A model generated the notes under the pieces. That model ran no database searches. It worked only from the letters and a program-made list of their open reading frames with translations, and was not told where the DNA came from. Position numbers and translations under genes: made by a program. Shown here one piece after another: positions 1-64,000 of a stretch of DNA of 64,000 nt. This DNA is from Escherichia phage PHB12. Numbering within the stretch: position 1 is the stretch's first letter; each line of letters opens with the position of its first letter. The DNA lies in sequence record MK524178.1; one strand, 5' to 3'.

Positions 1-576
1 ACCTGGCTGGATTTTCATATTAGCCATATTGATTACGAAGTTAAAGTTGTTAGAACCATCATAATCGGTAAGAGTCAAAGAATACTTAGGACGAGTTAGT
101 CCGGAATCTTCAACTTTATTATAGCCATTGATAACAATTTTACCATCTTTATTTGTAATAGCAATTGTATCAATCTGAAGACCACGTGAAACTCGAAGCA
201 ATTGTTGAAGGTCTTCAGCTTTAATTTCAGTAATCACAGAAGCCACTGGGAATTGAATTGGCTTATTAGGAAAAACAATGGTGCTCTTGTCAGCGGCAGG
301 CCAATAAACCGTGGAACGTGTATCTGCAATTTTAATATTGCCATCGGTGTGCATTGAAATTTCAGCATCATCAGACACTAGACTCAAAATGCTTAAGAAG
401 CTATTCAAATCATAAAGTGCTACGTCAAAATCAATTTCATCAGAGATATTTGCTTCCGCATAAGTGGTGCCGTTAACTGCACGAGTCATAATAAATTTAC
501 CTTGACTCAGCAGAATGCCGGAGTTAATAGAGGCAAAGTTTTTCAGAATAGCGATAGTATCTTTAGACAGTTTCAT
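1..576 (-). CDS. 45: DNA polymerase sliding clamp gp45 (partial; C-terminal end lies beyond window edge)
   Basis: Minus-strand reading frame open to position 1 with ATG at 574-576; N-terminus MKLSKDTIAILKNF...TRAVNGTTYAEANISD matches T4 gp45 as recalled; position next to rpbA and gene 46. Confidence 0.85.
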   Translation of the reverse strand, partial: MKLSKDTIAILKNFASINSGILLSQGKFIMTRAVNGTTYAEANISDEIDFDVALYDLNSFLSILSLVSDDAEISMHTDGNIKIADTRSTVYWPAADKSTIVFPNKPIQFPVASVITEIKAEDLQQLLRVSRGLQIDTIAITNKDGKIVINGYNKVEDSGLTRPKYSLTLTDYDGSNNFNFVINMANMKIQPG

Positions 577-618
577 TTTATTTCCTTTCAAGACAATTCA
601 AAGTTTATAACAAATTTA

Positions 619-1035
619 TTATGCAGCAACCATCTGCTTTTTAATAGCTTCAGGCAGTGATTCAATATATTCTGGAATTTTGGAAGCAACAATTTCGCCA
701 GCTGCAATTAGTTGTTCGTCGGCATCAACACAATAGAAATCTTCCAGACGCTCAGAACCGTCTTTATCAAGAACGATTTTTCCGCCGGCTTCAATAGAAT
801 CTTTATAGTGCTTACGCATCAGATGAATCCACATATCAGATACATCGTTATCAATAAAACCATAAATCATAAAACGAGTTTCTTGTGGCAAAGATTGGAG
901 TTTTTTAGCACTTGCGTCATCACAATGCAGGACCCATGCTTTACGAACACGATTATGGTTATGTGGGTTAGCGTCAGTACGGATAGAAGTAACTTTCAGA
1001 TCAGCAGCAGTGAAACCTTTAGCAGTAGTAAACAT
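619..1035 (-). CDS. rpbA: RNA polymerase-binding protein RpbA-like
   Basis: 138 aa ORF between genes 45 and 46, the T4 position of rpbA; size close to T4 RpbA. Call is positional plus size. Confidence 0.5.
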   Translation of the reverse strand: MFTTAKGFTAADLKVTSIRTDANPHNHNRVRKAWVLHCDDASAKKLQSLPQETRFMIYGFIDNDVSDMWIHLMRKHYKDSIEAGGKIVLDKDGSERLEDFYCVDADEQLIAAGEIVASKIPEYIESLPEAIKKQMVAA

Positions 1036-1047
1036 ATTATTTCTCTC

Positions 1048-1248
1048 TTATTCGTAGAAGTCGGTAACTGTCCATGCGGAATTGCGATTAGACATTATTT
1101 TATTATACTCATCTTTAAAAGCAGATTTGAGCATTTGTTCAGTAACAATATGTTCTTCACCTGAAAACGTATTGGTCAAAACATATTTTTTAATTTCAGG
1201 GACAACGAGAAGATGTTGGCCAGTTGAATACTCCATGTTGTTCTCCAT
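1048..1248 (-). CDS. hypothetical protein (T4 45.2 position)
   Basis: 66 aa ORF between rpbA and gene 46; no recognisable motif. Confidence 0.4.
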   Translation of the reverse strand: MENNMEYSTGQHLLVVPEIKKYVLTNTFSGEEHIVTEQMLKSAFKDEYNKIMSNRNSAWTVTDFYE

Positions 1249-1290
1249 TTAATTTGATGTGGTCATTATAACCACATCGTGTTAAAGCGT

Positions 1291-2979
1291 TTATGAAACA
1301 GTCATTACAGTAAATCGTCCAACTTTGCTCATTTGAAGATGTTGTCCATAAGCTTGTGGGTCATGGTCTCTGTGACTAATTATAAACACGTTTGCATCGG
1401 TTAGAGAGTTAAGAATTGTTGAAATAGCTTTAATACCTTCAGAATCAGTCGCGGAATCCATGACTTCGTCCATAATTAATGTATTGATTCTAACACCAGA
1501 GACCTTTTCAGCAATATCTCGCCATGTAAACAACAATGCGATATCGATACGCGCTTTTTCGCCTTGACTAAATGAAGCATAACTGAACTCTTCACGGCCA
1601 CGTGATTTTATAGATTCATTGAATTCTTCGTCAATAGAAAACACGTAATCAGCTTCCATGATTTTAAGATAATGGTTAATCTGCTTGTTGAACAGAGGCA
1701 CATATTTTTTAATGATAGCACCTTTAATACCAGAATCTTTTAACATATCTGTGATAATACCACGATGGTATTTTTCAAGAACGATATCTGATTTTGTTTT
1801 AATGATTTTATCAAGTTCTTTTTGAAGCAAAGCTATCTCATCGGCATGGTCGATAAATTCAGCTGAGGCTTGTTCTATTGCAGCTTTAACTTTCTTAGCT
1901 TTATCAATAGTGGCAATCATTGCTTGTTTCTTGGTACGAATATCAGATGCAAGGTCCTGTTTAGTCTTAACATTAGCTCTATATTCGTCCACTAGGACAC
2001 TCAGATTATCTCTGTGACATGTAAGTTGCTCGAATGAGTGATTACATTCTTGAAGCTTATTGGTAATCTTAGAGACAATAGGATCACCCTGGTGCAACTG
2101 TGATGCACAAGTAGGACATGTACCACCGTCATGATACATCTTAATAACTTTGTTATATGAGTCGATTTTAGATTTAATCAAGAATGCTTCTTGTCCGATC
2201 TTGTTGAATGCCTCAGTAGGGTCTTCGTCAAGAACGATATTAAGTAGTCGCTCATTAGCTTCTTCGATTTCTGCTTTTAATGAACGAGCTTCTTTGGCTA
2301 GGTCGTCATACATATTCTGTAGACGCGCTACATTATCACCAGATAATTTCTTTTGACGTTCGATATTCTCGTTATAAATCTTAATTTGTTGGATAATACC
2401 ATCTTTCTTGGCATCGAGAACTTGTCCTTGGGAATTAAGTTCTCGAACTTGAGACTTATTGATTTTATCCATTTCAGCGAGTGTGCCGACTTCTAAAAGG
2501 TCTTCGACAAGTTTTCTACGAGCAGGGGTGCTAAGAGCCATGAAAGGGGTATACCCTGCCGTCCCAAGCACAACGATTTGTTTAAAAGACGAGTATGACA
2601 TTCCGATGCTACGTTCAAATTCTTCTTGGAAGTCCCGACTGCTGGCAGATTCATCAAGACGAACACCGTCAACGGAGATTTCGAAAATATTGGGCTTTTG
2701 GCCACGTTTAATGAAGTATTTTTTATCATCGAATTCCATCCAAAGCTCAACTAAGAGCTCTTTCTTGTTCGTGCTATTAATGATTTGTCCTTTCTTAACA
2801 TCACGAAATGGTTTACCGAAAAGTCCGAAAGTAATGGCTTCTAACATCGTAGATTTACCACCGCCATTTTTACCAGTGATTAATGTCTTTTGGACTTTAT
2901 CTAATTGGATATCAATAGGATTCCCACCTACTGACATGATGTTTTGATAACGAACACGATTTAATTTAAATGATTTCAT
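1291..2979 (-). CDS. 46: recombination endonuclease subunit gp46 (Rad50/SbcC-like ATPase)
   Basis: 562 aa; N-terminal Walker A GKNGGGKST, long central coiled coil with CxxC hook (CPTC), C-terminal ATPase signature region; same size and position as T4 gp46. Confidence 0.9.
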   Translation of the reverse strand: MKSFKLNRVRYQNIMSVGGNPIDIQLDKVQKTLITGKNGGGKSTMLEAITFGLFGKPFRDVKKGQIINSTNKKELLVELWMEFDDKKYFIKRGQKPNIFEISVDGVRLDESASSRDFQEEFERSIGMSYSSFKQIVVLGTAGYTPFMALSTPARRKLVEDLLEVGTLAEMDKINKSQVRELNSQGQVLDAKKDGIIQQIKIYNENIERQKKLSGDNVARLQNMYDDLAKEARSLKAEIEEANERLLNIVLDEDPTEAFNKIGQEAFLIKSKIDSYNKVIKMYHDGGTCPTCASQLHQGDPIVSKITNKLQECNHSFEQLTCHRDNLSVLVDEYRANVKTKQDLASDIRTKKQAMIATIDKAKKVKAAIEQASAEFIDHADEIALLQKELDKIIKTKSDIVLEKYHRGIITDMLKDSGIKGAIIKKYVPLFNKQINHYLKIMEADYVFSIDEEFNESIKSRGREEFSYASFSQGEKARIDIALLFTWRDIAEKVSGVRINTLIMDEVMDSATDSEGIKAISTILNSLTDANVFIISHRDHDPQAYGQHLQMSKVGRFTVMTVS

Positions 2980-3230
2980 ATGTATTCTCTTCGAATGAAG
3001 TCCTCTACATATTTTAACATGTCATCTCTATCAGCAAAATATTCATCTAGTTCTGCATACATAACAACACCTGGTGCGTACTCACAGGTAACATACATTG
3101 TTCCAAAGAAACGAGGAGTTGATTCCTCGCAATTCTCAGTCCATTCAACGATACCAATATAACCGTCACCAATACTAAATTCATGACGATGGATTTCATA
3201 ATCAGTCTTCGTCATTATACGCATCCTCAA
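2976..3230 (-). CDS. hypothetical protein (T4 46.1 position)
   Basis: 84 aa ORF between genes 46 and 47; overlaps neighbours by a few codons. Confidence 0.4.
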   Translation of the reverse strand: MRMRIMTKTDYEIHRHEFSIGDGYIGIVEWTENCEESTPRFFGTMYVTCEYAPGVVMYAELDEYFADRDDMLKYVEDFIRREYI

Positions 3231-3459
3231 TACACGCTTCAGCCATTTTAAGAATAGAGCCAGGAGTATCGTTGTCCATTATATTAAAGCTAAATTCAAT
3301 AGCCCAGTCGGTACAAACATGAACAGCTTTAACTTCATTGCCTTCAACACGTAATGGTTCAATCCAATACGTGATAGTGTTCTCGAATCCATCATCATCT
3401 TTAACGTCCATTTCAACTTCAAGCCCGAGCCCAGCATTGTTAAATTCATCTAAAGTCAT
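3202..3459 (-). CDS. hypothetical protein (T4 46.2 position)
   Basis: 85 aa acidic ORF between genes 46 and 47. Confidence 0.4.
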   Translation of the reverse strand: MTLDEFNNAGLGLEVEMDVKDDDGFENTITYWIEPLRVEGNEVKAVHVCTDWAIEFSFNIMDNDTPGSILKMAEACIEDAYNDED

Positions 3460-4475
3460 TGTGTTGCCTCAATATAAAGTTCGTTGGAATATTTGACCAG
3501 TGCTTCTCTGTCTTCGTCTGAGATATCTGGAATCGCGTCAATATATTCTTTAATGATATCTTGAAGTGATTTAATCTCGATTTCCTGGTCGTCATCAGAT
3601 TCAACACTGTTATCAACTTTAGAAACCATACGAAGAGAGTGAACTACTTTTTCAAGTTCAGATTCAAACTTAGTCAACTCTGAATCAATTTCTGATACTA
3701 TAACACGTAAGGCTAGATTAGTATAATCAGAATAATTGATTTTGCCTTTAAACGGATAAGTGATTCGTCGATGCCATGTTGTTTCATTAGGAATAAATTC
3801 CATACGTTCAACATCAGTGTCAAATACCCAGAATCCGCGCGGGTCGTTCTCATCACCCGCAGTAAGGGTCCATGGTGTCCCAATATATTTGACGTTAGCA
3901 GCTTCAGAGATTGTGTGGAAGTGGCCGGACCAGACTTGTTTATAGGTCTTTAAGAAATCAGGTTCAAGCCCATGAGACTTCATTCCTTTATAGAAATAAA
4001 AGCCGTTCAGTTCCCAGTGCCCAACACAATACGCTGCAGAAGAAGTCTTGATGTGCTCTAAGATTTCACCTGTATTTTCTTCACACATCCATGGAACGAT
4101 ATCAATCAGACATCCGTCAAAATCTACAGTAGTTGGATGTTCGTAAATAGTAAAGTTTTCAAATTGAGTTAACAATTCAGAAACAGTGTTAGGTGTTATT
4201 GTATTCTTAAACGCCATGTCATGGTTTCCTATCGTGACATGAACGTGAATGCCTGCTTTAGAAATCATATCAACGATTTCACGATTGAATTCCATTGTAC
4301 GATGTGTAATTGCTTTACGGACGTCAAACCAATCACCATACTGAATCCAAGTTTTAATCCCGTGTTTCTTAGAGTATTCAATTGCTTGACGAATACCATC
4401 ACGTTGAATATCTTGGACCCATGGGTCGTCTTGTTTGACTCCGATATGGAAGTCGCCTAAGTGCAAAATTTTCAT
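3456..4475 (-). CDS. 47: recombination endonuclease subunit gp47 (Mre11/SbcD-like)
   Basis: 339 aa; calcineurin-like phosphoesterase motifs (GDFH, GDWFD, GNHD, GHWE, GHFH); same length as T4 gp47; 4-nt overlap with upstream ORF. Confidence 0.9.
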   Translation of the reverse strand: MKILHLGDFHIGVKQDDPWVQDIQRDGIRQAIEYSKKHGIKTWIQYGDWFDVRKAITHRTMEFNREIVDMISKAGIHVHVTIGNHDMAFKNTITPNTVSELLTQFENFTIYEHPTTVDFDGCLIDIVPWMCEENTGEILEHIKTSSAAYCVGHWELNGFYFYKGMKSHGLEPDFLKTYKQVWSGHFHTISEAANVKYIGTPWTLTAGDENDPRGFWVFDTDVERMEFIPNETTWHRRITYPFKGKINYSDYTNLALRVIVSEIDSELTKFESELEKVVHSLRMVSKVDNSVESDDDQEIEIKSLQDIIKEYIDAIPDISDEDREALVKYSNELYIEATQ

Positions 4476-4520
4476 ATTATTTCCTCATTAGTTAATTCAT
4501 TCTATCATCCGTTTATAAAG

Positions 4521-4546
4521 CAAAAAAGGAACTCCGAAGAGTTCCT
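4521..4546 (-). terminator. rho-independent terminator candidate (stem AGGAACTC/GAGTTCCT, UUCG loop, U-run on minus strand)
   Basis: Perfect 8-bp inverted repeat 4527-4546 preceded on plus strand by AAAAAA (4521-4526), giving hairpin plus U6 on the minus-strand transcript. Confidence 0.6.
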
Positions 4547-4718
4547 ATCCACATAGTACACCGTACAGAGGCTCATTTGAACTTTTAAATCGAATGGGCT
4601 TGTACGTAATAGTTCCTTCGGCTTTAGCTTTATCATAAGACTCTTTAAAACGTCTCATTCTTTCTGCTTTGCCTTTACGGATTTTATCGAAATTTTCAGA
4701 AGTCGGGATGTTCGTCAT
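4545..4718 (-). CDS. small hypothetical protein (57 aa, basic)
   Basis: ATG at 4716-4718 preceded by GAGAGG; ORF MTNIPTSENFDKIRKGKAERMRRFKESYDKAKAEG...; below the ORF-track size cutoff; ends inside the terminator hairpin. Confidence 0.3.
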   Translation of the reverse strand: MTNIPTSENFDKIRKGKAERMRRFKESYDKAKAEGTITYKPIRFKSSNEPLYGVLCG

Positions 4719-4757
4719 GCATAAGCACCTCTCAGAAAATGCCTAAATCGATTTCTC

Positions 4758-4979
4758 TCATCGTTTCCACCATTTCTTAACTTGAAATGAATCAACCCAC
4801 ACGAGTTGTTTTGGGTCTGCCTTTACAATAGGCGGACAAATTTCTGTAATAGAACCGTCGTGATATTCCTTTTCGGAAATTTTAACACAAAGAGGACCAC
4901 CCAATTTAACGGTGAACCCTGCGTTCAGCTTCAGACGTTTAAACTTTGTTTGAACTAGCGCCATTAATGATGTCCTCAA
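4758..4979 (-). CDS. hypothetical protein
   Basis: 73 aa ORF in the 47-55 interval (where T4 carries alpha-gt and small ORFs). Confidence 0.35.
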   Translation of the reverse strand: MRTSLMALVQTKFKRLKLNAGFTVKLGGPLCVKISEKEYHDGSITEICPPIVKADPKQLVWVDSFQVKKWWKR

Positions 4980-5262
4980 TAGCCTGACGAGTAGTAACCC
5001 ACTGGATTTTAATTAACTTGTCATTATACGGTTGTCGTAGAATACCCCGAGATTTCTTAATAGCATATTCGTAAGCTTCGAAGTTGTTTTGAATTGCTGC
5101 TTCTTGAGCATGTGCATAAAGACGGTTTAGTTCAAAACGATTCTTTTTAAGAATCTTTTCGGATTTTTTACGTGCTTCAGCTTCATTTTTCTTTTGGATT
5201 TCTTGTAGCATTTTAGCTACTGCATCTTCTGCTTCTTTATTTTCAATAATCTCGGTAGTCAT
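4939..5262 (-). CDS. hypothetical protein (charged, helical)
   Basis: 107 aa ORF; lysine/glutamate-rich. Confidence 0.4.
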   Translation of the reverse strand: MTTEIIENKEAEDAVAKMLQEIQKKNEAEARKKSEKILKKNRFELNRLYAHAQEAAIQNNFEAYEYAIKKSRGILRQPYNDKLIKIQWVTTRQAIEDIINGASSNKV

Positions 5263-5263
5263 A

Positions 5264-5473
5264 TTATCTCATTAAATTAAAATAAAAACGTCCGTCCTCT
5301 TCAATGCAGAACTCGTACTCAACCGGAGTCCCATTTATCGAAAATGACACGTCGTGTGGGTTCAAAGGATCGATGTCAAAATTAATTTTAAATTCTCGAC
5401 CCAACAGTTTTACCAAATAAGGGATTGCTTCGTCAAAAGGTTCTTCTAAGTAGTTAGAGATATCAATTGTCAT
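5264..5473 (-). CDS. hypothetical protein
   Basis: ORF track gives 5264..5557; trimmed to an internal Met ([11 protein letters not shown]...) because the N-terminal part overlaps the gp55 coding end in another frame. Confidence 0.35.
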
Positions 5474-6020
5474 CCTCATATAAAAAATCCAAACTAGGCG
5501 AATCGCTAACAACTTCCTTCTTTTCAGCCCCAGGAGCTTTATAAGCGGATTCTTCATAATGCGTCATTTTATCGTAGATGTCTTGAATAAACGTTTCATC
5601 TACCAACGCTACCATATCATCGTCATGACTGTCGTAGACATTATGAACGAAGTAACTATATTTCTTTGCAACTTCCTTACGTTCTTTTTTGATACGTTGG
5701 ACAAAAGCATTAAAACAAGCTCGAGTTATGTATGCATGTGGGTTATTGTACTTAGTTTCGTCGAAATTATGAAGTCCCTTAATAGAGGCTTCAATCCCAT
5801 CTGCGATCATCTCCTGCTTCCAAGACTGGGTGTATCCTGAAAAGTTGAAACGTTTGGACAGGCCTTCGGCGATAAGCATAATTGCTAAACCGATGGTATC
5901 ATTCTGACGAATAATTTTGTTTGGGTCTTTATTATTTAAGAGCTCCTTTTTCCACTCGATTATAGCGGCGAGAAGCTCTTTATTATTCACATAGTTATTT
6001 TTAGGTTTTTGTTCAGTCAT
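5463..6020 (-). CDS. 55: late-transcription sigma factor gp55
   Basis: 185 aa; near-identical along its length to T4 gp55 as recalled ([17 protein letters not shown]...[31 protein letters not shown]...). Confidence 0.9.
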
Positions 6021-6041
6021 AAGTACCTCTTAGCTCAATTC

Positions 6042-6076
6042 ATAGGTCTATTATATCATAATATTTAGAGACCTAT
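6042..6076 (-). promoter_or_regulatory. stem-loop with TATAAT in loop upstream of gene 55 (promoter-associated hairpin)
   Basis: Inverted repeat ATAGGTCT(6042-6049)/AGACCTAT(6069-6076); minus-strand loop carries TATAAT; TGCTTT (MotA-box-like) just upstream on minus strand. Confidence 0.4.
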
Positions 6077-6175
6077 CTTAAAGCACGAGATACTATCAAA
6101 GATACATAACTTTCATAAAGTTGTTGACTTAAAATTCACCAAACTTTTCTTCAGTTATACTGATTCGAGTTAATT

Positions 6176-6403
6176 TCATTCTAGTTCCTTTGCTGCTTCA
6201 AGAGCAGCATCCAGCGAATCAAATTGGTCAACGAAATCAATATTCAACGCATCGTCAACCGTAGCATATAACCACCATTGTTTGAATTCATATTCTAGGA
6301 TAAATCCAGGCCCTTCAATCTGAGGAAGACCTAGGCTATTTGTACCAACTTCGTAACCAGCTAGACGCAGGTCATTAATCAAAGTTTCTGTTAATACGCT
6401 CAT
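6176..6403 (-). CDS. hypothetical protein
   Basis: 75 aa acidic ORF; 4-nt overlap with the upstream ORF. Confidence 0.4.
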   Translation of the reverse strand: MSVLTETLINDLRLAGYEVGTNSLGLPQIEGPGFILEYEFKQWWLYATVDDALNIDFVDQFDSLDAALEAAKELE

Positions 6404-6762
6404 TTTACCGCCTTAACAATTTTCAGGTCAACGAATTTTTTCTTACGTTGATTTTTCATACGACGGATAGTCTTTTCAGAGATTTCATGTTTCTGATAAG
6501 CTTTAGATTCAACACCAAATGCAGCAACGTCAAATTCAGAAAGAATATATTGTACTAGAATTTCGCGAATAGAATTACGTCCAATTTTCTGGCCATGTTT
6601 TTGCATGATTTCATAAAGACGGAATTCCCACGCGTCAAGAACTTGAGGAGTAACAATATTGCCGGATTCCAGAAGAGCAACAACTTTATCGAAAGCGAAA
6701 GAATTAACTACGTTTTTGATTTTAGTAGACATATTATTTTCCTCGGTTATTTTATTATCCAA
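6400..6762 (-). CDS. hypothetical protein
   Basis: 120 aa ORF with basic C-terminal tail (RRMKNQRKKKF). Confidence 0.45.
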   Translation of the reverse strand: MDNKITEENNMSTKIKNVVNSFAFDKVVALLESGNIVTPQVLDAWEFRLYEIMQKHGQKIGRNSIREILVQYILSEFDVAAFGVESKAYQKHEISEKTIRRMKNQRKKKFVDLKIVKAVK

Positions 6763-6764
6763 CT

Positions 6765-6800
6765 AGAGAATTATACTCATCTCTCAAGAGTTGTATATTA
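6765..6800 (-). promoter_or_regulatory. early-type promoter with embedded hairpin (CTCTTGAGAG...GAGTATAAT cassette)
   Basis: Minus strand reads ACAACTCTTGAGAGATGAGTATAATTCTCTAGTTGG; closely related copy at 37090-37118. Confidence 0.5.
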
Positions 6801-7037
6801 TTTTTTAAGCATGAAAAGTAAGTAATTTGTATCACGTGGAGTGATATCAACACCCATATCAAAGATGCCTTTATAGATTGGGTATTTGTTTTCGGTTGTA
6901 TCGAAGCTGAAACTATTTCCATCACAACTAACAGTAATAGCATCTGTTAAAATGTCATACTCAATCCTAACAATTGAATCCCCAATTTTAACGTCGAGGT
7001 GTTTTTTGAATTTGATAAAATCTAATTCTTGGGCCAT
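6798..7037 (-). CDS. hypothetical protein
   Basis: 79 aa ORF. Confidence 0.4.
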   Translation of the reverse strand: MAQELDFIKFKKHLDVKIGDSIVRIEYDILTDAITVSCDGNSFSFDTTENKYPIYKGIFDMGVDITPRDTNYLLFMLKK

Positions 7038-7100
7038 GATATTTTCCTCATTTTAAGACGATAGGAAGATAATAACATGTCTTCCTATCGTTGTACATTA

Positions 7101-7301
7101 TTAACCGAACTTTTTAGCGCCTTTCCAGCCTTCGTACATAACTGCACAAGTCAGTAGTACAGCGTGCTGGAATTCTTTGTATTTGTAAATCCAGAACCAA
7201 CGTAAGAAGTCTTCATCCTCAACGCCGTTGAGTTTCATATTGGCAAAGAATTCTGCACGTTCTTCACGAAGTTGCCATGACACAATATTTTCAGGATTCA
7301 T
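7101..7301 (-). CDS. hypothetical protein
   Basis: 66 aa ORF, Trp-rich. Confidence 0.4.
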   Translation of the reverse strand: MNPENIVSWQLREERAEFFANMKLNGVEDEDFLRWFWIYKYKEFQHAVLLTCAVMYEGWKGAKKFG

Positions 7302-7433
7302 TTAAATTTTCCAGTTACCGTTTTCATCAATAAATTTAATCCAGTCATTTACTGACCACTTAGTTGTATCGCCTTTTGGAGCAGAATTTAAAGTGTAGAA
7401 CCCTTGCTTAAAAAGCCAGCGTTTGATATTCAT
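7302..7433 (-). CDS. small hypothetical protein
   Basis: ORF track 7302..7526 trimmed to internal Met (MNIKRWLFKQGF...) to avoid overlap with the 7441..7761 ORF. Confidence 0.25.
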   Translation of the reverse strand: MNIKRWLFKQGFYTLNSAPKGDTTKWSVNDWIKFIDENGNWKI

Positions 7434-7440
7434 AATTTCC

Positions 7441-7761
7441 TCAACTGTAACGATAACATTCGTTAGCTTTACGTTTGGCTTCAGTATGAGAAGTATTATA
7501 ATCATAATCTTCTTTACTGTAAACATCTTTTTTCAACTTACGAACTTCTTTGCGGAGTTGTCGATTCATTTCGTTCTTGACTTCAGAATCAACACCTTTC
7601 ATACGTTTCCATTTATCTGAGCGGAAGATGTTTTCAACCATGTCTTTGTGGCTAACACCGTCAGGAGCTTTACGCTTACCAAAATAGTCGTAATCGCGAA
7701 CTTTCAAATCTTTACGACGATATGTTTTACCCATAAGTACCTCAGAGGTTGATTGATACAA
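7441..7761 (-). CDS. hypothetical basic protein (possible nucleic-acid binding)
   Basis: 106 aa, very rich in Lys/Arg with acidic patches. Confidence 0.4.
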   Translation of the reverse strand: MYQSTSEVLMGKTYRRKDLKVRDYDYFGKRKAPDGVSHKDMVENIFRSDKWKRMKGVDSEVKNEMNRQLRKEVRKLKKDVYSKEDYDYNTSHTEAKRKANECYRYS

Positions 7762-7990
7762 TGCGTTTGATAAAATTCACTTCACTTACTGAAAGGTCTT
7801 TAAGACCGATTGATTCTAAACGCTGAGTAAGCGTCAACATTGGGATATAGTCCCAATGAGTTTTATTTGCTTGATAAGTACGAACGCCATTAGCAATTTC
7901 AACATGCAAATCGGAAATGGTAATGAATACCGGATGCTCGTCATTAACTTTAAGGGTTAGAACAACCTTCTTTGAATCTAAACTAATCAT
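7742..7990 (-). CDS. hypothetical protein
   Basis: 82 aa ORF. Confidence 0.4.
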   Translation of the reverse strand: MISLDSKKVVLTLKVNDEHPVFITISDLHVEIANGVRTYQANKTHWDYIPMLTLTQRLESIGLKDLSVSEVNFIKRIVSINL

Positions 7991-8169
7991 GGCTTAATTT
8001 CCTTCGCAATTGAACAGAAGATACTACGGTCACAAAGCATTTCACCAATTTCTGGATATTTGATTGAACGGTACCAAACATCCAGGCTTGAAACTCCGGT
8101 TATCTGTACTGCGTTACCGTTGACAGAATAGTACTGGTCAACCTTAATTTCTTTATCTTCAATTGTCAT
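7987..8169 (-). CDS. hypothetical protein
   Basis: ORF track 7987..8331 trimmed to internal ATG (MTIEDKEIKV...) preceded by GAGGAA; upstream part is low-complexity and overlaps a promoter/terminator region. Confidence 0.35.
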   Translation of the reverse strand: MTIEDKEIKVDQYYSVNGNAVQITGVSSLDVWYRSIKYPEIGEMLCDRSIFCSIAKEIKP

Positions 8170-8201
8170 TTTGTTTTCCTCTATAGCAGTTGGTTTAATC
8201 T

Positions 8202-8226
8202 TAACACATCTATCGAGGATGTAAAC
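8202..8226 (-). promoter_or_regulatory. early-type promoter candidate (GTTTAC -35, weak -10)
   Basis: Minus strand GTTTAC (rc of 8221-8226) with 17-nt spacer to TAAGAT; upstream of the 7987..8169 ORF. Confidence 0.3.
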
Positions 8227-8318
8227 TGTTTTATGAAAAATATTTTTGATTTGAGAGGGGCACAAGGAGATAGTGAAGTGAAGATTCCAATGGATTATAT
8301 TAGAAATGAGATAAAGAA

Positions 8319-8337
8319 GACCAGGCGGCACCTGGTC
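8319..8337 (-). terminator. hairpin terminator candidate after the nrdH-like gene
   Basis: Inverted repeat GACCAGG/CCTGGTC with 5-nt loop, followed on the minus strand by a T-rich run. Confidence 0.45.
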
Positions 8338-8659
8338 AATCTTCTATGATATCAGAGTCGTATCCTAATGAAATCAAGGACTTTTTAAACTCTGCAATAT
8401 TCTTTTGTTTCTTATCATTTAAAAATATGACAGGATAACGAATATTAAGTGAAGTGAATCCTGCACGTTTAGCAAGAGATACAATTAAAGGACGGTCGTA
8501 TTCAATCTTACCATTATTAGTGAGGACTTTATAAAATGTATAAGGAGCATTGAGCTCCTTTAAAAGTTTTGTAACAGTATAACATCCCGGACAACGTCCT
8601 ACTTCTTCAGGGATGCCATAGATTTCAATCTTGTTCTTTAAGTTCGAGTTTTGTTCCAC
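8336..8659 (-). CDS. nrdH: glutaredoxin-like protein (NrdH-like), probable GTG start
   Basis: CPGC redox motif in ...KIEIYGIPEEVGRCPGCYTVTKLL...; sits next to nrdG/nrdD as in T4; N-terminal 44 residues of the track ORF look like out-of-frame sequence of the overlapping 8625..8942 ORF, so start set at GTG 8657-8659 (AAGGA upstream). Confidence 0.55.
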   Translation of the reverse strand: MEQNSNLKNKIEIYGIPEEVGRCPGCYTVTKLLKELNAPYTFYKVLTNNGKIEYDRPLIVSLAKRAGFTSLNIRYPVIFLNDKKQKNIAEFKKSLISLGYDSDIIED

Positions 8660-8942
8660 GAGAAATAATTCCTTGGTAAGCCCAATAAGGAGGATTAACA
8701 GAATCCTCACCCGAGTTTTCTTCAGGAAAATAAACCTGGATAACGAAGCCGGATTCATCAAATGTAAAATAAACTGTAGGCAGTTCACCTAACAATTCGG
8801 CACGAGCATTAATTTCTTCGAGATCTCGTTCACGTCCAGCCCAAAAACTAGGATTTAGATTACATTCGTAAAAATAATAGTCATTACCGAACATATCAAA
8901 CCCATTCCAACTCTCTACCACGTACCGCTCAAAACTAATCAT
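8625..8942 (-). CDS. hypothetical protein
   Basis: 105 aa acidic, aromatic-rich ORF. Confidence 0.4.
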   Translation of the reverse strand: MISFERYVVESWNGFDMFGNDYYFYECNLNPSFWAGRERDLEEINARAELLGELPTVYFTFDESGFVIQVYFPEENSGEDSVNPPYWAYQGIISRGTKLELKEQD

Positions 8943-8944
8943 AA

Positions 8945-9160
8945 TTAAGCCTTTTTATCAAGAACAGAATTCAGTTTGTTAGTAATTTTGTCCAAACGTT
9001 CATTGAATTCGCTGGAGGATAATCCCTTTTCCGGAGAAATTAAACTAATCACGAAAAATACAACAGTAAAAGGAATAAGAAAAATAGCTCCAACTGCCAT
9101 AAACAGAAAGAATGTTACAGTTGTAAGAAAATCAGCTAAACCTTTACGAAATTTATACAT
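8945..9160 (-). CDS. small membrane protein
   Basis: 71 aa; one strongly hydrophobic segment (TVTFFLFMAVGAIFLIPFTVVFFVISLI). Confidence 0.4.
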   Translation of the reverse strand: MYKFRKGLADFLTTVTFFLFMAVGAIFLIPFTVVFFVISLISPEKGLSSSEFNERLDKITNKLNSVLDKKA

Positions 9161-9274
9161 ATTTTACCCTAATTGATTAACCAAGCATTGATAAGCACTA
9201 AACTATACTGCGAATAAAATTCTGGACCAAAATGAAAAATCATATCATTTATAGTATCCATAATATAATTCAAT

Positions 9275-9745
9275 TTAATCATGTTTCCACACCCCATCGG
9301 TATTTGACCAAAGTCGCTGATTATCTGATCCTCGCCACAGTTTTTTGGTCGGAAAATTTTTCTCATACTTCCCATCAATAATAACATCAACATATTTAAG
9401 CATTTCTAGTTGTTTAATATCTTCAAACTTATATCCTGTCCACAACCAAATGCTTTTATTGGGATAAAGATTTTTTACTGTTTGAGCAATGCAATGAACA
9501 ACATCTCTGTTATCAGGATAGAGAGGGTCTCCTCCAGTTATAGTTAATCCTTCTATATAATCATTATTCAAACATTCAATTAATTGTTCTAGCGTTTCAT
9601 CCGTGAATGGAATACCATTTCTAGCATTCCATGTTGATTTATTATAACACCCTTCACATTTATGCAAACAACCTGTAACGAAAAGAACGACCCTGCATCC
9701 AGGGCCATTCACAAAATCGCAGGGATAAAATCTATCATAATTCAT
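9275..9745 (-). CDS. nrdG: anaerobic ribonucleotide reductase activating protein NrdG (radical SAM)
   Basis: 156 aa; CxxxCxxC cluster (CLHKCEGCYN); immediately downstream of nrdD with 4-nt overlap. Confidence 0.85.
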   Translation of the reverse strand: MNYDRFYPCDFVNGPGCRVVLFVTGCLHKCEGCYNKSTWNARNGIPFTDETLEQLIECLNNDYIEGLTITGGDPLYPDNRDVVHCIAQTVKNLYPNKSIWLWTGYKFEDIKQLEMLKYVDVIIDGKYEKNFPTKKLWRGSDNQRLWSNTDGVWKHD

Positions 9746-11559
9746 TGGTGTTTAACCCTATGCATGATTTCTTTATTTTTACCGAGATTAAATCCGCGTT
9801 CGTTCGGATTTCCAAGATAACCGCATGTTCTTCTTATGGTGTTCATCTTTTTAGGATCAGTTTCTCCACAAACTGAACAAACAAATCCGTTTTCAGTAGG
9901 AGTCATTTCATGGGTACTTCCGCATGTAAAACATTTATCTACTGGCATGTTAACACCAAAATAATCTAAATGTTGCGCAGCATAATCCCATACGGCCTCA
10001 AGTCCTTTTAAGTTATTTTTCATATCAGGAAGTTCAACATAAGAAATGTGTCCGCCGGTCGCAATGAAATGATATGGTGCTTCGCGAGAAATCTTTTCAA
10101 ACGGAGTAATATTTTCTTCTACCGAAACGTGGAAACTATTAGTGTACCAGCCTTTATCAGTAACATCTTTTACACTTCCATATTTCTCAGTATCAAGTTT
10201 ACAGAAGCGATAGCACAGGTTTTCAGCGGGTGTAGAATACAAGCTAAAAGCAAAACCAGTTCTTTCGGTCCACTGCTTAAGACGAGCATTCATTTTAGTT
10301 AAAATTTCTTGTCCAATATCACGACCGACAAGAATATTCAATTCGTGAATACCAATGTATCCTAAGGACACCGAACTTCTACCGTTTTTAAATAACTCAA
10401 TTATATCATCGTCAGGTTTCAGACGAACCCCAAATGCACCTTCTTGGTAAAGAATAGGAGCAACTGTTGCTTTAACTCCTTTTAATGAACTAATTCTACA
10501 CATCAATGCTTCAAAACACAGATCCATTCGTTCATTAAATAGCTCAACAAATTTCTGTTCATTGAATTGTGTTCCAATATAAGAATCTAACGCAATACGA
10601 GGAAGATTCAGTGTTACAACACCAAGATTATTACGTCCATCAAGAATTTCATTACCAGTCGAATCTTTCCATACACTCAAGAAACTACGACAACCCATTG
10701 GAGAAACAGGAATAGATGAACCAGTGATAGCTTTATTGTTCTTAACTGAAATAATATCAGGATACATTCTTTTGCTTGCACACTCTAGAGCAAGCTGCTT
10801 AATATCATAGTTCGGGTCGTCTTTATAAAGATTGACACCCTCTTCAACGAACATAACAAGTTTAGGGAAAATAGGAGTTATTCCATCACGACCAAGGCCT
10901 TTAATGCGGTTTTTAAGAATTGCCTTCTGAATCATTCGTTCAGTCCAATCGGTTCCCGTACCAAATGTAATTGTTACAAAAGGCGTTTGTCCGTTTGAAC
11001 TAAAGAGAGTATTTACTTCATATTCATAAGCTTGGAATGCATCGTATACGTCTTTTTCTGTTTTAGATTGGGCATAATTCAACGCATCAGCGATTTGCCA
11101 TTTTTCTGCATCCTCAATATGTTTTGCATAGGTGCGTTTAACATAAGGAGAAAGTACTTTATCTACATTCGCAAAAGTCGTTCCGCCATATTGATGGGAA
11201 GCGACCTGTGCAGTAATTTGTGCCATAATTGCAGTAGCAACACCGATCGATTTAGGCGTTTCAATTTGAGCATTACCTAGCTTAAATCCGTTCTCAAGCA
11301 TTCCTTTTAAATCTACTAAACAGCAATTAGTAAACGGAAGAGCAGGAGAATAATCAATATCATGGAAATGGATAATTCCGCTTTCATGTGCTTTCATAAT
11401 AAAAGACGGGACCATATTTTTGGCAATGTGCTTAGACACAATACCAGCCATAAGGTCCCGTTGAGTTGGAAAAACACGAGAATCTTTATTAGCATTCTCG
11501 TTCAAAAGATCTTTATTAGTTTTATGAATTAATCCTTCAATTTCTTTTTCAATTTTCAT
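9742..11559 (-). CDS. nrdD: anaerobic ribonucleoside-triphosphate reductase NrdD (class III)
   Basis: 605 aa, continuous (no intron); C-terminal glycyl-radical motif RRTCGYLG and Zn-binding CxxC...CxxC; same length as T4 NrdD. Confidence 0.9.
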   Translation of the reverse strand: MKIEKEIEGLIHKTNKDLLNENANKDSRVFPTQRDLMAGIVSKHIAKNMVPSFIMKAHESGIIHFHDIDYSPALPFTNCCLVDLKGMLENGFKLGNAQIETPKSIGVATAIMAQITAQVASHQYGGTTFANVDKVLSPYVKRTYAKHIEDAEKWQIADALNYAQSKTEKDVYDAFQAYEYEVNTLFSSNGQTPFVTITFGTGTDWTERMIQKAILKNRIKGLGRDGITPIFPKLVMFVEEGVNLYKDDPNYDIKQLALECASKRMYPDIISVKNNKAITGSSIPVSPMGCRSFLSVWKDSTGNEILDGRNNLGVVTLNLPRIALDSYIGTQFNEQKFVELFNERMDLCFEALMCRISSLKGVKATVAPILYQEGAFGVRLKPDDDIIELFKNGRSSVSLGYIGIHELNILVGRDIGQEILTKMNARLKQWTERTGFAFSLYSTPAENLCYRFCKLDTEKYGSVKDVTDKGWYTNSFHVSVEENITPFEKISREAPYHFIATGGHISYVELPDMKNNLKGLEAVWDYAAQHLDYFGVNMPVDKCFTCGSTHEMTPTENGFVCSVCGETDPKKMNTIRRTCGYLGNPNERGFNLGKNKEIMHRVKHQ

Positions 11560-12029
11560 TTTAAACTCTTTCTAAGCTGCTTTTTGAATGAAGCTATTAA
11601 TTGTGTTTTGGTATCAGATTCATTATATTCAAATCCTCTTTGAAGCATCTCAGCCATCATTTCCTCTTTACCTAGTCTTGAGAACTCTTTAGTTTTGTCT
11701 GGAACAAAATTAGGATGGATATTATTATCAGAATAATCTTGTTTCAAATAAGCAAGAAGAGCTTCAAGCCATTCTAAGTAGTCAACGTTTTGTCCTTTCA
11801 AACCGGAACGGTTGAACTTATGCTTCATTTGGCCTTCTGCTGCGTTGCACAGATTACAGAGTAACCCACGAACTCTACCTGCTTTTGGCCCGTTTAATTC
11901 GTGGTCGTGGTCAAGATGGTTACCTTGAACATCAGGGTCTAATTCACGGTGGCAAATAGGACACTTACCATTCTGTGCATCATAAAATTTTTGTTTTTCT
12001 TCTTTATATTTTGCGCCTGATAATAACAT
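11556..12029 (-). CDS. 49: endonuclease VII (Holliday junction resolvase) gp49
   Basis: 157 aa; MLLSGAKYKEEKQKFYDAQNGKCPICHRELDPDVQGNHLDHDHELNGPKAG... closely matches T4 gp49 as recalled. Confidence 0.85.
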   Translation of the reverse strand: MLLSGAKYKEEKQKFYDAQNGKCPICHRELDPDVQGNHLDHDHELNGPKAGRVRGLLCNLCNAAEGQMKHKFNRSGLKGQNVDYLEWLEALLAYLKQDYSDNNIHPNFVPDKTKEFSRLGKEEMMAEMLQRGFEYNESDTKTQLIASFKKQLRKSLK

Positions 12030-12036
12030 GATAAAC

Positions 12037-12077
12037 CCTTACCTTAAATAGATAAGGGTATTTATAATTTAGTAAAC
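12037..12077 (-). promoter_or_regulatory. gene 49 leader: late promoter TATAAATA plus upstream GTTTAC, followed by hairpin covering the RBS region
   Basis: Minus strand GTTTAC-TAAAT-TATAAATA (rc of 12059-12077), then imperfect inverted repeat AACCCTTA...TAAGGGT (12037-12062) immediately before the ATG. Confidence 0.5.
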
Positions 12078-12266
12078 GTTATAAAAGTTACGATGAGAAC
12101 GTTTAGCTTTGCGAAGCTGACGTTTAGTAGGACGAACTGTAAATGGTTGTCCAGAGAAAAAATTCGGATCGGTTTTAATAAGCAAATACCAATCATGCTT
12201 GCCATTTTTTAATAAACGGTACAATAATTTAACTTGCATAATAATCTCTTCCCATTTCCATATCAA
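12069..12266 (-). CDS. hypothetical basic protein
   Basis: 65 aa ORF with basic C-terminus. Confidence 0.35.
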   Translation of the reverse strand: MIWKWEEIIMQVKLLYRLLKNGKHDWYLLIKTDPNFFSGQPFTVRPTKRQLRKAKRSHRNFYNVY

Positions 12267-12367
12267 TTAATTCATTTATTGAAGGCTCATCATAACATGT
12301 TTCTTCGTCGTTGTAAACTGTTTCGACGTCTGGCTCAACAGTCTCCCATCGAGCCGAATACCACGGT

Positions 12368-12703
12368 TTAACCGCGGAGCTTATTGAGCTCTTCATAATA
12401 AATCCAGGATTCTAGCCCAGACGGCAAATCAGATTCAACATTCCACAGAAGCTCTTCGATGGCTTGTAGGCGATTATATTCTTCAACAGTAATAGTAACC
12501 ATTGTTTCAGGCTTTTTAACCATCATGTCATTCATCAGAATGTACAGGTCTTCACAAACAGCCGGGTCGTCCCATGTCCATATTTCAGCATCTCGAACCA
12601 ATGAAGTCGGAATCGAATTTAAAACTTCAAGCTTAGTAGGAGCGTCAGGGCCGAGAAGAGTTGCTACAAATTTATATGCTTTGGCGAAATCAATATCGTT
12701 CAT
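12368..12703 (-). CDS. hypothetical protein
   Basis: 111 aa acidic ORF; 4-nt overlap with nrdC. Confidence 0.4.
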   Translation of the reverse strand: MNDIDFAKAYKFVATLLGPDAPTKLEVLNSIPTSLVRDAEIWTWDDPAVCEDLYILMNDMMVKKPETMVTITVEEYNRLQAIEELLWNVESDLPSGLESWIYYEELNKLRG

Positions 12704-12963
12704 TTAAAATATTCTCGCAGTTGGTCGAATCCACCAATATGACTTCCGTCAGGAGCAAACACTTGAGGCATAGTCAATCCGACTTGTGATTCACGTCCAA
12801 GCTTAACCAGAAGCTCAGCAATTTTCTCATCATCAAAAACACCCTTTTCTGGCATAACATTAATGAATTCGAATGGCTGTTTCTTAACAGTCAGCAATCG
12901 TTTCGCATTATCGCAATAAATGCATTTATGAATAGTAGAGTCGTACCCGTACACTTTAAACAT
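12700..12963 (-). CDS. nrdC: glutaredoxin/thioredoxin NrdC
   Basis: MFKVYGYDSTIHKCIYCDNAKRLL... with CxYC motif; 87 aa from internal ATG at 12961-12963, as in T4 NrdC. Confidence 0.8.
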   Translation of the reverse strand: MFKVYGYDSTIHKCIYCDNAKRLLTVKKQPFEFINVMPEKGVFDDEKIAELLVKLGRESQVGLTMPQVFAPDGSHIGGFDQLREYFK

Positions 12964-13369
12964 TATTTTTCCTTTCATCAATTAAATATGCAACGCCAAA
13001 TACAATACATGTAATAAAACCTGTGATACAGATAGAAACCAACAACACTGTACCAAAGAACCAAATCAAGTTATCTTTAGTAGTTTGTTTGATATCCATC
13101 TCACGAATTTCTATAGCTATCGTATCACCTTTATTCAGAAGCGTATAAAACGATGGCGATACACGCCTGTCAAAAACTCGACCTTGTTCATCTTTATAAA
13201 CTGCAATAAATTCCAATTTAGAATATTTTCCTGTAGATTGTCCTGAAATTAATTCCACTACCTCTACAGGAATTACTTTAGTTTCCATGTAAGTATTCTG
13301 GCTGTTCCAAATGAATGGAATGATGGCAAAAACTAAAGCTGCAATAAAACAACGAAGGCTATATCTCAT
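12956..13369 (-). CDS. membrane protein (two predicted transmembrane segments)
   Basis: 137 aa; hydrophobic N-terminal and C-terminal segments. Confidence 0.4.
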   Translation of the reverse strand: MRYSLRCFIAALVFAIIPFIWNSQNTYMETKVIPVEVVELISGQSTGKYSKLEFIAVYKDEQGRVFDRRVSPSFYTLLNKGDTIAIEIREMDIKQTTKDNLIWFFGTVLLVSICITGFITCIVFGVAYLIDERKNNV

Positions 13370-13674
13370 TATAATGTTCTCTCAAATTTGTGGAAGCATT
13401 TACGGCATTTCAATTTCAAGTTATCAGTGGTCCAGTTAACCAGTTGGACTTGGATAGTTCCACATTCCGGGCATGGATGTTTTGCTGCCGATTTGGCAGC
13501 ATTTTCACGTCGTTCAACCATTTTCATTATTTCGTTCCATGCCGGAGGAACGAACTCTTCTTCACCGTGGATTTTATCTCGCTGAACAAATTCAATCTTT
13601 GAACTATCGTCAATAAACTTAACCAAGCCATGATTAGTGCTCATATCAATATCCTCTAAAAGACGTAGTTTCAT
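13369..13674 (-). CDS. zinc-ribbon protein
   Basis: 101 aa; CPECG...CRKC four-cysteine cluster at C-terminus. Confidence 0.4.
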   Translation of the reverse strand: MKLRLLEDIDMSTNHGLVKFIDDSSKIEFVQRDKIHGEEEFVPPAWNEIMKMVERRENAAKSAAKHPCPECGTIQVQLVNWTTDNLKLKCRKCFHKFERTL

Positions 13675-14624
13675 TATAAAACCTCAATAGCATTTCGTAA
13701 ACCATCAGCTTTTGCATTCAGAGCTTTTAATGATTTAGTTTGTTCTGCAATCTGGGCTTCGACTTCTTTCAGACGAGATTTGAGATATTCGCGTTCTTCT
13801 CTTAAATTATCAACTTTTTCTACTTTAGTCTCTTTAATAGGCTTAGGTTTATACTCGTTAGGGTTCTTCAACTTAATTTGAATGCGAGAACTGTATAACA
13901 TTGAACCATTATCTTCAGTTTCATCATACATTTCTACCACGTCCATAGTCTGTAACATCATACGAAGTTTATAAGACAGCGAACGAACGGTTTTGTTGCG
14001 CTTATTAATTTCTTCGGCTTTCATGGTACCGAGATTACGTGAGTAGTAATAAGGAACCTGGATATCAATTGATAACGATGCAGCGCCATTACCGGTTGGT
14101 TTGAATACTGCAGTAACCCAATCTTTAACATGAACTTTATTTGTACGACCATCACCGCCTGTGAATAATTTACGTGAATGTTTAAAAAGCATATTCACTT
14201 GGTTATTGAATTCACAAGCAAATTTATCAGCAAATTTAGTTTCAGGAATGGTAGATAACCAATCAGCCAAATGAGTCTTTTTAACATCGTTAATAATAGT
14301 AAATTCAACCAAATCAGTTTTAGATGTCACAGATTTAATAAAGCTCGGCTTCATAAAGTTTTTAATGTTATCTCGAGCTACAGTAGAAGATAATAAACGA
14401 GAACGTTTGAACCATTGAAGCAGTGTCCCTAATGAATGAGAATACGCATTCTGAGTATCTTTACAGATATGATTTTCTTGGCCTGTGTATGTACCAAAAT
14501 CGCGAAGAATGCCACTTACTACAACTCGGTGTGGAACATCAAATCCTAATAAACCAGAAGCACGTTGGGCATGAACGTTAGCGATAAGACCTGCAAAATA
14601 ATCAACATAATGTGAACGTGTCAT
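13674..14624 (-). CDS. hypothetical protein with C-terminal coiled coil (first of three consecutive similar-architecture genes)
   Basis: 316 aa; C-terminal about 60 aa heptad-like (EEREYLKSRLKEVEAQIAEQTKSLKALNAKADGLRNAIEVL). Confidence 0.5.
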   Translation of the reverse strand: MTRSHYVDYFAGLIANVHAQRASGLLGFDVPHRVVVSGILRDFGTYTGQENHICKDTQNAYSHSLGTLLQWFKRSRLLSSTVARDNIKNFMKPSFIKSVTSKTDLVEFTIINDVKKTHLADWLSTIPETKFADKFACEFNNQVNMLFKHSRKLFTGGDGRTNKVHVKDWVTAVFKPTGNGAASLSIDIQVPYYYSRNLGTMKAEEINKRNKTVRSLSYKLRMMLQTMDVVEMYDETEDNGSMLYSSRIQIKLKNPNEYKPKPIKETKVEKVDNLREEREYLKSRLKEVEAQIAEQTKSLKALNAKADGLRNAIEVL

Positions 14625-14653
14625 AATATTTTCCTCTCGTTAAGATAGAAAGA

Positions 14654-14682
14654 TTATACTCCAACCATCCTTGGTTGTAAAC
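14654..14682 (-). promoter_or_regulatory. early promoter (GTTTAC-17-TATAAT) with hairpin in spacer
   Basis: Minus strand GTTTACAACCAAGGATGGTTGGAGTATAAT; spacer carries inverted repeat CAACCA/TGGTTG; near-identical copy at 15643-15671. Confidence 0.6.
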
Positions 14683-14686
14683 TGAT

Positions 14687-15616
14687 TTATGATTTTAATG
14701 CATTCATTGCATTAAAAAGTTTAGAGTATTGCAACTGGAGTTTGGTAACTACTTGTTGAGCATCACGAAGCTTAGCTTGTGCTTTGTCAAGTTCAACAGA
14801 CAGTTGGTCCACAGTGGCTTTGATTTGATTATAATAGTAATCTTCGGCAGGAAGAAGACCGTTAGAGATTTCCAGTTTAGTCGACGGTGTGCCGTTAAAC
14901 ATAACAGGTTGTGCTGAAGCTGCATTAATCTTACCGATAGTCGGGGCGACAATAATTGACGCTTCGAACGTTGCATTTTCCTTTTTAAGATTTTGATAGT
15001 ATTCAGAGTCTTTGTGCCACCATGGCGCAGGAACCTTTTTACCAATAGATACACGAGCCTGGATAGCGATATGGCCCTTATTCTTGATAACGTCGATAAT
15101 ATTAAGCTCACGAGAATAAATTGCTTTAATCTGGTGGATATTATCACCTAACACTTCCAACGCTTGGTGGAATACACGAGCAACGTTATCATTCTTAGGT
15201 TTATACGTAAGAGTGAACTCGTTCTCACTGATAACCATGATTTCTAACTTATCGTAAGTATATTTCAAATGTTTCATGTTAATTGCTTGAGGACGAATAC
15301 GAGAAGCAATGGCCATCAGATTGTTAAGGTTATTCCGGAACTGCTTAGCGAAATATTGTCCTTCACCGCCAATACAAAAATTACGAAGTTTCTGTTTGGC
15401 TAATAAACGGCTGAACTCACCATTTTTAATGAACTCTTTAACGGGTGTGTTAGTAACGCATTCAAATTGAGTAAACTTACGAGAAGTAATCCCATAATAT
15501 GAACAGATTTCCTCAATCTCTTCAGGAGTCTTTACAGGCATACGGATAGGATTAGGACCTGGGGTATATGCGTTAGAGGTAAATTCTTTGATAAGTTCTC
15601 TACGTGTAATAGCCAT
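14687..15616 (-). CDS. hypothetical protein with C-terminal coiled coil (second of three)
   Basis: 309 aa; C-terminal coiled coil (DQLSVELDKAQAKLRDAQQVVTKLQLQYSKLFNAMNALKS). Confidence 0.5.
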   Translation of the reverse strand: MAITRRELIKEFTSNAYTPGPNPIRMPVKTPEEIEEICSYYGITSRKFTQFECVTNTPVKEFIKNGEFSRLLAKQKLRNFCIGGEGQYFAKQFRNNLNNLMAIASRIRPQAINMKHLKYTYDKLEIMVISENEFTLTYKPKNDNVARVFHQALEVLGDNIHQIKAIYSRELNIIDVIKNKGHIAIQARVSIGKKVPAPWWHKDSEYYQNLKKENATFEASIIVAPTIGKINAASAQPVMFNGTPSTKLEISNGLLPAEDYYYNQIKATVDQLSVELDKAQAKLRDAQQVVTKLQLQYSKLFNAMNALKS

Positions 15617-15642
15617 TTTATATTCCTCATGTTGAAAAATTT

Positions 15643-15671
15643 ATTATACTCCAACCATCCTTGGTTGTACA
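15643..15671 (-). promoter_or_regulatory. early promoter with hairpin in spacer (copy of the 14654-14682 cassette)
   Basis: Shares TTATACTCCAACCATCCTTGGTTGTA with the 14654 copy. Confidence 0.55.
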
Positions 15672-16667
15672 TCATTCCTTAAGAAGTTTTACTACTTGAA
15701 TAAGATTAGCTCGTTCTGTTTTATTTTTACTGTTTAAGCCTGCTAATCGTGAGATTTCATCATCAGTCTGTTGAATAGTTACATTAAGTTCGCTAATCAA
15801 AGCTTCAAAGTATTTGATTTGCTCAGCATGTTTTGATTCAAATTTCTGAACCGGAATAACGTCCTGGTTTAGTTCATCAATAAGGTCTTTAAGAGCATCT
15901 TCTTGATTGATATCATATTCAACTTCTTTTATTTCTTCAACGAGCTCGTCTTTATATCTAACGTCTTTTAGTCCTGGTGATGGTCCTGAAATCTCTTCTT
16001 TAAGAGTACAAACATATCCAATACGGTATCCAATGCCGTCTCGCTTGATATCAACTTCGTCAATAAATCCACAATGTTTAAGACCAGAGCCGATTAGGTC
16101 AAAATATCCTTGACGTCGTCCTTCAAACGTTACACGAACTACTAAGACAGTTTTACCTGCAACCTTTTGAAGCTCACATTTATAAAAGTCTGTTGAACCT
16201 GAATAACGTGGATGAGTTTTAAAGTTCATCTGACGATCTAGGCCCATTTGTAAGCGTGCTGATACGGCCATAAAACGTGTTTGGTTCTCGTTAAGATGAG
16301 CAACAATCCATTTCAAAGGCATTTTACACTGTTCACGACCGAACAAATCAGTACGTCCTAGATTACGCAGGATGTTGTTAGAGTTAATCATCGACAGAAC
16401 GTTAAGTTTATTCAGCGCGCTGAAGATTCCATCGGCCATTGATTTTCCGTAACCTTTACACGCTTTAATAAGCGCTCGCGGTAGATTAGTATAAATTTCA
16501 GACGGCATATGAAAATCAAATTTACTAGTCAGTAATTGATGAACTTGGATAGCAATTTGCTCATAATTAAGTGCTCTGCGATCATTATGGTCTTTAAACC
16601 ACACTTTAATCTGTGAAGCACATAAACCGTTAATTTCATGTTTTACCGCATCAGATGTAATGCTCAT
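15672..16667 (-). CDS. hypothetical protein with C-terminal coiled coil (third of three)
   Basis: 331 aa; acidic linker then coiled coil (AEQIKYFEALISELNVTIQQTDDEISRLAGL...). Confidence 0.5.
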   Translation of the reverse strand: MSITSDAVKHEINGLCASQIKVWFKDHNDRRALNYEQIAIQVHQLLTSKFDFHMPSEIYTNLPRALIKACKGYGKSMADGIFSALNKLNVLSMINSNNILRNLGRTDLFGREQCKMPLKWIVAHLNENQTRFMAVSARLQMGLDRQMNFKTHPRYSGSTDFYKCELQKVAGKTVLVVRVTFEGRRQGYFDLIGSGLKHCGFIDEVDIKRDGIGYRIGYVCTLKEEISGPSPGLKDVRYKDELVEEIKEVEYDINQEDALKDLIDELNQDVIPVQKFESKHAEQIKYFEALISELNVTIQQTDDEISRLAGLNSKNKTERANLIQVVKLLKE

Positions 16668-16702
16668 AACTATTTCCTCAGATTGAATTGGAACTCAAAA
16701 CC

Positions 16703-16726
16703 ATTATAACCCGTCCTTGGGTAAAG
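16703..16726 (-). promoter_or_regulatory. degenerate copy of the CCAAGGA(T/C)GG promoter cassette
   Basis: CCATTATAACCCGTCCTTGGGTAAAG resembles the 14654/15643 cassettes but the spacer is shortened. Confidence 0.25.
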
Positions 16727-16729
16727 CGT

Positions 16730-17257
16730 TTATGCGTGAACCGTCTTTAAACGTTCTTCAAATTTCCGAAGAGTACTAATACGTTCTGCTTTCTGTTTTG
16801 TATAGTTTGCAATACGTTCTGAAGTGAGAGCGTATCGTTCGTTTACTGTTTCTTTCATGAAGTCAGGGATTTCACGAGAAGCTTTAATTTCATCAAACTT
16901 ATCGAGTACTGCCTGGTCTTCAGCGATTAAATTTTCGTACATCTCGATATCTTTCTTGATAAACTCGATATCTTCCTGGGTTACTTTGGATAAACGAGAT
17001 GCTTTATCCTTTTTGTACTGCTCGTTAGTTTCACGAGACCAGAATAATGTACGTTTTTTGTTAGTGTTTTTGTAGACTTCCACAATTCCAACTGAATCGA
17101 TGATAGCAATCCAATTCCAGTGAGATTTGAAAATCTGACCTCCGTCCACGGTAATCTCGTTACCATAAGCAACGTCATTAAAGAACTTGCTTTGTGCTTC
17201 AGATTTAAATTTACCGTCGTTATAATTTACCAGGTTGAAAATATCTTTAGCGTTCAT
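16730..17257 (-). CDS. hypothetical protein
   Basis: 175 aa; charged C-terminal half; GGAGG RBS upstream. Confidence 0.45.
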   Translation of the reverse strand: MNAKDIFNLVNYNDGKFKSEAQSKFFNDVAYGNEITVDGGQIFKSHWNWIAIIDSVGIVEVYKNTNKKRTLFWSRETNEQYKKDKASRLSKVTQEDIEFIKKDIEMYENLIAEDQAVLDKFDEIKASREIPDFMKETVNERYALTSERIANYTKQKAERISTLRKFEERLKTVHA

Positions 17258-17276
17258 GTTTTACCTCCAGTAGTTG

Positions 17277-17313
17277 ATAGGTCTATAATAACATAACCAT
17301 AGACCTTGTAAAC
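17277..17313 (-). promoter_or_regulatory. promoter-early stem-loop cassette (GTTTAC ... TATTAT with hairpin AGGTCTAT/ATAGACCT)
   Basis: Perfect 8-bp inverted repeat flanking the -10 region; GTTTAC at rc of 17308-17313. Confidence 0.55.
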
Positions 17314-17315
17314 AA

Positions 17316-17657
17316 CTAAAAGAAACTTTTTTCGGTATTTTTTCCACTGAACCAAGCGGATTGGGTAGTATTTTTCCGTTGGTGTTCGATACGAATGCGA
17401 TATTCATTCCTGATGGCGCAGAGTTCACCTCGGAAGTCGCCTGCCAACTTTACCTGCTTTCGGTCTAGATTTATTAAGGCCTGAGTCTTCGCGGCCAAGA
17501 GCAGTCTCTTGTAGTCTCCTTCTTCACAATCGGTTTTATAAACTCTATTGGTATATCCGTTGATAACTTCTTTATCATAGTCCTCGACGGATTGTTTCAT
17601 AGCTTTGGAAAAAGTCTGACCTGCGTTATAAAGATTGTAAATAAATTGTTCAAACAT
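17316..17657 (-). CDS. hypothetical protein
   Basis: 113 aa ORF. Confidence 0.4.
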   Translation of the reverse strand: MFEQFIYNLYNAGQTFSKAMKQSVEDYDKEVINGYTNRVYKTDCEEGDYKRLLLAAKTQALINLDRKQVKLAGDFRGELCAIRNEYRIRIEHQRKNTTQSAWFSGKNTEKSFF

Positions 17658-17667
17658 AATTTCACCT

Positions 17668-18669
17668 TTATTTCAGAAGTGTAACTTCAGAGATTTCCTC
17701 CCAACCGTCTTTATCAGTTGAAATAAAATCTGCTACATAAAGAGCCGTACGTAATGATACATTGCGAAGACGAGATACGTTAGCCTTCATCCAGGACAAT
17801 GCTTTATACGTTTCTGCATCTGTCAGACCACGTTTCTGCATCATGTCAGTAGATAATATTACATCTTCAACTCGAACCATAATCTCTTCATTAGAGTGTA
17901 CTCCAAGGTCGAGATACACTGAACGAGATACTAAAGCTTGAAGGTGCGGGGCAAGCTTCGAACCGCGTTCTAACTCTTTATCGATATCAACGTTTGTAAT
18001 GAAAACGATAGTACCTTCAAACACAAATTCTTTATCAATACCCTTATCATCGAGATAAGACGACGCAGTGCTCCAGCAAACTTTGCGTTTATCTCCAGTA
18101 TCTAATGCTGCTTTAAGAAGGTTCAAGATGTCCATATCCGAGAATACGTCAACGTCGTCGATTAAGAGAACGCTGTCTGCATCACGGTTGAGCCAAAGTT
18201 GTTCGTAAAGGCCTATACCAGAGATTTTACCATTAATGCTTTTGTATTTGATGAAACCGTTATCATTAGCATTATTAAGCGCTTTATCCAGAGAATACGT
18301 CTTACCAATACCTGCTGCACCTGAAATAATGAGTGAACGAATTTTGCCATCGATAATGCCATTCGTCATCATGTTCATTACTTTAAAGCGTTTGTTGATA
18401 CGAGTTTTCATATCTTCACTGCTTTCAACAACTGCAACTGGTGATGTCTCAGCTCCTTCCATTACGATGTCTGATTTGAAGACCCATACTCCACGTTCAG
18501 AACCATCAATCATAACGAAAATTTTACCATCACCTAAGTGGGAACATTCAGGATTAAGCTTTGCCGGGAACCATGTCTTTGTGGCAACATAAGAACCAGA
18601 GATTTCGTTATTACGATAGATACCTTTTTTGATTTGAACGTTGAACATTTTATTCTCCAATTTACTCAT
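17668..18669 (-). CDS. P-loop NTPase (Walker A/B) of unknown function
   Basis: 333 aa; Walker A GAAGIGKT and Walker B VLLIDDVD; about 100 aa N-terminal extension. Confidence 0.5.
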   Translation of the reverse strand: MSKLENKMFNVQIKKGIYRNNEISGSYVATKTWFPAKLNPECSHLGDGKIFVMIDGSERGVWVFKSDIVMEGAETSPVAVVESSEDMKTRINKRFKVMNMMTNGIIDGKIRSLIISGAAGIGKTYSLDKALNNANDNGFIKYKSINGKISGIGLYEQLWLNRDADSVLLIDDVDVFSDMDILNLLKAALDTGDKRKVCWSTASSYLDDKGIDKEFVFEGTIVFITNVDIDKELERGSKLAPHLQALVSRSVYLDLGVHSNEEIMVRVEDVILSTDMMQKRGLTDAETYKALSWMKANVSRLRNVSLRTALYVADFISTDKDGWEEISEVTLLK

Positions 18670-18679
18670 TTCGTTTCGA

Positions 18680-18715
18680 TAGGTCTATAATAACATGTTT
18701 AAAGCAAAAGTAAAC
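18680..18715 (-). promoter_or_regulatory. early promoter (GTTTAC-17-TATTAT), half-cassette
   Basis: ATAGGTCTATAATAACAT motif without the second hairpin arm; GTTTAC at rc of 18710-18715. Confidence 0.45.
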
Positions 18716-18717
18716 AA

Positions 18718-18936
18718 TTATTTGCGACGAGATTTTTTGGTAAGAGGTTGAAAGAACACTGCTTTACCTGCAGGAGTCAAAGTAACTCGTAATGCATTAC
18801 CGATTCCCAAGGATGCTTTAACAAGACCTTTAGATTTCAGTTCACCGAATGCTTGACGTTGGTCTGCATCACGAGTGTTAACCATAAGACCTTTATCACC
18901 AGCTTCACGAATCATTTCTAACATTTTGGTTTTCAT
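18718..18936 (-). CDS. small hypothetical protein (possible winged-helix fold)
   Basis: Track ORF 18718..18996 trimmed to the ATG preceded by GAGGAG (MKTKMLEMIREAGDKGLMVNTRD...); 72 aa. Confidence 0.4.
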   Translation of the reverse strand: MKTKMLEMIREAGDKGLMVNTRDADQRQAFGELKSKGLVKASLGIGNALRVTLTPAGKAVFFQPLTKKSRRK

Positions 18937-18964
18937 TTTGTTCTCCTCTTGTTTTGATAGGTCT

Positions 18965-18993
18965 ATAATAACATATCCTAAAAGCATGTACAC
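18965..18993 (-). promoter_or_regulatory. early promoter (TGTACA-17-TATTAT) with ATAGGTCTATAATAACAT motif
   Basis: Same cassette sequence family as 17277 and 18680. Confidence 0.45.
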
Positions 18994-19021
18994 CACTTTT
19001 TAAAAATATTTTGACCCCCTA

Positions 19022-19039
19022 AAGGGCCCGAAGGCCCTT
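19022..19039 (-). terminator. hairpin terminator candidate (GGGCC-UUCG-GGCCC on minus transcript)
   Basis: Inverted repeat 19024-19037 directly after the stop of the nucleotidyltransferase gene; short U-run. Confidence 0.45.
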
Positions 19040-19040
19040 A

Positions 19041-20030
19041 TCATTTATAGTACGAATTGTGGTTTTCTAAGTAGACTTGCTCAAGGAAATCATCCCAGAA
19101 ACTCATATCTACTTTTTGTTGCATACCGTTCTTGGCAGCTTGTTCTGATGCTTGTTCAACTTTGTCAACGATATCTTCTAGGAATTCTTGTACAGTTTTA
19201 AACGTATGTTTACCAAGCTTAACATCTAGAATAAATGGAGCATCCCGAAGTGGGTAAACCAGGTCGCCGGTTTTATAAATTTCTAATAGTTGAAGTCCAC
19301 CACGACATGCATGACTCAATGCTTTCCAGTCAATACCTTCGTTAGCTTCTGCCTTACGAGCACGTTCGCCATAGTTCTCTTCCAGTTTAACCAGGATGGC
19401 ATTGAACTCTTTATTGGTTAATGTGTCTTGGAATTTACGGTCTAACAGATTATAGAACGTTTGCTTACCTGTTTTCTCGTTTTCGGTTTCAACCCACGAA
19501 GCAAATTCACCTACGGGCAGAACATTCTTCATATGTGATAAACGAATTACTGCACCATTATCAAAGTATTGTCCCCATTCGTTAGAACGTTTAAGGGCTT
19601 GTCGAAGAACAGCCAGTCGAGAACCCTTGACACCATATTTAGAAGCTTGCTTACGGACATACCCTAAATAAGATTTCATGTTAGTAGTATAGAAACGAGA
19701 CCTGTTGTCTTGAATATACTTCCACACGTCAGGCAAATCAGATTTAACTACTAGACTTTGCGGAGTGTGAAGCATATCTAATGCGACAGTTTCACCATCC
19801 ATAGCTAGTTTAAAGAAATATTTGAGACTATACAACTCGTGGTCCACGTCGTCTTTTGTGTTCTTAGAAGATGTGTTATTCGTGTTCTTGCTCATGTGTT
19901 CTTTAACGTTACCAGTCAAGATATCACGAGCATGAGGGACATAAATTTCTTTAAAATCGACGTCAGATTCAGGAGTAGACGTTCCATAAAGGTGACTACC
20001 AAAGTAGCCTTTCATAATTGTTTTCATCAT
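19041..20030 (-). CDS. predicted Pol-beta-superfamily nucleotidyltransferase
   Basis: 329 aa; N-terminal motif GYFGSHLYGTSTPESDVDF (hG[GS]-x9-SDxD); 4-nt overlap with the upstream membrane-protein gene. Confidence 0.5.
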   Translation of the reverse strand: MMKTIMKGYFGSHLYGTSTPESDVDFKEIYVPHARDILTGNVKEHMSKNTNNTSSKNTKDDVDHELYSLKYFFKLAMDGETVALDMLHTPQSLVVKSDLPDVWKYIQDNRSRFYTTNMKSYLGYVRKQASKYGVKGSRLAVLRQALKRSNEWGQYFDNGAVIRLSHMKNVLPVGEFASWVETENEKTGKQTFYNLLDRKFQDTLTNKEFNAILVKLEENYGERARKAEANEGIDWKALSHACRGGLQLLEIYKTGDLVYPLRDAPFILDVKLGKHTFKTVQEFLEDIVDKVEQASEQAAKNGMQQKVDMSFWDDFLEQVYLENHNSYYK

Positions 20031-20500
20031 TTAGCCTTATATTCAAGAGTAGGACAGACTTTTTCTTTACGAGCTTTAAGGTATTCACCTATTAATGATT
20101 TCTTACGTTCAATAGGCTCAAGTCCATTTTTAATTCGTTCTTGGTTTTTCGCAATGAGCTCGATTTCTTTATAATATTTTCTGTCGTTATATTTGTCTAA
20201 CAACCAAGACGGACCAATTATCAACCCGGCAGCAATAAAAGCCATGACTGCTACTATTAAAATGCCTACGCCAATTGAGGCTGGAACTAATGTCCATAGA
20301 CTGCTAAAAACAAAGAATTTAGTTAAAATTTCCTGGCCAATGATTACGACTGCTGCTAAAATCGCAAATCCGATAATTGAAACAGACAATACCGGGATTA
20401 ACGTTTTCCAAAAATAAGCACACAACGTTTTCGGGCGATTCCATGTACTATTGAACGCGGCATAAATTTTAAAGTGCCAAGAGTTTTCATTGATAATCAT
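20027..20500 (-). CDS. membrane protein (2-3 transmembrane segments) coupled to nucleotidyltransferase
   Basis: 157 aa; hydrophobic segments LIPVLSVSIIGFAILAAVVIIG and VPASIGVGILIVAVMAFIAAGLIIG; charged C-terminal tail. Confidence 0.45.
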   Translation of the reverse strand: MIINENSWHFKIYAAFNSTWNRPKTLCAYFWKTLIPVLSVSIIGFAILAAVVIIGQEILTKFFVFSSLWTLVPASIGVGILIVAVMAFIAAGLIIGPSWLLDKYNDRKYYKEIELIAKNQERIKNGLEPIERKKSLIGEYLKARKEKVCPTLEYKAK

Positions 20501-20509
20501 AATAATTCC

Positions 20510-21040
20510 TTATTTCAAAGTCGGGATAATAGAATCAAGATAAGCTTTAAGAGCAACTGCTTCATCTTTGTCTAATGTAATGATATGTTGACGAAGGTCA
20601 TCAATTTGACGAATAACTACGACATCACCATCTTCATAAGAAGGATTAACGCCTAAGACCGTTGTAGAGTCAGAGTTGGCCGGATTTGTAATAAAAGCAT
20701 TACGGCATTTAGCCCATTGAAGTTTGGCCTTTTTGGCTGTTTCAGATTCCACGAATTCTTTCACCTTAGTGACGAATGTTTTCCAATTATTAATAGAAAA
20801 ACATTCGTCTTCAGTTTCGATATTAACCCCACTATAAAGTCCATGATAAAAACGAACTTGAAGGTCTTCGTCAATGTTAATTACAGATGCATGGCCCGGT
20901 GGATTGAGTTTCAAAATCTTGTCCAGTTCCATAGGAAGAATAGTAACCGCATCATCTTCTTGTGTCAGAACGTAAGCACAACCACGTTTTTCTATACATA
21001 AATCACCAAACAACTCAGTCGTTTCAATTACCGTTTTCAT
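20510..21040 (-). CDS. hypothetical protein
   Basis: Track ORF begins at a TTG; ATG at 21038-21040 (MKTVIETTELFG...) taken as start; about 176 aa. Confidence 0.45.
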   Translation of the reverse strand: MKTVIETTELFGDLCIEKRGCAYVLTQEDDAVTILPMELDKILKLNPPGHASVINIDEDLQVRFYHGLYSGVNIETEDECFSINNWKTFVTKVKEFVESETAKKAKLQWAKCRNAFITNPANSDSTTVLGVNPSYEDGDVVVIRQIDDLRQHIITLDKDEAVALKAYLDSIIPTLK

Positions 21041-21041
21041 A

Positions 21042-21221
21042 TTATTCACCAATTAAAGTTTCAACAAAATTCACTAAATCATTCTGACAAGCATCAACCT
21101 GATTTTCATAAAAATCTCCGTTATCATTTACCGCGTGATAAGCTACATCATTCAAATCTGAATCGGCTTCACGTAAGTCACGGATAAGGTCCATCAATTT
21201 ATTAGCTTGTTCACGGGTCAT
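21042..21221 (-). CDS. small hypothetical protein (59 aa)
   Basis: ATG at 21219-21221 (MTREQANKLMDLIRDLREADSDLND...); stop abuts the start of the downstream gene; below ORF-track cutoff. Confidence 0.3.
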   Translation of the reverse strand: MTREQANKLMDLIRDLREADSDLNDVAYHAVNDNGDFYENQVDACQNDLVNFVETLIGE

Positions 21222-21347
21222 TTTACCATACTCGTTTCAATAAGATTCACTATGCCGTTTACCATGTTATAAGTAAACATCGGATAATTGTATTGTACTA
21301 CAACATAAGCGATAAGCAAAAGTTTCATTTTGTTCTCCATTTGTTTT

Positions 21348-21386
21348 GGTAGGATTACTATATCATAGTCCTACCAAGACGTAAAC
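21348..21386 (-). promoter_or_regulatory. promoter-early stem-loop cassette
   Basis: GGTAGGATTACTATATCATAGTCCTACC inverted repeat with GTTTAC at rc of 21381-21386. Confidence 0.5.
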
Positions 21387-21619
21387 TACCGATTGTGTTT
21401 TAAATGTTGATAAAGCTCTTCAACTTGTTTAGGGTCCAAAACAATTAAGTCATTTTCTTGGCGAAGATAAATCCATCCCTTATCCCCAGGACCATTTTTA
21501 CAAAACATCACCACCGTATCATCATCTTCAGCGCTTTCAGGTAAAAGTTCAAGTACACCGTCTTCAGATTTTCCAGTATAATCGTAAAGCATAATGACCT
21601 CACATAATCTCGTTAACAT
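21386..21619 (-). CDS. hypothetical protein
   Basis: 77 aa acidic ORF. Confidence 0.4.
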   Translation of the reverse strand: MLTRLCEVIMLYDYTGKSEDGVLELLPESAEDDDTVVMFCKNGPGDKGWIYLRQENDLIVLDPKQVEELYQHLKHNR

Positions 21620-21779
21620 ACATTTGCAATTCGGTGTGGGCAGATGCCATCTTTTTCATTGCCTTATTGATATCGATATCACCGTCTTCACACCCGTGGG
21701 CATTTTCCCAATCGGATACAGCGTTAGCGTACTCTTCAATCAAAAACATTAACTTAGAAATTTTTTCTTTACGTGACAT
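21600..21779 (-). CDS. hypothetical protein
   Basis: Track ORF 21600..21818 trimmed to ATG 21777-21779 (MSRKEKISKLMF...) preceded by GAGGAG. Confidence 0.4.
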   Translation of the reverse strand: MSRKEKISKLMFLIEEYANAVSDWENAHGCEDGDIDINKAMKKMASAHTELQMYVNEIM

Positions 21780-21806
21780 AACGTTCTCCTCTAGTAAGTA
21801 AGGTCT

Positions 21807-21835
21807 ACTATAACACAACCTGAGGAGAAGTAAAC
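21807..21835 (-). promoter_or_regulatory. early promoter GTTTAC-17-TATAGT
   Basis: Minus strand GTTTACTTCTCCTCAGGTTGTGTTATAGT; shares the ACTATAACA core with the other cassettes. Confidence 0.55.
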
Positions 21836-21844
21836 TGCTAAATG

Positions 21845-21874
21845 CAAAAAAAGCCCCAACCTTTCGGAAGGGGC
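21845..21874 (-). terminator. rho-independent terminator (GCCCC...GGGGC stem, GAAA-type loop, U7)
   Basis: GCCCCAACCTTTCGGAAGGGGC at 21853-21874 preceded on plus strand by A7; same stem sequence recurs at 22476 and 37655. Confidence 0.7.
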
Positions 21875-21879
21875 TTTGA

Positions 21880-22437
21880 TTAGTTTTTGTAATATCGTAA
21901 AGGGTTGATATGGAATGAAAGCATTGCGCGTGGAATAGGACGACTCAAAAGACTCTTAAGTTTCCAACCACAATAAACACGCAGATAAAATGTAATACCA
22001 CCAACCTTAAGATAAGGTATAGCAGCGAATAATCCCCATGCAGACTCGTTCCAAACTAAAAGATATCCATGATGTGCCGGATCAGGAGATCCAGATTTAG
22101 TTTCGGCGTTGCCTTTATAGTGCCATTCTGATGAAGCTTCGCGACCTAAAACATGATACGAAAAATTATATGCTTTGTTGCGCCATAGCCAAGCTACGCG
22201 TTGAGCATATTTACCTATAACAGGAATTTTACGTATTTTAGACCAACGTTCAACATGGCCGCGGTCACCATCGATAGGATTATCGTAAGTCATCATCCAG
22301 TCAAAGCCATAAGGTAGTTTACCGGTTTTTTCACTATGGAATGGAACTACAAATGGTGCTAGAATAATTGCTAAAATCGCTGCGATCCAATCTATAGGAA
22401 CAAGAACAACCCAACTTATATATTTTAAAAATTTCAT
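21880..22437 (-). CDS. membrane protein, apparently late-expressed
   Basis: 185 aa; N-terminal hydrophobic region (YISWVVLVPIDWIAAILAIILAPFVVPF); late-promoter match directly upstream. Confidence 0.45.
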   Translation of the reverse strand: MKFLKYISWVVLVPIDWIAAILAIILAPFVVPFHSEKTGKLPYGFDWMMTYDNPIDGDRGHVERWSKIRKIPVIGKYAQRVAWLWRNKAYNFSYHVLGREASSEWHYKGNAETKSGSPDPAHHGYLLVWNESAWGLFAAIPYLKVGGITFYLRVYCGWKLKSLLSRPIPRAMLSFHINPLRYYKN

Positions 22438-22461
22438 ATATCCTCTCTTAGTTTACAAGGA

Positions 22462-22469
22462 TATTTATA
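22462..22469 (-). promoter_or_regulatory. T4-type late promoter TATAAATA (minus strand)
   Basis: Plus-strand TATTTATA at 22462-22469, exact reverse complement of the late consensus, about 25 nt upstream of the 21880..22437 start. Confidence 0.55.
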
Positions 22470-22470
22470 C

Positions 22471-22497
22471 AAAAAGCCCCAACCTTTCGGAAGGGGC
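22471..22497 (-). terminator. rho-independent terminator after rI (same GCCCCAACCTTTCGGAAGGGGC hairpin)
   Basis: Hairpin 22476-22497 preceded by A5 on plus strand (U5 on minus transcript). Confidence 0.65.
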
Positions 22498-22504
22498 AGG
22501 TAAA

Positions 22505-22807
22505 TTAGATAGATGTAGGCTCTAATTTTATTTTCATGAACTCGGCAAATTGTCTGGCAGTTTTTATGCCTTGTTCATGACATTCAAATGCATCATCACA
22601 GGGGCTATTTTTGTAATGCTTTACCATATACTTATAGAATTTTTCAGAATTCTCGACATTTTGAATTTCAAACAAAGTATATACGTTTTTAATCCCTGAT
22701 TCCATAAAGTTATCAAAATATGGGTCGGTATACGCAGTGCCAACGATAGGAGTTGTTGCTGCAAAAAACCCCAGCATCGCCACAATGGCTATCGCTCTTA
22801 AGGCCAT
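22505..22807 (-). CDS. rI: lysis inhibition regulator rI
   Basis: 100 aa; MALRAIAIVAMLGFFAATTPIVG... signal-anchor plus DPYFDNFMESGI and CxxxxxC pattern resembling T4 rI as recalled; lies upstream of tk as in T4. Confidence 0.65.
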   Translation of the reverse strand: MALRAIAIVAMLGFFAATTPIVGTAYTDPYFDNFMESGIKNVYTLFEIQNVENSEKFYKYMVKHYKNSPCDDAFECHEQGIKTARQFAEFMKIKLEPTSI

Positions 22808-22819
22808 ATAGGCCTCCTG

Positions 22820-23032
22820 TTAATTTTGGCCAGTATTTATTTTTCGCCTTTGGACGGCCTTAACATCTGCGAGGTATTTTTCCAGCTTACGCTTACGAGT
22901 ATAATCTGCTTTAGAACCGGTTTGACGGATATCCTCATTTAAATGAGAAATAGAATGTCCTAATTCTCTTCGGATTTCATCCAATTGGGTTACAGTAAGA
23001 TTACGAAGTTGTCTTTCGTTTAATTGCTGCAT
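22820..23032 (-). CDS. hypothetical protein
   Basis: 70 aa charged ORF. Confidence 0.4.
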
Positions 23033-23056
23033 ATATACCTCTTGGTTAGATATTAG

Positions 23057-23064
23057 TATTTATA
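23057..23064 (-). promoter_or_regulatory. T4-type late promoter TATAAATA (minus strand)
   Basis: Plus-strand TATTTATA at 23057-23064, overlapping the 3' end of tk. Confidence 0.4.
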
Positions 23065-23641
23065 ACAACCCTGTCAAATCATTCCAATGCTTCCGGCATA
23101 ATGACACATATCTATCGGTGTCACCAATTTCAATTTGACTGCCATCTGTAATTGGAAGTCCGTCTTCAGTGACTCTAGCTACCATTGTGGCCTTTTTACC
23201 ACAATGACAGACACCTTTAAGTTCAACAAGCTTATCGGCAATAGCCATTAATGCTTGAGAACCTTCAAATAGATTACCTTTAAAATCTGTTCGTAGTCCA
23301 TATGCCATTACCGGCACATTGTATACGTCAACAATACGACTAAGTTGATACACCTTTTCAGTAGTTAAGAACTGAGCTTCGTCAACAAATACACAATGAA
23401 TATCCTTTTGTGCTGCAGCCCATTTATAGAATTCAAAGATATCCATGTCTTTTGTAATTATATTGGCGTCCTGACGAATACCAATACGAGAGACTATTTC
23501 ACCTTTTGAATCGCGAGTATCAATAGCCGGTTTAAGAACTAATACACCCATGCCACGTTCTTTATAGTTATGTGCGGCAGTAAGTAATGAAGCAGACTTA
23601 CCAGCGTTCATAGCGGCATATGTAAAAATTAAACTAGCCAT
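23060..23641 (-). CDS. tk: thymidine kinase
   Basis: 193 aa; P-loop YAAMNAGKS and C-terminal zinc-ribbon cysteines; same length as T4 Tk. Confidence 0.9.
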   Translation of the reverse strand: MASLIFTYAAMNAGKSASLLTAAHNYKERGMGVLVLKPAIDTRDSKGEIVSRIGIRQDANIITKDMDIFEFYKWAAAQKDIHCVFVDEAQFLTTEKVYQLSRIVDVYNVPVMAYGLRTDFKGNLFEGSQALMAIADKLVELKGVCHCGKKATMVARVTEDGLPITDGSQIEIGDTDRYVSLCRKHWNDLTGLL

Positions 23642-23831
23642 AAGAGTCCTTAGTTAAATTTTCTAAATATGTTTCTAAATCATTTTCAGCTTTATCGATA
23701 GATTTTACTAATTCGTAGTATGTTTCAGCATCTCCATAATCCGAAGCCAATTCAAAAGATAAATCTCGTTCTAAACCAATAATTTCGCTGATTAAAAATC
23801 GTATTTCATTCTTTTGTTCGCGAGTAATCAT
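23634..23831 (-). CDS. hypothetical protein
   Basis: 65 aa acidic ORF upstream of tk; overlapping stop/start. Confidence 0.4.
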   Translation of the reverse strand: MITREQKNEIRFLISEIIGLERDLSFELASDYGDAETYYELVKSIDKAENDLETYLENLTKDSYG

Positions 23832-24019
23832 AAGGAATTTATATAATCAATAAGTTCTTGTTCTTTATCGTCGAAATCTTTACACAGTTCTTCATATTCA
23901 TCGGTATTAAAAGGACCGCATTCATCACAAACTTTTTCCAATTCATTGTTTTTATCCATAACTTCATGAATAAGAGAAAACAGTCTGTCTTTTTGTTCTT
24001 TGCTTAAACTCATAACCAT
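23828..24019 (-). CDS. hypothetical protein
   Basis: 63 aa acidic ORF. Confidence 0.4.
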   Translation of the reverse strand: MVMSLSKEQKDRLFSLIHEVMDKNNELEKVCDECGPFNTDEYEELCKDFDDKEQELIDYINSL

Positions 24020-24237
24020 GTCACCTTTAAGCAGTATTCTTCTACATGTTGTTTACGACCTTTCTTATCAATAAAGGTATATTCAACGAATGTTCCAATG
24101 TAGTCTTTATCTACATCATGTGGACTATTAATTGGGCATTTAGTACGACAAATGCGTTCCCATTGACGAATAATTACTGCCTTATTCTTTGGGTCGTATG
24201 GATGTGGATAATGTATATTCATAATAATGGTTCCCAA
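24010..24237 (-). CDS. hypothetical protein
   Basis: 75 aa ORF. Confidence 0.4.
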   Translation of the reverse strand: MGTIIMNIHYPHPYDPKNKAVIIRQWERICRTKCPINSPHDVDKDYIGTFVEYTFIDKKGRKQHVEEYCLKVTWL

Positions 24238-24716
24238 TCAACAATCACAATTTCTAGTTTAGTGGAATACGTATCTAAAATCTCTTCGATGACAACCCAG
24301 TTTCCACCACCGATACCTGCACCAATTCTTGGCATATAAATTACAGGCTTTGTTATCTTATTCTTTCCGAATTCATTTAATTCTATTATACAATTCATTA
24401 AAGCAAAGTACTCAAAATTAGGTCCCGGCTCAAACTGTGTATAAAGATTAAAGCAATAAGCTTTATGGGTCTTAAAATATTTTTCATAAACCGAATAAGT
24501 CCCGAGTTTAGACTCGTCTCCGAATTCGGTTTGAAGTTTATCGGCTTCTAAAATTTTTGGATAAGCCTTTGCTAATTGTCCTGCCACACCAGCGCCCATT
24601 GTATGAAAACAATTACACCCATGAGCAATATTATTACCTTTAGAAAACAGGGCGACAATATCGCCCTTGATATAGTTTTTAATCACTTGCTGCAAGTCCT
24701 CTAGTATAAGAGTCAA
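24219..24716 (-). CDS. macro-domain protein (predicted ADP-ribose binding/hydrolase)
   Basis: 165 aa; glycine-rich loops GAGVAGQLAKAYP and GAGIGGGNW typical of macro domains. Confidence 0.6.
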   Translation of the reverse strand: MTLILEDLQQVIKNYIKGDIVALFSKGNNIAHGCNCFHTMGAGVAGQLAKAYPKILEADKLQTEFGDESKLGTYSVYEKYFKTHKAYCFNLYTQFEPGPNFEYFALMNCIIELNEFGKNKITKPVIYMPRIGAGIGGGNWVVIEEILDTYSTKLEIVIVDWEPLL

Positions 24717-25026
24717 CTAGACGGTCCACCATAGAATTGCATGCTGCCTTATCTTTAGGTTCCGCCACCGAGCATTCTAATATTTGCCATTTTTTATGAT
24801 ATCGTTTAATTAAGGTAGACGCCTTGAACCTACTAGACGCCCCATCTTTTTCTCCGTCTTTATATGCGTATAACAATTTTTGTGAAAAATCTACTTTACA
24901 CTCTTGACTTTTACCACAATAATCAGATGCCGTTCTGTTTGTATACTCCGTTACATCAGTATATGTAGTATTAGCAAGAGCGTTAAATGAAACCAAGCCA
25001 ACTATTAAAGCCAACATTTTGGTCAT
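24679..25026 (-). CDS. secreted/periplasmic protein
   Basis: 115 aa; N-terminal signal peptide MTKMLALIVGLVSFNALA; four cysteines. Confidence 0.4.
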   Translation of the reverse strand: MTKMLALIVGLVSFNALANTTYTDVTEYTNRTASDYCGKSQECKVDFSQKLLYAYKDGEKDGASSRFKASTLIKRYHKKWQILECSVAEPKDKAACNSMVDRLVDSYTRGLAASD

Positions 25027-25565
25027 TCTTTTATTTCCAGTAGTTTATTTGATTTAAGGTAATTAGCCTTTTCTAGGACTTCAGAAGCATATTTACTTCC
25101 AGCACTTGTCTTCCATCCCGCATTATATGAGGATATAGCTTTTCTTATATCCCCGTTATGTATATTTAACCAATAAGAAAATTCGATATAAGCCCATCTG
25201 GCTGAATTAGACCGCTTAGATAGCATTTTCTTAATTTGGGCATCAGTCATATTATAACCAAGCTGGTTAATTCTTGCCCTCATTGTCGGTAGATAATTTT
25301 GGAACATTCCATACGCATGGTGACCTTTCTTATCTTTAAGATTAATACCGGCAGATGATTCCTGCCATAGTATTGCGGCCATTATGTATCCAAGTCCTTT
25401 CTTATGCATATTTTCATGCGTTTTAAATTTTCCATCCTTAGAAAACTGTTCCCCAAACTGATAAGCATAATTCAAGTTATCGAGTTGGACATTACTAAAA
25501 GTATGCTCGGAGCTATGTGCTGATAACGAAAGAGCAAATAGACCAGCGAGTAGTGCTTTTCTCAT
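25023..25565 (-). CDS. soluble lytic transglycosylase-like protein (SLT domain) with signal peptide
   Basis: 180 aa; signal peptide MRKALLAGLFALSLSA; catalytic-region signature ...AAILWQESSAG...GMFQ...; T4 carries a comparable gene between tk and regB. Confidence 0.65.
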   Translation of the reverse strand: MRKALLAGLFALSLSAHSSEHTFSNVQLDNLNYAYQFGEQFSKDGKFKTHENMHKKGLGYIMAAILWQESSAGINLKDKKGHHAYGMFQNYLPTMRARINQLGYNMTDAQIKKMLSKRSNSARWAYIEFSYWLNIHNGDIRKAISSYNAGWKTSAGSKYASEVLEKANYLKSNKLLEIKE

Positions 25566-25573
25566 GTTTACCT

Positions 25574-26032
25574 CTAGATTTTAATCACTGCTTTAGAAGC
25601 TTTTCCTGGTAGTCGTTTATTGTTAATAATAGCCATTCTGCATTGAAGAGTCTTCATTTTGAATGCTGGATTTTCACGACAAACTGTAAGTCCTAACCAA
25701 AGATTTCCATCAGTTATTTCTAAACGGCCTGGGCGATATTCGACACCTTCGACAAAATCTTCATCAACATCTGGACGGGCCGGCATTGATAAAAATTCTG
25801 CAACTTCTTTAACATGATTTTTTACTTTACGAAATAATTCAAAAACGTAGTTCTCATCTATTTCTCTCTGGATGGCACGATCTAAGAGATGTTGAGAATA
25901 CTTGATATGAAAGCCTGGTAGTCCAAGAGACTTTGCAGCATCTTTTATACCGGCATTTATTTTGCGGAACTCCGTTTCAAAGATTCGACGGAGTTTATTA
26001 CGGCGGATAAAAACGTCTGAATTGATAGTCAT
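25574..26032 (-). CDS. regB: RegB site-specific endoribonuclease
   Basis: 152 aa; MTINSDVFIRRNKLRRIFETEFRKIN...KYSQHLLDRAIQREIDE... matches T4 RegB as recalled. Confidence 0.85.
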   Translation of the reverse strand: MTINSDVFIRRNKLRRIFETEFRKINAGIKDAAKSLGLPGFHIKYSQHLLDRAIQREIDENYVFELFRKVKNHVKEVAEFLSMPARPDVDEDFVEGVEYRPGRLEITDGNLWLGLTVCRENPAFKMKTLQCRMAIINNKRLPGKASKAVIKI

Positions 26033-26060
26033 TTTGATTTCTCCTCTAGTTGACAGGTCT

Positions 26061-26089
26061 ATAGTAACACAACTAGAGGAGAAGTAAAC
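26061..26089 (-). promoter_or_regulatory. early promoter GTTTAC-17-TACTAT upstream of regB
   Basis: Minus strand GTTTACTTCTCCTCTAGTTGTGTTACTAT; GAGGAG RBS follows. Confidence 0.55.
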
Positions 26090-26093
26090 TACT

Positions 26094-26309
26094 TTATTGA
26101 TAAAATGGAGTTAAAGCCCAAGATTCTTTAGATACCATGTTGGCGAAATGCCTCATCTCTTCGATTTGGCGACGACGCTGGTCAGCATAGTCTTCTTCGC
26201 CTTCTTCCTTACAATCTTCAAGGTCTTCTTCAAGATACTTTAAGTATTCACTACAAATTTTGTTGACCTTTTCTTGAAAGTCCAATAACCCAGTAATAGT
26301 AGAAGCCAT
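26094..26309 (-). CDS. hypothetical protein
   Basis: 71 aa acidic ORF. Confidence 0.4.
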   Translation of the reverse strand: MASTITGLLDFQEKVNKICSEYLKYLEEDLEDCKEEGEEDYADQRRRQIEEMRHFANMVSKESWALTPFYQ

Positions 26310-26577
26310 TAGTATTTTTCCTCAGGTCGAAATACTGCACGACATGCCCACATGCTGGCTTCTTTTAGATGTTGCTTAGCATACTTAAGAGCCTGCACTG
26401 CATCCATATCTTCTTTGGTTTGTTGCTCTGATTCATTTTCTTTCAAGATATATGCTTCTTCAATCAGAGCATCAAACATCAATCCAAGACGGACTTCTGC
26501 ATCTTTAATAGCGTTCACTTTACTGATTTTATCATCGGTATGCGGCTTGTAGCCTTTGATGTCTTCAATCGACATAA
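26309..26577 (-). CDS. small protein at the T4 vs.4 (Acb2) position, tentative anti-CBASS sponge
   Basis: Track ORF trimmed to internal ATG (MSIEDIKGYKPHTDDKISKVNAIKDAEVRLGL...), 88 aa; call rests on position between regB and the GrcA-like gene and on size only. Confidence 0.35.
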
Positions 26578-26789
26578 GGAATTTCCTCATCGGTGGCAAG
26601 GTCATATTCGACCAATTGGATAGGCTCGTTAATACCATATCCACGTACAGTGATATCGGTTGTCGGATATTTTCCAGTAATATCACCCATTCTAAATGCT
26701 TCAGTGAATGATTGCTCGCCTGAGCAACTAAACCAGGCGGCAAAACATTTTAAAACATCTTCAGACCCTTCTATAATCAATTTAGCCAT
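26565..26789 (-). CDS. hypothetical protein
   Basis: 74 aa ORF. Confidence 0.4.
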   Translation of the reverse strand: MAKLIIEGSEDVLKCFAAWFSCSGEQSFTEAFRMGDITGKYPTTDITVRGYGINEPIQLVEYDLATDEEIPYVD

Positions 26790-27151
26790 TATAGACTCTC
26801 AGTAAAGGTACGAGCGATAACGTCGCGTTGCTGTTCTGGAGTCAGAGAGTTAAAGCGAACTGCATAACCGGATACACGGATGGTCAGCTGTGGATATTTT
26901 TCCGGATGCTTAACTGCATCTTCCAGAGTTTCACGACGCAGAACGTTAACGTTCAGATGTTGACCACCTTCAATTTTAACTTTAGGTTGATGTTCAATTT
27001 CAATTTCACGGGCATTCAAACCGTAGAAAATTTCCGGGTCTACAATAGCGTCTTCTTTAAAAGTCTTAGAGACGATAATCCGGGCTTGAGTACCGTCTTC
27101 AAAATAAATAGTGCCTTTATGTGCACCTTCAAGAATTTGATATGCTTTCAT
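26789..27151 (-). CDS. autonomous glycyl-radical cofactor (GrcA/YfiD-like)
   Basis: 120 aa; C-terminal glycyl radical motif [25 protein letters not shown], as in pyruvate formate-lyase C-terminus. Confidence 0.8.
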
Positions 27152-27157
27152 ATAACC

Positions 27158-27466
27158 TCAATTAGAAAATAAATTTATCCAAGATTTTTCTTTAATCAAA
27201 AATGGGTCGGAATTAAACGCCATTAAACTTTGAGTGATTAATCCCTTAAATGGCCCATCAATAAATTCCATTTTGAAATGTGGAATACTAGTCATCAACC
27301 GTGCATTAGGAGCAGTACAAAGAACGTGCTGCCCTGCGAACGGACCTTTAGTCAAACGATATCGTTTAGGTTTAAAATGGTAAATCTCGTAATTTTCTAC
27401 AAGAGCCCTTTTATTGCATACTGGGCTGTTATAACAATACTCAAAAACTTCAATAGTGGTCATCAT
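27158..27466 (-). CDS. hypothetical protein
   Basis: Track ORF trimmed to internal ATG (MMTTIEVFEY...) giving ATGA overlap with the upstream gene. Confidence 0.4.
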   Translation of the reverse strand: MMTTIEVFEYCYNSPVCNKRALVENYEIYHFKPKRYRLTKGPFAGQHVLCTAPNARLMTSIPHFKMEFIDGPFKGLITQSLMAFNSDPFLIKEKSWINLFSN

Positions 27467-28002
27467 TGCATTCCAATCACAAAAAATTGAGGACGAGCAA
27501 TACCGCCGATGCAATATTTGCTTTTGCAGCAGTGCTGTACTGATTTAATATGGACATTGTAAATCTTATCCATATCAGGAGCTTTAATAGGCTCGTCAAT
27601 TATATACAGAATACGAGAAAGCGTTAATCCACGGAATTTAGAACCTTCATTGCCAATAAAACTACGGACAGAATCAGTAAATAAACGGAATCGAATATCA
27701 TCGCTAGAATAACGAGAAAATTCTTTTTTAATGTTGCCAACAGAAATTTTAGCATAAGCTGAAGTATTAGAAAGAACAATAACTGTTCCACCGTCGTACA
27801 GCCAATTAACAGCAAAATTAGTTACTGCGGTCGATTTACCTGATTGTCTGCCGCCGTCTAAACGAAGTGTACAGTACTGCTTGAGTACGTCTTCAAATGG
27901 CGGGATATAACCATTCTTACAAATTTCTTCTACTCTAGCATCAGAATGGTGTGTAAAAGCATTCATCAGGGATAGATAAGGTCCGGTTAAAAATGTTCTC
28001 AT
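27463..28002 (-). CDS. hypothetical protein with P-loop-like motif
   Basis: 179 aa; GGRQSGKSTA resembles Walker A. Confidence 0.4.
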   Translation of the reverse strand: MRTFLTGPYLSLMNAFTHHSDARVEEICKNGYIPPFEDVLKQYCTLRLDGGRQSGKSTAVTNFAVNWLYDGGTVIVLSNTSAYAKISVGNIKKEFSRYSSDDIRFRLFTDSVRSFIGNEGSKFRGLTLSRILYIIDEPIKAPDMDKIYNVHIKSVQHCCKSKYCIGGIARPQFFVIGMQ

Positions 28003-28243
28003 TTAGTTTCTCTTTTAGGTTGGGCTGTTCCGTGGCACATGAATTGTCCATTTCTGTATTTACCCATTACCGCACTTGGGCTCGACCTTATTACAGGTTG
28101 GCGGGAATCCCTCATAGAATCATGAGGTCCAGGTTGTTCCCATGTTATTTGAATGTAAATATTTTTGCCTTAATACTTATACCAGTGTGGCTTCATTAAA
28201 ATTTTTTCATCGAGTCATTTTACCTCTCCAAGTAATTATGAAT

Positions 28244-28273
28244 ATACTATCACAATTTTAGGAGAAAGTAAAC
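28244..28273 (-). promoter_or_regulatory. early promoter GTTTAC-18-TAGTAT with long structured leader
   Basis: GTTTAC at rc of 28268-28273; the nearest downstream minus-strand gene start is at 28002, implying a leader of about 230 nt. Confidence 0.45.
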
Positions 28274-28275
28274 TG

Positions 28276-28578
28276 TTATTTACCTTTAATTACTTTAGCT
28301 GCTTCGATAGCCGCTTGCTGAAGGTCGTCCATAGACATACCGAATTTAGAAGCAAAGTTATCAATTTTCTTTTCGACAGCATTCAAAGGCTTGGCCTGTT
28401 TACCTTCATTAGCGCCAGGAAGAGCGAGAATACGCTCTTTGTCAATATAAAGGCTTACAAGTTTCTTACGGTCTTTATCGGATAAATCATGAAATGAATG
28501 GGCCTTTTTATTTATAGCGGCTTCTAATTTACCTGCACTCACTCGCGCTTCAGTAATAAATTCTTGATATGTTTTCAT
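28276..28578 (-). CDS. ipI: internal protein I (IPI) precursor
   Basis: 100 aa; N-terminal capsid-targeting leader MKTYQEFITEA and body (KLEAAINKKAHSFHDLSDKDRKKLVSLYIDKERILALPGANEGKQAKPLNAVEKKIDNFASKFGMSMDDLQQAAIEAAK) closely match T4 IPI as recalled. Confidence 0.8.
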   Translation of the reverse strand: MKTYQEFITEARVSAGKLEAAINKKAHSFHDLSDKDRKKLVSLYIDKERILALPGANEGKQAKPLNAVEKKIDNFASKFGMSMDDLQQAAIEAAKVIKGK

Positions 28579-28599
28579 ATGTTTCCTTTAAATGTAAAT

Positions 28600-28617
28600 A
28601 GGCCTAAGTATCGGCCT
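28600..28617 (-). other. intergenic hairpin (AGGCC/GGCCT stem) between two internal-protein genes
   Basis: Inverted repeat AGGCCTAAGTATCGGCCT; no U-run, so more likely a processing/attenuation structure than an intrinsic terminator. Confidence 0.35.
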
Positions 28618-28619
28618 TA

Positions 28620-29198
28620 TTAATTACCACGGGCTGCATTAGCAACGGCATAAGCGTACTGAACATTAGCGTCTTTAAACGTACCTTTAGAGGTGTCTAT
28701 TTCTGCCTTAAAGCCGCCTTTAGCCATAACATCGGCAAATTCTTTACGGAAGGCCATTGCATCAAGACCCTTCCATGATGATTTATGCTTGGCAAATTCA
28801 AGACCTGCGAAGTTGACAGCTTTAGCCAATTTATTATCAATGACCCATTTACCGGCTTTAGGCACAAACTTCGGGCCTTTTTGTTTAGAGAACAGTTTTA
28901 AATTCCAGCGACGAAGATCACTGTCGGCTTTAACAAAAGCTGCGTCTAAGTTACTAGCAACAACATCTTCAATATGAGCAAATTTAAGTCCGTCAACTTC
29001 AATATTTAGATCGTTACGCCAGCGAAGTCCTTCCCAAGCGAAGGCTTTAAAATCAGAAGCTTTTGTGGCTAGATATCGTTCAAGTGGAGCAGTTTTAGGG
29101 TCGAAGCCGTTTCCACCACGATAAGTCCACTCGTCCTTATTAATGCCTTGAGCTTTTCCTGCAAAGGCCTCGGCGATAAATTCTTTATATGTTTTCAT
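28620..29198 (-). CDS. internal-protein-like protein with capsid-targeting leader (IPIII-sized)
   Basis: 192 aa; begins MKTYKEFIAEA (T4 internal-protein leader), then a basic Lys/Ala-rich body. Confidence 0.6.
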   Translation of the reverse strand: MKTYKEFIAEAFAGKAQGINKDEWTYRGGNGFDPKTAPLERYLATKASDFKAFAWEGLRWRNDLNIEVDGLKFAHIEDVVASNLDAAFVKADSDLRRWNLKLFSKQKGPKFVPKAGKWVIDNKLAKAVNFAGLEFAKHKSSWKGLDAMAFRKEFADVMAKGGFKAEIDTSKGTFKDANVQYAYAVANAARGN

Positions 29199-29228
29199 TT
29201 TTGTTTCCTTGTTTGTTTTGATAGAGTA

Positions 29229-29258
29229 ATTATACCATATTAATACTTAAGCGTAAAC
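29229..29258 (-). promoter_or_regulatory. early promoter GTTTAC-18-TATAAT
   Basis: Minus strand GTTTACGCTTAAGTATTAATATGGTATAAT upstream of the 28620..29198 gene. Confidence 0.55.
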
Positions 29259-29261
29259 TGT

Positions 29262-29522
29262 TTAAGCTTTACCGCCGGAAATAATTCCGAAGTTGTTAAA
29301 ATCGTATCCAATATCGTCGACATCTACTTTAGGGCTTGCTACAACATAAGCAATTTCACTACGTTTTGCATAGGTGTTGATTTCTTTACCATCGCCACCT
29401 AAGAAAGAATACCCATTACGTTTTAATGAGCCAAAGTCTTCCGCATCACCAATGAAAGCTTTAACTTTAAATTTGGGGTCTTTGGCATCTGCTTCAATGA
29501 TAAATTCTTGATACATTTTCAT
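29262..29522 (-). CDS. internal-protein-like protein with capsid-targeting leader
   Basis: 86 aa; begins MKMYQEFIIEA. Confidence 0.55.
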   Translation of the reverse strand: MKMYQEFIIEADAKDPKFKVKAFIGDAEDFGSLKRNGYSFLGGDGKEINTYAKRSEIAYVVASPKVDVDDIGYDFNNFGIISGGKA

Positions 29523-29530
29523 TTTTTTCC

Positions 29531-29944
29531 TTAGTAAATTGATTTACCATAGTATTTGTACCAAGTCGGACGTTGAGCAATTTTTTCATCTAAGCGTGCT
29601 TGACTTATCGCAATGGACGCTTCGGACGGGACGTAATTATTACGAAATTCTACAGGAATGTCGGAAATATCCTGGACTGTCGTGTCCTTGATTTTGAAAC
29701 CACGTTTCAAACATTCGGTGATTAGCTCGATTTGACGTAAACGTAAAAATTCGAGTTTGTCGTAAAAGAATGTTACGTGACCTGTGCCTAAGATAAATGT
29801 TGGAGAGATTTTAAAATCTTTTACACGTTTACCGTTTTGAACATGTTTACGGACTGCACCAAATACGCGTGGTAATTCACGATACTCAGCCATAAGATGT
29901 TGGTCGGTCAGTTCGGAAACGAGTGTTAAATTGATACGAGTCAT
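29531..29944 (-). CDS. denV: endonuclease V (pyrimidine dimer DNA glycosylase) DenV
   Basis: From ATG 29942-29944: [34 protein letters not shown]... near-identical to T4 DenV as recalled; 137 aa. Confidence 0.85.
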
Positions 29945-29971
29945 AATTTCCTCCAAGTAGTTGATGAATGT

Positions 29972-30001
29972 ATAGTATCAAAGTCCTTGGAGGAAGTAAA
30001 C
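29972..30001 (-). promoter_or_regulatory. early promoter GTTTAC-18-TACTAT upstream of denV
   Basis: GTTTAC at rc of 29996-30001; GGAGG RBS before denV ATG. Confidence 0.5.
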
Positions 30002-30002
30002 A

Positions 30003-30284
30003 CTATTTTTCTGAAGCGCCCGAAATATATTTTTCAAGACGTTGTTTCATCAGCGAGCCGTTCTTAGCGATTTCTTCCGGTTTATCGCACATACGCAACA
30101 AGGCTTCAAGCTTAACGATATCACTGGTACGTTCAAATTTGCGAGTATCTATCTTACTAGCAAGTTCAGAAATACGTGCTAATAGACTTTCAGCTTCAAC
30201 CAAAGCTGCACCTAGCTTAGTTGCAAATGTGTCAGTAGCTTCGTTAAGAATAGATTCTGATAAAAATTCACTATATGTTTTCAT
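30003..30284 (-). CDS. internal-protein-like protein with capsid-targeting leader
   Basis: Start at ATG 30282-30284 ([11 protein letters not shown]...), ATGA overlap with the stop of e; 93 aa. Confidence 0.5.
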
Positions 30285-30769
30285 ATATACGCTTTCCAAG
30301 TTCCTGTTTTAAATGTTGAGATTACGCGTTTCGCGCGATTAGGTGTCTGACGATACCATTTAGATTGGGCTAGATTTACTGCCGCTTCGTCCCAACGTTT
30401 CTGTTGAAGCATACGAAGAGAATTAGTAAAACCAGCGACGCCTGCTACACCCATTTGGAAGACCATATTGACCAATGCACATCGACGAACTGCATCTAAA
30501 GAATCATATACCGGTTTAAGTTTAGCATTACCCAAGATTCCGCGAACGGCTTTATCAACGTCTTCATTAAATAGCTTTTCAGCCTCATCAAGGGTAATTG
30601 TACCGTTGCATTTACGTCCGATCATTCTGTCAAGTTCAGCTTTAGCTACGGCTAAAGACGGGTTCTTTGTTACTAAATGGCCTATGCCAATCGTCCAAAA
30701 GCCTTCAGTGTCTTTGTATAAAGACAGTCTAAGACCTTCGTCATTACGAAGCATTTCAAATATATTCAT
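30281..30769 (-). CDS. e: lysozyme (endolysin) e
   Basis: From ATG 30767-30769: [32 protein letters not shown]... matches T4 lysozyme as recalled; about 162 aa. Confidence 0.9.
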
Positions 30770-30771
30770 AA

Positions 30772-30795
30772 TACCTCCCACGTTTATAGGAGGTA
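30772..30795 (-). promoter_or_regulatory. gene e leader hairpin sequestering the Shine-Dalgarno, with late-promoter-like TATAAACG inside
   Basis: Inverted repeat TACCTCC/GGAGGTA (30772-30795); minus strand reads TACCTCC-TATAAACG-TGGGAGGTA-TT-ATG. Confidence 0.55.
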
Positions 30796-30803
30796 TTTAT
30801 TAC

Positions 30804-31262
30804 TTATAAGAGGGTAGTGAGCACCTTATATAATGATTTGCCCATTACATATTCCCATTGAGAAGGTTTAATTAAAGCGAATGCATCAAATTCAGGAATC
30901 TGTCGTCCATCCGGGAACGTATGATAGGAATTACAAACACTGTTTCTGAATTGCTCGTGCTCTACAGGGATGGTATATAAGAACAGATGAATATTCTTAT
31001 TGTCTGAGTAATGATGTTCACCTAGGTCTTTCAGGAAGGCAGGGTCATATTGTGTAAACCCAGTTTCTTCTTCGCATTCACGAATAGCGGCTTCGATAGG
31101 AGATTCACCGGGCTCGACACGACCTTTAGGAATATCCCACCGATGAGCTAATGCACCTTTAGGACGAGAACCAGTTACACGGCCCATGAATAACTCTTTA
31201 TCTTCGGTAAGGAAAATAATACCGGCTGATAGTTCTTTCACTTTATTTTTCTTACTCATCAT
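30804..31262 (-). CDS. nudE: Nudix hydrolase NudE
   Basis: 152 aa; Nudix box GRVEPGESPIEAAIRECEEETG; adjacent to e as in T4 (e.1). Confidence 0.8.
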   Translation of the reverse strand: MMSKKNKVKELSAGIIFLTEDKELFMGRVTGSRPKGALAHRWDIPKGRVEPGESPIEAAIRECEEETGFTQYDPAFLKDLGEHHYSDNKNIHLFLYTIPVEHEQFRNSVCNSYHTFPDGRQIPEFDAFALIKPSQWEYVMGKSLYKVLTTLL

Positions 31263-31503
31263 CTCGGTCCCATGATTTGGCCATTAATTCGGACATAAAT
31301 TCTTCAATGCGCGTTTCTTTAGATGGACTTTCACTATTAGAGACCGCAAGTTTGTAATCTGCAATAGGACAGAACATATCAAGGTCCATATTAAGGTCGT
31401 CTTTGATTTTTTCTTCTGACACATCTTTATCGTATGTGTACAGATAACTATCACATGATTCTGATTTAATGTAAATTGCTATACTCATCTCAAATTCCTG
31501 CAT
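31252..31503 (-). CDS. hypothetical protein
   Basis: 83 aa acidic ORF. Confidence 0.4.
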   Translation of the reverse strand: MQEFEMSIAIYIKSESCDSYLYTYDKDVSEEKIKDDLNMDLDMFCPIADYKLAVSNSESPSKETRIEEFMSELMAKSWDRDDE

Positions 31504-31964
31504 TCGGTAATAAAACGTTCAACTTCATTATTCTTGGCTTTTATCTTGTCTTTATGTTCTTGTAAACTACTTTTAATAAGATTAATAATGATGGCGGCGG
31601 TACCGCCGCCAATGATGCCACCAACAACGCTTATGATACTAGATGCTAATAAGATAGCAATAATATCAACAAAACCGAAAGAACTCACCTTAGTACTGAA
31701 AAACCATATAGATGGTACAAATATAATCCATCCTGTTATCCATTGGCACTTATTGAAAAACTTTTCAAGCTCAGCTTGAGTTGTTCGTATTACTTCATCG
31801 ATAGGTTGATATCCATTAATGTATCTGTTCACGATAATACCTGCTGGCTGGTCGATTTTAAATTCTTGGCAAATATGTTTCACTAAGTAGGATGGACATC
31901 CTGTCCAATCTACTGAATAGTATGAAATACCTTCATTGCCATCGTCTATATTATTGTTAATCAT
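31485..31964 (-). CDS. membrane protein
   Basis: 159 aa; two hydrophobic segments including a glycine-zipper-like IISVVGGIIGGGTAAIIINLI. Confidence 0.4.
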   Translation of the reverse strand: MINNNIDDGNEGISYYSVDWTGCPSYLVKHICQEFKIDQPAGIIVNRYINGYQPIDEVIRTTQAELEKFFNKCQWITGWIIFVPSIWFFSTKVSSFGFVDIIAILLASSIISVVGGIIGGGTAAIIINLIKSSLQEHKDKIKAKNNEVERFITECRNLR

Positions 31965-32650
31965 TACCAGCCTTCCATAGGGAATTCCAGATAAACTTGA
32001 GCATTGACACGAATTTCATTGGTAATCTTTTTAACTCGGTCTGTATTACGAGATACACGTCCGAACCAACGCCATCCATTACTAATTGCACGAGAACCAG
32101 TGTGCCATGTTTGCCAATCAAACTGAAGAAGAGTACGATCTGGAGCTTCCCATTTCTCTAGTTCACCTTTTTCAATTTTTTCGAGGACTTCTTTGTGCCA
32201 CTGACGATAGATAAGTTCGCCATCAGGAATCTGACTGAACTCTGCAGTTCCTGTTGCAAAATGAGTAGGACACACGTCAGCGTTAACAAGACCAAGAATA
32301 TGTTCAGACAAATAGCGAGGATTGTCATAATCAGGTTGTCCTGCAGTAATAAAATGTTGTCCTGTTGGAATATCTGGGCGTGGTACGTCATCATGGTGAT
32401 ATCCAGGAATAGCAGGGTACCAACCAGGCATCAGCATGTGGACTCGTGAATCAAATACTACATCCGAGTCTTTCCAATCGTCAGGAAGATTTTGGATAAA
32501 GCTACGAGTAATTGGGCCGCCATTATCAAAAGCAAAATTCAAATCGCAGTTAAAGAACATAGGCTCGTTTTTAATCTGGTCGTTTTTAATCGCATGAGCA
32601 AAACCGCCTACTGCACGAGCTTGACTATTAAACACTTTAGAACTATTCAT
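31964..32650 (-). CDS. hypothetical protein
   Basis: 228 aa; His/Asp/Trp-rich, no motif recognised. Confidence 0.45.
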   Translation of the reverse strand: MNSSKVFNSQARAVGGFAHAIKNDQIKNEPMFFNCDLNFAFDNGGPITRSFIQNLPDDWKDSDVVFDSRVHMLMPGWYPAIPGYHHDDVPRPDIPTGQHFITAGQPDYDNPRYLSEHILGLVNADVCPTHFATGTAEFSQIPDGELIYRQWHKEVLEKIEKGELEKWEAPDRTLLQFDWQTWHTGSRAISNGWRWFGRVSRNTDRVKKITNEIRVNAQVYLEFPMEGW

Positions 32651-32651
32651 A

Positions 32652-32957
32652 TTATTTTCCTCGACATTCTTTAATGAAATTTTCTAGATTGGTAGATTCA
32701 ATAGCTTTTTTACGAGCTTCTGCGTGTTCTTCTTCGGACAATTTACATTTATAATTGACCCAGACATTATGGTCGAAACTAGTCGTAGCATATAATAACA
32801 ATGCTCCAACGAATAGCAAAAACGGCGATAAGAATACAAAACCAGGAACACCATCCATATCGTAAGCCTTTTGTAATACTGCAACAGAAAGGGCTGCGTA
32901 AAAAGGTGATGCAAATATTGTTAAAAGACCAATTCGGTTGGTTTCGCCTAATTTCAT
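32652..32957 (-). CDS. membrane protein
   Basis: 101 aa with two hydrophobic segments. Confidence 0.4.
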   Translation of the reverse strand: MKLGETNRIGLLTIFASPFYAALSVAVLQKAYDMDGVPGFVFLSPFLLFVGALLLYATTSFDHNVWVNYKCKLSEEEHAEARKKAIESTNLENFIKECRGK

Positions 32958-32974
32958 AATATTCTCCTCATGTT

Positions 32975-33016
32975 TTAATAGGACTACTATAACATAGTCC
33001 CTATAATTGTGTAAAC
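32975..33016 (-). promoter_or_regulatory. promoter-early stem-loop cassette (ATAGGACTACTATAACATAGTCCCTAT + GTTTAC)
   Basis: Inverted repeat around the -10 region; GTTTAC at rc of 33011-33016. Confidence 0.5.
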
Positions 33017-33028
33017 AGTTTTGTGAAG

Positions 33029-33985
33029 TTATTTGAAAGGTTTTACCATATGGAAATTTTGTTTGAAACGTTTGACGTAATCATCATGTCCTAAGCTTTG
33101 GTACATACTTACTACTTTGCTGTAGTTTTCCCAGGCGTATTCACGGAACCAACCGGAGGTGATGCTTGTACAGACTTTTTCCAATGCCATCATGAAACTG
33201 GCTTCAGGGTTAATTTTAAAGTCATTAGGAATCTGAGAACGTTCTAATGCTAGTACACATGATTCTTCGTATACACCGGCCAACTTGACCATTTCTGGTA
33301 ATGATTCGAACTTCTCGCGTGAGGTCATGACTTCAGAACCATCTTTCATATAAAATGTATACGCTGGACGGTCTGTTAGCGCAATGGCTTCATGAATAGT
33401 ATCATGGTCATATGTATAGATGCCATCTTTAAAGAACGCACTTTTAGAAGTGTCAAGAACTGGGTGAACATAGTTCAAGGTTTCTTTCTGGCGTTTCAGC
33501 ATAATTTCAGTAAGTTCATCGTTCAGTGTAACACCTTTACCACGAAGATACTGAATATGGTTCATAGTCTTTAAAAAGAACGGATTATTTTTCTTGAAAC
33601 GATGAGACATCTTAATTGCAAGACATATCTCAGGAGTCGCCCAGTAAAACCCGTTCAAACGGTCTTTAGTCAAATTTTTCTTGGCGTATTTTAAAAGGTC
33701 ATAAGAAGACGTGAAATCTTCAGGAGTGAGTTCACCGACTAATTCACGGGCATTAGTGATTGCCGGAACAATATATGCTTCAAAATGAGTTTCGCGTCCA
33801 TTATGGAAGCATTTGAAAACTTGGACATCAGGGTTATCTTGATGAACATATACACCCATCATTTGATTTTTGAACGCATTCCAAGAACATTGGTCTGCAA
33901 TAAAGTCCCAATCACTATTTTTGATAGCGCTAGAATCAATAAGACCGTGATAGTGAAGTGCACGAGAACCAATAACTAACATCAT
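33029..33985 (-). CDS. hypothetical protein
   Basis: 318 aa; N-terminal VIGSRALHYHGLIDSSAIKNSDWDF loosely resembles a nucleotidyltransferase motif but spacing is atypical. Confidence 0.45.
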   Translation of the reverse strand: MMLVIGSRALHYHGLIDSSAIKNSDWDFIADQCSWNAFKNQMMGVYVHQDNPDVQVFKCFHNGRETHFEAYIVPAITNARELVGELTPEDFTSSYDLLKYAKKNLTKDRLNGFYWATPEICLAIKMSHRFKKNNPFFLKTMNHIQYLRGKGVTLNDELTEIMLKRQKETLNYVHPVLDTSKSAFFKDGIYTYDHDTIHEAIALTDRPAYTFYMKDGSEVMTSREKFESLPEMVKLAGVYEESCVLALERSQIPNDFKINPEASFMMALEKVCTSITSGWFREYAWENYSKVVSMYQSLGHDDYVKRFKQNFHMVKPFK

Positions 33986-34013
33986 AATATTTTCCTCGGA
34001 TTAATTCATTAAC

Positions 34014-34253
34014 TTAAATTTCACGACATGCGATATCATATTCATCCCAGAGGTCATCGTGTGAAGCCTCTACTAATGGAACGATTGTACCATTTATGTC
34101 TTCATTATAAGGGCAAATTGTACAGTGCGCATCTTCGAATCGGATGCCTTTGTGTTCAGATTTTTTATAACGCATATCGAATATCTTTGCAAACTTTTCA
34201 CGAGTAATGGTTTTAGCAACCACTTTGGTTCCAATACTTTCATAATAAATCAT
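34014..34253 (-). CDS. hypothetical protein (possible Zn-binding, CxxC...H...C)
   Basis: 79 aa ORF. Confidence 0.4.
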   Translation of the reverse strand: MIYYESIGTKVVAKTITREKFAKIFDMRYKKSEHKGIRFEDAHCTICPYNEDINGTIVPLVEASHDDLWDEYDIACREI

Positions 34254-34271
34254 TGTGGACTCCGTTTAATT

Positions 34272-34310
34272 TGATAGGACTACTATAACATAGCCCTATC
34301 TTGTTGTAAA
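34272..34310 (-). promoter_or_regulatory. promoter-early stem-loop cassette
   Basis: TGATAGGACTACTATAACATAGCCCTATC with GTTTAC at rc of 34305-34310. Confidence 0.5.
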
Positions 34311-34315
34311 CTGTT

Positions 34316-34513
34316 TTAGCAAGAATAACTAGATGATACCCAGCCTTGAACAGTGATACTATTGTGGGATAATGAGATCGCGTCCTGGAGATTCAGACCT
34401 GCGTTATCTTCAATCCATAACGTAACTTCTTCGCTTTCTTCTGTTGCAATTTGGAACAGGTTTTCCAGAGCAGCTACTGCCGTACGTACAGCACAATCTA
34501 ATTCACGAGACAT
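34316..34513 (-). CDS. small protein, member 1 of tandem family ending GW(I/V)xSSxxC
   Basis: 65 aa; C-terminus ...VQGWVSSSYSC. Confidence 0.45.
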   Translation of the reverse strand: MSRELDCAVRTAVAALENLFQIATEESEEVTLWIEDNAGLNLQDAISLSHNSITVQGWVSSSYSC

Positions 34514-34522
34514 ATGGTTTCC

Positions 34523-34795
34523 TTAGCAAGTGTGAGAAGATGCGATCCAACCACCAGTTTCGAGGCTTAGGTTGTAGTCGTATTGGTAAACGTCGGCCCA
34601 TTCAGCATAGCCGTTTTTTGTACAACGTTCAAGGTCGGCTTTAAGCTGTCCGGGTGAATGATATGTTCCACCCATACCATAAGCTGGATACAAGTCGAAT
34701 GTTGTGTTTTGTTTATCAGCAATTTCTTTGGCAGCCTCAATAGCTGCATAGATTTTTGCTACAGCTTCAGCCAGTTCGGTTTGTTCTTTAGACAT
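34523..34795 (-). CDS. small protein, member 2 of tandem family ending GW(I/V)xSSxxC
   Basis: 90 aa; C-terminus ...ETGGWIASSHTC. Confidence 0.45.
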   Translation of the reverse strand: MSKEQTELAEAVAKIYAAIEAAKEIADKQNTTFDLYPAYGMGGTYHSPGQLKADLERCTKNGYAEWADVYQYDYNLSLETGGWIASSHTC

Positions 34796-34804
34796 AATGA
34801 TTCC

Positions 34805-35110
34805 TTAGCACAACGCAGAAGACGAAACCCAAGCACCTTCAGTAATAACGTAACCATTACCTTCACGCTTAACATCGCCACCATTATTTTCAATTTCATC
34901 TTTCATCCACTGGGATACGATTTCACCCTTAGGATAATAAGTACGACCGCTACCATAATCACCTACAGAAAATGATACGGCATATTGGTCTGCGATCTTT
35001 GTTGCTTCTTCTTCGATACGTTCAGCTTGGTTCAGAAGTTTATAAATTGCATCTGAAGCGGATTTGGCATCATTAAACTCTGGTACTTTAATTTCAATAA
35101 TCTTACTCAT
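34805..35110 (-). CDS. small protein, member 3 of tandem family ending GW(I/V)xSSxxC
   Basis: 101 aa; C-terminus ...TEGAWVSSSALC. Confidence 0.45.
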   Translation of the reverse strand: MSKIIEIKVPEFNDAKSASDAIYKLLNQAERIEEEATKIADQYAVSFSVGDYGSGRTYYPKGEIVSQWMKDEIENNGGDVKREGNGYVITEGAWVSSSALC

Positions 35111-35466
35111 TTTCTACATTCCTTAATAAAGTTTTCTATTGTTTCATTTTCACGTCTAGCTAGGAGTTCATTATAACTAATCATTTGAGAAGCGTAAACT
35201 TTTTTATTTTTCTTGTTATGGTTTATAAAATCGTAGTAAAAATAGACTACAGTACAAAAGGATGCGATGGATGCAAAGGCTTGGGTATACCGTAAGTCCT
35301 GCCATTGGTCTGTGAATCCACCAGAGTTCCCTATAAATCCTAACACAACGCCGTCAATAAGAAATCCAACTAATCCAAAGGCAAATCCCATGCCAATACT
35401 CATAATAAAAATTAGAATGTTCTCACCAAGAGAAGGCCATACGGTTAAGAGTTGAGGCTTTTGCAT
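35107..35466 (-). CDS. membrane protein
   Basis: 119 aa; three hydrophobic segments. Confidence 0.4.
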   Translation of the reverse strand: MQKPQLLTVWPSLGENILIFIMSIGMGFAFGLVGFLIDGVVLGFIGNSGGFTDQWQDLRYTQAFASIASFCTVVYFYYDFINHNKKNKKVYASQMISYNELLARRENETIENFIKECRK

Positions 35467-35870
35467 CTTATTTCCTTAACGAATTCCATAGCTTCTTCAT
35501 ATTCATACTTTTTAACAGCTTCATCATACTGAGCTTGGGCTTTTGCGCACTGAACTTTCCACTCACGAACTCGAGCTCTGTGATGACGGCCTTGGTGCCA
35601 ATATCCTACCCAGTTAATAGGCATTAATAAAAATGGTACAATAAGTGGTGCGACGAACATTAATGAAAATGCTGCATCAGACGATATAACTTCACTAGAA
35701 TCTAAAACAGCTCCTATAATCATAAAGATTAAAAATGCTAAAGCTAAAATAGGGCCAAATAGTACTTCGTTTGGGATTAATTTACGTTTGTATTCATACG
35801 CCCAAGGCTTAATTGGCATGTATAGGGTTGGCTTTGACATATTCTCTACATTCCATAATAAATTGCTCAA
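35445..35870 (-). CDS. membrane protein
   Basis: 141 aa; two hydrophobic segments; true start may be an internal Met because the N-terminus overlaps the upstream ORF. Confidence 0.4.
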   Translation of the reverse strand: MSNLLWNVENMSKPTLYMPIKPWAYEYKRKLIPNEVLFGPILALAFLIFMIIGAVLDSSEVISSDAAFSLMFVAPLIVPFLLMPINWVGYWHQGRHHRARVREWKVQCAKAQAQYDEAVKKYEYEEAMEFVKEIRCKSLNS

Positions 35871-36426
35871 GGATTAAATTGTTAGTGAAATTAGGACTAA
35901 CAACCATAGTTTCATAAAGCGCATCAATAGCACTTAAAGCATCAACTCTTTTAAGCAAAGGCTTGCCTTCATACATAGTTTCAGAATCGACGATTAACGT
36001 AAAGTAGTATTTTTTATTATCGACTAGAACTTCTGTATCGATATAAAACATATTAGACCTCAGAAGCTTATCTCTAAAACCATAATAATCTTCAGAGCGT
36101 TCGCTGATATATTCCAATTCAGTGTTTAAACAACAAACAGACCACGTAGGAGCAACGAAATCAGTGAATCTAATATCATGGTCTGCAACTAGTTTAGCAA
36201 TAGCTCCGATATCATTAATCATGATACCTGGGGCTAATAAAGATTTTCGGTTATTTGCATATTCAGTTGTCTCATAAGAAGCTGACCAGTACCATTTACG
36301 TCCGGTTGCAACATATCGTAATGAATCGACTAAAGACGTAGGTGGATTTACCTTATCTCGGAACTCTTCGAACATTGAGTCAATATCATTATTTTGGTTT
36401 CGCATGTTAACTCCTTTATTATCCAA
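35809..36426 (-). CDS. hypothetical protein
   Basis: 205 aa ORF. Confidence 0.45.
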   Translation of the reverse strand: MDNKGVNMRNQNNDIDSMFEEFRDKVNPPTSLVDSLRYVATGRKWYWSASYETTEYANNRKSLLAPGIMINDIGAIAKLVADHDIRFTDFVAPTWSVCCLNTELEYISERSEDYYGFRDKLLRSNMFYIDTEVLVDNKKYYFTLIVDSETMYEGKPLLKRVDALSAIDALYETMVVSPNFTNNLILEQFIMECREYVKANPIHAN

Positions 36427-36428
36427 AA

Positions 36429-36446
36429 GGAGGACCGGAGTCCTCC
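36429..36446 (-). terminator. hairpin terminator (GGAGGAC-CGGA-GTCCTCC), possibly bidirectional
   Basis: Perfect 7-bp stem; followed by T-rich sequence on both strands (TTTTGG on minus). Confidence 0.55.
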
Positions 36447-36454
36447 GTATTATT

Positions 36455-37048
36455 TTATTTCAAAGAGTTAATATATTCTTGTACATCAGCAGAAGTGGTT
36501 TCGACACCGGCTGGAGTGCCGTTGAACGTTTCAACACGAGTCAGAGTGTCTTCGATATCAACCTTAGTCAGTGCAGCAATTTCAATCACATCATCAGCCG
36601 TAGAGATACCAAGAGCATTGGCTGCTCGAGTTTCACGAATGTATTCGAGTTTGATTGCCAGATTCTGACGAGCGTCATCAAGTTCAACCACCTTACGAGC
36701 AATTTCAATTCGCATAGCGGCGTACCCGTCAGCTTTTGTATTAAGTTGTTCGGCAGTTCGACGATACAGAAGACCAAGCTTAGCATGCATGGTAACATCT
36801 TGTCCTTCAGCCAAGAGCTTACGAATTTCACGTTCCTTAGAAGCGGCTTGCTTGTTCTTTTCATTAACAAGTTCGCGAATACGTTTTTCTTCATTAATAG
36901 ATTTAATAGAAGCCGTTTTTAGTTCTTTGATTTGGGTAATCAACTTATCTGCAGCTGCGTTATACTGTTCTTCGACAGTCAGATTTTTAGCCATAGCAGT
37001 ACCCAGTTTAGTGCGGATGAATTCAACAAGTTTCTTCAGTGTGTTCAT
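36455..37048 (-). CDS. coiled-coil protein
   Basis: Start set at ATG 37046-37048 ([10 protein letters not shown]...); about 197 aa predicted helical/coiled coil throughout. Confidence 0.45.
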
Positions 37049-37089
37049 ATTATTACCTTTCAATTGGTGGTTTATTATCCAATGAGAGC

Positions 37090-37118
37090 ATTATACTCTG
37101 CTCTCAAGAGTTTGTAAA
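37090..37118 (-). promoter_or_regulatory. early promoter TTTACA-17-TATAAT with -10 inside hairpin loop (copy of the 6765-6800 cassette)
   Basis: Minus strand TTTACAAACTCTTGAGAGCAGAGTATAATGCTCTCATTGG; inverted repeat TGAGAGCA/TGCTCTCA. Confidence 0.6.
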
Positions 37119-37346
37119 TTATTTTTTAATCAAATTGACATAAAATTCTGCATCTTCAGGGTGCATGCCTTCGCAGTATTCTTCAACCATGAACTTCTTA
37201 ACAGCTTCATAAGGGCCACTCAGATTAAGCTTGGTTGTCCAGAACTTGGAATCTTGGGCTGAATCGATACGAACTTCAGGGTGACGGTTGCGAATAACTT
37301 CTTCAGTGTATTCATAATCAACGACATCAATACTAACTGTAGCCAT
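37119..37346 (-). CDS. hypothetical protein
   Basis: 75 aa acidic ORF. Confidence 0.4.
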   Translation of the reverse strand: MATVSIDVVDYEYTEEVIRNRHPEVRIDSAQDSKFWTTKLNLSGPYEAVKKFMVEEYCEGMHPEDAEFYVNLIKK

Positions 37347-37392
37347 TTTGTTTTCCTCTTGATTTGATGTGATTACTATAACATAAACTTAC

Positions 37393-37557
37393 TTAGATGT
37401 AAATTATTTCAACGTCACCTTTAGCTGCTTTATAACCTTCAGCCCAAGATACAACAGAGTTTTTATCCGAGGATTCAAATTCAGGCATTGGACTTTCACC
37501 GATATTCACACAGTATGTTTCTTCATTTTCATCGAACCAAATAATTAAAGTAGTCAT
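37393..37557 (-). CDS. small hypothetical protein (54 aa)
   Basis: ATG at 37555-37557 preceded by GAGGAG; below the ORF-track cutoff. Confidence 0.35.
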   Translation of the reverse strand: MTTLIIWFDENEETYCVNIGESPMPEFESSDKNSVVSWAEGYKAAKGDVEIIYI

Positions 37558-37587
37558 TTTGTTTACTCCTCTGTAGTTGATAAGTCT

Positions 37588-37616
37588 ATAGTATCATGTC
37601 CTTAGAAGAAGTAAAC
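37588..37616 (-). promoter_or_regulatory. early promoter GTTTAC-17-TACTAT
   Basis: GTTTAC at rc of 37611-37616; ATAAGTCTATAGTATCA motif of the cassette family. Confidence 0.5.
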
Positions 37617-37647
37617 ATCTTTATGAAATATTTTTATGCCCTAGATA

Positions 37648-37676
37648 CCAAAAGGCCCCAACCATAAGGAAGGGGC
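37648..37676 (-). terminator. rho-independent terminator closing the tRNA/stable-RNA transcription unit (third copy of GCCCCAACC...GGAAGGGGC)
   Basis: Hairpin 37655-37676 followed on minus transcript by CUUUUGG. Confidence 0.6.
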
Positions 37677-37728
37677 TAAGCCTTGCGGCAACCTTGTCGG
37701 GGTTCCACCTGCTAAGGCAAGTGTTTGT

Positions 37729-37820
37729 ACGAAACGCCGGGATTCGAACCCGGTTATTAAGCAGTTGACGCTACTCAATATTTTTAAAAGGCCATATCTC
37801 GACCATATCCGAACGTTCCG
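37729..37820 (-). ncRNA. tRNA-like element (canonical T-arm and acceptor stem, non-canonical core); possible stable small RNA or degenerate long-arm tRNA
   Basis: Minus strand has CCGGG-TTCGAAT-CCCGG T-arm followed by CGTTTCG, which pairs with CGGAACG about 85 nt upstream; D and anticodon regions are AT-rich and do not fold canonically. Confidence 0.3.
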
Positions 37821-37988
37821 TCAAAAACGCTACTCGGCTTATAGCAAAGATATTTCCTCGAATCGATAATTCGGTGCGCCGTTTCTGCTGTGATGTAAGG
37901 GGATATTAACGAATCATAAAGATTTATTAAGACCAGTCCTTACACAGGGAACATCAGTCCGACGACTTGCCGGTAGCGACCCGGCTTC

Positions 37989-38333
37989 TTATTTTGGCAT
38001 ATTATCAATTTGCTCTCGACGCCGACGCCATAGATTAATCGCTTCATTAACACATTCGGCGTTTAGTATATGACGGCAATAATATAATGATTCGCGTTTC
38101 TGAAACCGATGTTGCAATGGGATTTCGTTTAAAAGGTCTTTGCGATCAAAGTATTCAAAACTAGTTAACCCGGAACGGTTTTTAATGAACTTCCAATGAC
38201 CAAATTCATTTTGGAAATAAACGTAATCAGCGTGTTGATATAACGAATTAATCAACCGGTCGGAAATAACTGTATCCTGTTCGTTAAAATAAAACGTTAA
38301 ATCATGAACTACCAGATAAACATTGCCTTTCAT
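37989..38333 (-). CDS. hypothetical protein within the tRNA region
   Basis: Track ORF 37989..38381 trimmed to ATG 38331-38333 (MKGNVYLVVHD...) because the upstream part overlaps tRNA-Arg. Confidence 0.4.
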   Translation of the reverse strand: MKGNVYLVVHDLTFYFNEQDTVISDRLINSLYQHADYVYFQNEFGHWKFIKNRSGLTSFEYFDRKDLLNEIPLQHRFQKRESLYYCRHILNAECVNEAINLWRRRREQIDNMPK

Positions 38334-38349
38334 ATTTTCCTCACTTAAA

Positions 38350-38426
<77 letters not shown>

Positions 38427-38432
38427 CGAATA

Positions 38433-38506
38433 TATGACCCAGACCAGATTCGAACTGGTAACCTTTCCCTTATGAGGGGACTGCTGCTAACCGTTGAGCT
38501 ACAGGG
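38433..38506 (-). tRNA. tRNA with CAT anticodon (Met or lysidine-type Ile)
   Basis: Hand-folded: acceptor GGCCCTG/CTGGGTC (one mismatch), anticodon loop CTCATAA, T-arm ACCAG-TTCGAAT-CTGGT; D-stem has one C-C mismatch. Confidence 0.6.
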
Positions 38507-38587
38507 CCTAAATAACTTTCTATTATGAAAGGCACTTTAGAGCACCTTTGGTAATAGAGGGTATGAATTAATAATAACACATAATTC

Positions 38588-39103
38588 TTAAAGCAAATCA
38601 ACCATTTTAACGGTTGGCAAAACAATTTCTTTTTCAATATAAGCAAATTCGACACGTTCAACTACACGCAAGAAATCGTAATCATAGTATTCAGAAGCAT
38701 AGCCAAGAATATCAATAAGTCCTTGAGATATCTCATCGCCTTTCACAAAGAACAGGTCGAATACGCGGGCTTCGTCTTCTTCAGATTTATCACCAAGGTC
38801 GACTTCAATATCAAAGACCTTTTTAATAAATTCCGGTTGGAGTTGGTCTGAGAACAGTCCTTCAACCAGATATTCGTAGATAATAAGCGAGCAACGTCCG
38901 AATGGTGTATTACCGCAATAACGTTCGGCTTTAGTGCTAGAATGACGGCTCTTAAATTTCTTAAAGAGATATTTAAACTGTTGGAGCTCATGCTCTTCCA
39001 CTTCAAACAATGTTTTGGTTTTATAGTTGTCACCATCACTTTCATATGTAGTGACATCAATTACGTAGCCCTTAGGAATTGTACTGCCTAAACGAATATT
39101 CAT
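38588..39103 (-). CDS. hypothetical protein
   Basis: 171 aa acidic ORF. Confidence 0.45.
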   Translation of the reverse strand: MNIRLGSTIPKGYVIDVTTYESDGDNYKTKTLFEVEEHELQQFKYLFKKFKSRHSSTKAERYCGNTPFGRCSLIIYEYLVEGLFSDQLQPEFIKKVFDIEVDLGDKSEEDEARVFDLFFVKGDEISQGLIDILGYASEYYDYDFLRVVERVEFAYIEKEIVLPTVKMVDLL

Positions 39104-39107
39104 TTAA

Positions 39108-39398
39108 TCACCATACCATATTAATGTAAGTATACTCAATACATTCAAGATTTAAAGGATTCTTGAAAATATCATATTCAAGAGGGCCTTTTTCTGTTTC
39201 AATAAAGAAATCAAAGTTAACTGTGTTAAATTTATCGTCTTCGCAGAGTAATTTAACCTGTGAAGACGAACGGTCGATATAAACCTTTTCAACCTCAAAG
39301 TTAGTCAGAATACCGTAGTCATCGACTAGTGCTTTAGCTGCACGTTGGTCGCTTTCATATCCATTCTCAACGGATTTTACCTTAGCATAAAGAATCAT
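39108..39398 (-). CDS. hypothetical protein
   Basis: 96 aa ORF. Confidence 0.4.
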   Translation of the reverse strand: MILYAKVKSVENGYESDQRAAKALVDDYGILTNFEVEKVYIDRSSSQVKLLCEDDKFNTVNFDFFIETEKGPLEYDIFKNPLNLECIEYTYINMVW

Positions 39399-39757
39399 GA
39401 ATGTTCCACCACTTCAAAGGTATGAGCATCAACAATATGGTACCAGTCAAAATTTTCTTCTGCGTTTTTATAAATTTCGCGAAGAGCTTCAACAGTTTTT
39501 CCTGTAGCAACAAGATCATCAATACCACCAAGAGGATAACAGTCATAACCAGCAAACAGAAGGAAATTAATAGTTTCTGTAGGTTCTGGATGCAGAACAC
39601 CGTTATCATCTACCACTTCAAAGAAAGTGTAAGAAGGAGTACAAGTTTTAATCCAAGCCCATGCTTGAGCCGCTGAATCAAATGGTCTGCGTATCAAACG
39701 ACAATCCGGGTCTTTAGAAGGATTTGCTTCAAAATCCGCATATACGTGATATTTCAT
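39395..39757 (-). CDS. hypothetical protein
   Basis: Start set at internal ATG (MKYHVYADFEANPSKD...); about 120 aa. Confidence 0.4.
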   Translation of the reverse strand: MKYHVYADFEANPSKDPDCRLIRRPFDSAAQAWAWIKTCTPSYTFFEVVDDNGVLHPEPTETINFLLFAGYDCYPLGGIDDLVATGKTVEALREIYKNAEENFDWYHIVDAHTFEVVEHS

Positions 39758-39758
39758 T

Positions 39759-39944
39759 TTACTCACCTTTTGCAATTTTATCCATAACGATAGCGATTAA
39801 GCCGATTAGAAATGCTACTACCAATGAGATAGAGTTTTCGGTTGTTGTCAGTAGTCCACAAATGAATCCTACAAACATCGAAAAACTAAAAGCCATTGAA
39901 GCAATTACTACAGCAACATTACGAATCAGTTCAGCGCGTTTCAT
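39759..39944 (-). CDS. small membrane protein
   Basis: Start at ATG after GGAGA (MKRAELIRNVAVVIASMAF...); two hydrophobic segments; about 61 aa. Confidence 0.35.
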   Translation of the reverse strand: MKRAELIRNVAVVIASMAFSFSMFVGFICGLLTTTENSISLVVAFLIGLIAIVMDKIAKGE

Positions 39945-39971
39945 TTTATTCTCCATTTACTCATTTGTTTT

Positions 39972-40010
39972 GATAGGACTACTATAACATAGTCCTATAG
40001 GCTTGTATAC
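39972..40010 (-). promoter_or_regulatory. promoter-early stem-loop cassette (ATAGGACTACTATAACATAGTCCTAT)
   Basis: 9-bp inverted repeat ATAGGACTA/TAGTCCTAT enclosing the -10 region; -35-like GTATAC. Confidence 0.55.
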
Positions 40011-40012
40011 CT

Positions 40013-40276
40013 TTATTTCAAATATATTGCGTATTTTTTATAGCCACCAGGCTCGTGTCGAAGACCTTTATCATTCGCAAAACGTTGAATGTTATTGAAC
40101 TGGTTTTCATCAAGTTCGGATGTGTCAAATACGAAAAAGTTTCGTTTGTTACCAAGCGTGATATGCGGAGTTAAGTCAATGTTATACAAATTAAGAATAT
40201 CAGCAATAACCTGATTAACCGCTTTGTTAATTTTCACACCAGATGATTCTGAGATGAATTCGTTGAAAGTTTTCAT
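40013..40276 (-). CDS. internal-protein-like protein with capsid-targeting leader
   Basis: Start at ATG 40274-40276 (MKTFNEFISES...); 87 aa. Confidence 0.5.
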   Translation of the reverse strand: MKTFNEFISESSGVKINKAVNQVIADILNLYNIDLTPHITLGNKRNFFVFDTSELDENQFNNIQRFANDKGLRHEPGGYKKYAIYLK

Positions 40277-40300
40277 TTTAGGTTCCATTTGGTTGTTTTG

Positions 40301-40337
40301 ATAGGACTACTATAACATAGTCCTATCATGTTGTAAA
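40301..40337 (-). promoter_or_regulatory. promoter-early stem-loop cassette (same 26-nt hairpin as 39972)
   Basis: ATAGGACTACTATAACATAGTCCTATC followed by TTTACA at rc of 40332-40337 (17-nt spacer to TATAGT). Confidence 0.55.
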
Positions 40338-40649
40338 TTATTTTATGCCTTTAGAAGAAATGGTATTTTGGCGTTTGACCCCTGTTTGTGAAAAATCGTG
40401 GTTATCGATTTGGTCAACTCGCATAACACCAAATGCGGATTTAATTTTGGCTTTTGAACCTTTTTTGATACTAATTACCATATAAGTATCATTTTTCTTA
40501 TATTCGAAATTTGTTACTTCAACGCCTTGATTAGAAATTGACTTAATAATAGCATTAGCGTATTCATCATCTAACGGACCGTTAGTGTTAATAATAAAAT
40601 TTTTATCCGCTTTAGTAGCTTCCGCGATGAATTCTTGATAGGTTTTCAT
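40338..40649 (-). CDS. internal-protein-like protein with capsid-targeting leader
   Basis: 103 aa; begins MKTYQEFIAEA. Confidence 0.55.
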   Translation of the reverse strand: MKTYQEFIAEATKADKNFIINTNGPLDDEYANAIIKSISNQGVEVTNFEYKKNDTYMVISIKKGSKAKIKSAFGVMRVDQIDNHDFSQTGVKRQNTISSKGIK

Positions 40650-40676
40650 TTTATTTCCTTGAGGTTGTTTATTTGA

Positions 40677-40713
40677 TAGGATGATAGTAACACACCATCA
40701 TCCTTATGTAAAC
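40677..40713 (-). promoter_or_regulatory. promoter-early stem-loop cassette variant (AGGATGAT/ATCATCCT stem)
   Basis: 8-bp inverted repeat around TAGTAACAC; GTTTAC at rc of 40708-40713. Confidence 0.5.
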
Positions 40714-40726
40714 TGTTTTGTGAAAA

Positions 40727-41412
<686 letters not shown>

Positions 41413-41416
41413 TTTA

Positions 41417-42151
41417 TCACCTTAAGATTTTTTCAATTTTAGAATAAAGCTCTTCTAACGAGCCGTCGTTTGTAATAACTAAGTCGCCTTCTTCAATAGG
41501 CAACCCAGCTTCTGTAATATGTTTATCAGTGGATTCCGTACCAGAACGAACCACATGAATAACTGTAGCACCCATCGCTCTAGCGGTTTCCATTTCATGG
41601 ACTTGGCGTGTATCGGTCACAACGTAGTAATCGAAATCACTTCCAATATAATCCATATAGTTTAATGCAAAAAGCTTAACCCAATACATACGGTCAAATA
41701 AATTAACGACAACATCCGTACCGAGGGCTTGCATAAGACGGCGGATTGACCATGTGTCGTTGATATTATTTATAGCTTCACGCAGGGCTTCATATGGTTT
41801 AATATCTAGATACGAATATCCACCTTCTAACGATGATAACACTTTAACATTATTAATCGGTAAATATTGACTTTGCAAATAAATTAGCGCTTCTTCCATT
41901 AATTCAATAACATCCAATTTATTGAGATTTAATGGTGTTTCACGGTCGTATCCAATGCCTTCAAAGTATTCATATTTCAACTTGGTGAATACATCCGGGT
42001 TTTCGGCGTGTTTACGCTCCCAAGCTATTGCTAGAGCGTCTTTAATTGGATATGCTAATTGATATTTTATGGATTTAAAGTTTGAATTGATGTAATCAGC
42101 AGTAGTGTCTTTACCACTACGTTTGATGCCGCTTAAAAAGATTAGCTCCAT
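41417..42151 (-). CDS. 1: deoxynucleoside monophosphate kinase gp1
   Basis: 244 aa; P-loop LSGIKRSGKDT; conserved ...SIRRLMQALGTDVVVNLFDRMYWVKLFALNY... as in T4 gp1. Confidence 0.9.
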   Translation of the reverse strand: MELIFLSGIKRSGKDTTADYINSNFKSIKYQLAYPIKDALAIAWERKHAENPDVFTKLKYEYFEGIGYDRETPLNLNKLDVIELMEEALIYLQSQYLPINNVKVLSSLEGGYSYLDIKPYEALREAINNINDTWSIRRLMQALGTDVVVNLFDRMYWVKLFALNYMDYIGSDFDYYVVTDTRQVHEMETARAMGATVIHVVRSGTESTDKHITEAGLPIEEGDLVITNDGSLEELYSKIEKILR

Positions 42152-42205
42152 AGGTTTTTCCTCATATAATTTATGAACGATTATAACATATGGAGCTAGA
42201 AGCGA

Positions 42206-42796
42206 TTAGCGCAAGGAAGGGTGTCTAGAAATGGATTTAGATTCGGCAGCCTGACGTGGTTGTTGAGATACAATGACTTCGCCATCCTTTTCTATCGTCA
42301 TATACGCGTAATGAATAGTTGCTACGCAAGTAACGGCAGGGTCAGAGTCTTCAGTGTAACTAAATTCAATTTCGCTCAAATCGGAAATCCATGGTTTATA
42401 GAAATTTGCCGTCAAAACCACTTCAGTCTTATTGTTGTTTAAAATGTGCAAAGTAACAAACTCAGGACCATCGGAGTGGGCCGTATTATGTCCGGTTATA
42501 TAGTTATTAGTGCTGAGCATCCATTTATACATGTTCATCCAGGACGTCATGTCTTCATCAACTATAAATCGTACAATAAAGGGGTCATATTCAAATGTAG
42601 TGCCTGCACGCATTGCACGCCCTAACCCCATTGTGCCTGTCACAGTTTCAACAACAGGAATTCTCACACCTGGCAACGGCGCTGTTTGGGCATTGAGCAC
42701 AAAACCTGAAGTTCGTGTACTATCCGGGATATCCACAACAAAGTTTGTTATATTTGTTTGATTAAAAATCTGTCTCGCTGGACGAGTCATAAGCAC
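42206..42796 (-). CDS. 3: tail completion / sheath stabiliser gp3
   Basis: FVLNAQTAPLPGVRIPVVETVTGTMGLGRAMRAGTTFEYDP... matches T4 gp3 as recalled; between genes 1 and 2; exact start uncertain. Confidence 0.8.
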   Translation of the reverse strand: MLMTRPARQIFNQTNITNFVVDIPDSTRTSGFVLNAQTAPLPGVRIPVVETVTGTMGLGRAMRAGTTFEYDPFIVRFIVDEDMTSWMNMYKWMLSTNNYITGHNTAHSDGPEFVTLHILNNNKTEVVLTANFYKPWISDLSEIEFSYTEDSDPAVTCVATIHYAYMTIEKDGEVIVSQQPRQAAESKSISRHPSLR

Positions 42797-42892
42797 CTCA
42801 AAAACGCTTTAATAAAAATGCAGTATAATGGTTTTAGGTCTCTTCCATTAATCCGGTTCAACAGAATATCAGAAGAACGGAAGAGAATAGAA

Positions 42893-43714
42893 TTAAGATT
42901 TCCAAACAGTATTCGCAGAGAAACGTTTTCCTTTTGACATAAATTGCTGAGTAGGTAACATGATTATGTTAGCCCAGTCTTTAGGAGCTATTTCTGTTAT
43001 TGTTCCTATAATGTGGCCTGGCAGGTATGCTTTAATCATTTTGTCAGCACCTTGAAATCCTTTCACCTTGCTCCAGTCTATCTTCAACTTTGTGTTATTA
43101 GTAATAGTAGTTGTGCTAGCATATTGCTTCAGCAATTCTTCAAGAAACTGTTGACGTGCTTTAGGTGGGATATAGTGCAAGTTTAGCCCATACATCAAAT
43201 TATGTTTACCTAATCCCAAATAAATAATCAAAGGATATCGGTCCCAATACGGCAGAGTATCTTTATGTTTAGCATCATACACGTAAGTATAAATTTTGCC
43301 TGGCGTAGGCTTGACTACTTTATGACCTTTTACACTTTTCTTAATTGTTTCAACAAACCACTTAGATGATTTGTTGTTTACTGCTGCGCCTTCATTTCTA
43401 ATCTTTTCTCGTATTGAACTGCGAAACGAGTTTATCATCAGAAGTTGACGTTCTTGCTTATTGAGTTTATTTTTAGGTTTAGATTCAAGCGTTTCAATTT
43501 TCTGTGCAGTCTTAATAGATGATGCATATCTAGACATTGCAGATGTAAACGACGAGTATTTTATTCCTTTTGATTCTGCAAATGCTTTTGCAGTGATTCC
43601 TTTCTCTTTAGCTTTCTTGTATTCTAATCCTATCTCAATCCATTTTCTTTCATTCATAGACTGAGCAATCTTAGGGGCTTGTACGCCTTCAGATATAATT
43701 TGGAATATGCTCAT
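42893..43714 (-). CDS. 2: DNA end protector protein gp2
   Basis: 273 aa basic protein; T4 gene order 1-3-2-4 and size match gp2. Confidence 0.8.
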
Positions 43715-43716
43715 AA

Positions 43717-44166
43717 TTACCCCTTGTATCCGAGTTTTCTAAGACCATCTTCGGTTAGAACTCGAAATTTTATATTTCTCTTTTCAGCAACAGCTGACGC
43801 CGCTTTCCATTTATCACAGTTCACAGACCAGGTATATATTTCATTCATATAACGTTTCTTTGCTGCAGTAGTAAGATTTGCAGGCTTAATAGGTGGTTGA
43901 GTTTCTTTCTTTGGTTTTATTTCTACAAAGAACTCTTGACCTGATGCATCTTTCATCCATATGTCCATATAGTATCGACGTTTCTTACCTTCAGCATTAC
44001 AAAAATATGGAATTACTGCCGTTTCGCTGCCCCACGCAATAATTTCTGGATTTTTATCCAACCATTCGAAAAAGAATTTTTCCCAGTTTGAACGATACGT
44101 TATTTTGGTATGGTCTCCACGGTATTTTTTTAAATTTTTTGGGACCCATTTACCAGAGTAGGCCAT
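43717..44166 (-). CDS. 4: head completion protein gp4
   Basis: From ATG 44164-44166: [55 protein letters not shown]... matches T4 gp4; 149 aa. Confidence 0.85.
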
Positions 44167-44177
44167 GTTGTCCTCCT

Positions 44178-44200
44178 TATAAATAGTATTATTATTTATA
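44178..44200. promoter_or_regulatory. divergent T4-type late promoters (TATAAATA on each strand)
   Basis: Plus-strand TATAAATA at 44178-44185 (toward gene 53) and TATTTATA at 44193-44200 (rc, toward gene 4). Confidence 0.65.
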
Positions 44201-44227
44201 CCAATTTCATATTGGAAGGAGACTATC

Positions 44228-44803
44228 TTGTTATTTACATTCTTCGACCCAATAGGATATAGTGCTAAAACAGTTAATAAGAACGCACCTACTATTCCTA
44301 TGACAGACATATTTCGTAACTATAAAGAGTACTTTAAGCGTGTTGCTGCCAATTATAGATTACGTTCTTATTATATTAAAGGCTCTCCACGTCCTGAAGA
44401 ACTAGCAAACATAATTTATGGCAACCCTCAATTATACTGGGTCCTTTTGATGTGTAATGACAACTATGATCCGTATTATGGTTGGATTACATCTCAGGAA
44501 GCAGCGTATCAAGCTTCTATTCAGAAATATGCTAATGCTGGCGGCGACCAAATTCTTTATCATATTAACGAAAAACGCGAGAAATTTTATAACTTAGTTT
44601 CATATCCAGATGAGCCATTAGTATGGTATGATAAAGGCGATAAAGCTCGTAAGTATCCACAATATAAAGGACCTTTAGCTGCAGTAGATACTTATGAAGC
44701 GGCAGTATTAGATAATGAAAAACTTCGTAAAATAAAAATTGTTGCAAAAGAAGATATAAACTCGTTTATCACAGATTTGATTCGTGAGATGGAGATTGCA
44801 TAA
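44228..44803 (+). CDS. 53: baseplate wedge protein gp53 (TTG start)
   Basis: 191 aa; MLFTFFDPIGYSAKTVNKNAPTIPMTDIFRNYKEYFKR... matches T4 gp53; first codon is TTG with AAGGAG 7 nt upstream. Confidence 0.85.
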   Translation: MLFTFFDPIGYSAKTVNKNAPTIPMTDIFRNYKEYFKRVAANYRLRSYYIKGSPRPEELANIIYGNPQLYWVLLMCNDNYDPYYGWITSQEAAYQASIQKYANAGGDQILYHINEKREKFYNLVSYPDEPLVWYDKGDKARKYPQYKGPLAAVDTYEAAVLDNEKLRKIKIVAKEDINSFITDLIREMEIA

Positions 44804-46536
44804 TGGAAATGATTAGCAGTAGCCTTAATTGGTTCGTGGGTGTTGTCGAGGACAGAATGGACCCATTAAAACAAGGGCGAGTTCGAGTTCGAGTCGTTGG
44901 TCTTCATCCGGCGCAGAGAACACAAGGTGATGTACAAGGTATTCCTACAGAAAAACTTCCATGGATGACTGTTATTCAGCCTATTACGTCTGCATCAATG
45001 TCAGGTATTGGTGGTTCTGTTACAGGTCCTGTTGAAGGAACTCGAGTATATGGTCATTTCTTAGACAAATGGAAAACAAACGGGATTGTACTTGGTACAT
45101 ATGGCGGAATAGTACGTGAAAAGCCTAATAGACTTGAAGGTTTTTCAGACCCGACAGGCCAGTATCCGCGACGTTTAGGTAATGATACGAACGTATTAAA
45201 CCAAGGTGGTGAAGCTGGTTATTATTCGAACTCTAACGTAATTCAAGATAACAACTTGGATTACGGTATAAACCCAGACGATACAGATTTAGCAAATATC
45301 CCAGAAGATGATGACCCTAATTTTACAATAACAGAAATGTTACGTCGTGATGAAGGTCTTCGTGATAAAGTGTATTGGGACCATCTCGGATATCCTACAG
45401 TAGGTATTGGACACCTTATCGTAATGGAAAAGACCCGAGATATGTCTCGAATTAATAAATTGTTATCTGATCAAGTAGGGCGTGAAGTAACAGGAAATCC
45501 CGGGACTATTACATTAGAAGAAGCAACAGCTCTATTTGAGAAGGACCTTGCTAAGATGCAGAAAGACATTCGTTCTAATTCTAAAGTAGGTCCTGTTTAT
45601 GCTAAAATGAACAGATCTCGCCAAATGGCATTAGAAAACATGTGCTTCCAGATGGGCGTTGGTGGTGTAGCAAAATTCAATACTATGCTTAAAGCAATGG
45701 CCACAGGCGATTGGAAAACCGCATACAAATCCGGACGCGATTCGTTATGGTTCCAACAGACTAAAGGGCGTGCTTCACGTGTAACAACAATTATTTTAAC
45801 CGGTAACATGGAATCATACGGTGTTCCTGTTAAAACACCGCCTTCGCCTGGTGTTGGTGCCGATTTAGTTACTAGAAATACCGATCCAGAAGACCCGGCT
45901 GGTCCTCCTGTTCCGTTAGATTCACGTATCCTTTTTAAAGAACCAGAATCAAGTTATCGTGGTGAGTATCCATACGTTCATGCTATGGAAACAGAAAGCG
46001 GTCATATCCAAGAATTTGACGATACTCCAGGTAATGAACGTTATCGCTTAGTTCATCCAACAGGGTCATATGAGGAAGTTTCTCCGTCTGGGCGTCGTAC
46101 TCGTAAAACTGTAGAAGACCTTTTTGACATCACTAACGGCGATGGGAATTTCCTGGTTTCTGGTGATAAACTTGTTAACGTTGGTGCTAACGAAATATAT
46201 TATAACATGGCAGACCGCCTCCATCAAATAGACGGCAACGACACAATCTTTATTCGTGGCAACCAAGTTAAAACTGTTGAAGGTGATGGAACTCTTTACG
46301 TTAAGGGCAATATCAAAATAGTCGTTGACGGGAATGCAGATATTCTTGTTAAAGGTGATGCTAAAACTCAGGTCGAAGGGAATCATGATTACACCGTCAA
46401 CGGAAACGTTAAATGGACTGTTAATGGTAATGTTGATATGACTGTTGCCGGGGATTGGGCAGAAACAATGTCTACAATGAGCTCGGTAGCTTCAGGACAA
46501 TACACTGTTGACGGATCTCGTATTGATATTGGGTAA
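44803..46536 (+). CDS. 5: baseplate hub subunit and tail lysozyme gp5
   Basis: 577 aa; N-terminal OB domain, central lysozyme domain (ITEMLRRDEGLRDKVYWDHLGYPTVGIGHL), C-terminal beta-helix repeats (VxG repeats). Confidence 0.9.
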   Translation: MEMISSSLNWFVGVVEDRMDPLKQGRVRVRVVGLHPAQRTQGDVQGIPTEKLPWMTVIQPITSASMSGIGGSVTGPVEGTRVYGHFLDKWKTNGIVLGTYGGIVREKPNRLEGFSDPTGQYPRRLGNDTNVLNQGGEAGYYSNSNVIQDNNLDYGINPDDTDLANIPEDDDPNFTITEMLRRDEGLRDKVYWDHLGYPTVGIGHLIVMEKTRDMSRINKLLSDQVGREVTGNPGTITLEEATALFEKDLAKMQKDIRSNSKVGPVYAKMNRSRQMALENMCFQMGVGGVAKFNTMLKAMATGDWKTAYKSGRDSLWFQQTKGRASRVTTIILTGNMESYGVPVKTPPSPGVGADLVTRNTDPEDPAGPPVPLDSRILFKEPESSYRGEYPYVHAMETESGHIQEFDDTPGNERYRLVHPTGSYEEVSPSGRRTRKTVEDLFDITNGDGNFLVSGDKLVNVGANEIYYNMADRLHQIDGNDTIFIRGNQVKTVEGDGTLYVKGNIKIVVDGNADILVKGDAKTQVEGNHDYTVNGNVKWTVNGNVDMTVAGDWAETMSTMSSVASGQYTVDGSRIDIG

Positions 46537-46539
46537 TAT

Positions 46540-47055
46540 ATGGCACAAATACTTCCTTTAAATACCGACTTAGGAGAAGACATGGAAGGGGCGTCTATTG
46601 ACGTCCTTTTTACTCCACAGTTAGAAACAACCGAAACTTTAGTGTCAATAAATATAACAGATTATGAACCAACACAAGGCATTACAGTTGACGGTAATCA
46701 CTTATATGGAATATACGAAAGCGTATTTAGCTTTTCTTCAGATGCATTGAAATACCGATTAAATGATGATTTTGAAACCGCATCTTCATGGGATGATTTA
46801 CCGAAAGATGAATCCACACAGTTATATTTGTGGAGAGCTCCTCAGAATCTTCGTAAAGTGTTTAGTTATACGGTTGAAATGATTTATAACCACCAAGAAG
46901 AAAGTTCATCAGGCGGTTCTAGAAGTGACTCTGCTACAGAACCTCCACCGGCTCCAGTACAAAAAACTCTTACTAAGGTTTATACAAAAACTATAGTAGG
47001 AAATTGGAGCAAATGGGCTCAACAATTACGAAACTATGTTTATGCGAGGCCATAA
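46540..47055 (+). CDS. 5.1: gp5.1-like protein
   Basis: 171 aa ORF directly after gene 5; positional call. Confidence 0.55.
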
Positions 47056-47057
47056 AA

Positions 47058-47351
47058 ATGTCTGGATTAAGTTACGACCAGTGCGTTACAACAGGTCATG
47101 AAGCATGGCCTCCTACAGTAATTAATGCTTCTCAATCTAAAGTATTCACTGGCGGTATTCCTGTTCTTGTGGCAGGAGACCAAATAACACCTCATACAGA
47201 AATTAAAAAACCGTACGAGACTCATGGTGGTGTTACTGAACCTCGTACATCTAAAGTATATGTCACCGGTAAAAAGGCCGTTCAAATGGCTGACCCAATT
47301 TCATGCGGGGATACTGTTTCTCAGGCCTCGTCAAAAGTCTTTATAAAATAG
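47058..47351 (+). CDS. 5.4: PAAR-repeat spike tip protein gp5.4
   Basis: Start at ATG 47058 ([19 protein letters not shown]...); 97 aa; small Cys/His-bearing protein at the T4 gp5.4 position. Confidence 0.7.
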
Positions 47352-47359
47352 GAATTAAA

Positions 47360-49330
47360 ATGGCAAACACTCCTGTAAATTATCAGTTAGTCAGAACGGC
47401 GAATGCTATTCCCGAAATTTTTATCGGGGGCACATTTGCCGAAATCAAACAGAACATTATCGAATGGCTCAATGGGCAGAATGAATTTCTTGATTATGAT
47501 TTTGAAGGTTCGCGTTTAAACGTATTGTGTGACCTTTTAGCATATAACACTCTTTACATCCAACAGTTCAGTAATAGTGCAGTGTATGAAAGTTTTATGC
47601 GTACTGCAAACTTGCGTAGTTCTGTTGTACAAGCGGCTCAAGATAACGGATATCTGCCTTCATCTAAATCAGCAGCACAAACAGAAATTATGCTCACATG
47701 CACGGATGCATTAAATAGAAACTATATCACCATTCCACGTGGCACTCGTTTCTTAGCATACGCTAAAGATACTTCTGTTAACCCGTATAACTTTGTTTCT
47801 ACTGAAGATGTCATTGTAGTTAAAGATAAAAATAATCAATATTTCCCACGTCTTAGGTTAGCTCAGGGACGTATTGTTCGCACTGAATTAACATTTGATA
47901 AATTAAAACCTATCATTATTCGCGATAAGAACATCGATCGTAATTTGGTTAAATTGTATGTTGACGGAGCAGAATGGATTAACTGGACTCGCAAATCGAT
48001 GGTTCATGCTGGTTCTACTTCAACCATTTATTATATGCGAGAAACTGTTGACGGGAACACTGAATTTTATTTTGGTGAAGGTGAAATCTCTATTAACACA
48101 TCAGAAGGTGCTTTAACATCCAACTACATTGGTGGCCTTAAACCTGTCCAGGGTTCTAAAATCGTAATTGAATATATTTCTACTAATGGTGCTGAAGCAA
48201 ATGGTGCAGTAGGATTCTCTTATGCTGATACATTAGCTAATATCACAGTTATTGGAATTAATGAAAACCCGAGTAATAACCCTGACTTCGTTGGTGCGGA
48301 TGGCGGTGGCGACCCTGAAGATATTGAACGTATCCGTGAATTAGGTACAATTAAACGCGAAACTCAACAACGATGTGTGACCGCGACTGATTACGACACA
48401 TTCGTCTCTGAGCGATTTGGTTCTATTATTCAAGCGGTTCAGACATTTACGGATTCATCTAAGCCTGGGTACGCATTTATTGCTGCTAAACCTAAGTCTG
48501 GGTTATATTTGACTTCCGTCCAACGAGACGATATTAAAAATTATCTTAATGAGTATAACTTAGGGACGATAACTCCTGTTGTTATTTCTCCTGATTATTT
48601 GTTTATTAAAATGAATATTCGTGTTACGTATGCATTGAACAAATTACAGGAATCTGAACAATGGTTAGAAGGCCAAATTATTAATAAAATCGACCGTTAT
48701 TATATTGAAGACGTGGAAATTTTTAACTCGTCATTCGCAAAATCTAAAATGTTAACGTATGTCGATGACGCAGATATTTCTATCATTGGTTCGTCTGCGA
48801 CTATTCAAATGGTTCGCGAGGTACAGAACTTCTACAAAACACCTGAAACAGGTATTAAATACAATAACCAGATTAAAGATAGAACATTAGAATCTAACGT
48901 GTTTTCATTTGATAGTTTACGCGTTGACCCTGAAACGGAAGTTACTATTAAATACGACGTTCGCATTGTAGGTTCAGATAGAAATGACCGAGGCATTGGA
49001 CAAGTTATTATTGGCCCGTTTGCGGATGGCGACGTTATAGAAAACGCTTATATTCAACCATATACTGGTGACGATTTTAATAAACTTAATGTTAAGGACG
49101 GAAGAAACAAATATTACTCTATAGGTGAAGTAAATTATCCGGCTGATTCAATTTATTGGAATATAGCTAAAATTGATTTAACTTCTGATAGGTTTGAAGT
49201 TCAAACTATTGAACTCTATTCGGACCCAGCTGATGATGTTATCTTTACTAAAGACGGGTCGTTAATTGTATTTGAAAATGACTTACGTCCGCAATATTTA
49301 ACCATAGATTTGGAGCCTATTTCACAATGA
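47360..49330 (+). CDS. 6: baseplate wedge protein gp6
   Basis: Start at ATG 47360 (MANTPVNYQLVRTANAIPEIFIGGTFAEIKQNIIEWLNGQNEF...), matching the T4 gp6 N-terminus; 656 aa. Confidence 0.9.
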   Translation: MANTPVNYQLVRTANAIPEIFIGGTFAEIKQNIIEWLNGQNEFLDYDFEGSRLNVLCDLLAYNTLYIQQFSNSAVYESFMRTANLRSSVVQAAQDNGYLPSSKSAAQTEIMLTCTDALNRNYITIPRGTRFLAYAKDTSVNPYNFVSTEDVIVVKDKNNQYFPRLRLAQGRIVRTELTFDKLKPIIIRDKNIDRNLVKLYVDGAEWINWTRKSMVHAGSTSTIYYMRETVDGNTEFYFGEGEISINTSEGALTSNYIGGLKPVQGSKIVIEYISTNGAEANGAVGFSYADTLANITVIGINENPSNNPDFVGADGGGDPEDIERIRELGTIKRETQQRCVTATDYDTFVSERFGSIIQAVQTFTDSSKPGYAFIAAKPKSGLYLTSVQRDDIKNYLNEYNLGTITPVVISPDYLFIKMNIRVTYALNKLQESEQWLEGQIINKIDRYYIEDVEIFNSSFAKSKMLTYVDDADISIIGSSATIQMVREVQNFYKTPETGIKYNNQIKDRTLESNVFSFDSLRVDPETEVTIKYDVRIVGSDRNDRGIGQVIIGPFADGDVIENAYIQPYTGDDFNKLNVKDGRNKYYSIGEVNYPADSIYWNIAKIDLTSDRFEVQTIELYSDPADDVIFTKDGSLIVFENDLRPQYLTIDLEPISQ

Positions 49331-52300
49331 CAGTAAAAGCGCCAGCAGTCACGAGTCTCAGATTATCTAAATTGTCCGCAAACCAAGTTCAAATTCGCTG
49401 GGATGAGGTTGGCGCTAATTTCTACTATTTTGTGGAAATAGCTGAGACCAAAACAGCTAATGGGGAAGCAATTCCCCGTAATAGCTATAGATGGACTAAT
49501 TTAGGATATACCGCTGATAACAATTTCTTTGAGTCTGGTTTAAATTCATTAACAACATATATGATGCGTGTGGCTACAGCAGCGGAGGGATTTGAGCAGT
49601 CTGATTGGAGATACACCGAAGAGTTTGAAACATTTGAAATAAACGCTTATACATTCCAACATATGATTGAAATGCAATTAGCTAATGAGTTTATTTCTGA
49701 AAAATTTACAAAAAATAATACCAACTACGTTGATTTTAATAATGACACGATCATGGCAGCACTGATGAGCGAGTCGTTCCAATTTAGTCCTGCATACACC
49801 GATGTGTCATCGATTAGAAATTTTATAATTGGCGAAAATCAGTATCATGAAATCCAGGGGCATATCCAGGACGTATGTAAAGATATAAATCGAGTATATC
49901 TAATGGAATCTGAAGGAATTCTTTACCTTTTTGAAAGATTCCAACCTATTGTAAAAGTGTCTAATGATAAAGGCCAAACATGGAAAGCGGTTAAATTGCT
50001 TAATGACCGTGTAGGATATCCACTTTCACGAACCGTATATTACCAATCAGAATATACGACGTATTTGCTCGGCTATGATAAGATTTTTTACGGGCGTAAA
50101 TCATCCGATATTCGTTGGTCTGCTGATGATGTTCGTTTCAGTTCACAAGATGTAACATTTGCTAAAATCGGGGACCGATTAAATTTAGGTTTTGATGTAG
50201 AGATTTTCGGTACATACGCGTCATTACCAGGAAACGTATCACGTATTGCAGAAGCTATTACTTGTAATGATGACTATGTTTATATTGCGGCCAGAGATAA
50301 AGTTCGCTTCGTTAAAACCAGTAACGCTCCTATTGATTCAGATCCATTATCTCCGACCTATTCCGAACGATTGTTTGAACCTGAGACGTTTACAATAACA
50401 GGCAACCCTAAAGCAGTTTGTTATAAAATGGATTCTGTTGGTGGAAGAATATTCGCTCTTATTATTGGTGAAGTCGAAAACGTTAATGACGACCCAAGAA
50501 CAAAGCCTATTTTGGATTCCGTTGATAAAGGTGTATACGTTTTAGACCATGACGCTGGAACATTTAAAAGGATATTTGGTAATACCGAAGAAGAACGCCG
50601 TCGTATAGAACCGGCTTTCACCAATATGTCTACTGATGGTGTTGAGCTTTATATCTCTTCTAGTAATTTTAAATTTTTAGAATCTGATATTGTTGACGAC
50701 CCAGAAACGCAATCTAAGTATGGACTTTTAGGAGCAGTTAAGTATGAATATCCTAGAGAATGGCTCGCAGATAAACATTACCATATGATGATTTTCGCAT
50801 CAAACGAAGAAAGTAATTGGGAAACTTTTTCACCAACTCCTATGCAGTATTATGCAGAACCTTTCTTTAGTTATTCTAGAAAATCAGGCACACGTTCTTG
50901 GATTAATAACTCTGATAGAGCGGTAGTGATTTATTCTGATTTGCTTTACACAAAGGTAGTGGAAGGCCACCCTAGCACTTCACCTGATCGTAAAGTTCAT
51001 GAATACTGGAACGATGGTGATTGTAAGATTGTTATGCCGAATATAGAATTCACTGGATTTAAAAAATACGCATCTGGTATGTTGTTTTATAAATCATCAG
51101 GTGAAATAATTTCATATTACGATTTTAGTTATCGTGTTAGAGATAACGTTTCTATAATTTGGAAGCCCACTAACGTATTTTTGACCTCCTCATTACAAAA
51201 CCAAGAAAAAGAAACTTCTTGGGTTCCTGTTGAAGAGACAGGTCTAGCTGACCCGGATTTACGCCCATTACTCACTACAATGATGCCAGAGTCTTATCTG
51301 TTGGATAATACAAACTTTGAAGCATTTTGTGAAGCGTATATTCAATATCTTTCTGATGGATACGGGACTCATTATAATAACTTATTGAATTTGATTAAAA
51401 ATAAATACCCACGAGAAGAACACGCATGGGAATATCTTTGGTCTGAAATTTATAAACGGAACATTTATTTGAATGCTGAGAAACGTGATCTAGTTTCTAG
51501 GTTCTTTGAGTCCAGAAGTTACGATTTTTATTCTACTAAAGGAACTGAAGCGTCGTATAAGTTTTTGTTTAAAGTTCTTTATAACGAAGACGTTGAAGTG
51601 GAAATTGAGTCATCTGCTGGAACAGAGTACGATATCATAATTCAATCTGATTCTATAAGTGAAGATTTGGTTGGACAAACTATATACACCGCTACAGGTA
51701 GATGTAATGTTACATATTTAGAAAGAAGCTATTCTAAAGGTAAATTACAATGGACTGTGACTATTCATAACCTTTTAGGTAGGCTTTTAGTCGGTCAAGA
51801 AGTAAAAGCCGAAAGACTAGCAGATTTTGAAGGTGAAATAGTTCGCGGTATTAAAGGTAAAGAACTTGCCCAAAACACTATTGATTATTTTAATCGTGGT
51901 AGAGCTTATTACGTCATGAAAATAAAGTCAAATCTTCCATCCTCTCGTTGGAAATCTGACGTACTACGTTTTGTACATCCGGTAGGATTTGGATTTATTG
52001 CAATAACCTTATTAACAATGTTTATTAATACAGGATTAACGCTTAAACATGTTGAAACTATTATTAATAAATATAAAAATTATAAGTGGGATTCCGGACT
52101 GCCTACGGAATATGCAGACCGCGTCGCTCGTTTAGACCCTCAAGGTAATGTAGAATTCAATCCTGTTACAGGTGAAGTAATTTATGATGCCGGTCCTTAT
52201 GCCGGTATCGAATACCCTTTACCTGCAAATTATAACGAAGAAAATGATAACTCTATTTTCCAAGGACAATTACCGTCCGAACGACGCAAGCCAATGAGCC

Positions 52301-52425
52301 CATTATTTGATGCATCAGGTACAACGTTCTCTAGATTTAGAGAGCTTGTTAATGAAAGATTGTTAGATAACGTGGGAAATCCTAGAGACCCGATTAATCC
52401 ACCACAGGTTAAATTAGATGAATGA
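49327..52425 (+). CDS. 7: baseplate wedge initiator gp7
   Basis: 1032 aa, identical length to T4 gp7; ATGA overlap with gene 6. Confidence 0.9.
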   Translation: MTVKAPAVTSLRLSKLSANQVQIRWDEVGANFYYFVEIAETKTANGEAIPRNSYRWTNLGYTADNNFFESGLNSLTTYMMRVATAAEGFEQSDWRYTEEFETFEINAYTFQHMIEMQLANEFISEKFTKNNTNYVDFNNDTIMAALMSESFQFSPAYTDVSSIRNFIIGENQYHEIQGHIQDVCKDINRVYLMESEGILYLFERFQPIVKVSNDKGQTWKAVKLLNDRVGYPLSRTVYYQSEYTTYLLGYDKIFYGRKSSDIRWSADDVRFSSQDVTFAKIGDRLNLGFDVEIFGTYASLPGNVSRIAEAITCNDDYVYIAARDKVRFVKTSNAPIDSDPLSPTYSERLFEPETFTITGNPKAVCYKMDSVGGRIFALIIGEVENVNDDPRTKPILDSVDKGVYVLDHDAGTFKRIFGNTEEERRRIEPAFTNMSTDGVELYISSSNFKFLESDIVDDPETQSKYGLLGAVKYEYPREWLADKHYHMMIFASNEESNWETFSPTPMQYYAEPFFSYSRKSGTRSWINNSDRAVVIYSDLLYTKVVEGHPSTSPDRKVHEYWNDGDCKIVMPNIEFTGFKKYASGMLFYKSSGEIISYYDFSYRVRDNVSIIWKPTNVFLTSSLQNQEKETSWVPVEETGLADPDLRPLLTTMMPESYLLDNTNFEAFCEAYIQYLSDGYGTHYNNLLNLIKNKYPREEHAWEYLWSEIYKRNIYLNAEKRDLVSRFFESRSYDFYSTKGTEASYKFLFKVLYNEDVEVEIESSAGTEYDIIIQSDSISEDLVGQTIYTATGRCNVTYLERSYSKGKLQWTVTIHNLLGRLLVGQEVKAERLADFEGEIVRGIKGKELAQNTIDYFNRGRAYYVMKIKSNLPSSRWKSDVLRFVHPVGFGFIAITLLTMFINTGLTLKHVETIINKYKNYKWDSGLPTEYADRVARLDPQGNVEFNPVTGEVIYDAGPYAGIEYPLPANYNEENDNSIFQGQLPSERRKPMSPLFDASGTTFSRFRELVNERLLDNVGNPRDPINPPQVKLDE

Positions 52426-53422
52426 TTCAAGTGTTGTCTATCGTGCGATAGTTACTTCAAAATTTAGAACTGAAAAAATGTTGAATTTCTACAATTCAAT
52501 AGGTGATGGTGATAATAAAAACACCATCTTTATAACGTTTGGTCGGTCTGAACCATGGGCTGCTAATGAAAATGAGGTGGGCTTCGCCCCACCATATCCA
52601 ACAGACTCTGTTTTAGGTGTAACAGATATGTGGACTAACATGATGGGTTTAGTTAAAGTTATCCCATCTATGTTAGACTCGGTTATTCCTAGACGTGACT
52701 GGGGAGATATTCGTTATCCAGACCCTTATACATTCAAAATAAATGATATAGTCGTATGTAATACAGCCCCATATAATGCCACTGAAGTCGGGGCCGGATG
52801 GTTAGTATATCGTTGCGTAGATGTTCCTGATGTTGGGATGTGTTCTATTGAGTCTCTCGACAACAAAGAAGAATGTCTTAAATTAGGTGGTAAATGGACT
52901 CCGTCTGTTAGGTCTTTAACCCCTCCTGAAGGCCGTGGAGATGCTGAAGGGATTATCGAAGTTGGTGATGGATATATATGGGAGTATCTTTATGAGATTC
53001 CGCCTGATGTGTCTATAAACCGATGTACTAATGAATATATAGTCGTTCCATGGCCGGAAGAAGTTAAAGAAGACCCTGCTCGTTGGGGATATGAAAACAA
53101 TCTAACCTGGCAGCAAGATGATTTTGGCCTTGTTTATAGAGTTAAAGCAAACATAATTCGTTTTAAAGCCTATTTAGACTCAGTTTATTTCCCTAATGCA
53201 GCACTGCCAGGTAATAAAGGATTTAGACAAATTTCTATTATCACAAACCCCTTGGAAGCTAAACTCCGTCCTAATGACCCTAATATAAAGGCTGAAAAGG
53301 ATTATTATGACCCCAGAGATTTACAGCGTCATTCTGGTGAAATGATTTATATGGAAAACCGTCCACCTATTATTATGGCAATGGATCAAACCGAAGAGAT
53401 CAATATTTTGTTTATGTTCTAA
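52418..53422 (+). CDS. 8: baseplate wedge protein gp8
   Basis: 334 aa, identical length to T4 gp8; follows gene 7 with 8-nt overlap. Confidence 0.9.
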   Translation: MNDSSVVYRAIVTSKFRTEKMLNFYNSIGDGDNKNTIFITFGRSEPWAANENEVGFAPPYPTDSVLGVTDMWTNMMGLVKVIPSMLDSVIPRRDWGDIRYPDPYTFKINDIVVCNTAPYNATEVGAGWLVYRCVDVPDVGMCSIESLDNKEECLKLGGKWTPSVRSLTPPEGRGDAEGIIEVGDGYIWEYLYEIPPDVSINRCTNEYIVVPWPEEVKEDPARWGYENNLTWQQDDFGLVYRVKANIIRFKAYLDSVYFPNAALPGNKGFRQISIITNPLEAKLRPNDPNIKAEKDYYDPRDLQRHSGEMIYMENRPPIIMAMDQTEEINILFMF

Positions 53423-53426
53423 TTTA

Positions 53427-53450
53427 GGGAGACTTCGGTCTCCCTTTCGT
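53427..53450 (+). terminator. rho-independent terminator after gene 8 (GGGAGAC-UUCG-GUCUCCC + U-rich)
   Basis: Perfect 7-bp stem with UUCG loop at 53427-53444 followed by TTTCGTG. Confidence 0.65.
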
Positions 53451-53452
53451 GT

Positions 53453-53460
53453 ATAAATAG
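53453..53460 (+). promoter_or_regulatory. T4-type late promoter TATAAATA for gene 9
   Basis: Exact TATAAATA at 53453-53460, 25 nt upstream of the gene 9 ATG. Confidence 0.7.
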
Positions 53461-53484
53461 TATAAACTATTAAGGATTAGCCAC

Positions 53485-54348
53485 ATGTATATTCAAACTC
53501 CAAAACAATTGATTGACGTTGGCGAAATTGGTAACGCTTCTACAGGCGATATCCTTTTTGACGGCGGTGTTAAAATAAACAATGATATAAATGCTATTTA
53601 CAATGCGTTTGGTGACCAACGAAAAATGGCAACTGCTAATGGGACAGGACCAAATGGACAAATAATCCATGCCACTGGATACTACCAAAAAGGAGGCCCT
53701 ACTGATTATTTCACCCCTGTTCCAGTAGGAAGTAGACACGACATAGATGCTTCTACCGGTGGTGTTATTGTTACTGTTGCTAGAGGTGAACTCGGCGATT
53801 CCGTGGAATTTATAAATTCAAACGGGTCAATTTCTGTAAACAACCCATTAAGTATCCAAGCATTAGATTCTATTAAAGGTGTTGCAGGTAATTTAGTTAT
53901 AACTACACCTTATACTAAAGTTACTCTTCGTTGTATTTCTTCTGGTGCAGGCGGTTCAATATGGGATTATTCTACAGAAAGTATGTTTAGTCATACCGAA
54001 ATTCCTGTAGACGGGACATGGAATATTATTTCAGACTATGTCAATATTCCTCTATTTTATAAAACTGAATATAATGCTGCTAAACTTTTGGTTACATGCC
54101 AATCTGCCAACGGCAGAAAAATTAAATCATGCGAAATAAATATTCTAATAGATACAATTAATTCAAGAGTTATTTCAACCGAATACGCAGTGATGCGCGT
54201 TGGTAATGATAACGAAGAAGATGAAATTGCGAATATTAGTTTTTCGATAATTAACAATTTTGCCACTATGACAGTTTCTTCACATATAAATGGTCTTCGA
54301 GTGGCAGCTAAAGTTATTTCAACTCAGAAAATTAGGGTCGCTCAATAA
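53485..54348 (+). CDS. 9: baseplate wedge / long tail fibre socket protein gp9
   Basis: 287 aa; position and size match T4 gp9. Confidence 0.85.
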   Translation: MYIQTPKQLIDVGEIGNASTGDILFDGGVKINNDINAIYNAFGDQRKMATANGTGPNGQIIHATGYYQKGGPTDYFTPVPVGSRHDIDASTGGVIVTVARGELGDSVEFINSNGSISVNNPLSIQALDSIKGVAGNLVITTPYTKVTLRCISSGAGGSIWDYSTESMFSHTEIPVDGTWNIISDYVNIPLFYKTEYNAAKLLVTCQSANGRKIKSCEINILIDTINSRVISTEYAVMRVGNDNEEDEIANISFSIINNFATMTVSSHINGLRVAAKVISTQKIRVAQ

Positions 54349-56162
54349 TGAAACAAAATATTAAAATTGGGAACGTCGTTGATGACGGACAAGGCGATTA
54401 CCTTCGTCGTGGTGGTGCAAAAATTAATGAAAACTTTGATGAGTTGTATTATGAATTAGGCGATGGCGAAGTTCCGTATTCCGCTGGTGCCTGGAAAACA
54501 TACCATTCTTCAGATGGACTTAATTTAGCTGCTGAATGGGGTAAATCATACGCAATTGATACTTCAACAGGGCGTGTTTCTATAAATTTACCTAAAGGAA
54601 CAGTGGAAGATTATAATAAAGTAATTAGAGCCCGTGATGTATTCGCCACATGGAATATTAACCCTGTAACATTAATTGCTGCCAGTGGTGATACTATTAA
54701 AGGTTCTTCTAGCCCAGTAGAAATCAATGTGCAGTTTTCAGACTTAGAATTAGTTTACTGCTCTCCTGGGCGCTGGGAATACGTTAAAAATAAACAAATA
54801 GACAAAATTACTAGTTCTGATATTAGTAGTGTAGCTCGTAAAGAATTTTTAGTCGAAGTTCAAGGTCAAACTGATTTTCTTGATGTATTTGGGTCTGTTT
54901 CTTATAATGTGAATAATATCCGTGTAAAACATCGTGGTAACGAATTATACTACGGTGATGCGTTCAGTGACAATAGTGACTTTGGTTCTCCAGGAGCTAA
55001 TCCTGGAGAAATCGTTGCATTAGATGGTAAAAACATCCGTTTAAGACAACCATGTAATATTGGCGACACCGTACAAATTGAAACCTTTTTGGATGGGATT
55101 ACACAATTACGCAGTTCTTATTCTCGCCGCCAAATACGTATTTTAGATTCGAAATTAACAACCCGTCCTTCCTTAGAAGGAAGTGTATATGTCGCTGATT
55201 TGTCAACTTTGAAATCTATTCCTTTTTCGGCATTTGGAGTTAATCCTTCAGAACCGGTCAATACCAATTCTTTAGAAGTTCGTTTTAATGGTATTCTTCA
55301 AGAATTAGCTGGTACTGTTGGTTTACCTATGTTCAGATGTGAAGGTGCTGATGCAGAAACTTCTACCGAGTGTTCAGCTTTAGGTGGGACTTGGGTTACA
55401 TCTAACACCGATTATTCTATTGAATATGATGATAACGATGCAACTATTGCACGTGCTTTAGTCTTTGACCGTAAGTTTGAAGACCAAGACATTATTGATA
55501 TTACATGGTTTAATAACGATTTAGGCACTTTATTAAGTATCGATGACATTTTAGATACAACTGATGAAAAGTATGTCGCACAAGGTGCAACCGTAAATGT
55601 GACCGGCGATGTGGCTTTGACCGATTTCAATAATATCGGATGGCCTAATGTAGAATCTGTTCCGGCATATAGCAGGGAATTCTCATCTATTGCAAATATT
55701 TTTAACACTATTTACCCTGTCGGTACTATTTACGAAAATGCAGTGAACCCTAATAACCCAGCCACGTATTTAGGATTTGGTTCTTGGAAATTATGGGGAC
55801 AAGGAAAAGTATTAGTTGGATGGAACGACGATATTAGCGATCCTAATTTTGCATTAAATAATAACGACCTTGATTCTAGCGGGAATCCTACACATACCGC
55901 CGGTGGAACAGTCGGAACAACGTCTAACACACTAACTAATTCTGATTTACCTCCTACTCAAACTGACGAGAAAGTTCTTATTTCCGATGAGAACGGTACA
56001 ATTATTATTGGTGGATGTCAATACGACCCTGATGCAGAAGGTCCTATATACACCAAATACCGTGAAGGCCACGCCACAACGAATAGTACACACATACCGC
56101 CTCAAGCCGTAAATAATATTCAACCGTCAATTACCGTATACCGTTGGGTAAGGATTGCATAA
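54348..56162 (+). CDS. 10: baseplate wedge and tail pin protein gp10
   Basis: 604 aa; position and size match T4 gp10. Confidence 0.85.
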
Positions 56163-56821
56163 TGACAATACTTAATACTAAAGCGGGAGTAATATCCCGC
56201 GAAGCAGATTTTTTAGGATTTAGAAAAAATCCTACTCAAATTGATATTTTAAACAACCAAGGCGTAGGTTCTGTAACCATTTCTCAATTGGCAAAAGGAT
56301 TCTACGATGATAACGTAGAATCTGCAATAAACGATGTTCATAATATTGCTAGAGCAGATGTAGGAACAGTTACAATTAACACCTCAGGTGTATCTCCTGA
56401 AGGAACTTCACAGGTAGATTATTGGTCCTTTAGTGGAAGTGTAACTGACCCTAGTTTGCCCGATGGAAGCCCTGTTATTGTAAAAGTTTACGGGCTTCCT
56501 GTTAATGCTACTGTAGGTATGACAGCCGACGAATTTGTTGTACAATTACGTACTACTCTCCAGAATGCGATTTCCGACCAATTGGCTATTGCAGAGTATA
56601 AAGATGACCCTACTGTTGGGACTAAATTACAAATAACATATTTAGATAACCAAAGACACGTACTCCCAACGTATTCCGCTTATGGTATCACGGTTTCTCA
56701 AGAAATAGTGTCTCAGGCTAAGTCCGGGTACGGCACTTGGAATTTACTAGGTGCGCAAACCCTTACTCTTGACAACCATAATTCACCTACAACCTTTTAT
56801 TATTTTGTGAGAACCGCATGA
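56162..56821 (+). CDS. 11: baseplate wedge and tail pin protein gp11
   Basis: Start at ATG 56162 overlapping gp10 stop (TAATG); [20 protein letters not shown]... matches T4 gp11; 219 aa. Confidence 0.85.
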
Positions 56822-58368
56822 GTAACAATACATATCAACACGTTTCAAACGAATCTGTATATGTTGAATTTGACCCTACCGGGTCAAATTTTGATAGTTC
56901 AATAACCAATGTCCAGGCAGCCTTAGCCTCAATTAGCGCATACGGTGTTAAAGGTGTTCCGGACGCAAGCGAAGCAGAAAAAGGTGTAATTCAATTAGCG
57001 TCAGAACAAGAAGTTCTTGATGGATTTAATAGTACTAAAGCCGTTACACCAGCCACATTAAATGCAAGACTTCAGTATCCGAACGCGTCAGAAACACAGT
57101 ACGGCGTAACTAAATATGCAACACAAGAGGAGGCCATTGCTGGCACTTTAGACACTGTTTCTATTACTCCGCTTAAATTAAACCAAACTATTGATAACAC
57201 TTTCTCTACTCGTTATTCAACAGAAACAACTAACGGTGTTATTAAAATTGCAACTCAAACCGCTGCACTTGCTGGGTCTGATGACACCACAGCAATGACT
57301 CCGCTTAAAACGCAACAATTAACAATAAAATTAATTTCTCAAATAGCTCCTAATAACGACCCGGCTTCAGAATCTATTACCGGTGTTGTGCGTTTAGCTA
57401 CGGTGGCTCAAACACGTCAAGGAACTCTTCGCGAAGGATATGCAATTTCCCCGTATACCTTTATGAATTCTGTTGCAACACAAGAATATAAAGGTGTTAT
57501 ACGTCTAGGAACACAAGCGGAAATTAATAGCAATTTGGGAGATGTTGCTGTAACAGGTGAAACGCTAAATGGTAGAGGAGCTACCGGTTCTATGCGTGGA
57601 GTCGTAAAATTAACGACGCAGGCTGGTATTGCCCCTGAAGGCGATAGCTCTGGAGCATTAGCATGGAACGCAGATGTAATTAATACACGCGGTGGGCAAA
57701 CTATTAATGGTTCTTTAAATTTAGATCACCTCACAGCAAATGGAATTTGGTCGCGTGGCGGAATGTGGAAAAACGGTGACCAGCCAGTTGCAACAGAGAG
57801 ATATGCATCTGAACGTGTTCCTGTTGGAACAATTCAAATGTTCGCAGGTGATAGCGCTCCTCCAGGTTGGGTTTTATGTCATGGTGGGACCATTTCTGGA
57901 GACCAATTTCCGGACTATCGAAATGTGGTTGGAACAAGATTTGGCGGTGATTGGAATAATCCTGGAATTCCGGATATGCGCGGTCTTTTTGTTAGAGGAG
58001 CTGGTACTGGCAGTCATATTTTAAATAATCGGGGCCAAGACGGCTATGGAAAGGATAGATTAGGTGTAGGATGTGACGGCATGCATGTTGGTGGTGTCCA
58101 AGCACAACAAATGTCATATCATAAACATGCCGGTGGATGGGGCGAATATCAACGTCATGAGGCACCGTTCGGAGCATCCGTATATCAAGGTTATTTGGGT
58201 ACTAGAAAATACTCTGATTGGGATAACGCATCATATTTCACAAATGACGGCTTCGAATTAGGTGGTCACCGCGACGCAACAGGCACTCTTAACCGTGAAG
58301 GACTTATCGGATATGAGACTCGTCCATGGAATATATCTTTAAATTATATTATTAAAGTCCATTACTAA
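56818..58368 (+). CDS. 12: short tail fibre protein gp12
   Basis: 516 aa; repetitive N-terminal region ([16 protein letters not shown] repeats) typical of gp12; position after gene 11. Confidence 0.85.
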
Positions 58369-58377
58369 GGGTAAAAA

Positions 58378-59820
58378 ATGATCGAATTAAAAAGTCTACC
58401 ATATGTTGATGGCCCTCCTGATGAGGGTCAAAAACGTTTAAACTGGATTAAAAATTCAGAAGAAATAACTGGCGCTGATACGTTATACGGTTCTGAAGGA
58501 GTAATGAACCGTCCAATAACAGAAGTTCAACGAAATGTAGAAACAATTAACGATAACGTTAAGACTATCGCAGAATCTTTAGATACCGCTAATGCTGATA
58601 TTGTCACAATTAAAAGTATCTTGGATGTTTCTGGTGACGTAGATGCTTTAGCACAAATTGGACATAACACTGATGATATTGAAGTATTAAAACACACTGT
58701 AAATTCACACGGTGTTGATATTTTAAACACTGAAGAAAAACTAGATGATACTATTGCTAATATCGGAGTAGTTAATCCAGAAACAGATTCGGTGTATCGT
58801 ACGGTGCGTAACGACCTTCTTTGGATTAAAACCGAATTAGGGCAATATACTGGACAAGATATTAATGGTGTCCCAACCGAAGGTAATGAAAGCACCGGGA
58901 TGAAACGACGTATTATTACTAACAGTTCAGTGTTGGTTGACCAAGGCGTTCGTTTAACCGAGTTAGAAAATAAATTTGCCGATTCTGATGTTGGGGCTCT
59001 GACAACTGAAGTTGAAAACCTCCGTCAAGAAATAGGTCCTAGACCATCGTTAACAGTACCGGTTTACACTCGTTTATCTGGTATTGATTCATCCATTTCT
59101 ATCCAAACCAGAGATATTGCGGCATTAAAAGATTTTGTTGGATATCCTAATTCAACCGCTATTAAAACTCAAGTCGAGGCCAATCGTCTTTCTATATCAG
59201 CAATAAATTCAGACATTAACTCGCCTGGTGGTATTAAACCACGTTTGACAACGTTAGAAACTACTGTAGGCTCTCCAGATTTACCGACTACTCTTCAGGG
59301 TAAGATCAAATTAAATACCGATTCCATTTCAGGTATTAACACAGTTTTAGGTGTTGATTCTTCTAGTGGTTTACGTTTTAACGTAGCATGGCTTAATCAG
59401 GTGGTTGGCGTTGATTCAAATGGTGGACAACCTGAACCGGCTGGTTCACTTTTATATAGGACTCGTATTCTTGAAACGGGTGTTACTGACCTAGGCAATA
59501 ACATTCAAAACGTTCAAACCGAATTGGGAACTAATTCGTCCGGTATTAAAGGACAAGTGACTAGTTTAAATAAACTTATAAGCGGCACTAACCCAAACGG
59601 TCAAACCATAGAAGAACGTGGTATATTGCCAACAGTTAAAAACCATGACACGACAATTATGGCTTTAACTACGCGTGTTACCACTTTAGAAACAGACCTT
59701 GCTGCAGCAGAAGCAGAAATTCAGGCCCTTAAAGAGGCTGGATATATCGAAGATGCTCCTTCAGACGGTAAATTCTATGTTCGTAAAGATGGTGCTTGGG
59801 TTGAACTTCCTACAGCTTAA
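58378..59820 (+). CDS. wac: fibritin (whisker antigen control) Wac
   Basis: 480 aa; long coiled coil with C-terminal foldon-like ...GYIEDAPSDGKFYVRKDGAWVELPTA. Confidence 0.9.
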   Translation: MIELKSLPYVDGPPDEGQKRLNWIKNSEEITGADTLYGSEGVMNRPITEVQRNVETINDNVKTIAESLDTANADIVTIKSILDVSGDVDALAQIGHNTDDIEVLKHTVNSHGVDILNTEEKLDDTIANIGVVNPETDSVYRTVRNDLLWIKTELGQYTGQDINGVPTEGNESTGMKRRIITNSSVLVDQGVRLTELENKFADSDVGALTTEVENLRQEIGPRPSLTVPVYTRLSGIDSSISIQTRDIAALKDFVGYPNSTAIKTQVEANRLSISAINSDINSPGGIKPRLTTLETTVGSPDLPTTLQGKIKLNTDSISGINTVLGVDSSSGLRFNVAWLNQVVGVDSNGGQPEPAGSLLYRTRILETGVTDLGNNIQNVQTELGTNSSGIKGQVTSLNKLISGTNPNGQTIEERGILPTVKNHDTTIMALTTRVTTLETDLAAAEAEIQALKEAGYIEDAPSDGKFYVRKDGAWVELPTA

Positions 59821-59826
59821 TGAAAA

Positions 59827-59840
59827 GGGCCTTCGGGCCC
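59827..59840 (+). other. stable hairpin after wac (GGGCC-UUCG-GGCCC), terminator candidate without U-run
   Basis: Perfect 5-bp GC stem with UUCG tetraloop directly after the wac stop. Confidence 0.4.
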
Positions 59841-59852
59841 TAAAGGATTTAT

Positions 59853-60779
59853 ATGTCAGGTTATAATGCACAAAACCCTAAAGAATTAAAGGATGTAATA
59901 TTACGTCGTTTAGGCGCTCCTATTGTAAATGTTGAATTAACTACAGATCAAATTTATGATTGTATTTCACGAGCGTTAGAACTTTATGGTGAATACCATT
60001 TTGACGGGTTGAATAAAGGTTTCCATGTATTTTTTGTTGATGACGAAGAAAAATACCGTCACGGCGTATTTGATATGCGTGGTTCTAACGTATTTGCTGT
60101 AACAAGAATTATAAGAACAAACATTGGCTCTATTACTTCAATGGATGGTAATGCAACTTATCCTTGGTTCACTGATTTCCTTTTAGGAATGGCCGGTGTT
60201 TCAGGTGGTATGGGTAGTAATTGTGGTAAATTCTATGGACCGAACGCTTTTGGCGCTGACCTTGGGTATTATTCTCAATTAGTATCTTATATGGGTATGC
60301 TTCAAGATATGATTGCTCCTCTTCCAGATTTTTGGTTTAACTCTGCAAACGAGCAATTAAAAGTAATGGGTAACTTTAGACAGAAAGATGTCATTATTGT
60401 TGAATCGTATGTTCGTTCTTATATTGAGACCCATAAGATGGTAGGAAATACAGTAGGTTATGGGCAGGTCGGTCCTCGTGATTCATGGTCTATTTCTGAA
60501 CGTTATGATAATCCAGACCATAATTTGGTCGGACGACGAGTTGGTGAAGATCCTGCAACTAAACAAGGCGCATATAACAACCGCTGGGTTAAAGATTATG
60601 CAACTGCATTAGCTAAAGAGCTTAATGGGCAAATTCTTGCTAAACATCAAGGTATGATGTTACCGGGTGGCGTCACTGTTGATGGGGTTCGATTAATTGA
60701 AGAAGCTCGTTTAGAGAAAGAAGCTTTACGAGAAGAGTTATATTTACTGGACCCTCCTGCTGGTATTTTGGTAGGTTAA
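59853..60779 (+). CDS. 13: neck protein gp13
   Basis: 308 aa; position and size match T4 gp13. Confidence 0.85.
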
Positions 60780-60780
60780 T

Positions 60781-61545
60781 ATGGCAACTTATGATAAAAA
60801 TCTTTTCGCCAAACTAGAAAATCGCGGTGGGTATTCTCAGACAAATGAGACCGAAATCCTCAATCCATTTGTCAATTTTAATAACTACGAGAATAGTCAG
60901 ACATTAGCCGATGTTCTAGTGGCAGAAAGCATACAGATGCGCGGTATTGAATGTTTTTATGTTCCACGTGAATATGTTGCTGTGGACCTTATCTTTGGTG
61001 AGGACCTTAAAAATAAATTTACTAAAGCATGGAAATTTGCTGCATATCTGAACTCATTTGAAGGTTATGAAGGAGCGAAATCGTTCTTCAGCAACTTCGG
61101 AATGCAAGTTCAAGACGAAGTTACATTATCTATTAACCCAGGTCTTTTCAAACACCAGGTCAACAATCAGGAGCCCAAGGAAGGTGATTTAATATACTTC
61201 CCAATGGACAACAGTTTGTTTGAGATTAACTGGGTTGAACCATATGACCCATTCTATCAAGTAGGTAAAAATGCGATTCGTAAAATTACTGCAGGCAAGT
61301 TTATTTACTCTGGTGAAGAAATCAATCCGGTGCTTCAGAAAAATGAAGGTATCAATATACCTGAATTTAGTGACTTGGAACTTAACCCTGTTAGAAATCT
61401 TGACGGTATCCATGACATTAATATCGATGAATATTCTGAAGTTGAGCAAATCAATTCAGAGGCAAGTGAATACGTTGAGCCGTATGTAGTAGTTAACAAC
61501 CGTGGTAGACAAAATTCACCCTTTGATGACGGATTTATGAATTAA
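60781..61545 (+). CDS. 14: neck protein gp14
   Basis: 254 aa; position and size match T4 gp14. Confidence 0.85.
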
Positions 61546-61567
61546 TAAATAGATAAGATAAAGCAAA

Positions 61568-61585
61568 CACCGGTCGAAAGGCCGG
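61568..61585 (+). other. hairpin with GAAA tetraloop between genes 14 and 15
   Basis: Stem ACCGGTC/GGCCGGT (one G-U pair) with GAAA loop, ending 4 nt before the gene 15 RBS. Confidence 0.4.
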
Positions 61586-61594
61586 TTAGGAGAA

Positions 61595-62419
61595 ATGATG
61601 TTTGGCTATTTTTACAACTCGTCGTTCAGGCGATATATCACAATGATGGGCGATTTGTTTTCAAATATCCAAGTTAACCGTCAATTGTCTACAGGCAATA
61701 AATTAATTAGGGTTCCTATTACGTATGCATCTAAAGAGCACTTTATGATGAAACTTAATAAATGGACCTCTATAAACTCACAAGAAGATGTGGCTAAAGT
61801 CGAAACTATTCTACCACGTATAAATCTCCAAATGGTAGATTTCGTTTATAACCCAACGTTTAAAACGAATATATTGAATAACTCTCTTTTGAGTAAATCG
61901 ACTAAGGATATTGTAGACCAATACAACCCATCACCAATTAAAATGATTTTTGAACTGAGCATCTTTACTCGTTATGAAGATGATATGTTCCAAATCGTTG
62001 AGCAAATTATTCCATATTTTCAGCCGCATTTTAATACGACTATGATTGAGCAATATGGGCAGGATATTCCATTTGAAAGGGATATTAAAGTCGTATGGAT
62101 GTCAGCAGCAATGGATGAACAAATAGACGGTGATAATTTATCCCGTCGACGTTTAGAGTGGTCATTAACATTTGAAGTAAATGGATGGATGTATCCTCCG
62201 GTAGGCGCAGCAGAAGGCCTTATTAAAACGACTTATCTTGATTTTCATGCTAATGAACGAGACCTTCAAACAGCCGCCAGCGTTTTTGAATCAGTTGATA
62301 CAGAAATTAAACCGAGAGACGTTGAAGCACAAGATTGGAATGGCGAAGTTGAACAAACTTATACTCATGATATTCCAATCCCGACTCCACCAACCCCTCC
62401 TGGTCCTAGAAAACAATAA
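61595..62419 (+). CDS. 15: tail sheath stabiliser / tail terminator gp15
   Basis: 274 aa; MFGYFYNSSFRRYITMMGDLFSNIQ... matches T4 gp15 as recalled. Confidence 0.9.
   Translation: MMFGYFYNSSFRRYITMMGDLFSNIQVNRQLSTGNKLIRVPITYASKEHFMMKLNKWTSINSQEDVAKVETILPRINLQMVDFVYNPTFKTNILNNSLLSKSTKDIVDQYNPSPIKMIFELSIFTRYEDDMFQIVEQIIPYFQPHFNTTMIEQYGQDIPFERDIKVVWMSAAMDEQIDGDNLSRRRLEWSLTFEVNGWMYPPVGAAEGLIKTTYLDFHANERDLQTAASVFESVDTEIKPRDVEAQDWNGEVEQTYTHDIPIPTPPTPPGPRKQ

Positions 62420-64000
<1,581 letters not shown>

Follow-up and report, generated by a model that had tools for sequence, protein, structure and literature searches.

Two short blocks on the minus strand of Escherichia phage PHB12 (GenBank acc. 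no. MK524178.1), each lying in front of a different small gene, are strikingly alike, and in each of them a predicted promoter, an inverted repeat, and a further conserved box follow one another. The question is what kind of element they represent and whether their parts belong together. The window analysed here is the whole 64,000-nt stretch of this record, which comes from an RB69-like Mosigvirus, i.e., a T-even phage; the DNA at both sites is 97–99% identical to that of many Mosigvirus (RB69-like, T-even) genomes. The minus strand of the window carries genes from ca. 1 to 43 kb, among them gene 55 and regB (Table 1). A search of the 64-kb window against Rfam at gathering thresholds returned two tRNAs only and no match at either cassette site.

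A pattern shared by the two sites, described in a sequence-only reading of this DNA, CTCTTGAGAG-NN-GAGTATAAT-N-CTCT-NN-TTGGATAATAAA, has just two occurrences in the window, 6751-6790(-) and 37071-37110(-), vs 0 expected by chance (100 shuffles). The gaps which that reading had marked simply as N are present, with true lengths of 2, 1, and 2 nt, and its coordinates (6765-6800 and 37090-37118) overlap both sites but are too short, the full blocks occupying 6751-6808 and 37071-37129. Each block begins with TTAAAAAATAA, in which the upstream ORF has its stop codon, and ends with TTGGATAATAAA; it is composed of the A-tract with this stop, the -35 hexamer, the spacer, TATAAT, the second repeat arm, and the TTGGATAATAAA box, in this order, with a Shine-Dalgarno sequence and an ATG 18–34 nt beyond the box. 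When the copies are aligned with their flanks, as had been suggested, the blocks are identical at 52 of 59 positions (88%) with a single 1-nt gap, and the proteins encoded on either side of the two blocks show no relationship. A distance of 30,320 bp separates the copies, in agreement with the ca. 30 kb given before, and they precede unrelated genes, the 55.2 and e.6 homologues. Their likeness extends beyond what the promoter consensus imposes: at the 36 non-consensus positions compared (16 nt of the spacer and 20 nt downstream) they match at 30, the mean for the 153 pairs formed by the 18 predicted minus-strand early promoters of the window being 15.7 +/- 5.3 (sd), and they are the most alike of all these pairs.

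Table 1. Features of the two cassette copies and of their surroundings (positions in the window)
Feature	Position	Strand	Details
Copy 1 of the cassette (full block), preceding the 55.2 homologue	6751-6808	-	52/59 identical to copy 2
Copy 1, A-rich UP-like tract TTAAAAAATAA	6798-6808	-	encodes LKK and the TAA stop (6798-6800) of the 79-aa ORF
Copy 1, -35 TATACA	6792-6797	-	spacer 16 nt here, 17 nt in relatives
Copy 1, -10 TATAAT	6770-6775	-	predicted start ~6763-6764
Copy 1, inverted repeat AGAGA (6780-6784) / TCTCT (6765-6769)	6765-6784	-	5 bp, brackets the -10
Copy 1, outer helix	CAACT 6789-6793 / AGTTG 6760-6764	-	
Copy 1, candidate RegB site GGATAATAAAA	6750-6760	-	11/11 vs RegB/S1 consensus GG*A(G/U)RAYARAA; within TTGGATAATAAA box 6751-6762
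Downstream gene of copy 1, 55.2 homologue, 110 aa	6400-6732	-	Shine-Dalgarno GAGG 6741-6744, ATG 6732
Upstream neighbour of copy 1, 79-aa ORFan (RB69ORF075c homologue)	6798-7037	-	
Neighbouring cassette, same architecture, different stem	7058-7097	-	12-bp repeat ACGATAGGAAGA/TCTTCCTATCGT (7058-7091)
Neighbouring cassette, promoter hexamers	-35 TGTACA 7092-7097; -10 TATTAT 7069-7074	-	
Copy 2 of the cassette (full block), preceding the e.6 homologue	37071-37129	-	52/59 identical to copy 1
Copy 2, -35 TTTACA	37113-37118	-	spacer 17 nt
Copy 2, -10 TATAAT	37090-37095	-	predicted start ~37083
Copy 2, 8-bp inverted repeat TGAGAGCA (37099-37106) / TGCTCTCA (37083-37090)	37083-37106	-	loop GAGTATAA
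Copy 2, candidate RegB site GGATAATAAAC	37070-37080	-	10/11 vs RegB/S1 consensus; within TTGGATAATAAA box 37071-37082
Downstream gene of copy 2, e.6 homologue, 197 aa from ATG at 37048	36455-37048	-	AAGG ~37056-37059
Upstream neighbour of copy 2, 75-aa frd.3-like ORF	37119-37346	-	ends ...LIKK-TAA in the cassette A-tract
Third TTGGATAATAAA box (36415-36426), between e.6 and e.5	36415-36446	-	directly after a terminator hairpin
Intrinsic terminator GGAGGAC-tccg-GTCCTCC-TTTT	36429-36446	-	T-run present; 650 nt from the cassette
Late sigma factor gene 55	5463-6020	-	
regB, endoribonuclease proposed as cutter of the TTGGATAATAAA box	25574-26032	-	PF10715, E = 5e-69

Judging by their anatomy and their homologues, both copies are probably sigma-70 early promoters. 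They display the T4-type features, i.e., an A-rich UP-like sequence AAAAAATAA followed by a GTTTAC-like -35 region, (A)TTTACA or (A)TATACA, and a consensus scan ranks them as the top promoter-like sites of their neighbourhoods (10/12 matches in copy 1 and 11/12 in copy 2), so that the minus-strand promoters proposed before are predicted here as well. The starts given in Table 1 follow from the usual distance of 7 nt after the -10 hexamer. The 11-mer TTAAAAAATAA of copy 2 likewise ends an ORF, the unrelated frd.3-like one (TAA 37119-37121). T4 early promoters have been described as UP/-35/TGn/-10 'uber' promoters with further conserved regions; the consensus scan found no TGn extended -10 in either copy, TATAAT being preceded by GAG in both, and the TGn is common among such promoters without being required, that of T4 motB likewise lacking it. 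Nolan et al. 2006 predicted 58 early promoters in RB69 with an HMM, of which Pe:72069 (e.6) and Pe:165022 (ndd) cover exact copies of the CTCTTGAGAG core and Pe:42515 covers the 55.2 copy, which in RB69 reads CTCTCGAGAG. Two GenBank records label the homologue of site 2 'promoter'. Site 1 of the window has several weaknesses: the 16-nt spacer, the weaker -35 hexamer TATACA, and a partly eroded stem. Other promoter types were considered and rejected, since neither the MotA motif of middle promoters (TGCTTtA at -30) nor the late gp55 motif (TATAAATA) is present in the blocks, and so was the use of TTGGATAATAAA as a second -10 (GATAAT), whose best -35-like hexamer, TTGAGA, lies 22 nt off (by inspection). 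A search of the available literature found no genome-wide map of transcript 5' and 3' ends for T4 or RB69.

The -10 hexamer had been claimed to lie in the loop of a hairpin. An inverted repeat does bracket it in both copies, strongly at site 2, with fold z-scores of -3.4 (DNA) and -4.0 (RNA), and at site 1 only weakly, with z-scores of -2.4 (DNA) and -1.2 (RNA). In relatives, site 1 has a 6-bp GAGAGA/TCTCTC stem and a 17-nt spacer, from which the window differs by a 1-nt deletion and a C->A change. The second arm begins at the last T of the -10 hexamer, in a fixed register. This arrangement is not confined to the two copies: a perfect repeat of at least 6 bp surrounds the -10 in 9 of the 18 window promoters vs 7.4% of the other 1015 TATAAT-like hexamers (p ~2e-6), and one of at least 8 bp in 6 of the 18 vs 1.8%; a near-identical genome has a repeat of the former kind at 22 of its 40 promoters. 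In an unbiased list of all short-loop inverted repeats, the promoter-bracketing ones form a major class beside true terminators. The stems themselves vary between promoters (ATAGGACT, GATAGGAAGA, AGGTCTAT, GAGAGC), and upstream of e.6 the promoters of different T-even lineages are unrelated to one another, and every one of them is bracketed by a repeat of its own, which is ATTAGA/TCTAAT in T4-like contigs and AGGCTCAT/ATGAGCCT in others. A cassette of the same architecture with yet another stem is the nearest neighbour of copy 1 on the far side of the 79-aa ORFan; one GenBank record calls its hairpin (7058-7091) 'terminator'. The stem around the -10 is a general and selected feature of these promoters.

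Composite elements of this kind have been described before. The available parts of Arbiol et al. 2010 (PMC2839356) report PeSLs (promoter-early stem-loops) in phages RB49 and phi1, in which a promoter is combined with a stem-loop that lies mostly between its -35 and -10 or across the latter, preceded by an AT-rich tract that contains the stop of the upstream gene and followed by a Shine-Dalgarno sequence and an ATG; recombination between PeSLs was proposed to shuffle the small ORFs that they flank. In the same portions of that paper activity, attenuation or termination, and mini-circles are shown for selected RB49/phi1 elements only, the sole direct test of terminator activity having been made on a G/C-rich RB49 stem. 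As far as the accessible text of Comeau et al. 2014 (PMC4122927) goes, PeSLs were extended there to PST/T4 and nt-1/KVP40, those of T-even phages being built on T4 early promoters and having weaker, more AT-rich stems. Both blocks of the window have the parts of a PeSL: a promoter (TATACA-16-TATAAT and TTTACA-17-TATAAT), the AT-rich tract TTAAAAAATAA with the upstream stop (TAA 6798-6800 and 37119-37121), a stem-loop at the promoter (8 bp at site 2 and 5+5 bp at site 1, weak in the window), and a Shine-Dalgarno sequence with a start codon at the 3' end; they also exist in multiple copies, next to ORFans, and at indel end-points. In being intergenic, composite, and repeated, and in their position by small ORFans at the ends of indels, they resemble the PeSLs of RB49/phi1, PST/T4, and nt-1/KVP40 as portrayed in the sections available, and they differ in the stems, which are polyG/polyC in RB49 and of the 'AGNA-loop-TCNT' type in PST/T4, and here of the (G)AGAG(C/A) or GGGACC types. 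Morons of lambdoid phages, in the available descriptions, are comparable as small genes bringing their own promoter and terminator, but are not bounded by a conserved repeated cassette able to mediate exchange. Both blocks are probably PeSL-type early-promoter cassettes that form a sequence subfamily within the class to which the ATAGGACTA type also belongs. The view that the two types are distinct families therefore holds at the level of sequence, where each is a subfamily of its own, and not at that of architecture, where both are PeSLs. The element is one of a described class, promoter predictions for its counterparts in RB69 date from 2006, and it is largely ordinary; the accessible portions of the two PeSL papers (PMC2839356 and PMC4122927) do not cover the Mosigvirus/RB69 lineage.

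A driving part in the shuffling of genes within the plastic regions of T4-like genomes has been ascribed to the PeSL class, and two concrete examples of indels ending inside cassettes can now be added. The 79-aa ORFan, absent from T4, has a promoter-hairpin cassette on either side. T4 lacks the whole segment consisting of the cassette at 7074, the ORFan, and the cassette at 6775; it has a terminator there, followed by TTGGATAATAAAAT, and its homology to the window resumes exactly at TTGGATAATAAAAT (these junctions were read by eye, MAFFT having misplaced the short T4 sequence). The second example is contig L010, which carries an extra 93-aa ORF and a different cassette upstream of the site-2 homologue, the switch falling within the -35 region. 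The pattern fits PeSL-mediated shuffling, which would be the mechanism behind it.

The behaviour of the stem across the family bears on its role. IMG/VR was scanned with CTCTTG-N6-GAGTATAAT, both stem arms being left free, and 35 distinct matches were found behind a -35-like hexamer in T-even contigs. All six core stem positions pair in 34 of these 35 vs 1 of 57 matches outside a promoter context. In an alignment of 20 sequences 97.5% of the cells are paired and four of the eight pairs show compensatory double changes (21 cells); none of 500 shuffles reaches the observed pairing or covariation, and sliding the partner by 1–3 columns lowers the pairing to 34–52%. Pairing of the stem is thus conserved across the cassette family. 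The element had been noted in two distant copies, but it is not confined to two: the near-identical phage vB_EQ1 has four, in front of 55.2, e.6, ndd, and, in the pseT region, a small gene, BLAST finds four cassette places per Mosigvirus record, and members of the type CTCTTG-stem-GAGTATAAT-stem' are widespread among T-even phages. Apart from the number of copies and the points of detail mentioned, the earlier reading of paired promoter-hairpin cassettes is essentially right. One member of the type is the promoter of motB, an established early gene in T4. It has the same core, consisting of GTTTACAAACTCTTG, a 6-nt arm, AGAGTATAAT, and the complementary arm, followed by GGAGUAUAAAA, and it carries GTTTACAAACTCTTGGGACCAGAGTATAATGGTCCC, which amounts to two compensatory double changes relative to site 2. 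It differs in the stem (GGGACC/GGTCCC vs GAGAGC/GCTCTC here), in the downstream gene, and in the box, which has GGAG vs GGAU in the window copies.

The imperfect pairs in the family are all G·T on the sense strand, with no A·C, and in the compact ATAGGACTA-type hairpins of the near-identical genome G·T occurs 5 times and A·C never; this asymmetry, resting on ca. 11 non-independent events, suggests that the stem folds as an RNA hairpin of the sense strand. Since transcription from the cassette itself would begin near the final base of the 3' arm, the whole hairpin can be present only in RNA that reads through from the upstream gene, which fits the attenuator or insulator role proposed for PeSL stem-loops. 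A structure in the DNA itself, a hairpin or cruciform at the -10 that aids promoter opening or offers a structure-specific target for shuffling or shut-off (e.g., to endonuclease VII or the recombination machinery), would account for the fixed register of the repeat, whose 3' arm starts from the last T of the -10. Yet every G·T on the sense strand is an A·C on the other, so that a symmetric cruciform is not what has been conserved, and extrusion of stems as short as 6–12 bp with loops of 8–10 nt is energetically costly; a DNA-level role is therefore unlikely. Nor would the bias be expected of a palindrome bound by a protein, though it would be of a sense-strand RNA hairpin. What is gained for the PeSL class is the family-wide covariation of the stem, by which the stem around the -10 appears to be selected as a structure, most likely in RNA. 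Neither stem covariation, nor the sense-strand wobble bias, nor an embedded RegB site was found in the accessible parts of the PeSL papers PMC2839356 and PMC4122927.

The TTGGATAATAAA box lies outside the promoter and the hairpin and is predicted to be a cleavage site of RegB/S1, a reading that draws on its match to the consensus, on the regB gene encoded by the phage, and on the cleavage of 55.2 and motB.2 in T4. The RegB/S1 target has been given as GG*AGRAYARAA, with GGAG/U cut in intergenic regions of early genes (Durand et al. 2006, PMC1702504; Uzan & Miller 2010, PMC3014915); RB69 RegB is reported to be diverged from that of T4. The single mismatch at site 2 is a C at position 11. The motif GGAKRAYARAA occurs 7 times in the window vs 1.05 expected, 6 of the 7 on the early strand, the occurrences at 18648, 18936, 21328, and 39944 lying in or near Shine-Dalgarno regions of early genes. 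In the family, a related box begins 9–10 nt past the -10 in every one of 12 contexts and keeps 8–11 of 11 matches to the RegB consensus, the sequence beyond it diverging completely, and part of this conservation could be inheritance, as the family members share ancestry. The target calls for an unpaired GGA(G/U); in predicted folds, weak outer helices take up part of the GGA at either site, and it is free in the site-2 centroid. The box was also considered as a translation element and rejected, its distance to the Shine-Dalgarno sequence being 0, 6, and 11 nt in the three copies of the window and thus inconsistent.

The box connects the PeSL subfamily with the best-studied RegB substrate. The motB RNA is the model substrate of Durand et al. 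2006 (PMC1702504), and the site in it is GGAGUAUAAAA, the box of the T4 motB cassette, as fixed by the substitutions made in that work. Of 30 intergenic T4 GGAU sequences tested there (PMC1702504), only those of 55.2 and motB.2 were cut. GGAUAAUAAAA, identical to window 6750-6760, is present both in the Shine-Dalgarno region of T4 motB.2 and in the T4 55.2 leader. A further GGAU of T4 55.2 lies in the Shine-Dalgarno sequence, GGAUAAUGUAU; the box is probably the one cut, since it alone has the 'strict A-rich consensus' that GGAU needs. The box of site 1 is the positional orthologue of this T4 site, and the TTGGATAATAAA box can be named as a predicted RegB site common to the motB and 55.2 substrates. 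Known RegB sites mostly coincide with Shine-Dalgarno sequences, whereas here the predicted site is in the leader, at ca. +3 to +13, upstream of the Shine-Dalgarno sequence and directly 3' of a hairpin. The order of hairpin and box is repeated at 36415-36446, where the hairpin is a plain terminator, and in the same way in the upstream region of T4 55.2.

With the stem and the box both described, it can be asked whether either has a function at all, as the two copies could be ordinary early promoters whose likeness stems from a recent duplication or gene conversion, the repeat and the box being carried along without a role. Their 88% identity clearly speaks of common ancestry, and the erosion of the stem and the loss of 1 nt are tolerated at site 1 of the window. 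Mere hitch-hiking is nevertheless rather improbable, for the stem changes while its pairing is kept, with compensation in four of the eight pairs and the 34/35 vs 1/57 ratio against controls, the box retains its 8–11 RegB matches in a fixed register where the sequence after it diverges, and half of the other early promoters have the -10 enclosed by stems of unrelated sequence. That the hairpins are canonical Rho-independent terminators merely overlapping promoters would agree with the proposal of PeSL stem-loops as terminators, shown for one RB49 case in the parts of PMC2839356 available, and with the label given to the neighbouring 7058-7091 hairpin in GenBank. The sequences 3' of the hairpins are, however, AUUGGAUAA and AGUUGGAUA, with a T-run after neither, and a terminator scan calls neither site, the true terminator (36429-36446) being 650 nt away; since no U-run would follow them in RNA, the hairpins are not canonical intrinsic terminators, and this explanation is very improbable. 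That the repeat is an operator, bound by a dimeric regulator of the phage or the host, is scarcely credible, since, ideal as the overlap with the -10 would be for repression and even with the perfect palindrome CTCTCGAGAG adjoining in RB69, the arms differ from cassette to cassette (GAGAGC, GGGACC, GGGGTC, ATAGGACT, GATAGGAAGA, and others) and only their complementarity is conserved.

A working scheme can be drawn up for the sense-strand RNA hairpin and the RegB box, its functional steps leaning on sequence and on experiments made in T4 or RB49. The cassette would be a PeSL-type unit of ca. 60 bp placed on the minus strand between two small early genes and built of four layers. The promoter would fire on host RNA polymerase right after infection, the transcript starting ca. 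7 nt after the -10. The hairpin, with one arm in the spacer and the other reaching from the last T of the -10 to ca. +1, would form only in read-through RNA and might serve as an attenuator, as a protector of the 3' end, or as both. The box, (T)GGA(G/U)(A/U)AUAAA, 9–10 nt after the -10, would be cut by RegB once this enzyme has been made. In the new transcript RegB would clip only 3–5 nt from the 5' end and leave a 5'-OH, to be phosphorylated by T4 PNK, after which RNase G/E would degrade the RNA; in read-through RNA it would also cut just 3' of the hairpin. The fourth layer would be the portability of the whole unit, seen in paralogous copies before unrelated genes and in gene insertions and deletions between relatives that end inside cassettes.

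Cleavage by RegB yields 5'-OH and 3'-phosphate ends; the downstream piece becomes open to RNase G/E through the action of PNK, and the upstream piece is exposed to possible attack by RNase II/R, so a stem just 5' of the cut would be well placed to protect the upstream message. We tentatively propose, as a possibility and not as the expected outcome, that the hairpin and the RegB box make up one RNA-processing module within a mobile early promoter. RegB would then cut 1–3 nt after the hairpin, leaving the upstream cistron with a protective 3' stem and the downstream cistron with a 5'-OH end that leads, through PNK and RNase G/E, to rapid decay, and the same cut in the cassette's own transcript would strip the 5' triphosphate within the first few nucleotides. 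Such a module would explain the placement of the -10 within a loop, the covariation of the stems with its wobble bias to the sense strand, and the presence of the box after plain terminators as well; if the proposal is true, the cassette is a portable 'switch on now, decay on schedule, insulate the neighbour' device. Simple mutants can now be used to test what has been proposed for PeSL hairpins, which may attenuate transcription or protect 3' ends, and for RegB sites in leaders. Automatic annotation could gain as well, since hairpins of this kind are labelled inconsistently in GenBank, as 'promoter' in some records and as 'terminator' in another.

A third promoter subfamily, in which the spacer ACCAAGGATGGTTGG-AG-TATAAT is common to all copies listed in the table, carries a small hairpin, AACCA-agga-TGGTT, between the -35 and -10 elements. 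In one copy of vB_EQ1, a near-identical genome, the hairpin reads ATCCA-agga-TGGAT, a compensatory change. A cassette related to this subfamily adjoins the homologue of copy 2 (the cassette upstream of the e.6 homologue) in the contig L010. The labelling of promoter-hairpin cassettes in public annotation is inconsistent: the homologue of copy 2 is labelled as a promoter in other GenBank records, while the promoter-embedded hairpin at 1510-1553 of L002 (phage SA79RD), the equivalent of 7058-7097 in the window, is labelled in one record as a rho-independent terminator. The 55.2 copy of RB69 (L033, 680-700(-); about 42480-42500 in RB69) is CTCTCGAGAG, a perfect 10-bp palindrome with an XhoI site inside, versus CTCTTGAGAG in other Mosigviruses.

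At 1256-1278(-), a TATAAT is bracketed by the 8-bp repeat GATGTGGT/ACCACATC, with a MotA-box-like CGCTTTA 12 nt upstream; it is possibly a middle-promoter counterpart ("PmSL") of the promoter-early stem-loop (PeSL) class, a kind reported to date from nt-1 only. At 14693-14717(-), the 10-bp repeat TTTTAATGCA/TGCATTAAAA directly precedes the -35 element of the 14658 promoter, a layout that matches the subclass of PeSLs whose stem falls inside the AT-rich tract. The palindrome TATAAATA-gtattat-TATTTATA (44178-44200), close to a switch in gene orientation, yields two back-to-back late-promoter motifs of opposite directions.

A 9-bp hairpin, AATACCTCC...GGAGGTATT (30770-30797(-)), is predicted to sequester the Shine-Dalgarno sequence that directly precedes the start codon (ATG) of the homologue of the lysozyme gene e (product MNIFEMLR...), similarly to the known arrangement in T4 gene e. 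At 36411-36446(-), the 3' arm and T-tract (CTCCTTT) of the e.6 terminator could pair alternatively with the e.5 Shine-Dalgarno region (AAAGGAG), which would place a RegB-like GGATAAT in the loop. Perfect matches to the RegB consensus, GGAGAAYAAAA, lie within or near early-gene Shine-Dalgarno regions, downstream of promoters of the ATAGGACTA type and related ones.

Locations of promoters, RegB-consensus 11-mers and tRNA genes
Feature	Location	Strand	Remark
Third-subfamily promoter	14640-14680	minus	
Third-subfamily promoter	15630-15670	minus	
Third-subfamily promoter	vB_EQ1 131306		
Third-subfamily promoter	vB_EQ1 131863		
RegB 11-mer	18648-18658	minus	
RegB 11-mer	18936-18946	minus	
RegB 11-mer	21328-21338	minus	
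RegB 11-mer	39944-39954	minus	
tRNA-Arg(tct), tRNA-Met(cat)	38352-38508	minus	ca. 1.2 kb upstream of copy 2

The corresponding region of T4 comprises eight tRNA genes, together with segB.

Follow-up and report, generated by a model that had tools for sequence, protein, structure and literature searches.

Three genes of similar size adjoin one another in the RB69-like, T4-type Escherichia phage PHB12, with the nucleotide-metabolism genes nrdD, nrdG and nrdC among their neighbours. The question that they raise is whether they form one array of related genes or an assembly of unrelated ones, and what their products may do for the phage. The DNA analysed, called the window in the following, is a stretch of 64,000 nucleotides of the PHB12 genome (MK524178.1). 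An earlier note on this DNA had described the genes as a serially duplicated or diversifying array, located in a part of the T4-like genomes that is variable and encoding proteins with a globular domain and a C-terminal coiled coil.

Gene identities and protein architecture

The ORF listing of the window confirmed the three genes as real, with exactly the boundaries proposed earlier and all on the minus strand: wA (positions 13674-14624, 316 amino acids), wB (14687-15616, 309 amino acids) and wC (15672-16667, 331 amino acids). The sequences of wA and wB are identical to the PHB12 proteins QBP05705 and QBP05706, and a PHB12 protein with the sequence of wC exists as well. wA is the ortholog of T4 NrdC.3 (BLAST, 56% identity over the full length, E 8e-116) and belongs to phrog_1435 (E 9e-104) and Pfam family PF26897 (Phage_T4_Y04OP). 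The Pfam assignment is the precomputed one of its cluster representative P0025 and at least 30 close homologs; a local search with a Pfam copy lacking the PF26897 and PF26899 models gave no significant match for wA. wB is a DUF7235 protein that matches Pfam PF23882 with 374.5 bits (E 6e-112; gathering score 30 bits) over the entire profile (residues 14-308 on positions 1-307 of 307), and is a distant homolog of T4 NrdC.5 (BLAST, 24% identity, E 1e-11). wC is a distant homolog of the T4-type NrdC.6 proteins (29-33% identity, best E 4e-33) and belongs to phrog_2257 (E 3e-127) and to PF26899 (Phage_T4_Y05B), which is carried by its 98% identical cluster representative P0020.

The T4 relatives of wA and wC, i.e. 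NrdC.3 and NrdC.4 (PF26897) and NrdC.6 (PF26899), are uncharacterised early proteins, and the T4 matches of the array all fall in one poorly characterised family rather than among different well-characterised T4 proteins. Similar to nrdC.5 of T4, wB is located in the nrdC-nrdC.8 block between homologs of NrdC.3 and NrdC.6, on the same strand and behind an early promoter. NrdC.4 is missing from the window. PADLOC and NCBIfam searches gave no significant match for the array proteins, a profile search of PDB sequences yielded only weak matches to coiled coils (E at least 0.055), and Rfam and tRNA scans of positions 12500-19500 were empty.

The proteins consist of an N-terminal domain of ca. 170-250 residues with mixed alpha/beta structure and three conserved motifs, a variable and probably disordered linker, and a final helix of ca. 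50 residues, which is a heptad coiled coil at least in wA and wB. T4 NrdC.5 (Y05A, DUF7235/PF23882) likewise has an N-terminal domain, a linker and a C-terminal coil; wB differs from it in being 30 residues shorter and lacking an internal segment. The earlier note had placed a C-terminal coiled coil in all three proteins, which holds for wA and wB, where significant heptad periodicity spans the final ca. 50 residues. In wA (residues ca. 265-316, encoded by 13677-13832, minus strand) the best heptad window scores 0.86, a value reached by none of 200 shuffles, and the weak Pfam and PDB matches of this stretch are solely to coiled-coil families. In wB (residues 257-308, 14693-14848, minus strand) the heptad score is 0.88, again reached by 0 of 200 shuffles, and AF2 predicts a single long helix with a pLDDT of 67-91, in a model that otherwise stays below 50 and has an overall pLDDT of 45. 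For wC the AF2 model (overall pLDDT 64, pTM 0.53) contains an unbroken helix at residues 281-330 (15678-15827, minus strand; pLDDT ca. 77), the coiled-coil character of which is uncertain, with heptad periodicity below significance (p = 0.18-0.43). The AF2 models cover wB and wC and both are weak; a search with a 24-sequence alignment of the superfamily recovered only wB and wC types, even though T4-type proteins outscored them on the profile, and because of this incomplete retrieval of homologs the family depth available for structure prediction was shallow.

Divergence, distribution and a proposed role in counter-defence

The N-terminal domain appears to diverge faster than the C-terminal coil, both in wC (31% identity to T4-type NrdC.6 in the N-terminal domain and 60% in the C-terminal region) and in wB (27% and 40% to T4 NrdC.5). 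When 1.84 billion representative sequences were searched for members of the family, 24 matches were obtained, all of T4-phage type except P0222; this 511-residue repeat protein matched through a single short motif and was rejected as a false positive. On the basis of this search the family is tiny and limited to T4-like phages. Genomes carry one to four copies: four in T4-type phages, three in the window and one each in CC31, Marfa and PEi20, with single copies in distant genera and three to four in T-even relatives. The description of the locus as a variable region is borne out by this range and by the clean presence or absence of wB discussed below.

Published evidence on function comes from T4, where nrdC.5 restores infection of cells carrying dsr1 (Srikant, Guegler & Laub 2022, eLife, PMC9391042). 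Additionally, a preprint (bioRxiv 10.1101/2025.11.20.689424) reports inhibition of Septu by nrdC.1 and of Druantia III by bas37_0203, which its size and position suggest to be the ortholog of NrdC.8. The genes nrdC.3-.6 are dispensable on K-12, and according to the accessible text of the HIDEN-SEQ work neither these genes nor bas37_0198-0201 have a significant conditional fitness effect. We infer an anti-defence role for wA, wB and wC and consider a diversifying array of anti-defence paralogs the best reading of the locus, and a fairly probable one. Within the family an experimental phenotype is known for NrdC.5 alone, and since wB is just 24% identical to NrdC.5, it may have a target other than Dsr1. 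A working analogy for NrdC.5 and Dsr1 is offered by DSAD1, the phage inhibitor of DSR2, a small protein reported to block a defence-associated sirtuin NADase by direct binding (PMC10973363, PMC10981675). It is an analogy only: Dsr1 and DSR2 are different proteins, and no sequence or structural relation of DSAD1 to the array proteins was found.

The genes could instead be true paralogs that serve host takeover or housekeeping, acting on some conserved process of the host, for example the nucleoid, transcription or nucleotide metabolism, with an indirect effect of NrdC.5 on Dsr1. Such a role would agree with the proximity of nrdD, nrdG and nrdC, with the lack of a conditional phenotype for nrdC.3,.4 and.6 in the accessible part of the HIDEN-SEQ data, and with the nature of the published NrdC.5-Dsr1 evidence, which is genetic rescue by the T4 allele only (PMC9391042). 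However, a conserved host target should constrain sequence, and the identities to T4 are only 56%, 24% and 29% for wA, wB and wC (BLAST), as compared to 92%, 82% and 77% for the flanking nrdC, nrdC.8 and nrdC.10. Natural isolates lose copies of the family freely, and dispensability on K-12 also argues against a housekeeping function. Furthermore, phenotypes directed specifically against defence systems are reported for three other genes of the block, and no match to an enzyme or DNA-binding family was found in the Pfam, PDB-sequence profile and PADLOC/NCBIfam searches. We therefore regard a non-defence role as unlikely and retain counter-defence as the preferred function.

Promoter cassettes and the gain or loss of wB

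According to the earlier note each gene is preceded by a promoter-hairpin cassette, the third in degenerate form. For wA and wB this description is accurate. Cassette 1 (14653-14682, minus strand) is the predicted early promoter of wA, with the layout GTTTACA-N17-TATAAT and 11 of 12 positions agreeing with the sigma-70 consensus at a 17-nt spacer; cassette 2 (15643-15671, minus strand), the predicted early promoter of wB, has TGTACA-N17-TATAAT and 10 of 12 positions, also with a 17-nt spacer. The window contains GTTTAC-N17-19-TATAAT at 5 sites, where 0.03 are expected. The spacer of cassette 1 contains the hairpin CAACCA-AGGA-TGGTTG (6 bp, -6.9 kcal/mol), and the same hairpin is present in cassette 2. 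The two cassettes include the copies of a perfect 27-nt direct repeat (14653-14679 and 15643-15669), which lie 990 nt apart and flank wB; the only two exact matches of CCAACCATCCTTGG, at 14661 and 15651, are both inside this repeat.

The element upstream of wC is of a different kind. Cassette 3 (16703-16727, minus strand), with the core CCAAGGACGG, reads GCTTTA-N13-TATAAT, has a weaker hairpin (CCCA...GGGT) and does not match the 14-mer motif within 3 mismatches. Its -35-like element is 11 nt from TATAAT, and with such a spacer it fails as an early promoter. The MotA box has the consensus (a/t)(a/t)TGCTT(t/c)A and is located about 12 nt 5' of the -10 element. Cassette 3, which in full reads aaaCGCTTTA-N13-TATAAT with C instead of T at the start of the TGCTT core, fits the layout of a MotA-type middle promoter, and the third cassette would thus be of middle type rather than a degenerate early promoter. 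It is one of five occurrences of GCTTYA-N11-13-TATAAT in the window, against 0.2 expected. Common to the cassettes is the CCAAGGATGG core, which folds into a small hairpin; this is located upstream of the -10 element and downstream of the -35 element or MotA box. This core is present in 10 of 12 related loci, as intergenic promoter cassettes at the sites inspected, and T4 and VR20 have an orthologous cassette after nrdC.8.

Comparable elements are known as PeSL cassettes (promoter-early stem-loops) from the hyperplastic regions of T4-type phages (Arbiol et al. 2010, PMC2839356; Comeau et al. 2014, PMC4122927). Similar to these, the window cassettes are short intergenic repeats that combine a sigma-70-type early promoter (in T4 and PST of the form TTTACW-N17-TAYWAT) with a stem-loop, they are found on either side of dispensable genes of a hyperplastic region, and a gene-sized indel ends inside the repeats. 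With its MotA-box layout, cassette 3 is similar to the PmSL variant of nt-1. The stem-loops differ: the window has a hairpin of 6 bp within the spacer of the promoter, unlike both the G/C-rich and terminator-like stem that adjoins a PeSL promoter and the AGNA-loop-TCNT form described for PST and T4. No U-tract was found at the cassette hairpin and a terminator scan gave nothing at the cassettes. Since the hairpin is small and has no U-tract, a terminator role like that of the classical PeSLs is doubtful, and judged from its sequence the hairpin is unlikely to terminate transcription.

Comparison of the locus across related phages, a check suggested in the earlier note, revealed that wB is precisely missing in 22 phage records, counted where one aligned piece contained the junction. 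In phage F2 a single chimeric cassette is left in place of wB. The junction is inside the 27-nt repeat and is flanked on the left by the wA leader and on the right by the 3' end of wC, base for base, and for this reason it is the product expected from exchange between the repeat copies, or from the reverse insertion. As far as junction sequences can tell, the wB indel is a PeSL-style modular gain or loss at the cassette. The polymorphism could also reflect an ancestral difference, a homing endonuclease or illegitimate recombination, the repeat being incidental. T4 deletions often occur at short microhomologies anywhere, and in phage ACG-C40 a deletion that involved no cassette fused nrdC.5 to nrdC.3 within the coding sequence; cassette recombination is therefore not the sole route of gene loss. 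An origin of the ACG-C40 remnant by unequal crossing-over between paralogs was rejected, as its junction does not keep the reading frame and joins non-homologous positions. Against an incidental repeat stand the exact position of the F2 junction within it, with both flanks matching, the lack of an endonuclease gene among the ORFs and Pfam matches of the array, and the documented exchange of PeSL cassettes in T4-type phages (PMC2839356, PMC4122927). We consider an incidental repeat quite improbable and prefer exchange at the cassettes.

Origin of the array

The earlier note had found the N-terminal domains not obviously similar to each other. This is correct at the level of BLAST, where mutual comparison of wA, wB and wC gave nothing at E < 1, but not at the level of profiles. 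HHalign comparisons, the pairwise check proposed at the outset, were performed on the N-terminal domains alone, after removal of the last 62 residues with the coiled coil. They related C3 to C4 (P 2.5e-8) and C4 to C5 (P 1e-6). The family of NrdC.6, compared directly to the others with close relatives only, remained below significance; the link of the wC branch became significant only with distant members in the profiles, which gave 95% probability and P 2e-8 for C6 against C5, and 96% and P 1e-9 for C6 against C3+4+5. In the same way C5 matched C3+4 (97%, P 2e-10). Controls with shuffled or reversed columns gave a best P of 0.13. An alignment of the window proteins with a few close matches (A2) misaligned wA and was left out.

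The family alignments show motifs common to the paralogs and in register. Other genera provide sequences that are intermediate between the branches, and one Karamvirus gene was matched by both C6-like and C3/4-like queries. A Foldseek search with the wC model retrieved proteins of ca. 300 amino acids from T4-like phages of the Karamvirus, Klebsiella and Acinetobacter groups; the wB model (pLDDT 45) found only the RB69 ortholog. From these profile comparisons NrdC.3,.4,.5 and.6 together with wA, wB and wC emerge as one superfamily of very remotely related members, in support of a serially duplicated and diversifying array. NrdC.3 and NrdC.4 are already joined in Pfam, which keeps PF26897, PF23882 and PF26899 as three separate families; the link of NrdC.5 and NrdC.6 to them comes from the present comparisons and was not found in the literature searched. 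That the three genes are unrelated ORFans, brought together by modular shuffling and provided independently with coiled-coil tails, would suit their lack of pairwise BLAST similarity, the direct HHalign result for NrdC.6, the split in Pfam and the mere 9-16 identities between paralogs in the last 55 residues, but is disfavoured and very improbable, as the N-terminal domains taken without the coil match at P 1e-6 to 1e-10 and have the same motifs aligned, the controls stay at P 0.13 or above, sequences of other genera connect the branches, and length, domain order and predicted order of secondary structure elements are alike.

Implications

In our explanation of the locus, wA, wB and wC are tandem paralogs that have diverged deeply within a small superfamily limited to T4-like phages, and a unit of ca. 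1 kb, a promoter cassette plus a gene, is repeated. Because they are short exact repeats, the cassettes serve as recombination sites at which whole genes are gained or lost, as seen for wB. The paralogy, the protein architecture, the cassette repeats and the indel are borne out by the comparisons above; the function and the mode of binding are proposed. The proteins would be non-essential early or middle accessories and would act against the anti-phage defence systems of the host. Their N-terminal domain, which evolves fast, would bind one particular defence protein, the better-conserved C-terminal coil would oligomerise the inhibitor, and paralogs and alleles would each cover different defence variants. 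T4 NrdC.5, the distant relative of wB, would act in this manner on the sirtuin NADase Dsr1.

A bolder, rather tentative extension of this mechanism is a modular counter-defence scaffold, in which a conserved coiled-coil stalk oligomerises a hypervariable N-terminal 'warhead' and each paralog or allele inactivates a different immune protein, Dsr1 being the first known. Promoter-plus-gene modules of ca. 1 kb would be swapped via the conserved CCAAGGATGG cassettes, and the nrdC.1-nrdC.8 block may be an exchangeable anti-defence island that sets the host range of T-even phages.

T-even phages, which are among the foremost candidates for phage therapy, depend for their host range on accessory genes with unknown roles. 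When nrdC.3-.6, four 'hypothetical' genes of T4, and their RB69-type relatives are placed in one family, a member of which is proven to act against Dsr1, some 3-4 kb of dark matter in each genome acquire a concrete function that can be tested. For this group of phages the locus also provides a clean natural case of a gene gain or loss that is bounded by cassettes, and the natural isolates with and without wB suggest themselves as ready-made, isogenic-like pairs for host-range tests.

Identity of the genes and their surroundings

Genes of the nrdC.x type, the hyperplastic region in which they lie and the concept of promoter cassettes are already known. The window originates from an RB69-like (Mosigvirus-type) T4 phage, to which many RB69-like phages show 96-98% DNA identity, and the region is arranged in the order nrdD, gene 49, nrdC and then the nrdC.x genes, all encoded on the minus strand. 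The three ORFs proposed in the earlier note are present with exact coordinates and encode polypeptides of 316 (wA, 13674-14624), 309 (wB, 14687-15616) and 331 amino acids (wC, 15672-16667), identical in sequence to QBP05705-7 of Escherichia phage PHB12. BLAST searches against T4 showed that wA is the ortholog of NrdC.3 (56% identity, E 8e-116), wB a distant homolog of NrdC.5 (24%, E 1e-11) and wC a distant homolog of NrdC.6 (29%, E 3e-19). Each of the three matches a separate PHROG family of unknown function, and wB gives a full-length match to Pfam DUF7235 (E 6e-112). In close relatives, Pfam groups NrdC.3 and NrdC.4 in PF26897 (Phage_T4_Y04OP), with NrdC.5 in PF23882 and NrdC.6 in PF26899 (Phage_T4_Y05B). 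Since the flanking proteins NrdC, NrdC.8 and NrdC.10 are far better conserved between the window and T4 (92%, 82% and 77% identity), the array is a local hotspot of divergence.

Some annotations in this region deserve comment. The mechanically called NrdC ORF (12700-12981, minus strand) begins at TTG and gives 93 amino acids. As the 87-residue T4 NrdC aligns only from its residue 7 onwards, the true start is probably an internal ATG (MFKVYGY…). The 90%-identity cluster containing wA also includes NrdC.2 proteins of 101 amino acids, probably a clustering artefact of fused or overlapping gene calls, as nrdC.2 and nrdC.3 overlap by 1 base in the window.

Relationship between wA, wB and wC

The N-terminal domains had been described as not obviously similar, and BLAST indeed detected no mutual similarity among wA, wB and wC, although T4 NrdC.3 and NrdC.4 are linked at E 1e-5; at the level of sequence profiles the description does not hold. 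When 24 family members, drawn from eight genomes, were aligned together, three common motifs emerged, namely an N-terminal M(K)TRxxY/I, F-K-x-G-x-LS-x3-A-x3-L-x-NF and F-x3-F(R/N)-x5-L-x3-A(S)RL, as did a KP(V/I) motif immediately ahead of the terminal helix. For HHalign the last 62 residues were trimmed off to keep the scores free of any contribution from the coiled coil. The trimmed profiles connected NrdC.3 to NrdC.4 (probability 95%, P 2.5e-8) and NrdC.4 to NrdC.5 (91%, P 1e-6), while NrdC.6 had no direct link to the others at this stage. When 1.84 billion representative proteins were searched with a profile, just 24 matched, among them six distant full-length members from Karamvirus, Kanagawavirus, Marfavirus and Pectobacterium T4-like phages. 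With these added, NrdC.6 aligned to the NrdC.5 branch (95%, P 2e-8) and to the merged profile of NrdC.3, NrdC.4 and NrdC.5 (96%, P 1e-9) with the motifs in register; the best P value of reversed and column-shuffled controls was 0.13. Additionally, a single Karamvirus gene is matched by queries from both the NrdC.6-like and the NrdC.3/NrdC.4-like branches, and Foldseek with the wC model finds proteins of about 300 amino acids from Karamvirus, Klebsiella and Acinetobacter T4-like phages. Together, the trimmed profile links, the clean controls and these hints lead us to regard wA, wB and wC as very probably ancient paralogs, to judge from their sequences. A single superfamily uniting NrdC.3, NrdC.4, NrdC.5 and NrdC.6 was not found in the literature searched.

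Protein architecture

A C-terminal coiled coil had been proposed for all three proteins. Heptad periodicity is significant in the last ~50 residues of wA and wB (a score attained by 0 of 200 shuffles), but for wC a terminal helix is predicted with no significant heptad signal. The AlphaFold2 model of wC is of moderate quality (pLDDT 64, pTM 0.53) and consists of a helical bundle, a beta-hairpin/alpha/beta unit, a low-confidence linker (residues 227-279) and a helix (281-330). The model of wB is poor (pLDDT 45) apart from a confident single helix at 257-308; its predicted order of secondary structure elements is, on weak evidence, compatible with that of wC. Within orthologous lineages divergence is faster in the N-terminal domain, whose identity is 31% for wC and 27% for wB, against 60% and 40%, respectively, for the C-terminal helix.

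NrdC.6 of the T4 reference (NC_000866, 10067-10894 of its nrdC locus) has 275 amino acids and an aberrant C-terminus, …ELIFLFNNMMMKFSDYLD, whereas NrdC.6 of T4T and most Tequatroviruses has 295-296 amino acids and ends in the family helix. A frameshift or sequencing error appears to have removed the helix from the reference sequence.

Promoter cassettes

The claim that a promoter cassette precedes each gene stands for cassettes 1 and 2, upstream of wA and wB, which are of the early type; the supposedly degenerate third copy better fits a different promoter layout. The cassette 14-mer occurs exactly twice, each time inside one copy of a perfect 27-nt direct repeat. These copies lie at 14653-14679 (coding strand GTTTACA-N17-TATAAT) and 15643-15669 (TGTACA-N17-TATAAT), and the promoters have the early form of T4/PST type that has been reported from PeSL cassettes. 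The spacer holds a 6-bp hairpin, CAACCA-AGGA-TGGTTG (-6.9 kcal/mol). The third site, upstream of wC (16703-16727), is not spaced like an early promoter and matches GCTTTA-N13-TATAAT, a MotA-box-like layout; T4 and VR20 carry its orthologous counterpart after nrdC.8. A pattern search of the window for GCTTYA-N11-13-TATAAT gave five sites vs 0.2 expected by chance (1265-1288, 7478-7502, 11622-11646, 16703-16727 and 42806-42829), which are candidate middle promoters. The CCAAGGATGG core was found in 10 of 12 related loci, in intergenic promoter cassettes wherever inspected, and its recurrence indicates that the repeat unit of the array is cassette plus gene, ~1 kb.

A second repeated cassette family, distinct from the CCAAGGATGG type, reads GTTTAC...ATGTTATTATAGACCTATCAA on the minus strand. 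Its copies at 17274-17332, 18676-18734 and 18954-19012 (64-75% identity over 59 nt) lie upstream of the NrdC.8 homolog, the NrdC.10 homolog and one small ORF, and a -10 element is located within a strong hairpin (17258-17330, -21 kcal/mol). In the wA and wB leaders (14625-14652 and 15617-15642, minus strand), predicted minimum free energy folds pair the Shine-Dalgarno GAGG in a small hairpin just 5' of the ATG, which could serve translational control or be an RNase target.

Gain and loss of family members

The number of paralogs varies from four in T4-type phages to three each in the window and Gaprivervirus, with different sets, and one each in CC31, Marfa and PEi20. Several loci contain natural pseudogene remnants (positions are those of each nrdC locus). 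ACG-C40 (6805-7213) retains only NrdC.6 and remnants of NrdC.5 and NrdC.3, left by a 2.7-kb out-of-frame deletion as an out-of-frame nrdC.5/nrdC.3 fusion; in Pinarejo (7001-7135) nothing but an unannotated C-terminal stub of NrdC.6 is left; and in G8 (8950-9982) nrdC.4 is split into two ORFs. A synthetic junction query, from which wB and one cassette copy had been taken out, was matched in one piece by 22 phage records at 95-98% identity. Phages lacking wB include F2 (MN864145), AV116 (OR352946) and p000v (NC_055781). Alignment of phage F2 showed a single cassette flanked on the left by the wA leader and on the right by the wC 3' end, a pattern characteristic of recombination between the two 27-nt copies, or of the opposite event, an insertion. 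Indels by exchange between repeated cassettes have been described for PeSLs (PMC2839356), and the presence or absence of wB is likely a cassette-mediated indel; a base-precise, cassette-bounded indel of wB was not found in the literature searched. The proposal of a diversifying array in a variable region is supported by the paralogous N-terminal domains, the one to four copies and the wB-less junction in 22 records.

The gene order of the nrdC block is shuffled compared with T4. A homolog of the membrane protein NrdC.7 (12956-13369, minus strand) lies between nrdC and nrdC.2, but the T4 gene is found between nrdC.6 and nrdC.8. Two genes are missing from the window: nrdC.4 and nrdC.1, the latter reported to act against Septu. 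A complete T4-type nrdC block also occurs on a 489-kb contig labelled E. coli (GCA_025336695.1, JAODFN010000001.1, 16238-29248); chimeric assembly or contamination with phage DNA is the likeliest explanation, rather than an integrated element.

Possible role in counter-defence

The one direct clue to function in the literature concerns T4 nrdC.5: when it is supplied in trans, a deletion mutant regains the ability to plate on cells with dsr1, a sirtuin defence gene from ECOR17 (PMC9391042). According to a 2025 preprint (bioRxiv 10.1101/2025.11.20.689424), nrdC.1 inhibits Septu, bas37_0203 inhibits Druantia III, and nrdC.3 to nrdC.6 were scored as non-essential on K-12; its supplementary gene table lists bas37_0203 with 175 amino acids at the place of NrdC.8. 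In the window, the gene immediately upstream of the array (16730-17257, minus strand, 175 aa) is 82% identical to T4 NrdC.8 and corresponds in size and position to bas37_0203, the Druantia type III inhibitor reported in that preprint; it is probably a further anti-defence gene.

The early or middle promoters, the distribution restricted to T4-like phages, the fast divergence of the N-terminal domain and the ready turnover of gene copies fit counter-defence genes, a role which we infer for wA, wB and wC with about even odds. The N-terminal domain would be the specificity element, through a binding mechanism that we also infer, and the C-terminal helix would be an oligomerisation stalk. The explanation as a whole, combining paralogy, cassette-mediated indel and anti-defence role, we hold to be somewhat better than even, and according to it wA, wB and wC would be counter-defence genes in an arms race.

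Follow-up and report, generated by a model that had tools for sequence, protein, structure and literature searches.

Promoter-hairpin cassettes in the nrdC region of Escherichia phage PHB12 resemble the PeSL units of T-even phages

The window, which is the whole 64-kb (64,000-nt) stretch of DNA analysed here, comes from Escherichia phage PHB12 (MK524178.1), a T4-like Mosigvirus. It holds minus-strand homologues of T4 nrdC.3, nrdC.5, nrdC.6 and nrdC.8 (Table 1), with short gaps separating a stop codon from the SD/ATG that comes next (14625-14686, 15617-15671 and 16668-16729), and all copies of the cassette described here, named C, B and A', lie in these gaps and thereby among early genes. The stop codon of the gene upstream of cassette B occupies 15672-15674, and the SDs of the 316-aa and 309-aa genes are GAGAGGAAA (14638-14630) and TGAGGAAT (15629-15622), respectively. 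The 309-aa gene is flanked by the two identical cassettes, B and C. A sequence-only reading of this DNA had placed the copies before three genes with coiled-coil tails and, indeed, all three stand directly upstream of genes of ~310-330 aa with coiled-coil-like C-termini. Searches of Pfam and PHROGs with the cassette-associated genes returned only families of unknown function (DUF7235, phrogs).

Table 1. Cassettes, hairpins and neighbouring genes in the window.
Feature	Position	Strand	Details
316-aa gene, T4 nrdC.3 homologue	13674..14624	-	56% identity; phrog_1435, function unknown
Cassette C, upstream of nrdC.3-like gene	14653..14682	-	GTTTAC 14682-14677 (TTTACA 14681-14676), 17-nt spacer, TATAAT 14658-14653
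Hairpin in cassette C spacer	14662..14677	-	GGAG next, 14662-14659
309-aa gene, distant T4 nrdC.5 homologue	14687..15616	-	24%, E 4e-10; DUF7235
Cassette B, upstream of nrdC.5-like gene	15643..15671	-	TGTACA 15671-15666, 17-nt spacer, TATAAT 15648-15643
Hairpin in cassette B spacer	15652..15667	-	GGAGUAUAAUA from 15652, 9/11 to RegB strong-site consensus
331-aa gene, distant T4 nrdC.6 homologue	15672..16667	-	29%, E 2e-18
Cassette A', downstream of nrdC.8 homologue	16703..16727	-	MotA-box-like GCTTTA 16727-16722, 13-nt spacer, TATAAT 16708-16703
175-aa gene, T4 nrdC.8 homologue	16730..17257	-	82%; conserved anchor upstream of cassette A'

The 26-mer TTATACTCCAACCATCCTTGGTTGTA is found at exactly two places in the 64 kb (14654-14679 and 15644-15669), while shuffled sequences gave no match to it with up to 3 mismatches permitted. 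A repeat search lengthened this direct repeat to 27 nt, with 100% identity throughout (14653-14679 = 15643-15669, 990 nt apart), so that the two near-identical copies reported earlier are an exact repeat of a length not expected by chance. Read on the minus (gene) strand, the repeat gives (G)TTTACA/TGTACA-N17-TATAAT. In a consensus scan of 12-20 kb, TTTACA-17-TATAAT (14681..14653) matches the sigma70 consensus at 11/12 positions and is the top-scoring site, TGTACA-17-TATAAT (15671..15643) matches at 10/12, and the two have the best sigma70 scores of that interval. They lie 20-22 nt upstream of SD/ATG, and the 25 nt upstream of the early-type promoters are AT-rich. In this AT-rich region, promoter-like hexamers are no more frequent than in shuffled sequence (23 matches against 26 expected), so the promoters are called from their score, their position and their likeness to the family and not from statistics. 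On these grounds copies B and C are predicted near-consensus promoters of the sigma70/T4-early type, and the earlier description of promoters with a hairpin in the spacer holds for both, the inverted repeat being perfect.

The third copy, A' (CTTTACCCAAGGACGGGTTATAAT, 16703-16727), is of another promoter type. It had been described as a degenerate relative at 16703-16726; the kinship is real, with 24.6 bits to the covariance model of the family (the next-best site in the window has 13 bits), but the promoter is not of the GTTTAC-17 form and shows instead a MotA-box-type GCTTTA-N13-TATAAT. Its hairpin, ACCC-AAGGAC-GGGT (16709-16722), is weaker than that of B and C. The T4 orthologue of this copy lies downstream of nrdC.8 and reads TTATACCA-AGGA-TGGTATAA, with cGCTTTA-N13-TATAAT here and cGCTTTA-N12-TATAAT in T4, and the sister genome OL960577 annotates the site of A' as a T4-type middle promoter. 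By the sequence criterion for such promoters, a MotA box (TGCTTtA-like) that precedes a TAnnnT -10 by ~12 +/- 1 nt, A' is a predicted T4 middle (MotA-type) promoter. Run over the whole window, the covariance model picked out the three cassettes as family members and nothing else.

In B and C the spacer contains the perfect inverted repeat CAACCA-AGGA-TGGTTG, that is, a stem of 6 bp with a 4-nt loop. Its folding is weak (-5 to -9 kcal/mol, with z-scores that are not significant): the hairpin of cassette B folds at -6.9 kcal/mol, and for the identical hairpin of cassette C the minimum free energy of a 61-nt stretch (-9 kcal/mol) belongs to an alternative fold. At equivalent sites in T4, Dhakavirus and Gaprivervirus the AGGA loop and the inner CCA/TGG are kept and the outer stem carries compensatory substitutions, giving stems such as CAACCA/TGGTTG, CATCCA/TGGATG, TCCA/TGGA, AGCCA/TGGCT, CCACA/TGTGG and TTATACCA/TGGTATAA around an invariant loop. 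Across 12 variants from Mosigvirus, Tequatrovirus, Dhakavirus and Gaprivervirus, 91.7% of the pair cells are paired, as against 66% in shuffles (0/500), pairing drops to 21-47% when the stem partners are slid out of register, and both sides have changed in 4 of the 6 stem pairs. This covariation, with its compensatory stem changes, suggests that the hairpin is under selection. Compensatory changes in short quasi-palindromes can also come from templated mutation, which is known in T4, without selection at the RNA level.

Three different outer stems coexist in the single genome of T4, which speaks for a constraint on structure and not for a palindromic operator bound by a protein. Moreover, in the T4 copy that precedes nrdC.3 the -35 and -10 boxes are poor (ATTTAA/TATAAA) and yet a compensated stem is retained, which argues that the hairpin has a function of its own, and the same hairpin is embedded in promoters of both the early and the middle type. 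Generic hairpins with a GGA loop are not enriched over shuffles in the window or in 56 kb of T4 (35 found, 37 expected), so the element is a specific small family and not a genome-wide motif; a search of 12-20 kb against Rfam (E <= 10) returned only chance miRNA and snoRNA matches.

An intrinsic (Rho-independent) terminator, defined by a GC-rich stem with a U-run right after it, finds no support in the scan, the folding or the sequence. The terminator scan picked a GC-rich UUCG hairpin at 19013-19039 and not the cassette hairpin, which has no U-tract, its stem being followed by GAGUAUAAU. An invariant GGA loop under apparent structural selection points to a sequence-specific reader rather than to a plain terminator. 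A literature search for a map of T4 transcription starts or terminations yielded nothing usable.

Copies of the cassette are also found at distant loci and at places where gene content differs. Mosigviruses carry 3-4 copies per genome. A near-identical cassette stands upstream of T4 rIIA.1 (29/30 identical to the T4 nrdC.4 copy), and in Mosigvirus-like contigs a cassette downstream of dexA has ~57 nt in common with copy C, including the flanks ATAAATCAG...CTTTCTATCTTAAC. The order in T4 is nrdC.5, B, nrdC.4, C, nrdC.3, that in the window is 6-like, B, 5-like, C, 3-like, without nrdC.4, and that in Dhakavirus and Gaprivervirus is 5-like, B, 4-like, without nrdC.3; among these genera the presence or absence of nrdC.4 and nrdC.3 thus coincides exactly with the positions between cassettes. 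Among close Mosigvirus relatives no cassette-bounded mosaicism, and so no recent exchange at these copies, was visible; by sliding identity their sole divergent patch is 14796-14965, inside the 309-aa gene and not bounded by cassettes.

The reading that we favour, with moderate confidence, is that the cassettes are PeSL-type regulatory units of a T-even phage, which would drive and insulate single genes and serve as portable homology. A PeSL combines an early promoter with a stem-loop that usually lies between the -35 and -10 boxes or overlaps the -10 (Arbiol 2010, PMC2839356). The assignment is based on the hairpin, small and conserved, that stands between both boxes of the promoter, and the cassettes further share with the class the intergenic gap, the sigma70-like early promoter (in B and C) and the several near-identical copies at gene-content differences. 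They would add a Mosigvirus example to this already described class. Each cassette would be a complete intergenic unit, with an AT-rich stretch, a promoter that carries a hairpin of 5-8 bp between its -10 and its -35 or MotA box, and then SD/ATG, and it would give each gene of the hyperplastic region its own transcription start, of the sigma70 early type for B and C and of the MotA middle type for A'. Since the hairpin lies upstream of that start, it should be missing from the cassette's own transcript and be found only on read-through RNA from upstream promoters. There it would most likely act as an insulator, by attenuation or pausing or as a mark for a GGA-specific factor. As DNA, the near-identical copies would serve as short portable homologies between which genes may be gained, lost or swapped, the copies themselves being homogenised by recombination. 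The repeat, the promoter consensus, the covariation of the hairpin, the dispersal of the copies and the differing gene content at their sites are observed, whereas promoter activity, the RNA role of the hairpin and recombination at these copies are what we infer from these comparisons. On the PeSL concept, the cassettes would thus both drive and insulate accessory genes and supply the homology for their shuffling.

This reading draws on several described systems. Promoter activity, terminator activity and mini-circle excision have been demonstrated for the PeSLs of RB49 and phi1 (PMC2839356), which, like the cassettes, are intergenic composites of an AT-rich stretch, a sigma70-like early promoter, a stem-loop and SD/ATG, present in many repeats in hyperplastic regions beside non-essential genes of unknown function, with indels between relatives. 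The RB49 stems, however, are long pairings of a G-run and a C-run that terminate, and its promoter is TTGACA-type (PMC2839356), whereas here the stems have 5-8 bp and are of mixed sequence, the AGGA loop is invariant, a U-tract is lacking and the predicted promoter is GTTTAC-type. The terminator function of the G/C-rich RB49 stem-loops may therefore not transfer to so weak a hairpin. PST and T4 belong to the same T-even group: in the passages of Comeau 2014 (PMC4122927) drawn on here, PeSLs and 'degraded' PeSLs with the consensus TTTACW-N17-TAYWAT, the same as in the cassettes, lie around 43-51 kb of PST/T4, an interval (~43-51 kb of PST) that corresponds to the nrdC region, and versions with a middle promoter (PmSLs) exist, which copy A' resembles; PeSL/PmSLs of nt-1/KVP40 are included in this likeness. 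In the same passages the PST/T4 stem-loops lie just upstream of the promoter, with AGNA-loop-TCNT stems, and not inside the spacer as here, and a CCA-AGGA-TGG spacer hairpin with covariation and an invariant loop is not described in them (PMC4122927). Structural selection and the invariant GGA loop go beyond that published description of PeSLs, and so do the occurrence of one hairpin in early and middle promoters alike and its survival where the promoter has decayed. The promoter classes of T4 (Hinton 2010, PMC2988021) comprise early promoters with strong UP/-35/(TGn)/-10 elements and middle promoters with a MotA box and a -10, the latter fitting copy A'; their definition includes no hairpin and mentions only 'additional regions of consensus' (PMC2988021).

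A more specific form of this proposal, which we consider rather unlikely, would make the CCA-AGGA-UGG hairpin a dedicated element of read-through RNA for a GGA-specific factor (RegB, CsrA or 30S/S1) that cuts or silences polycistronic RNA at the cassette boundaries. The element would be conserved among the T-even genera and perhaps also in distantly related marine T4-like phages. If so, every shuffled gene would be expressed from its own promoter only, with a post-transcriptional insulator inside the promoter spacer; and a hairpin targeted by RegB or CsrA would explain how tightly packed, individually promoted T-even accessory genes remain transcriptionally independent.

That RegB targets the hairpin together with the flank on its 3' side, cutting read-through early RNA at the looped GGA|U and/or at an adjacent GGAG, is rather unlikely as an explanation in itself; such cleavage would separate cistrons and spare the promoter-initiated transcripts, which lack the site, and it can be a sub-mechanism of the PeSL reading. 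RegB cuts GGAG/U in intergenic early RNA, its strong-site consensus is GGAGRAYARAA (Uzan & Miller 2010, PMC3014915), and cleavage that does not depend on S1 requires a GGA free of pairing and a constrained fourth nucleotide (PMC3014915). Consistent with this, the window encodes a RegB homologue (25580-26032, 76% to T4), the loop of the hairpin presents GGA with the next base, U, taken up by the closing pair, and the stem is immediately followed by GGAG in the copies from Mosigvirus, Dhakavirus and Gaprivervirus and in the T4 nrdC.3 copy. The likeness to known substrates (PMC3014915) thus includes the intergenic GGAG/U on early RNA, the A-rich 3' context, the unpaired GGA and the constrained fourth base; but classical sites are SD sequences (PMC3014915), whereas these lie upstream of the downstream gene's own start, and GGAG is absent from several copies (T4 nrdC.4, T4 rIIA.1 and those downstream of nrdC.8). 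Copy B agrees with the strong-site consensus at 9/11 positions, which is unremarkable given that 18 of the 104 minus-strand GGAGs in the window reach at least 9/11. RegB is also usually blocked by secondary structure (PMC3014915), and a U-to-C change in the closing pair (AAGGAC) recurs in three lineages.

The sequence-only reading had found the copies consistent with the duplication of gene-plus-promoter units; on such a view the repeats would be remnants of a tandem event and the hairpin a passive feature. Flanking homology is absent: the 27/27 identity stops abruptly, flanks and coding DNA are dissimilar, and pairwise BLASTP among the 316-, 309- and 331-aa proteins gave no similarity. Similarity limited to the core is what that reading had itself named as an argument against segmental duplication. 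A recent segmental duplication is therefore unsupported and largely refuted. Kinship of a more ancient kind does exist, as profile-profile comparison (hhalign) relates the nrdC.3 and nrdC.4 families (97.8%, E 9e-13), which are clear remote paralogues, and the nrdC.4 and nrdC.5 families (92%, E 6e-7), which probably are too; this makes an ancient duplication of two of the three cassette-associated genes plausible, and in T4 nrdC.4 and nrdC.3 are adjacent with a hairpin cassette before each. The family of the 331-aa gene is, however, unrelated to the nrdC.3/4/5 families in the same comparison, unrelated genes at remote loci (rIIA.1, dexA region) likewise have near-identical cassettes in front of them, and the compensatory evolution of the stem does not suit a passive hairpin. 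An ancient duplication cannot explain 27/27 identity beside genes diverged beyond recognition, which PeSL dispersal and homogenisation explain better, and we consider duplication improbable as the source of the repeats.

It is hardly probable, too, that the cassettes are only strong promoters whose inverted repeat is a DNA-level feature of the spacer, such as an operator for a protein or a palindrome that responds to supercoiling, and plays no part in RNA. The inner CCA/TGG is invariant and the 3' arm partly overlaps the T4 early consensus upstream of the -10 (gtggTAttaT, OL960577 annotation), but the outer arms vary among copies of one genome with complementarity kept, which speaks against a palindromic DNA operator, and the hairpin survives at the decayed promoter boxes of the T4 nrdC.3 copy. 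A stem of 5-6 bp is too short for stable extrusion as a cruciform, which also counts against a promoter-only role.

Very doubtful, finally, is the view that CsrA, a global regulator of the host, binds the hairpin on read-through phage mRNA, perhaps with a bridge to the GGA in the SD that follows: in the SELEX consensus of CsrA, RUACARGGAUGU, ACA and GGA are invariant, with GGA in a hairpin loop (PMC4347634), whereas ACA occurs only in the T4 nrdC.4 and rIIA.1 copies and CCA elsewhere; AGGA is also a plain SD-like core (T4 SDs commonly contain GGA), the literature searched contains no CsrA-T4 link, and there are only 3-4 sites per genome within the unenriched background of GGA-loop hairpins given above. 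The cassettes do share with CsrB-type repeats the GGA in a short hairpin loop and CA...UG flanks, in a predicted phage mRNA context here; GGA is looped in all copies, CAAGGAUG or CAAGGAC is kept in all of them, a GGA lies ~30 nt away in most downstream SDs, and the T4 nrdC.4 and rIIA.1 copies hold ACAAGGAUGU, the exact 10-nt core in the consensus structure.

The window comes from a Mosigvirus, a genus of T-even phages, and its stretch 13400-17400, in which every gene lies on the minus strand, is 98% identical to phi25-307 and its relatives. Two promoter cassettes here, copies B and C, had been noticed as nearly identical, which was confirmed: the 26-mer first recognized occurs exactly twice, with no occurrence expected by chance, within a direct repeat of 27 nt (100% identity, copies 990 nt apart). 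Each copy fills one gap from a stop codon to the next SD/ATG. In a sigma70 consensus scan, copy C, as TTTACA-17-TATAAT, matched 11 of 12 positions and was the top site of 12-20 kb, and copy B, as TGTACA-17-TATAAT, matched 10 of 12; promoter-like hexamers were not enriched by consensus scan in the AT-rich region around the cassettes. Together with a perfect inverted repeat in the spacer, the scan bears out copies B and C as putative promoters with a spacer hairpin, and we infer the promoter function of the cassettes from consensus, position and family.

Cassettes, hairpins, gene orders and genes (window coordinates unless another sequence is named)
Feature	Location	Sequence or relation
Copy C, gene strand	14653-14682	GTTTAC-AACCAAGGATGGTTGGAG-TATAAT
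Copy B, gene strand	15643-15671	(A)TGTAC-AACCAAGGATGGTTGGAG-TATAAT
Direct repeat, 27 nt	14653-14679 = 15643-15669	
Perfect hairpin in promoter spacer, copies C and B	14662-14677; 15652-15667	CAACCA-AGGA-TGGTTG
Copy A', degenerate third copy	16703-16727	CTTTACCCAAGGACGGGTTATAAT
T4, upstream of nrdC.4		(G)CCACA-AGGA-TGTGG(T)
T4, upstream of nrdC.3		AGCCA-AGGA-TGGCT
T4, downstream of nrdC.8		TTATACCA-AGGA-TGGTATAA; 3' arm = -10
T4, upstream of rIIA.1 (locus L029)	NC_000866 2433-2450	GTTTACTTTACCACAAGGATGTGGTATAAT
Dhakavirus		CATCCA-AGGA-TGGATG
Gaprivervirus		(C)TTCCA-AGGA-TGGA(GG)
dexA-downstream cassette, Mosigvirus-like contigs	L048 1324-1352, 1881-1909; L050 601-629	
Marine T4-like contig	L043 4714-4742	TTTAC-TTCA-AGGA-TGAA-GTATAGTATAAT
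Other repeated early-promoter cassette, minus strand	17285-17312; 18687-18714; 18965-18992	common ...ATGTTATTATAGACCTATC
Terminator-like hairpin	19013-19039	GGGCC-TTCG-GGCCC + T-run
T4 order		nrdC.5, B, nrdC.4, C, nrdC.3
Window order		6-like, B, 5-like, C, 3-like
Dhakavirus and Gaprivervirus order		5-like, B, 4-like
316-aa gene		T4 nrdC.3, 56%
309-aa gene		T4 nrdC.5, 24%, E 4e-10; DUF7235
331-aa gene		T4 nrdC.6, 29%
175-aa gene		T4 nrdC.8, 82%
333-aa gene		T4 nrdC.10, 77%
nrdC.7-like membrane-protein gene	12956-13369	between nrdC.2 homologue and nrdC
RegB homologue, minus strand	25580-26032	T4 endoribonuclease, 76% over 151 aa

The sequence-only reading had grouped all three copies under one promoter type. 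Copy A' is indeed a degenerate relative, but its layout, GCTTTA-N13-TATAAT, is that of a MotA-box middle promoter, and the annotation of the sister genome OL960577 has a middle promoter at this site; its hairpin, ACCC-AAGGAC-GGGT, is weaker than that of copies B and C. A covariance model search of the whole window recovered only these three members. The other repeated early-promoter cassette is of a type in which ATGTTATTATAGACCTATC comprises a TGn-extended -10 and a conserved start region, and in its 17285-17312 copy the -10 is spanned by an 8-bp stem (AGGTCTAT...ATAGACCT).

At the equivalent intergenic sites of other T-even genera, the loop is unchanged while the stems differ yet remain complementary. 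Among 12 distinct variants, 91.7% of the pair cells were complementary, compared with 66% in shuffles (0/500 reached the observed value), falling to 21-47% when the partners were slid. Both-sided change occurred in four of six pairs (covariation score 0.58 vs 0.13), most of the covariation being carried by three outer pairs that were not part of the collection pattern. The AGGA loop is invariant and the inner CCA/TGG nearly so, the exceptions being the T4 nrdC.4 copy (CACA/TGTG) and copy A' (CCC/GGG). An unbiased IMG/VR pattern scan (TTTAC..CAAGGATG..TATAAT) gave 59 matches, 36 of them without a stem beyond CA/TG; stems were 4-7 bp in all T-even matches and at most 4 bp in the others, except for a 7-bp stem in a marine T4-like contig, upstream of a clamp-loader gene. 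This contig is related to cyanophage and Pelagibacter myoviruses, and its element may be distantly related to this type of hairpin promoter.

A palindromic protein operator is argued against by the three different outer stems within one T4 genome. Templated quasi-palindrome mutation occurs in T4 and might, in the absence of selection, account for part of the compensatory pattern. The T4 nrdC.3 copy retains a compensated stem despite poor promoter boxes, which argues that the hairpin is selected in its own right.

PeSL cassettes, as defined by Arbiol et al. 2010 (PMC2839356), combine a strong sigma70-like early promoter, a stem-loop and an AT-rich stretch upstream, and are concentrated in hyperplastic regions; promoter activity, terminator activity and mini-circle excision were demonstrated in the same study. 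Comeau et al. 2014 (PMC4122927) extended PeSLs to PST/T4 (consensus TTTACW-N17-TAYWAT), placed "degraded" PeSLs at ~43-51 kb and described middle-promoter versions, PmSL. Since their features match, the window elements are cassettes of this already known PeSL/PmSL kind. Copies B and C, direct repeats flanking the 309-aa gene at 990-nt spacing, are candidates for PeSL-type excision. These cassettes depart from the published description in that their stem-loop has an invariant loop, lacks a U-tract and is both short and of low stability (-5 to -9 kcal/mol, with z-scores that do not reach significance). A terminator scan did not call the cassette hairpins; its top match was a GC-rich UUCG hairpin at 19013-19039, which probably marks the upstream end of the cassette-bearing transcription unit.

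Because a transcript started by the cassette itself would begin downstream of the hairpin, the hairpin could act only on single-stranded DNA or on RNA that reads through from a promoter farther upstream. Most economically, it would insulate accessory genes that each have their own promoter, and there is a modest chance that the GGA-loop hairpin does so specifically and post-transcriptionally. That the GGA in the loop never varies points to a reader that recognizes sequence, for which RegB and CsrA are hypotheses of loose fit. Phage RegB cleaves early RNA between genes, at GGAG/U (strong-site consensus GGAGRAYARAA), and requires an unpaired GGA with a constrained fourth base (PMC3014915). The window encodes a homologue. 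In most lineages GGAG lies 3' of the stem, and the match of copy B to the strong-site consensus is 9/11, but such a score is not unusual and several copies lack GGAG. For CsrA, SELEX gave the consensus RUACARGGAUGU, the GGA lying in the loop of a hairpin (PMC4347634); the T4 nrdC.4 and rIIA.1 copies match the 10-nt core of this consensus exactly, although the literature searched contained no CsrA-T4 link.

The proposal that genes and promoters were duplicated as units did not hold for a recent event: the DNA on either side of the 27-nt core is unrelated between copies B and C, and BLASTP found no similarity between any two of the three ~310-330-aa proteins. When family alignments from 28 related loci were compared profile against profile, the nrdC.3 family matched the nrdC.4 family (97.8% probability, E 9e-13) and the nrdC.4 family matched the nrdC.5 family (92%, E 6e-7), making an ancient duplication of some of these genes plausible; the same comparison detected no relation for the nrdC.6 family. 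What survives of the proposal is that two of the three genes are ancient paralogues.

Gene order varies between genera exactly at the cassettes. The window lacks counterparts of T4 nrdC.1 and nrdC.4, and its nrdC.7-like gene is relocated from its T4 place between nrdC.8 and nrdC.6. The cassettes are also dispersed: a fourth T4 copy, upstream of rIIA.1, is identical to the nrdC.4 copy at 29/30 positions, 48 kb away, and Mosigvirus genomes hold three or four copies each. Their extra copies lie downstream of dexA, where small paralogous genes (...DQWVEDG...) follow in tandem, two or three of them. A stretch of ~57 nt in these copies, running from around the upstream stop codon almost up to the SD, is shared by copy C. 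CAACCA and CATCCA stem variants occur 557 nt apart in one Mosigvirus-like contig. Among close relatives, no cassette-bounded exchange was visible. In the C-terminal part of the 309-aa gene, a patch (14796-14965) with 39-69% identity to two Mosigvirus-like contigs, elsewhere 95-100%, is a local mosaic replacement that the cassettes do not bound. Finally, the unannotated 200-280-nt gap from the nrdC.6-like to the nrdC.5-like gene in Gaprivervirus VR20 (L010 7437-7717) and the equivalent Dhakavirus stretch apparently holds no cassette but codes for small hydrophobic peptides.
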